Assembly (NCBI GenBank): GCA_016839785.1
Contig: JAEOTQ010000246.1
Location: 1 to 12,630, forward strand
Direction: 5' to 3'
Length of the DNA stretch: 12,630 nt
DNA from: Candidatus Hodarchaeota archaeon
GTDB taxonomy: Archaea; Asgardarchaeota; Heimdallarchaeia; Hodarchaeales; Hodarchaeaceae
This document shows, piece after piece, positions 1-12,630 of this stretch. Position numbers and translations under genes: made by a program. Below the pieces are notes generated by a model, which made no database searches, was not told the origin of the DNA, and saw only the letters and a program-made list of their open reading frames with translations. Positions within the stretch are counted from its first letter, which is position 1. Each line of letters opens with the position of its first letter.

Positions 1-2
1 AC

Positions 3-521
3 AAAAATTTAGACCCTTATCCCATAACTATTCCTTACAAGACGGGCGGTCATTTCCTTTCGAAACCAATACTCATCTCTCCGATAGGTGGGGAGACACT
101 TCAGGGCACGGTGACCATTCAGTGGACAGCCTCAGCCGATTCACTAGGACATACGATAGTCTATGATATTGAACTCTCTACTGACGGTGGTACTAGTTGG
201 ACATCATTAATAACTGGGTTAACAACCCCCCATTATGTGTGGGATTCCACGACTATAGCTGATGGCAATAATTATCTTGTGAAAATCAATGCTAGTTGCG
301 TTGAAGGATTATGGCAGGTTGATATTTCTGATAGCACATTCAGTATTATTAACACAGTCACAACTGGAACTCCAACTAAGACTACTACGACAAGTACTCC
401 TACTACTATAGTCACAACAAACCCTCCAACTCTTCCAGTTCCATCATCAGGATTTAGTTTATTATCTGTCTTTGTAATAATTGCTGTAAGTCTAATCATC
501 AAGAAAAAGGATAAGAGATGA
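3..521 (+). CDS. C-terminal part of a cell-surface protein (end of a NosD/beta-helix-type domain, Ig/FN3-like domain, Thr-rich linker, C-terminal TM anchor); 5'-truncated by window
   Basis: The frame of ORF 111..521 is open back to position 3 (KNLDPYPITIPYKTGGHFLSKPILISPIGGETLQGTVTIQW...). NLDPYP matches the NEDPYP/NTDLFP ending of the two beta-helix proteins in this window. SPIGGE...TIQW is typical of small Ig-like domains. Ends with a Thr-rich stretch, SSGF, a hydrophobic helix and KKKDKR. Confidence 0.85.
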   Translation, partial: KNLDPYPITIPYKTGGHFLSKPILISPIGGETLQGTVTIQWTASADSLGHTIVYDIELSTDGGTSWTSLITGLTTPHYVWDSTTIADGNNYLVKINASCVEGLWQVDISDSTFSIINTVTTGTPTKTTTTSTPTTIVTTNPPTLPVPSSGFSLLSVFVIIAVSLIIKKKDKR

Positions 522-584
522 AGAGGAACTGAAATCATTAAGAGCGTGTATCGTTTGAGGATTTAGAATAAAGTAAGAGGTAGA

Positions 585-620
585 CTCCCCCATATCTCTT
601 TTCCCTTCCACCTTTTTTTC
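585..620 (+). terminator. Pyrimidine-rich/oligo-T archaeal-type terminator
   Basis: ctcccccatatctcttttcccttccacctttttttc downstream of the 3..521 gene; a similar tract follows the 608 aa gene (12224-12253). Confidence 0.45.
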
Positions 621-659
621 AATATTATGAGATCTCATTCATTAAAATCTGAAATAAAT

Positions 660-784
660 AAAAAGAACTCCATCCACCCAAATTTAGGTATATTCACTTT
701 AGTAATCGTTTTTCGTCAAACAGTTATCTCTATACTGAGCTTTCGGACTAACTCCTTGTACCTGTTGCGGACGGTCACTTCGGT
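660..784 (-). repeat. tfb 3'-end repeat R1 (orphan last 22 codons + stop at 716-784, 3'UTR and T-tract at 660-715)
   Basis: Minus strand 784->716 reads ACC GAA GTG ACC GTC CGC AAC AGG TAC AAG GAG TTA GTC CGA AAG CTC AGT ATA GAG ATA ACT GTT TGA = [22 protein letters not shown], identical to the tfb C-terminus. 10/69 nt differ from tfb, all synonymous. An in-frame TAG lies immediately upstream. Confidence 0.95.
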
Positions 785-900
785 CTATTATTCCTTTAAA
801 AGACCTATATAAAACAGGAAACAGATAAAAACCCATACTCTATTACGAATGTATTTTCAATATCAATCCTTTTCATATTGTTTCTAAGGAGAGAAAGATA

Positions 901-3900
901 GTGAAGAAAAAGAAATTTTCATTATCATTGCTAGTATTTATACTAATAGTTTTAGTTCAGGTTTTAAATGTTTTAATTTGGACTGAAACTGGAATTACTG
1001 CTCCTCAAACTACAATCTATCCTTCTAGATCATTATTCTCTATTTCTAAGCCAATGACATATATAGAACATGATCCTATCGACATTGATAATAATTCGGC
1101 ATTTGGCCCCTCAGGTTACAATTTTCCTGGAAGTGGCACCATTAACGATCCATATATAATCGGGGGGTATAATATCACCAATTCTGAGAAGAATTTGATA
1201 GATATTTACAACACTACAGTCTATTTCCAGATCAATAACAGTTGGTTAAATGGCTTAAATAGCATGAATTACGGTATCAATCTTGAAAAAGTCACAAACG
1301 GAATAATTACAGACAATGACATAATGAATAGCAGATATGGCATTAGGGTGACATCATCCTCAGAAAATAACACATTTACAGATAATACTGTAACCAACAA
1401 CACTTTTGCAAGTATTTATTTAGGTTCTACAGAAAATAACACTGTTATTGCTAATACTATTTGCTATAATTCTGGTATTGGGGTTTTAATCTCGGGTACC
1501 AACAATATTTTGTTCAACAATATAATCTATAATAACTCAAATGGCATAAAATTAGGTTCCGATAGAAATACTCTGTCAAATAATTCTATATTCAATAACA
1601 GTAACAATGGATTTCACTTGGAAAACTCATACAACAATACTATATTCAATAATACCATCTGTAATAACAAAGACGATGGAATATACTTGAGTCATTCGTC
1701 AAGCAACTCCATTACAAATAATACTATCTGTAACAACAATGACTATGGGATTAATCTTTACTTTTCGTCAAACAATACCATCGCTAATAATACGAGCAGT
1801 AACAATTACAAAGACGGAATATACCTACGTAGTTCGTCTAACAACAACAGCATTGGCAAGAACACTATCAATAACAACGACTACAACGGAATACGCTTGC
1901 AGTCTTCGTATAATAACACCATGATTAATAATGCGATCAACCACAGCTTCAATTCTGGGATTCACCTGTTTTATTCGACTGACAACACTATCGCTAATAA
2001 TAGCATATGTAACAACAACGACTACGGGATAAATCTTTATTCTTCGTCAAACAACACCATATTTTACAACAAAATGACAAATGATAGCCTTTACCTCTCA
2101 GGAAATGTCGTTAAAGACTGTGTACAACGTGAAGTGGTTGGTAACCTAGTTGGTGGAAAACCCCTAGTTTTTTGGCAGAGTATTACTAGCGGAGTAGTTC
2201 CTCTTGGAGCAGGGCAAGTCGTTTTGGTTAATACTACCACAGTTACTATTAGTGGTCAAAACTTATCTAAAACAAGAGTTGGTCTAGTAGTGACCTTCTG
2301 TCAGCAATTGAATATTAGTAATAATATCATCAGCAACAACGAAGACGGAATAATCATGGATTTTTCAAATACAAATACTATTGCTAATAATGAAATCAGG
2401 GACAATAACGACGATGGATTATTCCTGTATTATTCGACGGAGAATACTATTATTAATAATACCATCAATAACAACAATGACAGCGGAATATACCTGTTTT
2501 CTTCAACTATGAACACTCTTACAAATAATGCCATAAGTAACAACAAAGGCATTGGATTGTTCTTGGAGTCTTCAATTAATAACAACATTACCAATAATAC
2601 TGTCAGTAGCAATAAGGACGACGGAATAAACCTAGAGTCTTCACCTAACAACACCATTGCTCAAAATACCATTGAAAACAACTACGACGCCGGAATTTAT
2701 CTATATGATTCAGTTAACAACACTATTACTAATAATACTATCAAAAATAACACCATTTACGGAATGTATCTATCATCTTCAGCCGATAACAACCTCATAA
2801 CCTTTAATACTATCAGAAATAATAATAAACGCGGAATGCGTCTATTAAGATCAGCAAACAACATCATTGCTGATAATGCTATCAGTAAAAACAACGGTGA
2901 CGGAATTTATACGTTTGCTTCAGCCAACAACACCATTAACAATAATATTATCAATAACAACAGCGGTTACGGAATGTACGTGAGTTCTTCATCAAATTAC
3001 ACTATTTCTGAGAATATCATCAGCAATAACAGGGGATACGAAATATTCCTGTATTTTTCAACTAACAATACCATTAGTAATAATACTATTTTTGACAACA
3101 ACTACAAACACGGAATATCCATGAGTCATTCAGCTCACAATAGTATATTATGCAATAATTTGTCAAATGTAGGCCTTTCAATTTCTGGAAATGTAGTTGA
3201 AGAATGTTTACAACATGAAGTGGTTGGTAACCTTGTCAATGGGAAACCATTAATTTTTTGGCAGAATGTTGAAGGTGGAATAGTCCCTCTTGGTGCTGGG
3301 CAAATTGTCTTGGTCAATACAAGTGGTGTTATTATTAGTAGTCAAAACATATCTAATACTTCAGCAGGCGCAGTTGTAACCTTTAGTCATCAGATAAAGA
3401 TCACCAATAATGACATCAACGGAATATTCCTGACTTATTCAGCTAACAACACCATTAGCAATAATTACATCAACAACAACAGATATTACGGAATATACCT
3501 GGGTTCTTCTACAGAGAATACCATCAGTAATAACTACATCAACAACAACCACGATGGAATAGTTCTAAGTTCTTCAGCACACAACACCATTACTGAGAAT
3601 ATAATCAACAATAACGACGAGGATGGAATACGCCTGTTTTTTTCAGATAACAACACGGTTGCCAATAATATCATCAACAACAATGAAAACAACGGAATAA
3701 AACTGTCGCGCTCAGTCGACAACACCATTGGCAATAATTACATCATTAACAATACCAAAAACGGAATAGACCTGTATTATTCAGCTAATAACACCATTAG
3801 TTTTAATGATTTTGTAGGAAACAACCCAGGGGGACCATCTCAAGCATATGATTCAAATAATTTAGGCCAGGATAATATTTTTCACTTCAATTATTGGGAT

Positions 3901-4188
3901 GATTGGACCAACCCTGATAATAATGATGATGGTATTGTTGATAATCCTTATGCTATTTTTGGTGATGAATTTAATGAAGACCCCTATCCAGTGACGGCTC
4001 CTTATGATATCGATGTTAGTTCCCTCACTACAACAACAATCACTACCTCAACAACTAGGGAAACATCAATGACAGAAACAACGACATCTGAAAAAACAAT
4101 GACGATAACAACAAAAGCAGCAGATTTTGGCGTGATCTCAATATTTATAATTGCTTTAATTTTCCTTAACAGAAACCAAAGAACTTGA
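901..4188 (+). CDS. Membrane-anchored right-handed parallel beta-helix (NosD/pectin lyase-like, PbH1 repeats) surface protein, 1095 aa
   Basis: Basic/hydrophobic N-terminal signal, HDPIDI...GSGTINDPYIIG cap, many ~22 aa GIYL.SS.NNTI.NNTI.NN repeats, NYWDDW...DGIVDNPY...DPYP end, Thr-rich linker, TM and basic tail. GTG start preceded by AGGAG (887-891). Confidence 0.92.
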   Translation: MKKKKFSLSLLVFILIVLVQVLNVLIWTETGITAPQTTIYPSRSLFSISKPMTYIEHDPIDIDNNSAFGPSGYNFPGSGTINDPYIIGGYNITNSEKNLIDIYNTTVYFQINNSWLNGLNSMNYGINLEKVTNGIITDNDIMNSRYGIRVTSSSENNTFTDNTVTNNTFASIYLGSTENNTVIANTICYNSGIGVLISGTNNILFNNIIYNNSNGIKLGSDRNTLSNNSIFNNSNNGFHLENSYNNTIFNNTICNNKDDGIYLSHSSSNSITNNTICNNNDYGINLYFSSNNTIANNTSSNNYKDGIYLRSSSNNNSIGKNTINNNDYNGIRLQSSYNNTMINNAINHSFNSGIHLFYSTDNTIANNSICNNNDYGINLYSSSNNTIFYNKMTNDSLYLSGNVVKDCVQREVVGNLVGGKPLVFWQSITSGVVPLGAGQVVLVNTTTVTISGQNLSKTRVGLVVTFCQQLNISNNIISNNEDGIIMDFSNTNTIANNEIRDNNDDGLFLYYSTENTIINNTINNNNDSGIYLFSSTMNTLTNNAISNNKGIGLFLESSINNNITNNTVSSNKDDGINLESSPNNTIAQNTIENNYDAGIYLYDSVNNTITNNTIKNNTIYGMYLSSSADNNLITFNTIRNNNKRGMRLLRSANNIIADNAISKNNGDGIYTFASANNTINNNIINNNSGYGMYVSSSSNYTISENIISNNRGYEIFLYFSTNNTISNNTIFDNNYKHGISMSHSAHNSILCNNLSNVGLSISGNVVEECLQHEVVGNLVNGKPLIFWQNVEGGIVPLGAGQIVLVNTSGVIISSQNISNTSAGAVVTFSHQIKITNNDINGIFLTYSANNTISNNYINNNRYYGIYLGSSTENTISNNYINNNHDGIVLSSSAHNTITENIINNNDEDGIRLFFSDNNTVANNIINNNENNGIKLSRSVDNTIGNNYIINNTKNGIDLYYSANNTISFNDFVGNNPGGPSQAYDSNNLGQDNIFHFNYWDDWTNPDNNDDGIVDNPYAIFGDEFNEDPYPVTAPYDIDVSSLTTTTITTSTTRETSMTETTTSEKTMTITTKAADFGVISIFIIALIFLNRNQRT

Positions 4189-4376
4189 CTCAAACGTCTA
4201 AAAGAGAAAGAGCTCCACTTAAAGTACTATCTCTTCCTTATTCGGTTTTTTCGGCTTTTAAATGCCATTAGATTAAAATTCGCTTTCTTCTCTATTCCAA
4301 AAAATCCTTCTTCATTTTGTTGTCTTAATTTCTCAAATATTGTGAATGAAGTTAGAAATTTCTCCATTTATAATAG

Positions 4377-4504
4377 AAAAAAGAAAACTCTATCCACCCG
4401 AATTTTTATGTATTCACACTAATAAGCGTATTTTCTCAAACAGTGATCTCTATGCTGAGCTTTCGGACTAATTCCTTGTACCGATTGCGTACGGTGACTT
4501 CAGT
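4377..4504 (-). repeat. tfb 3'-end repeat R2 (coding part 4436-4504)
   Basis: Minus strand ACT GAA GTC ACC GTA CGC AAT CGG TAC AAG GAA TTA GTC CGA AAG CTC AGC ATA GAG ATC ACT GTT TGA gives the same 22 aa; 11/69 nt differ from tfb, all synonymous. The UTR shares aaaaaagaaaactc..tccacc..aattt with R3. Confidence 0.95.
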
Positions 4505-5102
4505 ATTGAAAACATCAATAAATCCATCACAAAGAAAACAAGAATAATAAAAAAAAGAATAGGGGGAGAGTCAACCAAGGGAAAGCTACTTCATTAATTC
4601 GAGTGTCTTTTTGAAAGTGAAATGAATGTCGATTAGAGGTTCAGCTCCAAAATTAACCAACAATCCAAGCGGATAACTCATAATTTGTTCCCAAAGTGCT
4701 TCATGGGAATCCGCGTTTACAATAGCAAGACCCCCACCGTCAATGGTCTGATAGACACAATCAATGGAACCATCTGCGAGCTTTGTTTCAAACCATTTAA
4801 TAGTAGCTTGGATTAACTCTCGATAATTTTCTGGGGCTTGAACTCCCTCACGGGGTTCTGCCACAACAAGGAATTTCAATCTTTTTCACCTCTCCTGTGA
4901 TATTCCTACCTAGGATAAAAAAGTTGGTTTTCAGAGGGCAAGAAAGGATAAATTCCGAGAAATAGACTTATTAGAAAAAAGAAAACTCCCTCCACCCAAA
5001 TTTAGGTGTATTCACTTTAGTAATCGTTTTTCGTCAAACAGTTATCTCTATACTGAGCTTTCGGACTAATTCCTTGTATCTGTTGCGTACGGTCACCTCG
5101 GT
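4505..5102. mobile_element. Putative inserted unit B (598 bp): tail R3 + 97 aa gene
   Basis: Bounded by equivalent junctions of R2 and R3; single small gene with its own RBS and downstream T-tract. Mobility is inferred. Confidence 0.6.
4586..4879 (-). CDS. Small alpha/beta protein, muconolactone delta-isomerase-like / DUF3303-like
   Basis: MKFLV start and GGGLAIVNADSHEALWEQIMSYPL motif resemble this family. TTG start preceded by a strong GGAGAGGTGA Shine-Dalgarno (4887-4896, minus strand); oligo-T tract downstream (4549-4556). Confidence 0.7.
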   Translation of the reverse strand: MKFLVVAEPREGVQAPENYRELIQATIKWFETKLADGSIDCVYQTIDGGGLAIVNADSHEALWEQIMSYPLGLLVNFGAEPLIDIHFTFKKTLELMK

Positions 5103-5105
5103 GAC
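4975..5105 (-). repeat. tfb 3'-end repeat R3 (coding part 5034-5105, [23 protein letters not shown])
   Basis: Minus strand GTC ACC GAG GTG ACC GTA CGC AAC AGA TAC AAG GAA TTA GTC CGA AAG CTC AGT ATA GAG ATA ACT GTT TGA; 11/69 nt differ from tfb, all synonymous. UTR 4984-5033 is 48/50 identical to R1 666-715. Confidence 0.95.
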
Positions 5106-5146
5106 AGTAAGTTCAAACATTTATATATACAGAATAGCAAGCAATG

Positions 5147-7408
5147 CTAGTAACGTTGATTTTTACGCGAAGGAAATAAGCTGATTATTAGTACAGATAG
5201 AACTATTAGAAATTCAAAAGCACTGGAAGTTTGTGATGTAGAACTATGAGGAGTTAAAGGATCACAGCTGGATTCAACTTCTTCTCCATCGCTTTCTCCA
5301 TCATTATCACTATCCCAATTGTTAGGATCTGTCCCTATCAAGTATTCGTTGAAGTTAGAAAGACCATCGCTATCTTTGTCTTGTTTAGCATCCAGTGGAT
5401 CCGAAGAATTAAGTCCCATATGATGTTCCCAACCATCAGGCATACCATCATCGTCAGTATCGGAGTCAGTAGCGTTTAATCCCAATTGAAATTCCTGTAG
5501 ATTTGTGAGATCGTCTCCATCAGAATCATGCGACGCATCGTTGGCACTAGAAGGTTTAAGTCCCATATGATGTTCCCAACCATCAGGCATACCATCATCG
5601 TCAGTATCGGAGTCAGTAGCGTTTAATCCCAATTGATATTCCTGCAGATTTGTGAGATCGTCTCCATCAGAATCCAGAGTAGCATCGAGGGGATTAGTGG
5701 CATTCAAATCCATTTGATATTCCCACTTATTCAACATACCGTCAAGATCTTTATCTTCCGTTGCATCTTGGGGATTAGTTATGTTTAACCCCATTTCATA
5801 TTCCCAACCATCAGGTATGGTATCTCCATCACTGTCAGGATTTGTAACATTAAAATCATTGCAAATTTCAAAGAAATCTGTCAATCCATCATAATCTGAG
5901 TCTATCCATGAGTTATGAAACAAACAAAGGATTGCATCACCTGGACCTTTGAGTTTCCAAGATTCATCCGTTGTTGGAAAAAACTCAGAGTAGGTTTCCC
6001 CGAATAAGACTATGTTCTCTTTCACATTAATACTATAGCCTCTTTCAAACTTTTCTCCTCCAATAAATGTACTCCATTGCAAAGTTCCAGAGTTAGAAAA
6101 TGAAGAAATGAATATATCCCCTTGGCCAACTAATGTTGAACTGTATGCATTTAGGGTAGGAAAATCAATTGATTGAGTGGTTCCAGCAATTACAACATTT
6201 CCTTGAATATCAATATCCATCGCAGAAACTCCATCAGTTGAGTTGCCTCCTATTAATGTACTCCAAAGTAGTGTCTGGTTGGATGCAAATTTAGAAAGAA
6301 AGGTATCAGATGAACTTCCTGCATTCAGAGCATTATCAAAAGCGTTTAATGTAGGAAAATCAGGAGAATAGGTTCTCCCAGCAATAAAAATATTGTTAAA
6401 ACGATCAATTGCTACAGTATTACACGTATCAGATTTGTTTCCACCAAAATAAGAACTCCAGATTAAGGAACTAGTGGGAGCGAATTTTATGATGACACCA
6501 TCAGAGGAATCATATTCATCATCAAATGCATTTAGGGTTGGAAAATTAAACGACCAAGTTGATCCAACGACTACGACATTGTTTTCAGAATCATGATCTA
6601 TTCCCGACCCACTATCGTCATTATAGCCACCCACAATAGTACTCCATAATATAGAACCGCTAGAAGAAAATTTTGAAATAAAAATATCAGATCCTCCAAT
6701 GTCACCTCCTGGTTTAGAATAATGAGCGTTTATAGTAGGGAAATCTGTGGATTCAGTTTGACCAGTGAGAATGATGTTGTCCAAGTTATCGATCGTAACA
6801 TCTCCTACTAACTCTTTATCTGATCCTCCAATGTATGTACTCCATATTAACAAACCAGCTGGGCTAAATTTTGAAATGAAAATATCGTAATCCGAATCTC
6901 CGTTGTGAGTATAATCATATGCATTTAAGGTAGGAAAATCTTTTGACTGAGTTCCCCCAATTGCTATAATATTATCATCACTATCAACTGTTACAATCTT
7001 ACCATCTTCATTCAAACTTCCACCTATATATGTACTCCACTGCAATGAACCATTAGGATAAAATTTTGATAAAAAAGCGTCCATATCACCATTGAGAGTA
7101 TTATCATATGAATTGAGGGTTGGGAAATCATTAGACCAAGTTGTACCTATTCCTATTATATTTCCGTGACTATCGATAGTAACATCCTTACCAGAATCAC
7201 TACCGCTTCCACCGAAGAAAGTACTGAAAGTGAGTAAATCTTGGAAGATCTCATTTTTCTTCATCGAATATAATAAAAAATTAACATCATTACAGAAAGT
7301 ATTCTCTTTGGAATGACAAGTAGTTATGCTAAAACTACACACTAGGATTGAACTTAATAGGATAAATTCTATAAGATAGACCATTTTTTGATATCGAAAT
7401 TGGATCAT
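5147..7408 (-). CDS. Surface protein with SBBP-type beta-propeller repeats, thrombospondin type-3-like Ca-binding repeats and C-terminal TM anchor, 753 aa
   Basis: About 7 repeats of WSTYIGGS..D.G..I.ID...NI...G.T.S.DFPTLNA.D....G..D.FISKF; DSDGD/DTDDDGMPDGWE repeats; Ser/Thr linker, SAFEF, hydrophobic helix, RKNQRY. Confidence 0.9.
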   Translation of the reverse strand: MIQFRYQKMVYLIEFILLSSILVCSFSITTCHSKENTFCNDVNFLLYSMKKNEIFQDLLTFSTFFGGSGSDSGKDVTIDSHGNIIGIGTTWSNDFPTLNSYDNTLNGDMDAFLSKFYPNGSLQWSTYIGGSLNEDGKIVTVDSDDNIIAIGGTQSKDFPTLNAYDYTHNGDSDYDIFISKFSPAGLLIWSTYIGGSDKELVGDVTIDNLDNIILTGQTESTDFPTINAHYSKPGGDIGGSDIFISKFSSSGSILWSTIVGGYNDDSGSGIDHDSENNVVVVGSTWSFNFPTLNAFDDEYDSSDGVIIKFAPTSSLIWSSYFGGNKSDTCNTVAIDRFNNIFIAGRTYSPDFPTLNAFDNALNAGSSSDTFLSKFASNQTLLWSTLIGGNSTDGVSAMDIDIQGNVVIAGTTQSIDFPTLNAYSSTLVGQGDIFISSFSNSGTLQWSTFIGGEKFERGYSINVKENIVLFGETYSEFFPTTDESWKLKGPGDAILCLFHNSWIDSDYDGLTDFFEICNDFNVTNPDSDGDTIPDGWEYEMGLNITNPQDATEDKDLDGMLNKWEYQMDLNATNPLDATLDSDGDDLTNLQEYQLGLNATDSDTDDDGMPDGWEHHMGLKPSSANDASHDSDGDDLTNLQEFQLGLNATDSDTDDDGMPDGWEHHMGLNSSDPLDAKQDKDSDGLSNFNEYLIGTDPNNWDSDNDGESDGEEVESSCDPLTPHSSTSQTSSAFEFLIVLSVLIISLFPSRKNQRY
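5409..5674. repeat. Intragenic near-perfect duplication (119 bp x2, period 147 bp = 49 aa)
   Basis: 5409-5527 vs 5556-5674 are identical at 117/119 positions. Confidence 0.9.
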
Positions 7409-7467
7409 TTCTAAACCTCATTTTCTCAATTATCTCCCTTTCCGTGTTCTGTGTTAAGGTGCAATTA

Positions 7468-9030
7468 TCACTTCTTCCGTCTAAAGTAGATTAAGATTCC
7501 AAAAGTTGGAATCAATAGAAAAAGACTCCAAAATGAAGATAAATTATCAGTGCGAGAAAAGCTGGATTGACTAGTAGTTTCTGTGGTTGCTGTTGATTTT
7601 GTAAAATAAGATGAATATTCGCTAGTATGATCATGACTCTGACTATAGGAACTTCGAGAAGTATGAGTGATAGTACTAGTCGTAGGATAAGAAGAATCAG
7701 TTATAGTACAATTGAATAAGGGGAAAAGATCTGTATTGTTTGCCTGGCCATCTATTAGATAAGGCTGATCAACAAATCCATCTCCATCAACATCTGGTTT
7801 ACACCAATCACTCCACTGATTCTGAGTGAAATTATTCGAACTCACTCCTTTATAGTCATCATATGCTTGTGATGATTCAAATGGACTATTATTAAGAAAT
7901 TTATTCCATTGGATTTGGTTTGCAACAGCGCTTTCAAGATATAAGCCATAATAGCCGTTATCAATAAATGTATTATTCTCAATAGCGCCGAAATGAGATG
8001 ATTTAAGATGTAATCCGTTTTGAGTATTTGTCAAAAGGGAGTTTTGTAGGATGATATTTCGATGTCCAGACGTGATAATTATCCCTATCTCGTTGTTATT
8101 AACCGTATTATTGTGGATGAAACTGTCACTCAAGCCACAGGAAATCCCATGTTGAGAATTATTATGAATAAGATTGTGTGAGATGTTAATATAATCTCCC
8201 CAGATTTGGATACCAGCTCCACCAAATTCACGAATATTATCGAAAATATGGTTATATGATATAGTAGAATTAAATAAATCACCCCAGATTCCACATCCAT
8301 ACCCTGAAATTTGATTTTCGACAATTGTTGCATATGGGACATCGTTCAATTGAACACCATAACCATAATTATCAGTACAATGTATTGTATTATTGATCAT
8401 CTTGATATACTCAGGATAATCAACAATATTAAGGGATTTGAAGTATAGGGCATTTAGTGACACCCCAGTCTTACTCGTGGTAATTGTATTATTGGCTATC
8501 AACACATAATCAGACCGGTCTATATTTATTCTACCATCAATTAATTCATTCGATATAAGAGAACCATTCCCTCCGCATGTCAAGTAGACTCCTGATTCAA
8601 ACAAAGTGCAATTGAAAATGGTAAAATGGCTAGTATTAGTGAAGCCAATTCCTCCAGTTATCAATAAACAGTTAATTATCTTGAAATGAACAGATGTGTA
8701 TCTAATACCAATTGCGGACCCGCTACTAGTTTGAATTCTTAAGTTTTCGATGATGTATGGGTTTGAGGCAGTCCCATTACCAGACCAACCTTCCAAATAT
8801 GCTGTGTCATTAAAAGCGGTATCACTTGAAATGGAAATAGGATCATGTAGATCGTAATGTGTTGTCATTAATTCAAAAACTGGACCACTAAACGCTTCTT
8901 TCTTAGTTATTTCATTATTATTATAATCAAAGATTGCACCAAAATTTTTGTTTAAATTCCAAAAAAGTAAACAAATCACTAAAATCAGAATTGTAAAAAT
9001 CGATGCTCTCCTTTCCATCCTTGTTCTCAC
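7468..9030 (-). CDS. Membrane-anchored NosD/pectin lyase-like beta-helix surface protein, 520 aa
   Basis: HDPISI...WSGNGTASNPYIIENL cap, beta-helix repeats, NQWSDW..PDVDGDGFVDQPY.IDG...DLFPL end, Ser/Thr linker, TM and RRKK. Same architecture as 901..4188. Confidence 0.9.
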   Translation of the reverse strand: MRTRMERRASIFTILILVICLLFWNLNKNFGAIFDYNNNEITKKEAFSGPVFELMTTHYDLHDPISISSDTAFNDTAYLEGWSGNGTASNPYIIENLRIQTSSGSAIGIRYTSVHFKIINCLLITGGIGFTNTSHFTIFNCTLFESGVYLTCGGNGSLISNELIDGRINIDRSDYVLIANNTITTSKTGVSLNALYFKSLNIVDYPEYIKMINNTIHCTDNYGYGVQLNDVPYATIVENQISGYGCGIWGDLFNSTISYNHIFDNIREFGGAGIQIWGDYINISHNLIHNNSQHGISCGLSDSFIHNNTVNNNEIGIIITSGHRNIILQNSLLTNTQNGLHLKSSHFGAIENNTFIDNGYYGLYLESAVANQIQWNKFLNNSPFESSQAYDDYKGVSSNNFTQNQWSDWCKPDVDGDGFVDQPYLIDGQANNTDLFPLFNCTITDSSYPTTSTITHTSRSSYSQSHDHTSEYSSYFTKSTATTETTSQSSFSRTDNLSSFWSLFLLIPTFGILIYFRRKK

Positions 9031-9114
9031 CCAAAGTGGATGCTTTTAGAATTTTAACGGGATTTAAAAATCTTTCATTTTTAGATTCATGGTGATGTTC
9101 AGAATTTAATAGCT

Positions 9115-9495
9115 ATGCAAAACAGAATTGTATCTTTGCCTGACAGTCCATTGACACATTCAGGCTCCGTCCTCATTGACTCACCACGGATCGGGCCACC
9201 ACATGAGCAAGTCGTCCCCAGGGACGTGAAAACACACACAGGGGAAACTGAACCAGAAAACTGGAATGTCTTACGCAAAGATTCTCCAGAACAAGAAGGA
9301 GTGACAACAATGTCATCCAATACTACTCCCCCTTACAAGGGGTTTAAATGGGAGTTCCCCCGAATGAACTACATTCGGGAGAATCCCGAAAAACTTCTCA
9401 AGACTAATATCTTGAGATACCTCTGCATCGCTGCAGAGCTCGATATTATTGCTAATATCGAGAAATACCTCGTTGAGGTATTTGAGACCCTTTGA
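9115..9495 (+). CDS. Hypothetical protein whose N-terminal half is homologous to the N-terminus of the 608 aa LAGLIDADG-like protein; possible remnant
   Basis: SPRIGPPHEQVVPRDVKTHTG vs SPRIGPDREQSYPREVKTTEG; exact 19 bp match ctcaccacggatcgggcca at 9180-9198 and 10585-10603; followed by a pyrimidine tract (about 9530-9553). Confidence 0.55.
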   Translation: MQNRIVSLPDSPLTHSGSVLIDSPRIGPPHEQVVPRDVKTHTGETEPENWNVLRKDSPEQEGVTTMSSNTTPPYKGFKWEFPRMNYIRENPEKLLKTNILRYLCIAAELDIIANIEKYLVEVFETL

Positions 9496-9587
9496 CTGGA
9501 GAGTCTGTGTGGCAACAGCTTTTCTCCAATCATTCCCCTTCTCTTTTTCTTTTAACCACCTAAAAAAATAAAACACTTACTTAGAAG

Positions 9588-10085
9588 TTAAGTACTCCCT
9601 TTAATCGTTTCTTTTACATCCTTTGTTGGAAAATTCTCCATATTCCCTTCCGTAATCCTGTGAATCCAAGGCATAATTGCCATGATCTCACCAGTGGGAC
9701 TTTTAACTAGCATAAATGGAAGACGTCGGTCAATAGCACTCGAATACAAATCTTTGTATTCTTTATACTGATCGTTTGAGACAAGAAAAGCATCAAGTTG
9801 TGTAGCTAATTCTAAGATGAAACGATCACTATCGGTGTTTGGAGGAGTCTCAAGAACCTCTCGTTTAGAAATTGATGCTTTTAAGCTCTGAGGGTCATCA
9901 ATACGATACTTCAACATTGATGAGACTACAGGAAAAACTGATCCGAGTTGTTGAAGTCTTTGGATGACAACCAATAGACCTTGAAGTTCCGCGTTCCGCG
10001 CCTTCTTACGAAAAAAAGCTACATTATTGCCATCGATAACGAAATGCATGTCGAACACTTGGATTGAAGTTGTAGATTTCACCAA
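9588..10085 (-). CDS. NYN/Zc3h12a-like PIN-fold ribonuclease
   Basis: FVIDGNNVA, TPPNTDSDRFILELA and LVSNDQYKEY motifs supply the conserved acidic residues of the family. The true start may be ATG at 10049. Confidence 0.85.
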   Translation of the reverse strand: MVKSTTSIQVFDMHFVIDGNNVAFFRKKARNAELQGLLVVIQRLQQLGSVFPVVSSMLKYRIDDPQSLKASISKREVLETPPNTDSDRFILELATQLDAFLVSNDQYKEYKDLYSSAIDRRLPFMLVKSPTGEIMAIMPWIHRITEGNMENFPTKDVKETIKGST

Positions 10086-10110
10086 ATATCGTCAGTCGAA
10101 GTTTCACTCA

Positions 10111-10120
10111 TTATATATAC
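10111..10120 (-). promoter_or_regulatory. Candidate TATA box for the NYN gene
   Basis: GTATATATAA on the minus strand about 26-35 nt upstream of the 10085 start. Confidence 0.35.
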
Positions 10121-10370
10121 AAATTCATTCATAAACTCCCATAAATTAATGGAATTGCTTCTCGAGTATAAAAGGGACACAGGGAATCAAAGGTAGAATT
10201 TCAAATCCAGAAATTCAGGTGTTTGATCTTTAGTGAGAGCGTTCTAAACAGAAGGCCACAACTTATCGAAGATTGAAACGGAAGTCTAAGTAAGAAGACT
10301 CTCCACACCGCCCCCTTACTTGATAGTGGTAGGGGTAACAAATAAAAAAACTATAAGCCTTCTCATTACG

Positions 10371-10379
10371 AGGAGGTGA
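10371..10379 (+). promoter_or_regulatory. Shine-Dalgarno site AGGAGGTGA of the 608 aa gene
   Basis: Consensus archaeal SD 8 nt upstream of ATG 10388. Confidence 0.75.
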
Positions 10380-10387
10380 CATAAAAT

Positions 10388-12214
10388 ATGGCAGTTGAAG
10401 TGCTCCAAGAGACACATTGTCTTGATACACTCATTGAAATCCATCAGGTGGATGTAGCTGAGTGTGTAGAGCACTCAGCTGCCCTACTTCCCGAAAGAGG
10501 TTTCTCAGAAGCCTCTCGCACTCTCTTAACGGAGTGCCCCCAAATGGGAAACGCGCAACGACGCATCCCGTTTGGGCTCACAGGCTCACCACGGATCGGG
10601 CCAGATCGTGAGCAAAGCTATCCAAGGGAAGTAAAAACCACTGAAGGGAAGAAGTTAGTAGACGACAACCGTGTGACTCCAGAGCACCTCAACTGGTTTG
10701 AGGTGTTACAAGTGAGAAAAAATGAAAAAAAACCCGATCAGGAGCTGCCCCCACTCCCAGATCGAGCGATTAAGGGCCTCAAGAGGCCTTGGGTGTCTCC
10801 CAACGGTGAACCGTTTCATACGGTGAGTCTGTGGGAGTTTGAAAATCTATACGTCTTATTGGGTGAAAAAGATTGGAAAAGCCTTTCAATGTTCTTGAAA
10901 AGCATGAACCTTTCGGTGTTGTCCCGTCAGCTTAAGATAGGACAAAAAACCCTCAGATGTATCCGCGACAATCGTAACCAATCGATAGTGGTGCCTAACC
11001 TCTGCAAACTCTGTGAAGAAGCAGAGTTAGACCTCGAATCAGTCGAAAGAATGATAAGAGGAGTACGATTCAATAAATCGGGAGAAATTGAAAAAATCCT
11101 TTTCCCCTTCGTCATGGACATCTACGCTTGGCGGGCTTTGTGTCATATTGCTGGTGATGGTAATATCCATAAACGGAAATTCCCTGATCTTCGATGGATC
11201 CAAGCTCGAGAGAACCAAGTTCCAATGCGTGATCTTCTCAAACGCCTGAGTCGGCCAACAGGTGGCGAGAGTATCTACATCAATTATCCCAAGGCGTTAT
11301 CCTACGCTATCATGGGAACCATTCCTGGAATGACGTTGAGTGACCTCCGATCCCCAAAATTTATACAATTTGTCATCGATCTTCCACCCACATATCGTGA
11401 TTGGAAGATACAATTCCTTGCTGCATTCATCATTGATGATGGTTGTGTGAGTGGTGATATTTCCTTCAATCAGAAGGACAGAACCATTCTTGAAAAAGTA
11501 ATGAGTTTATGTGACCAATTAGGATATGATCATTCACCATATCCACCAAAAAGACAACAGCGTGATGGAATGCATGATTTTCAACTTCGATCAAAAGGTT
11601 ACCGAAATTTTTACAATGATCTCAATGACCTTCTTTCACGTTATGCTAAAGATTCCATCTTAAGTCTCTGGCATAAGTACCCCAAATTGCAAAATCTCGT
11701 TGATAGAATCTCTGATAAACGTCTGGAGGAGAATCAACGATCTATAGTTGTCTATGAAACGATCCTCACAATATTAGGAGATCATCAAATTCGAAGTAGT
11801 AAACAACTTCGTGAACATCCCAAACTACAACCACTTGTTGAGAATTACTCCTCTAAGATTTTCAGAGATCGTTTGCGATGGTTGATAACTCATGACCTCA
11901 TTCAAGAAGTCAAAAAAACCAACGGTGGTTCCTATCGACCAAAACGCTTGATCATTCCTTCCTCCCATGATCTCGAAACTCTAATTCAGGAGTTTCATAC
12001 CTTATATGGCGATCGTGCTCATTCTCAATCCTATAAACGTCAATTTGTCACTGTAGAGATGGCCAACAAAGCCAAGGCACGTCTAATCTCTCGTGGTGTT
12101 AAACCAAACCCTACGAATACCGCTCGTGAAGGAGGTTTCTCTAGGAAGCTTTTCTATGAACGAGCTGATCTACGTGCCTTATTTGAGGATGATATTGAGG
12201 AATTTGAGGAATAG
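10388..12214 (+). CDS. Free-standing double-motif LAGLIDADG (homing endonuclease-like) protein with HTH-like domains, 608 aa
   Basis: Motif 1 AWRALCHIAGDG (11126-11161) and motif 2 FLAAFIIDDG (11414-11443) are about 94 aa apart and each is followed by strand-like segments (LRWIQ; ISFNQKDRTILEKV..LGY). Upstream XRE-like HTH (LSVLSRQLKIGQKTL...NLCKLC); downstream wHTH-like segment and terminal HTH-like segment (PTNTAREGGFSRKLFY). No intein splice motifs seen. Assigned by eye. Confidence 0.7.
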   Translation: MAVEVLQETHCLDTLIEIHQVDVAECVEHSAALLPERGFSEASRTLLTECPQMGNAQRRIPFGLTGSPRIGPDREQSYPREVKTTEGKKLVDDNRVTPEHLNWFEVLQVRKNEKKPDQELPPLPDRAIKGLKRPWVSPNGEPFHTVSLWEFENLYVLLGEKDWKSLSMFLKSMNLSVLSRQLKIGQKTLRCIRDNRNQSIVVPNLCKLCEEAELDLESVERMIRGVRFNKSGEIEKILFPFVMDIYAWRALCHIAGDGNIHKRKFPDLRWIQARENQVPMRDLLKRLSRPTGGESIYINYPKALSYAIMGTIPGMTLSDLRSPKFIQFVIDLPPTYRDWKIQFLAAFIIDDGCVSGDISFNQKDRTILEKVMSLCDQLGYDHSPYPPKRQQRDGMHDFQLRSKGYRNFYNDLNDLLSRYAKDSILSLWHKYPKLQNLVDRISDKRLEENQRSIVVYETILTILGDHQIRSSKQLREHPKLQPLVENYSSKIFRDRLRWLITHDLIQEVKKTNGGSYRPKRLIIPSSHDLETLIQEFHTLYGDRAHSQSYKRQFVTVEMANKAKARLISRGVKPNPTNTAREGGFSRKLFYERADLRALFEDDIEEFEE

Positions 12215-12223
12215 AAGGAAAAT

Positions 12224-12253
12224 CTCCCCTTTTTTCCCTTCCCCTCTTTTTTT
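12224..12253 (+). terminator. Pyrimidine-rich/oligo-T terminator
   Basis: ctccccttttttcccttcccctcttttttt just after the stop at 12214. Confidence 0.55.
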
Positions 12254-12291
12254 GACAGGACTTTGTATAGATCTAAATTGCTTCTTTTAAT

Positions 12292-12423
12292 AAAAAAACT
12301 TGATAACTCCCTCACTCCGAATTTATATTTACTATATGCGTCTGATGTATTTTGTTAAACAGTGATCTCTATACTAAGCTTTCTGACCAATTCCTTGTAC
12401 CTGTTTCTCACGGTGACTTCGGT
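12292..12423 (-). repeat. tfb 3'-end repeat R0: the currently functional tail + UTR + T7 tract
   Basis: ACC GAA GTC ACC GTG AGA AAC AGG TAC AAG GAA TTG GTC AGA AAG CTT AGT ATA GAG ATC ACT GTT TAA. The UTR retains aactccctc..ccgaattt seen in R1-R3; T-tract at 12292-12298 (minus strand). Confidence 0.9.
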
Positions 12424-12630
12424 AACGTGAGCCACTTCTGAGATTTCTCGTTGTGTCCGCCGTTCTCCATTGATTATTCCTGAGATATAGATTGCCGCTG
12501 CTGCTAACCCGGTCGGATCTTTCCCTGCTGTCAGTCCTGCCGCTTTCGCCCGTTTTAGTATTGATGCTGCTTTCCGTTGGCATACTCCTGACAGGCGTAG
12601 TTCTGTCCCGAACCGCACTAGATAATCGAT
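12355..12630 (-). CDS. tfb: Transcription initiation factor IIB (archaeal TFB), C-terminal cyclin repeat; 5'-truncated by window
   Basis: Frame open to the window edge: [14 protein letters not shown]...[18 protein letters not shown]...[25 protein letters not shown], the canonical TFIIB second repeat with its BRE-binding HTH. Confidence 0.97.

Follow-up and report, generated by a model that had tools for sequence, protein, structure and literature searches.

Tandem copies of the tfb gene end in Hodarchaeota form an insertion stack with a likely free-standing LAGLIDADG homing endonuclease as its driver

Free-standing homing endonucleases of phages, such as the seg and mob enzymes of T4, are encoded beside the conserved gene that they cut and spread by break repair with co-conversion of the flanks ('intronless homing'); they are mostly GIY-YIG or HNH enzymes. 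To our knowledge, the flank is replaced cleanly in these cases, leaving no orphan gene ends or cassette arrays. Integrase-borne islands at the 3' ends of tRNA or protein genes restore the end of their target, and the displaced copy marks the far end of the element; such islands and integrons can form tandem arrays, and can include single-gene cassettes that have no mobility gene of their own. In integrons, the integrase IntI is encoded beside attI and the promoter Pc, and every cassette is closed by a folded attC. In fungal mitochondria, the sections of Beaudet et al. 2013 (PMC3630166) that deal with mORFs describe LAGLIDADG or GIY-YIG ORFs that have entered a conserved gene in its 3' part and bring a foreign replacement C-terminus, while the native C-terminus stays downstream. 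The cases given there are Glomus atp6, atp9, cox2 and nad3 and, as cited, atp6 of Allomyces macrogynus; the copies differ largely by synonymous changes, and the native copy groups with close relatives, whereas the inserted one does not (PMC3630166). As for Asgard archaea, the element HeimM2 of Ca. Heimdallarchaeum is described as lying between a 16S rRNA gene and a tRNA gene and as carrying a homing-endonuclease-like gene, for which the authors suggest co-option for site-specific insertion (Wu et al. 2022, PMC8813620).

Here we analysed a stretch of 12,630 nt (the window), which is the whole of contig C49 of a 4.04-Mb Hodarchaeota metagenome-assembled genome (MAG; G000) that is 84.5% complete. 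The sequences analysed are throughout those of MAGs and short contigs. Starting from its tfb end, the window contains the following features:

12355..12630, minus strand: 3' part of tfb (last 91 codons and stop), truncated by the contig end; PF00382 TFIIB, E 5.7e-22
12296..12423, minus strand: active tail T0 (22 codons, stop and ~60-nt UTR), linked to the intact endonuclease gene; from repeat search and alignment
12215..12295: spacer from the LAGLIDADG gene stop to the end of the tfb UTR; homologous spacer and gene end in G051 (window 11973-12252 against 7440-7714 of contig L035, 78%)
10388..12214, plus strand: homologue of LAGLIDADG endonucleases, 608 aa, free-standing and convergent to tfb; conserved core from ~10739
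9588..10085, minus strand: cargo, NYN/Zc3h12a-like ribonuclease, 165 aa; PF11977, E 1.1e-14
9115..9495, plus strand: 126-aa ORF; a GC-rich stretch of 75 nt is present here as its second copy (9172-9246)
7468..9030, minus strand: cargo, beta-helix/NosD-repeat protein of 520 aa, secreted, with a membrane anchor at the C-terminus; PF05048 and PF13229, E ~3e-20
5147..7408, minus strand: cargo, SBBP beta-propeller-repeat surface protein, 753 aa; PF06739, E 4.9e-30; gene stop 44 nt before orphan tail C
4975..5102, minus strand: orphan tail C (T1), 22-23 codons, stop and UTR
4586..4879, minus strand: cargo of the 598-nt unit, DUF3303-like gene, 97 aa; PF11746, E 0.0023
4377..4504, minus strand: orphan tail B (T2)
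901..4188, plus strand: cargo of the 3720-nt unit, beta-helix/NosD-repeat surface protein, 1095 aa; PF13229, E 1.6e-158
657..784, minus strand: orphan tail A (T3)
545..656: spacer and decayed last codons of another endonuclease gene, just beyond tail A
3..521, plus strand: surface protein, C-terminal part, with a Thr-rich linker, a membrane anchor and a basic tail; truncated by the contig start; no Pfam family matched in the profile search

The four tails were found in a repeat search of the window as copies of one 128-nt direct repeat on the same strand, with start-to-start distances of 3720, 598 and 7321 nt and with 81% (tail B), 93% (tail C) and 70% (T0) identity to the first copy, tail A. 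Alignment showed that each copy consists of the last 22 tfb codons, the stop and ~60 nt of 3' UTR ending at a T-tract, and that the homology to tfb opens at the (V)T-E codons in all four. The 22-residue tail peptide was recovered by tblastn with 100% identity at all three orphan sites. These searches confirmed the initial annotation of this DNA, which had described four tails in the same orientation (stops at 716, 4436, 5034 and 12355), their spacing and their common start of homology. The BLAST E-values of the repeat copies (7e-18 to 7e-62) exclude chance as their origin. All four matches to the 128-nt repeat in the MAG lie on the window contig, and a degenerate, back-translated tail pattern matched the same genome seven times, four times there and three times on a second contig, C137 (reversed control: 0). 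Both clusters lie downstream of a tfb gene, the position the initial annotation had expected for orphan tails; the tfb of the window and the complete tfb of C137 share 98% of their amino acids and 78.5% of their nucleotides.

The tail pattern also matched 12 of the 22 genomes of the genus, with no match for the control. Orphan tails behind tfb or in same-strand clusters were found in G000 (both contigs), G051, G052, G053, G054, G060, G061 and G064, and the same array architecture downstream of tfb occurs in at least eight genomes of this one Hodarchaeota genus. Thirteen well-kept orphans from six genomes start within ~6 nt of each other at GTY-ACN-GAR. Despite this fixed 5' breakpoint, the tail UTRs are completely different between lineages, and no common structure was apparent from the fold z-scores of four UTR types (-0.2, +0.8, -2.7 and -4.8). 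In G049 (contig L029), tfb is present without any orphan tail, and the genes downstream of it recur directly past the last orphan tail in C137, G052, G053 and G054 (tblastx), which shows that the arrays were inserted between tfb and the genes that were originally next to it. What sets G054 apart from G049 is a 1-kb VapB/VapC unit between direct repeats of the tfb end, and comparison of the genes downstream of tfb showed, as anticipated, that the content between the tails differs among relatives. The locus is an insertion stack at one point of the tfb 3' end, at the V-T-E codons, 22 codons before the stop.

The divergence of the tails tells about their origin. Those of the window have 15 variable sites with at least 16 substitutions, all of them synonymous (expected synonymous fraction 0.237, P ~1e-10), and T0 differs from each orphan at 9-10 of the 66 coding nucleotides, again only synonymously. 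Every tail thus diverged while it was still the functional end of a gene, prior to its displacement. Together with the G049 synteny and the common 5' breakpoint, this upholds the earlier claim of units inserted at one tfb site, with the working tail upstream and the displaced tail downstream. The array had also been called chronological; its strict order is not secure, since metagenome contigs contain a variant without the most distal unit, tail B is less similar to A and to C than these two are to each other, and units could be lost or change places through recombination between tails. T0 is an outlier whose identity to the other tails (coding part and UTR) does not exceed 70%, and the window orphans group with those of G051 at 77-85%, in sequences that are too short for reliable tree building.

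Tail A is, by its sequence context, not simply the ancestral tail, as a spacer and a decayed endonuclease-gene end lie beyond it. Positions 545-624 match 4023-4102 (93.75%) and 7640-7716 (88%) of L035 and 2490-2551 of L036 (90%), and the L035 partner is a C-terminal remnant of an endonuclease gene; the array may therefore extend past the contig start, and the surface-protein fragment at 3..521 may belong to a further unit. The spacer on the side of the endonuclease gene (HEG) is 94% identical between window tail A and G051 but is joined there to dissimilar tails (~60% identical), showing that tail and HEG are not always co-inherited. Either later tail swapping or insertion of the HEG downstream of a tail would explain this. 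G051 also shares the DUF3303-like cassette (window 4566-4952 against L035 665-1049, 88.6% nucleotide identity; PF11746 E 2e-4 for the L035 copy). The GC-rich stretch in the 126-aa ORF has its other copy at 10577-10650, where the endonuclease ORF has an N-terminal extension; these sole two copies in the genome are 74.7% identical over 75 nt (15/25 amino acids, E 2e-6), and the 126-aa ORF is possibly a 5' remnant of an older endonuclease gene.

The 608-aa LAGLIDADG ORF beside tfb had been overlooked in the initial annotation, according to which units B and C would need an enzyme in trans. Its domain order is XRE-type HTH, two LAGLIDADG domains, winged helix and C-terminal HTH (HTH and wHTH profile matches). 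PF14528 matched the window protein with E 8e-4 and 20 bits, below the curated cut-off of 22.5, which counts against a homing endonuclease, and scored above the cut-off in two relatives. An AF2 model of the endonuclease homologue (pLDDT 94.3) has the predicted two-domain alpha-beta-beta-alpha-beta-beta-alpha fold of LAGLIDADG homing endonucleases, and Foldseek matched it to PI-PkoII, I-DmoI and PI-PfuI with probability 1.00 (target-normalised TM 0.53-0.62 for I-DmoI). WhiA, a non-nuclease with a LAGLIDADG fold, appeared at rank 50, a point against endonuclease function. An acidic residue, predicted to be catalytic, ends each LAGLIDADG helix: a set of 8 sequences has G256-D257-G258 and D350-D351 without exception, the core positions G139, D140 and D233, which include the Asp residues of GDG and DDG, are invariant in 54, and the invariant Asp positions follow modelled helices 128-138 and 217-234.

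The seven intact long-type homologues (window, C137, G053, G050 and all three metagenome contigs) are all convergent to tfb and lie 0.1-1.6 kb from its stop. C-terminal remnants were found beside tails in six cases, and the family is present in 9 of the 21 other genomes of the genus. With the empty site of G049 and the occupied sites elsewhere, these data show presence and absence at one site as well as decayed copies, as in a homing cycle. The endonuclease homologue is the sole gene recurring at these sites, and its family is small (82 representatives among 1.84 billion proteins).

Members of this family also occur at other genes. Three short-type homologues adjoin a membrane-protein gene at its 5' end. 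Two of these three loci also contain an orphan copy of the head of that gene (36/81 identical, E 1e-13), and a signature common to the two HEG-linked active heads is absent from the orphan heads. One homologue has a 22-codon orphan head on one side and a MetE-like gene on the other. The family is exclusively linked with duplicated gene ends, at three different genes, and its clades appear to recognise three different conserved coding sequences.

Literature searches found no published description of tail-delimited arrays at tfb, in line with the initial annotation, which knew of none. The tfb array resembles integrase islands and integrons in its restored 3' end, displaced far copy, tandem units and single-gene cassettes, but no tyrosine or serine recombinase was matched in the 77 array ORFs scanned, attI, attC and a conserved non-coding core are absent, and its cassettes are in mixed orientation. 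Like T4 seg and mob, the endonuclease gene lies beside and not inside its putative target; unlike them, it is accompanied by orphan gene ends and a cassette array. The closest likeness of structure is to fungal mORFs: in the window, C137, G053 and the membrane-protein heads, an endonuclease ORF stands beside an inserted replacement end, with the native end displaced beyond it. However, the array is located in an archaeal chromosome and targets a core transcription factor; its endonuclease is convergent and separate instead of an in-frame fusion, and has extra HTH and winged-helix domains; kilobases of cargo are stacked in up to four or five generations; and sister clades of the enzyme replace the 5' ends of other genes. 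A mORF-like mechanism would be new in archaea, and also in forming multi-unit arrays. By its model, the protein shares with the solved structures of I-DmoI, PI-PfuI and PI-PkoII the two-domain fold and the acidic residue ending each helix, whereas its sequence is only 12-16% identical to theirs, it is not intron- or intein-encoded, and it has an N-terminal XRE HTH and a C-terminal winged helix plus HTH. Compared by description, HeimM2 is likewise an Asgard mobile element with a homing-endonuclease-like gene, but the account of the element in PMC8813620 reports no duplicated gene end, array or tfb.

The driver of the insertions at the tfb end is likely a new kind of free-standing homing endonuclease and not an integrase. 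That this enzyme cuts tfb and that repair imports the replacement tail and cargo is an explanation to which we give slightly better than even chances, based on the insertions and their recurrence, the fixed breakpoint, the apparent import of tails, the enzyme candidate, the cases at other genes, the lack of an alternative enzyme and the mORF precedent. The endonuclease would cut a HEG-less tfb allele in the conserved sequence that encodes the final helix of the second TFIIB repeat, and the break would be repaired from a HEG-bearing allele, with the tfb body as left homology arm and the right side closed by the old tail (~125 nt of tail and UTR) or by end-joining at the break. Repair would thereby bring in a replacement tail that includes a terminator, followed by the convergent HEG and by the cargo beyond it; tfb would be kept intact, and the old tail of the recipient would be displaced downstream as an orphan. 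Repeated invasion and decay of older HEG copies would finally produce an array of tail-delimited cassettes. We infer the cleavage, its position, the repair route and the escape of the host allele from self-cutting.

Several observations count against homing. Only a few wobble positions distinguish the active tail of G053, which bears a HEG, from the tail at the empty site of G049, a difference that does not explain self-immunity. When G049 is compared with G054, the empty allele is no less similar to the active repeat copy than to the orphan copy. No HEG remnant was detected in units B and C or in the whole G052 and G061 arrays. Furthermore, the cassettes end neatly after complete genes, unlike the prediction for random copy-and-join. 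These tidy single-gene cassettes without a mobility gene, the ~125-nt direct repeats around every unit, which share the target 3' end as attL and attR do, and the fixed 5' boundary would also suit a tyrosine recombinase encoded elsewhere that integrates circular, tail-bearing (attP) cassettes into the tfb tail (attB), much as islands accumulate in tandem at tRNA genes, or cassettes in integrons; the LAGLIDADG gene would then be carried along or act as a regulator, and the one HEG-side spacer on different tails, which also speaks against homing, would reflect hybrid att sites. Of the tyrosine and serine recombinases that the initial annotation had pointed to, the genome contains three of the former (PF00589; C174, C143 and C113, all away from the array), and no serine recombinase (PF00239) was matched in its 84.5% complete sequence. 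We consider such an integrase rather unlikely, as a scan of 77 ORFs (of 114 listed) from 13 array regions gave no match to integrase, transposase or resolvase families that would provide a recombinase encoded within the element, the UTR part of the repeat is unlike between lineages, so that no core outside the coding sequence is conserved, and one endonuclease family at three genes with duplicated ends would be left unexplained. Contig joints contained no circular junction of unit end to tail, a weak point because the Logan contigs are short and of depth 3-6. The integrase-type integrative element originally proposed is thus not supported, the LAGLIDADG gene recurring in place of a recombinase; the term integron-like survives as a functional analogy, since IntI, attI and attC were absent from the locus and cargo genes lie on both strands.

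Repair without import would be another origin of the tails: a break at a fragile or cleaved tfb tail copies the resident tail from the sister chromosome and captures unrelated DNA, so that the orphans would derive from the tail of the host itself, with the endonuclease at most supplying the break. The lineage-specific UTR types, with orphans of the same type as the resident tfb, the 87% identity of active and orphan tails in G064, the nearly equal likeness of both G054 tails to the empty allele and the unrelated cargo, which includes ordinary chromosomal gene types, are all compatible with this. But the synonymous nature of all of the at least 16 substitutions in the window requires evolution as working ends in separate lineages, the HEG-linked gene ends appear foreign in type both at the window tfb and at the membrane-protein gene, and the predicted catalytic Asp residues are invariant. 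Taken together with a variant in which illegitimate recombination and island exchange act and the LAGLIDADG protein is a DNA-binding regulator, we find local repair improbable. An assembly or binning artefact, that is, collapsed repeats or chimeric MAG contigs, was suggested by the window ending inside tfb, by two tfb loci in one MAG with 98% amino acid and about 78% nucleotide identity, as from co-binned relatives, and by the frequent breaks of related contigs at tails. It is very hard to believe, given that the same architecture with other sequences and cargo is found in at least eight independent assemblies and three metagenome contigs, that some arrays lie inside 57-143 kb contigs with conserved flanks, that tail copies of one contig differ at 7-30% of positions, and that contigs from three public runs cover 28-29 of 30 window bins.

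If homing drives these insertions, break-and-copy at the end of an essential gene would be a third route, besides integrases and transposases, to variable islands in archaeal chromosomes, and a mechanism so far described in fungal mitochondria would extend to the closest prokaryotic relatives of eukaryotes. More tentatively, the tfb tail might be a gene-capture platform run by the homing endonuclease, an integron analogue without integrase in which orphan tails are functional modules and tail-flanked genes can be moved in trans. Orphan tails could then, though this is doubtful, serve as right-hand homology arms for homing and as terminators of the preceding cargo gene. It is conceivable, if speculative, that the ends of essential genes (tfb and the two other gene heads) offer safe landing sites, conserved universally, at which defence-type and surface genes accumulate in Asgard archaea.

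Our analysis defines a small, previously unnamed LAGLIDADG family, whose three apparent coding-sequence specificities are natural and of possible use as meganucleases. The arrays record gene flow between Hodarchaeota lineages, and that the last 22 tfb codons may be foreign matters for marker-gene phylogenies. As a practical warning, assemblies tend to break at the tail repeats. The 1095-aa surface-protein gene contains internal 69-nt repeats. Finally, metagenome contigs contain a B-like tail that continues into another tfb-like body, with a loose end at 4504.

We identified four direct repeats of 128 nt in the window (657-784, 4377-4504, 4975-5102 and 12296-12423), which are spaced by 3720, 598 and 7321 nt. 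Each contains the tail of tfb, i.e. its last 22 codons, the stop codon and an untranslated region (UTR) of about 60 nt. The tail at 12296-12423 is the active one, belonging to the tfb gene on the minus strand (12630->12355; PF00382, E 5.7e-22), which runs past the contig end; the other three (A, B and C) are orphans. The 22 tail residues were 100% identical at all three orphan sites in tblastn, and in the alignment the similarity set in at the (V)T-E codons and ended about 60 nt past the stop codon, at a T-tract. The positions of the tail copies in the initial annotation were thus correct throughout, as judged by repeat search, tblastn and alignment. A match of window 4681-4439 to tfb residues 228-322 (37%) was judged spurious, the alignment having been stretched beyond the 22 identical residues. 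As for a tRNA or tmRNA as the insertion target, ARAGORN detected none in the window, and an Rfam search (E ≤ 1) of the window and of the second tfb locus of the same genome returned a single chance-level match outside the array and none inside.

The window comprises an entire contig (C49) of a 4.04-Mb metagenome-assembled genome (MAG; G000) of 248 contigs, with 84.5% completeness and 3.4% contamination. A back-translated pattern of ten tail residues matched 12 of the 22 genomes of the genus, and its reversed control none; multiple same-strand matches on one contig occurred in G000, G052, G053 and G061. We then surveyed the window and 18 further loci for orphan tails using tblastn with tfb. Orphans were found behind tfb on C137, the second tfb-bearing contig of G000 (two), and in G052 (two to three), G061 (three), G053 (four) and G064 (one), and orphan clusters were present on broken contigs of G051, G059 and G060; tblastx added one decayed orphan in G054. 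Contigs often end at tail repeats. Since the arrays stand behind tfb in many genomes, an assembly artefact is very unlikely, and tfb tail arrays are a real and recurrent feature.

The complete tfb on C137 shares 98% protein and 78.5% DNA identity with that of the window, and its two orphan tails, both decayed, lie 6 and 7 kb downstream. The MAG thus has two tfb loci, each with its own tail array (C137 15449-23439, i.e. 3449-11439 of the fetched locus L005; tfb of the window at 12355-12630), and most genomes of the genus have one tfb-tail locus. As the tails and cassettes of the window contig resemble those of G051, this contig may derive from a co-binned relative rather than represent a paralogous locus.

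In G049, no orphan tail was present within the 10 kb examined behind tfb, and the genes on both sides of tfb are syntenic with those of C137, G052, G053 and G054. In these four, the genes found downstream in G049 resume only past the last orphan tail (tblastx). Judged from this gene order, the tail arrays are insertions between tfb and its downstream genes. The cleanest pair of empty and occupied sites is that of G049 and G054, which are about 90% identical throughout. G054 has one additional 1-kb unit encoding VapB and the PIN-domain VapC, flanked by a direct repeat that covers the end of the tfb coding sequence and about 78 nt downstream of the stop codon; the comparison is ambiguous in that neither repeat copy is clearly native.

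The four window tails vary at 15 of 66 coding positions, with at least 16 substitutions and no amino-acid change. A random single change in the tail sequence would be silent in only 23.7% of cases, which gives P ~1e-10 for the observed pattern. Because all differences are synonymous, the copies must have accumulated them under selection, each in a lineage of its own, and have come together only recently. They are unlike duplicates decaying in place and, on this codon evidence, must have been working gene ends while they diverged. The active window tail is the outlier, with at most 70% identity to any other tail (coding part and UTR), and the three orphans cluster with the G051 orphans at 77-85% identity. 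Older orphan tails of other genomes contain replacements and stop codons. In three orphans (L005 11439, L022 4581 and L024 6970), tail codon 6, which encodes Arg in working tails (CGA or AGA), reads TGA, and in a fourth it reads TAG; in these orphans, the 16 codons after the stop are far better conserved than the six before it.

Across genomes, 13 well-preserved orphans start within about 6 nt of one another at GTY|ACN|GAR, the end at which older orphans are eroded. The 3' UTR inside the repeat is completely different between lineages: one type forms a hairpin across the stop codon (fold z -2.7), another forms two strong hairpins (z -4.8), and the window types show no significant fold. A conserved att-like structure in the UTR was therefore ruled out, as the UTRs are lineage-specific and have no common fold. 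The only sequence common to all lineages is the tail coding sequence, which fits an enzyme that reads a conserved coding site and not an att core in the UTR. In the lineage with the stop-spanning hairpin, the inverted repeat is centred on the stop, GAGATTACCGTC TAG ACGGTATCTCC, followed by a T-tract (z -2.7; G049 locus L029 7585-7625 and tails of the same UTR type), and its arms are formed by the end of the tfb coding sequence and the start of the UTR.

The sole recurrent array gene encodes a 608-aa homologue of LAGLIDADG homing endonucleases (HEG; window 10388-12214, plus strand), whose stop codon lies 140 nt from that of tfb on the opposite strand. All seven intact long-type genes are convergent to tfb in this way (window, C137, G053, G050 and all three metagenome contigs). 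C-terminal HEG remnants adjoin tails in G065, G064, G051 (three) and the window, where about ten decayed HEG codons and a spacer lie just beyond tail A (545-656). The family is small, with 82 representatives at E ≤ 1e-3 and 19 at E ≤ 1e-30 among 1.84 billion proteins, and in GTDB it was present in 9 of the 21 other genomes of the genus and in none of the 61 genomes from elsewhere in the class. A profile of 54 family sequences searched against 400 Asgard genomes gave only weak partial matches outside the genus, all in open frames of 243-1736 aa; the matches in the longest of these frames may be intein or other LAGLIDADG domains. A virus or plasmid origin was also considered, and a profile of eight family sequences found no relative in viral contigs.

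The window HEG matched Pfam LAGLIDADG_3 below the threshold and two relatives matched it above; the ends of family members matched XRE-type helix-turn-helix and winged-helix families. The AlphaFold model of the 491-aa core (pLDDT 94.3, pTM 0.82) had PI-PkoII, I-DmoI (TM 0.53-0.62, target-normalised) and PI-PfuI as top PDB matches, and WhiA, a non-catalytic relative, came only at rank 50. Just three columns are invariant in the 54-sequence alignment, G139 and D140 in the first motif and D233 in the second (numbered 256-257 and 350 in the full ORF), which we take to be the metal-binding Asp positions of LAGLIDADG enzymes. Upstream of the core, the GC-rich stretch 10480-10740 (51% GC) has a fold z of -4.2 in sense and -1.2 on the other strand. 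Since it forms an open reading frame that a metagenome homologue conserves (52% aa identity over 86 residues, same frame), it may be an N-terminal extension of the HEG, which we prefer to a structured RNA leader. A 75-nt GC-rich stretch occurs twice (9172-9246 and 10577-10650), on the window contig only.

Members of the HEG family also occur at other genes. A clade of shorter proteins (about 410-430 aa) is found away from tfb; in three genomes, G049, G067 and G065, it is located at the 5' end of a gene for a membrane protein of about 380 aa that belongs to no Pfam family:

L028, 7870-10893: short-clade endonuclease gene and membrane-protein gene
L012, 3-2204: short-clade endonuclease gene and membrane-protein gene
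L027, 9308-12091: short-clade endonuclease gene and membrane-protein gene

In G049 and G067, the first 60-80 membrane-protein codons are present a second time as an orphan head (36/81 identical, E 1e-13), with the endonuclease gene between the two copies, and the break in the membrane-protein gene is immediately before the conserved NTDVDDAITS codons. The two endonuclease-linked active heads share a signature (FSE..., WIQYH-EEE-GRI) that is missing from the orphan heads, which resemble the G065 head instead. As the signature is confined to the HEG-linked active heads, the replacement gene end seems to be supplied by the short-clade element itself. One more homologue, in G058 (L037 10137-13607), has a 22-codon orphan head on one side and an intact MetE-like gene (Meth_synt_2) on the other, and is oriented like this target; with 10/22 identical residues (E 3e-6), the case is weaker than that of the membrane-protein gene. 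There are thus three targets; a terminal piece of each is duplicated, and each is paired with a separate clade of the family. A mere passenger role of the HEG is hard to reconcile with this.

We lean slightly towards an endonuclease-driven mechanism behind the tfb arrays, reading it from comparative sequence data. A putative free-standing homing endonuclease would cut HEG-less tfb alleles at or near the V-T-E codons, and repair from the carrier allele would copy in its tail together with the endonuclease gene and the cargo behind it. The repair would be completed either by homology with a donor orphan tail or by end-joining at the break, and the recipient's old tail would stay behind as an orphan. 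This proposal would account for the fixed 5' boundary with its few nucleotides of play, for the foreign, recoded active tail, and for the decay series of endonuclease genes and the stacking of units. Self-immunity is unaccounted for, because the active tails of the carrier G053 and the empty G049 are only a few wobble bases apart. Other points against it are that the HEG-side spacers of the window and G051 are 94% identical but adjoin very different tails, that several units and the whole arrays of G052 and G061 have no HEG remnant, and that cassettes have tidy ends and G049/G054 no clearly native repeat copy.

Two rivals are live: a recombinase acting in trans, and break repair that duplicates the resident tail. 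For break repair, the exclusively silent differences between the window tails have to be weighed, as they point to divergence in separate lineages. For a recombinase, the 13 array regions contain 114 ORFs of at least 80 aa, and the 77 scanned against Pfam gave no match to integrase, transposase or resolvase families; the other 37 were mostly far from tails (G059, G060, G064), small overlapping ORFs or endonuclease homologues. The window's own genome, at 84.5% completeness, had no PF00239 match and three PF00589 genes, all on other contigs. The initial annotation had viewed the array as integron-like and built by an integrative element; the tfb arrays are neither integrons nor integrase islands, because defining features of these were tested for and are missing. 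They are best read as gene-end replacement linked to a homing endonuclease, which is of a known kind.

In intronless homing of phages, a free-standing endonuclease gene lies beside its target, and in this the tfb arrays are similar. The architecture of the arrays matches that of mobile endonuclease ORFs in fungal mitochondria. As described in PMC3630166, these ORFs bring along a foreign C-terminus when they insert in atp6, atp9, cox2 or nad3, and the native C-terminus remains downstream. Compared with known gene-end replacement, the archaeal chromosome, the core transcription gene, the cargo and the multi-generation arrays are new. For the Asgard element HeimM2, PMC8813620 suggests that a homing-endonuclease-like gene serves site-specific insertion by the 16S rRNA gene. 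The main texts of PMC8813620 and PMC11529989 contain neither TFB nor LAGLIDADG, and that of PMC11529989 does not contain TFIIB. Our literature search found no report of tfb as an insertion site or of free-standing LAGLIDADG genes in Asgard archaea.

Population data came from three marine-sediment metagenome runs of one study (X1-X3), in which 67-71% of sampled words were present. The contigs covering the window were short, at a depth of 3-6; the joints rest on 90% likeness, with a depth of 3-16 and joint sides of 27-45 nt. Joints 609->12355 (X2, X3; sides of 45 and 36 nt) and 619->12446 (X1, X2; side of 27 nt) connect tfb to sequence past tail A and omit 11.7-11.8 kb. We dropped them as proof of an empty-site allele, since 545-656 recurs as the HEG-side spacer beside active tails of relatives and the joints may therefore stem from differently arranged strains. 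Joint 619->4429 (X2, X3) suggests a variant without the 3720-nt unit, 12192->565 fits another strain in which an intact endonuclease gene is followed by the A-type spacer, and on metagenome contigs a B-type tail is joined to a different tfb-like body. These joints are hints only, compatible with a polymorphic, recombining array.

The array cargo includes PIN/VapBC pairs, an NYN RNase, RmuC, an RNase III-like dsRBD protein, a KaiC-like ATPase with an XPD-like helicase, a P-type ATPase, a beta-lactamase-fold protein, DUF3303 and large beta-helix or beta-propeller surface proteins, and the cassettes end tidily after complete genes. In the window, the cargo consists mainly of large secreted repeat proteins (beta-helix/NosD and SBBP beta-propeller; 901-4188, 5147-7408, 7468-9030 and 3-521). 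In each of these surface proteins, the C-terminal end combines a Thr/Ser-rich linker with a hydrophobic helix and a short, basic tail, an arrangement that resembles an archaeal signal for anchoring at the cell surface. The DUF3303-like cassette (window 4566-4952) is 88.6% identical at the nucleotide level to L035 665-1049 of G051, where it is part of a larger unit with two more ORFs; these different contexts indicate that cassettes are reshuffled between arrays. The KaiC-like ATPase and an XPD/DinG-like helicase follow the HEG as a pair in C137 (L005 7603-10250) and G053 (L024 12187-14818), and may serve this element lineage as an accessory or defence module. Between tfb and the HEG, C137 (L005 4590-5120) and G053 (L024 17252-17839) have an ORF of 176/195 aa of no known family, in tfb orientation (47% identity, E 2e-51), which is missing from the window.

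Follow-up and report, generated by a model that had tools for sequence, protein, structure and literature searches.

The DNA analysed here (the window) is the whole of contig C49, 12,630 nt long, from a genome of a Hodarchaeales genus, and the contig ends inside tfb. The 3' part of tfb lies on the minus strand, and an intact gene of a LAGLIDADG-like family converges on it, with 140 nt between the two stop codons. Further copies of the tfb 3' end (orphan tails) divide the rest of the window into units.

520–656, plus strand: remnant of an older LAGLIDADG gene (its ~10 final codons) with spacer, directly before Ra
657–784, minus strand: Ra, orphan tfb tail with a perfect 22-codon frame (repeat and codon comparison)
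901–4188, plus strand: beta-helix surface protein, 1095 aa, sole gene of the Ra–Rb unit (Pfam Beta_helix, 1.6e-158)
4377–4504, minus strand: Rb, orphan tfb tail with a perfect 22-codon frame and 91% identity to the L063 functional tail
4586–4879, minus strand: DUF3303-like protein, 97 aa, sole gene of the Rb–Rc unit (Pfam E 0.0023)
4975–5102, minus strand: Rc, orphan tfb tail with a perfect 22-codon frame (repeat and codon comparison)
5147–7408, minus strand: SBBP beta-propeller surface protein, cargo of the R0–Rc unit (Pfam SBBP, 4.9e-30)
7468–9030, minus strand: beta-helix surface protein, cargo of the R0–Rc unit (Pfam NosD/Beta_helix, ~3e-20)
9115–9495, plus strand: 126-aa ORF, degenerate 5' remnant of the LAGLIDADG family with N-extension motif and HTH piece (repeat D14)
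9588–10085, minus strand: gene with an NYN (Zc3h12a-like) ribonuclease domain, divergently oriented to the LAGLIDADG gene (Pfam PF11977, E 1.1e-14)
10370–10379, plus strand: Shine-Dalgarno-like site GAGGAGGTGA, 8 nt upstream of the ATG
10388–12214, plus strand: intact LAGLIDADG-family gene, 608 aa (open reading frame, 39 homologues, AF2 model and fold matches)
10388–10729, plus strand: variable N-terminal extension, aa 1–114, motif GSPRIGP..EQ..PREVKT, open only in some homologues
10865–11050, plus strand: Cro/C1-type helix-turn-helix region, ~aa 160–221 (helices at model residues 46–107)
11111–11704, plus strand: double LAGLIDADG core as modelled, aa 242–439 (model residues 128–325 aligned to I-DmoI and PI-PfuI; Pfam LAGLIDADG_3 at aa 339–409, E 8e-4)
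11711–11962, plus strand: winged-helix domain, aa 442–525 (Z 9.4 and 9.2 to cullin WHB domain, Z 9.1 to PadR)
12053–12187, plus strand: predicted small helical C-terminal domain, aa 556–600 (AF2 helices 127–170 of model m1065d444339e)
12215–12295, no strand: spacer from the LAGLIDADG stop to the repeat, with a C/T-rich block conserved next to other copies (alignment)
12296–12423, minus strand: R0, functional tfb tail followed by ~59 nt of T-run-containing 3' flank (last 22 codons and stop, 12355–12423)
12355–12630, minus strand: tfb 3' part, 91 codons (Pfam TFIIB, E 5.7e-22; NCBIfam PRK00423)

The LAGLIDADG gene starts 8 nt after the Shine-Dalgarno site that the original prediction had pointed out, and the N-terminus of its product, MxxEVLxxT, is common to several homologues. 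A structured RNA (bridge- or guide-like) was considered for the GC-rich region 10250–10750 and the repeat 9172–9233/10577–10638. It was rejected because (i) the frame is open over 114–258 codons in several homologues, (ii) the MxxEVL start is conserved, with the SD-like site upstream, and (iii) the second repeat copy belongs to a degenerate gene remnant; judged by these features, we read the N-terminal extension as coding rather than RNA. Rfam at gathering thresholds gave no match over the whole window, and ARAGORN found no tRNA in it and thus no tRNA-type att site.

The claim that the product has two LAGLIDADG-like helices with their acidic residues retained agrees with the predicted structure. 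Foldseek matched the AF2 model (pLDDT 91.5) to I-DmoI and to intein endonucleases with a probability of 1.00, and VIA-align gave Z 13.5 for PI-PfuI (rmsd 2.9, 178 residues aligned) and Z 13.4 for I-DmoI; the alignments to these two enzymes span 165–178 residues (model residues 128–333) at 13–19% sequence identity. WhiA aligned to the core model with Z 11.6 and 10.0. These matches place the model in the superfamily, in which two alpha-beta-beta-alpha-beta-beta-alpha domains pack via both LAGLIDADG helices, and the product is predicted to be a monomer with a double LAGLIDADG core. Motif 1 reads ...CHIAGDGNI... (G256 D257 G258) and motif 2 ...AAFIIDDGC... (D350 D351); the GDG and DDG acidic residues are invariant in all 31 aligned homologues and in 39 of 39 overall. 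From their position in the motifs, D257 and D351 would form the ends of the two motif helices and are putative metal-binding positions. At the sequence level, Pfam LAGLIDADG_3 scored 20.0 bits with the window protein, below the 22.5-bit cut-off, and matched 16 of the 39 family members at E ≤ 0.05 (best 5.9e-6), whilst the family profile found nothing but noise among PDB sequences (E 6.6) and an NCBIfam search of the protein gave no match. Pfam HTH_26 matches 8 and HTH_19 4 of the 39 members, and the C-terminal helical domain occurs only in the tfb-linked long form, the short forms being without it. For the L007/L042 pair, dN/dS was 0.15 over 478 codons of the core, which is under purifying selection, and 0.74 in the N-terminal extension, which is near-neutral; strong purifying selection fits a domesticated function too.

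The four tfb ends in the window (Ra, Rb, Rc and R0) are copies of a 128-nt repeat (family D3) that is sharply bounded on both sides, in an att-like manner, and includes a conserved non-coding block past the stop codon. As in integrative elements, direct repeats stand on either side of the element and restore the target gene; no tyrosine or serine recombinase gene was found inside. The layout is not that of an integron, as there is no integrase and the LAGLIDADG gene belongs to the first unit (R0–Rc), not outside the array. Each pair of tails differs at 4–11 coding positions, all synonymous, with no non-synonymous change. The coding part of R0 is 84–86% identical to the orphan tails, which are 88–94% identical among themselves, and its 3' flank 52–55%, against 69–87% among the orphans. 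R0 had been proposed to be an outlier with private recodings (CGC>AGA, TTA>TTG, CGA>AGA, CTC>CTT and TGA>TAA) that would protect it from cleavage. The recodings are present and R0 does diverge from the orphans, but this does not support a special escape signature: the changes match the synonymous divergence that is ordinary between tfb alleles, only a small number fall close to the junction, and within 11 nt of it R0 and the orphans are nearly alike. Identity between R0 and the functional tail found in another population is 88%, and the tfb allele of the window is 74–83% identical to others in the body and 72–83% in the tail, with no excess of divergence in the tail. By these comparisons R0 appears as a merely mild outlier, of a kind ordinary among tfb alleles.

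The R0–Rc unit has within it the remnant of an older LAGLIDADG copy at 9115–9495 (blastp/blastx E 7e-5 to 1e-3 to family members) and is therefore composite, not a single clean element with its cargo. No trace of a LAGLIDADG gene was found in the Ra–Rb and Rb–Rc units. Assemblies of three public runs gave short contigs only, at depth 3–6. Joints between repeat modules in these runs (609>12355, 619>4429 and 12192>565) were considered as signs of excision, circles or empty sites, and were rejected on account of their 90% likeness, short sides and the depth of 3–6; the runs give no sign of movement still under way.

We found 39 homologues of the window LAGLIDADG protein. Intact genes are present in several genomes, and matches, intact or fragmentary, in 10 of the 20 other genomes of the genus; outside the genus, 280 other genomes of the phylum yielded a single weak match. 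As had been anticipated, the homologues are consistently neighbours of tfb and of orphan tails: the long form and tfb are convergent at 10 of the 11 loci with enough downstream DNA (the window, L007, L042, L043 and L061–L066, the exception being L041; L067 was left out), a linkage that persists down to 44% protein identity. C-terminal remnants adjoin tfb or orphan tails at seven further places (L049, L050, two in L047, L048, G014:C11 and window 520–656, of which 545–624 is 94% identical to a gene end and spacer in G004:C16). Truncated and degenerate copies thus occur at the same site as intact ones, as in the invasion-decay cycle of homing elements. In a tree of 14 family members, the non-tfb members form one clade, with the short form supported at 100/100 and L041 as its sister at 85/82; deeper branches are weak. 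Between tfb and the LAGLIDADG gene, four loci carry an unannotated family of ORFs of 135–210 aa. For 10 remote relatives of ~380 aa, obtained from a search of 1.84 billion proteins, the sole name returned by a cluster look-up was 'hypothetical protein'.

Insertions recur at the tfb 3' end, which is a hotspot. The order mfs-tfb-MBL-o206 in G002, with no repeat, is the empty tfb site, and the layout of G007 differs from it by a VapBC cassette enclosed by 93-nt tail repeats. Orphan tails, one to five each, are present in 7 of 10 tfb loci, and at least 12 of them begin within a few nt of one codon boundary, that between V and T of HVTEVTV; tail boundaries fall into four classes, at −23/−22, −17, −14 and −8 codons. 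The LAGLIDADG gene would be the signature gene of an element at one fixed point of tfb, 22 codons before the stop. It had been cast as the driver of the array, and its linkage to tfb and to tails upholds this in part, but there are cassettes and whole arrays without an intact copy, namely those of G005 and G007 (no match in either) and G014 (five orphan tails, a 32-residue remnant only), so that it may have driven at best part of an array, or acted in trans or in the past. The tfb genes of G007 and G002, the single informative close pair for co-conversion since other pairs are too diverged or mosaic, differ at 31 of 969 nt, with 27 differences in the last 500 nt and 4 in the first 469 (Fisher p 3e-5). 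The pair also shows a synonymous change in every one of seven adjacent codons (AHVTEVT), a patch centred on the tail boundary. The target region guessed beforehand fits both the boundary and the patch; the latter, noticed post hoc in one pair, could be a short conversion tract unlinked to cleavage. Codon-wise synonymous diversity at the junction is 0.63–0.64 vs a mean of 0.48, with no unique peak, and tfb alleles are mosaic, L061 and L063 being 95–96% identical at −500 to −170 and 78% in the tail.

Relatives of the family were found at the ends of three conserved genes: the 3' end of tfb and the 5' ends of a membrane-protein gene (memb) and of a MetE-like gene. The terminus of the target gene is duplicated at all three sites, and each site is uninserted in some genomes of the genus. 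At memb, the short form is a 1569-nt insert with the LAGLIDADG gene as its sole content, flanked by a 201-nt duplication of the memb head (−16 to +185); 3 genomes have the insert, 14 have an empty site, with the neighbouring LPG-synthase gene lpg ~95 nt from memb, and 4 are of unclear state. The short form might be taken for a paralogue that was domesticated and kept in conserved synteny, but this reading was rejected in view of the flanking duplication and the 14 empty sites. In G011, the family gene is bordered by a 19-codon orphan head on one side and the MetE-like gene on the other; it was not found at this site in 10 other genomes (1 of 11 occupied). Close relatives thus hold occupied and empty alleles of one site, as expected of homing elements. 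At both 5' sites the orphan head is native-like and the functional head diverged, in line with the proposal that the element brings a replacement gene end.

Taken together, we think it probable, with some reserve, that the ORF at 10388–12214 is a free-standing homing-type endonuclease gene that replaces the end of its target gene and that the cargo hitch-hikes with it. A family that inserts at gene ends and carries a spare gene end would explain both the stack of displaced tfb tails and the cargo. The enzyme would recognise ~20 bp of tfb encoding AHVTEVT, around the boundary between V and T, and cut alleles without the element; repair of the break, templated by the occupied allele, would then copy the element's synonymous tail and terminator, the endonuclease gene and everything up to the displaced old tail. 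Alternatively, a crossover with incoming DNA bearing a tail copy may achieve the same. Every invasion would displace the prior functional tail outwards, building the array Ra-Rb-Rc-R0, and the surface-protein, NYN and other genes would be hitch-hiking cargo. Units without the gene may be decayed elements (the remnants at 520–656 and 9115–9495) or may owe their movement to an enzyme acting in trans or to simple homologous recombination between tails.

The same arrays might be generated by att-site recombination at the tfb 3' end, through an unrecognised or trans-acting recombinase (Xer-like, or novel such as the o176 family), with the LAGLIDADG gene as a passenger, be it a selfish endonuclease or a regulator; we regard this as unlikely. 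The two sharp limits of the repeats and the conserved block after the stop are what such an enzyme would leave, repeat-flanked cassettes exist without the gene (VapBC in G007, Ra–Rb and Rb–Rc in the window), G014 keeps five orphan tails with its 32-residue remnant, and the ORF family of 135–210 aa at four loci is a further point in favour. Integrase families at tRNA genes form sublocation classes, which the four boundary classes resemble, and several recombinase lineages would explain these classes as well as several nucleases would. The genome-wide recombinase search covered two families, PF00589 and PF00239, and a Xer-like tyrosine recombinase was present in every genome searched. However, genes of these families are absent from every array examined: in G000 and 10 relatives, PF00589 was not found on the side of tfb that carries the array, nor PF00239 on the array contigs of 5 genomes, and a Pfam scan of the window and island ORFs detected no tyrosine or serine recombinase, in keeping with the earlier claim that no integrase explains the junctions. 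Moreover, the 1569-nt insert contains the LAGLIDADG gene alone and yet shows the same duplicated terminus and empty/occupied polymorphism, the divergence between G007 and G002 reaches ~500 nt into the tfb body instead of stopping at the crossover point, and the linkage of gene and tail at 10 of 11 loci is that of an element's own integration module.

A domesticated, WhiA-like DNA-binding protein without a nuclease role, regulating the island or tfb 3' processing and adjacent to tfb for reasons of function, not mobility, appears improbable. Three extra domains of DNA-binding type (helix-turn-helix, winged helix and C-terminal helical), Z scores for WhiA little below those for nucleases, the core dN/dS of 0.15 and intact genes in several genomes speak for it. 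WhiA is not known to keep the catalytic acidic residues, whereas both acidic motif residues are invariant here. Inheritance at a conserved locus is not stable, half of the genus being without a family match and the phylum beyond it showing the one weak match in 280 genomes; sites are empty at all three targets, the terminus is duplicated at each, and repeated 5' truncations have left only the gene end beside tails. This alternative, raised by the original prediction itself, is thus weakened by the retained residues and by the presence/absence polymorphism. We consider least probable that no dedicated enzyme is involved, tfb and the repeated tails being anchors for ordinary homologous recombination by which strains swap cassettes, with the LAGLIDADG gene as one more cassette gene. 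Mosaic tfb alleles such as L061/L063 agree with this, as do the DUF3303 gene shared with G004, where tails are absent, and the tail differences, which, all being synonymous, leave the tails usable as functional ends. Such exchange leaves unexplained the shared nucleotide at which termini are duplicated in at least 12 orphan tails, the tfb-proximal place of the LAGLIDADG gene (10 of 11 loci) and the same architecture at two other genes with the family as the only content.

The endonuclease reading has precedents. In the fungal mitochondrial cases described in PMC6279837, degenerate LAGLIDADG ORFs lie between cob and a C-terminal duplicate, and endonuclease ORFs flank a duplicate of atp6. Like the LAGLIDADG and GIY-YIG genes described there, the window gene lies between a host gene, here tfb, and displaced partial C-terminal copies, and decayed copies occur. 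In contrast, it resides on an archaeal chromosome and not in an organelle, encodes a multi-domain protein (HTH, winged helix, C-terminal domain), is associated with kilobases of non-endonuclease cargo and with serial arrays of up to 3–5 displaced tails, and has sister lineages that replace 5' heads besides 3' tails. In T4-like phages, according to the account in PMC2790892, a break made by a free-standing endonuclease in genomes lacking it leads to unidirectional conversion of the gene and its flanks; as described for seg/mob genes such as mobE, the endonuclease gene adjoins a conserved gene, and the mechanism proposed here is the same, co-conversion of flanks included. The phage enzymes are GIY-YIG or HNH, intergenic and without duplication of the neighbouring gene end, whereas here a LAGLIDADG gene on a cellular chromosome would replace a gene end. 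The best structural matches, the archaeal I-DmoI (rRNA intron) and PI-PfuI (intein), are two-motif LAGLIDADG monomers like the window protein, but the window gene lies outside any intron or intein and has, besides a variable N-terminal extension, an extra HTH and a winged helix. With WhiA, a bacterial LAGLIDADG-derived transcription factor with a C-terminal HTH, it shares a LAGLIDADG scaffold combined with helix-turn-helix domains; unlike WhiA, it keeps the acidic residues and is patchy, with empty sites and truncated copies, in one archaeal genus. Islands of tyrosine recombinases at the 3' ends of tRNA or protein genes have in common with these arrays direct repeats that rebuild the target end, tandem accretion, variable cargo and a mobility gene next to the gene-proximal repeat, but here the LAGLIDADG gene holds the place of the integrase, none being found in the window and the arrays of 10 relatives.

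A wider reading, which we put forward tentatively, is that the integration module of multi-gene islands in this Asgard genus is a LAGLIDADG nuclease instead of an integrase. The nuclease would cut a ~20-bp site in the part of tfb that encodes the BRE-recognition helix, repair from DNA with a synonymous tail would install kilobases of cargo, the displaced coding tails would be a record of serial invasions, and the family would have been retargeted to 5' ends via substitute heads, each with a promoter of its own. Fungal mitochondria provide known cases of free-standing homing endonucleases accompanied by gene-end duplication, and T4-like phages of intronless homing; a title and abstract search of the literature found no such system described for archaeal chromosomes or Asgard archaea. 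If the enzyme is active, it would provide nuclease-driven, integrase-free entry of kilobase cargo at a fixed position of the chromosome in the prokaryotes most closely related to eukaryotes, explain a hypervariable hotspot of surface-protein and toxin-antitoxin genes at an essential transcription gene, and contribute a multi-domain LAGLIDADG scaffold that has been retargeted in nature and for which three candidate targets are available. Because empty and occupied alleles exist for all three targets, the system is directly testable.

The cargo kinds in the multi-gene-island reading are surface proteins, toxin-antitoxin pairs and an ATPase-helicase module. Within the window, the 1095-aa beta-helix gene is built of 69-nt periodic repeats (families D1/D2), and the DUF3303-like gene is 88.6% identical at the nucleotide level to G004:C16 665–1049, a copy without tails. 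The NYN gene is cargo or a partner of the LAGLIDADG gene; at L064, an NYN gene with 27% identity adjoins the LAGLIDADG homologue.

The window is an entire contig (G000:C49; 12,630 nt) of a Hodarchaeales-type Asgard MAG. Its right end carries the 3' part of a tfb gene, the end of which is present four times in direct orientation as a 128-nt segment comprising the last 22 tfb codons, the stop codon and about 59 nt of 3' flank with a T-run at its end. One copy (R0) is the functional tail; the three others (Ra, Rb and Rc) are displaced, or orphan, tails. The original observation of a LAGLIDADG-like gene converging on tfb beside tail repeats was confirmed. The main features of the window are as follows.

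520-656, remnant of an older LAGLIDADG-family gene (its last ~10 codons and conserved spacer), directly before Ra
657-784, Ra, 128-nt repeat copy
901-4188, 1095-aa beta-helix surface protein, with about 20 copies of a 69-nt unit
4377-4504, Rb, 128-nt repeat copy
4975-5102, Rc, 128-nt repeat copy
9115-9495, 126-aa ORF, degenerate 5' remnant of a LAGLIDADG-family gene
10388-12214, + strand, LAGLIDADG-family ORF, 608 aa, convergent on tfb and 140 nt from it
12296-12423, R0, 128-nt repeat copy joined to tfb
12355-12630, - strand, tfb 3' part, last 91 codons (Pfam TFIIB, E 5.7e-22), at the right end of the contig

The sequence GAGGAGGTGA stands 8 nt upstream of the ATG of the LAGLIDADG-family ORF. 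The four tails encode the same 22 residues: any two of them differ at 4-11 positions, all synonymous, while 24% of random changes are expected to be so. Each orphan tail was therefore shaped while serving as a working gene end. The genes lying between the tail copies (the cargo) encode the beta-helix surface protein, a DUF3303-like protein, an SBBP propeller protein, a 520-aa beta-helix protein and an NYN ribonuclease-domain protein. Searches of the window for tRNA and Rfam families found none. All four window tails, and tails of the genome G004, share a conserved block about 20 nt long (AAATTYGGGTGGAKGGAGTT in the tfb sense) 28-50 nt past the stop codon (window 12305-12327 in R0); the T-run follows it, and it could be a terminator or a protein-binding site.

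A word-index search returned 39 homologues of the LAGLIDADG-family protein, labelled Hodarchaeales, Heimdallarchaeota or Promethearchaeota and, where named, called 'hypothetical protein'. The AF2 model of residues 115-608 (mean pLDDT 91.5) has intein and intron LAGLIDADG endonucleases as its top Foldseek matches (probability 1.00), and VIA-align of model residues 128-333 gave Z 13.5 with PI-PfuI (rmsd 2.9, 178 residues) and 13.4 with I-DmoI, WhiA coming next at Z 11.6 and 10.0. The two motifs, CHIxGDGN and FLAAFxxDDG, do not vary among the 39 homologues. The Pfam LAGLIDADG_3 score of the window protein, 20.0 bits, is just under the 22.5-bit cut-off, and a PDB sequence search gave no match for the family. 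The fold is accompanied by an N-terminal Cro/C1-type HTH (Pfam HTH_26 in 8 and HTH_19 in 4 of the 39 members), a winged helix (residues 442-525, Z 9.2-9.4) and, in the final ~50 residues, a predicted small helical domain. The first 114 residues form a variable extension found in some homologues only, which is almost neutral in the pair of loci L007 and L042 (dN/dS 0.74, versus 0.15 for the core). A search of 1.84 billion representatives gave about 190 further matches outside the close family, down to E 1e-3; many of them, 370-460 aa long, align at the positions of the HTH, the LAGLIDADG part and the winged helix, and the only name among 10 looked up was 'hypothetical protein'. From these alignments, a wider uncharacterised superfamily with this three-part architecture seems to exist.

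Loci around the homologues or tfb were collected from GTDB genomes, the window's own assembly and metagenome contigs (L008-L013 being the same places as L041-L046). In all but one (L041) of the 11 loci with enough downstream DNA, thus in 10, the long, tfb-linked form of the family gene and the same tfb orthologue are convergent; L067, which runs off its contig end, was left out of this count. The gap between the two genes is 100-180 nt in five loci and 0.7-1.5 kb in six. The six wide gaps hold a repeat protein (two loci) or, reading in the direction of tfb, a member of an unannotated ORF family of 135-210 aa (four loci). Members of this ORF family, with no Pfam hit for those scanned, lie at L007 8591-9121, L042 12252-12839, L043 12263-12670, L062 2346-2978 and L054 3874-4428; in the genome G005 one stands immediately past an orphan tail. 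The ORF family is a second gene linked to the element. The repeat protein, in the metagenome loci L061 (1933-3069) and L066 (1005-1715), has repeats of about 60 residues with the unit ...LPK..D.....I..AI.R.KW...GI..WNDL... and no meaningful Pfam hit. Among 20 other genomes from one GTDB genus, 10 contain the family, and 280 other genomes sampled from the rest of the phylum gave one weak hit. Its C-terminal fragments adjoin tfb or orphan tails in L049, L050, L047 (two), L048 and contig C11 of the genome G014.

The 3' end of tfb is an insertion hotspot. The genome G002, with the order mfs-tfb-MBL hydrolase-o206 and no repeat, represents the empty site; G007, which lacks the family gene, has the same order plus a minimal cassette, i.e., VapB-like (74-aa) and PIN (VapC, 137-aa) ORFs between two 93-nt tail repeats (L056 3325-3953, G007:C20). 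Orphan tails, one to five each, occur at 7 of 10 tfb loci. At least 12 share one starting point, no more than a few nt from the V/T codon boundary in HVTEVTV, and others start 17, 14 or 8 codons before the stop. The five tails of L058 (G014:C11:45000-64999) span about 15 kb downstream of tfb, and the only trace of the family gene there is a 32-residue C-terminal remnant adjoining one tail (C11:54918-55013). L007 and L042 share a module of o176, family gene, KaiC-like ATPase and XPD-like helicase, bounded by a tail of the -17 class. This single pair is the best evidence that multi-gene cargo may travel with the family gene, and the sharing could reflect common descent. The KaiC/AAA-like ATPase and XPD-like (DEAD_2/Helicase_C_2) helicase genes (L007 11604-14251; L042 7187-9818; protein identity 63% and 72%), which come after the family gene in both genomes, have the look of a module with which an integrated element would replicate or carry out repair.

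The most informative results of the analysis are those on other targets. Three short forms of the family gene (about 410 aa, without the C-terminal domain) form one clade in the tree (100/100), with L041 as weakly supported sister (85/82). They lie between a lysyl-phosphatidylglycerol-synthase-type gene (lpg) and a gene for a ~390-aa membrane protein (memb), flanked by a direct repeat that is a 201-nt duplication of memb (-16 to +185). Comparison with an empty relative puts the insert at 1569 nt, with the family gene as its sole content; this is so at one of the three targets. Of the two memb heads, the orphan one, which adjoins the native intergenic region, is native-like, and the diverged one is now joined to memb. 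Within the genus this site is occupied in 3 genomes, has lpg and memb about 95 nt apart in 14 and is not assignable in 4. In G011, the family gene has a 19-codon orphan head on one side and a MetE-like gene on the other; the same site has no family gene in 10 other genomes, in 9 of which the MetE-like gene directly adjoins a ~352-aa gene. Members of the family thus sit at the ends of three genes (tfb, memb and MetE-like), each of which has a duplicated terminus and occurs in empty and in occupied form.

Of the 969 positions of tfb, 31 distinguish G007 from G002; the final 500 nt account for 27 of these and the initial 469 nt for 4 (Fisher p 3e-5). Seven codons in a row, AHVTEVT, are each synonymously changed, a 21-nt patch centred on the V|T boundary where orphan tails start. 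LAGLIDADG targets are typically about 20 bp long. In this one pair, noticed post hoc, the size and place of the patch are as would be expected for such a target; a short conversion patch would also explain it. The junction has high synonymous diversity over all 13 full-length alleles (0.63-0.64 versus a mean of 0.48, sd 0.08), a level that Arg/Leu-rich windows also reach.

We lean towards reading the family gene as a putative homing-type endonuclease that would replace gene ends, the cargo hitch-hiking with it. The architecture spoke for the homing element originally proposed, and the two additional targets strengthened it; the specific argument that R0 had been recoded to escape cleavage was not supported. 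R0 is only a mild outlier with few differences within 11 nt of the junction, and the tfb body and the tail of the window allele are equally distant from other alleles. Plain homologous exchange is the least probable explanation. A domesticated DNA-binding role is scarcely more probable. An unrecognised or trans-acting recombinase that would have built the arrays, with the family gene as a passenger, is unlikely, though less so than these two.

Several observations fit the homing reading poorly. G005, G007 and G014 carry arrays but no intact copy of the family gene, the Ra-Rb and Rb-Rc units hold no trace of it, and the R0-Rc unit is composite because an older remnant lies inside it. Pfam scans found no recombinase gene among the window and island ORFs; in six-frame searches for PF00589, the window's assembly and 10 relatives yielded Xer-like genes and a small number of others; the array side of tfb had none of these (G018 has one 14 kb off on the 5' side), and PF00239 is absent from the array contigs of five genomes. 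Public runs yielded short low-depth contigs only, with ambiguous joints. Comparable to gene-end replacement by a homing-type endonuclease are fungal mitochondria, in which endonuclease genes adjoin C-terminal duplications of cob and atp6 (PMC6279837), much as the window's gene stands beside tfb tails, and intronless homing in phages (PMC2790892). A literature search of titles and abstracts gave nothing relevant on LAGLIDADG elements in the chromosomes of Asgard or other archaea, and the word is absent from the accessible part of a paper on Asgard mobile elements (PMC11529989).

As regards the cargo, the DUF3303-like gene (window 4566-4952) is 88.6% identical at the nucleotide level to L047 665-1049, in the array of G004:C16, where no tail repeats bound it; units were therefore not always moved with their tails. 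The 1095-aa beta-helix gene has an internal 282-nt duplication (2051-2332 and 3137-3418, 73% identical), and each large cargo protein has a Thr/Ser-rich linker and a hydrophobic C-terminal anchor at its end. The NYN (Zc3h12a-like) gene (window 9588-10085, - strand) is divergent from the LAGLIDADG gene; an NYN gene 27% identical to it lies near the homologue of the metagenome locus L064 (639-1049), and this gene may be a recurrent partner.

A paralogue on contig C137 of the window's assembly, 53% identical to the window's protein, also converges on a full tfb. The two tfb orthologues (window 12355-12630 and G000:C137:15449-16414) are 98% identical in protein and about 79% in DNA, and each is accompanied by a LAGLIDADG-family gene and a tail family of its own. 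The 5' part that the window's tfb lacks is on no contig of the assembly. The two genes reflect either two related populations binned together or two copies in the genome.
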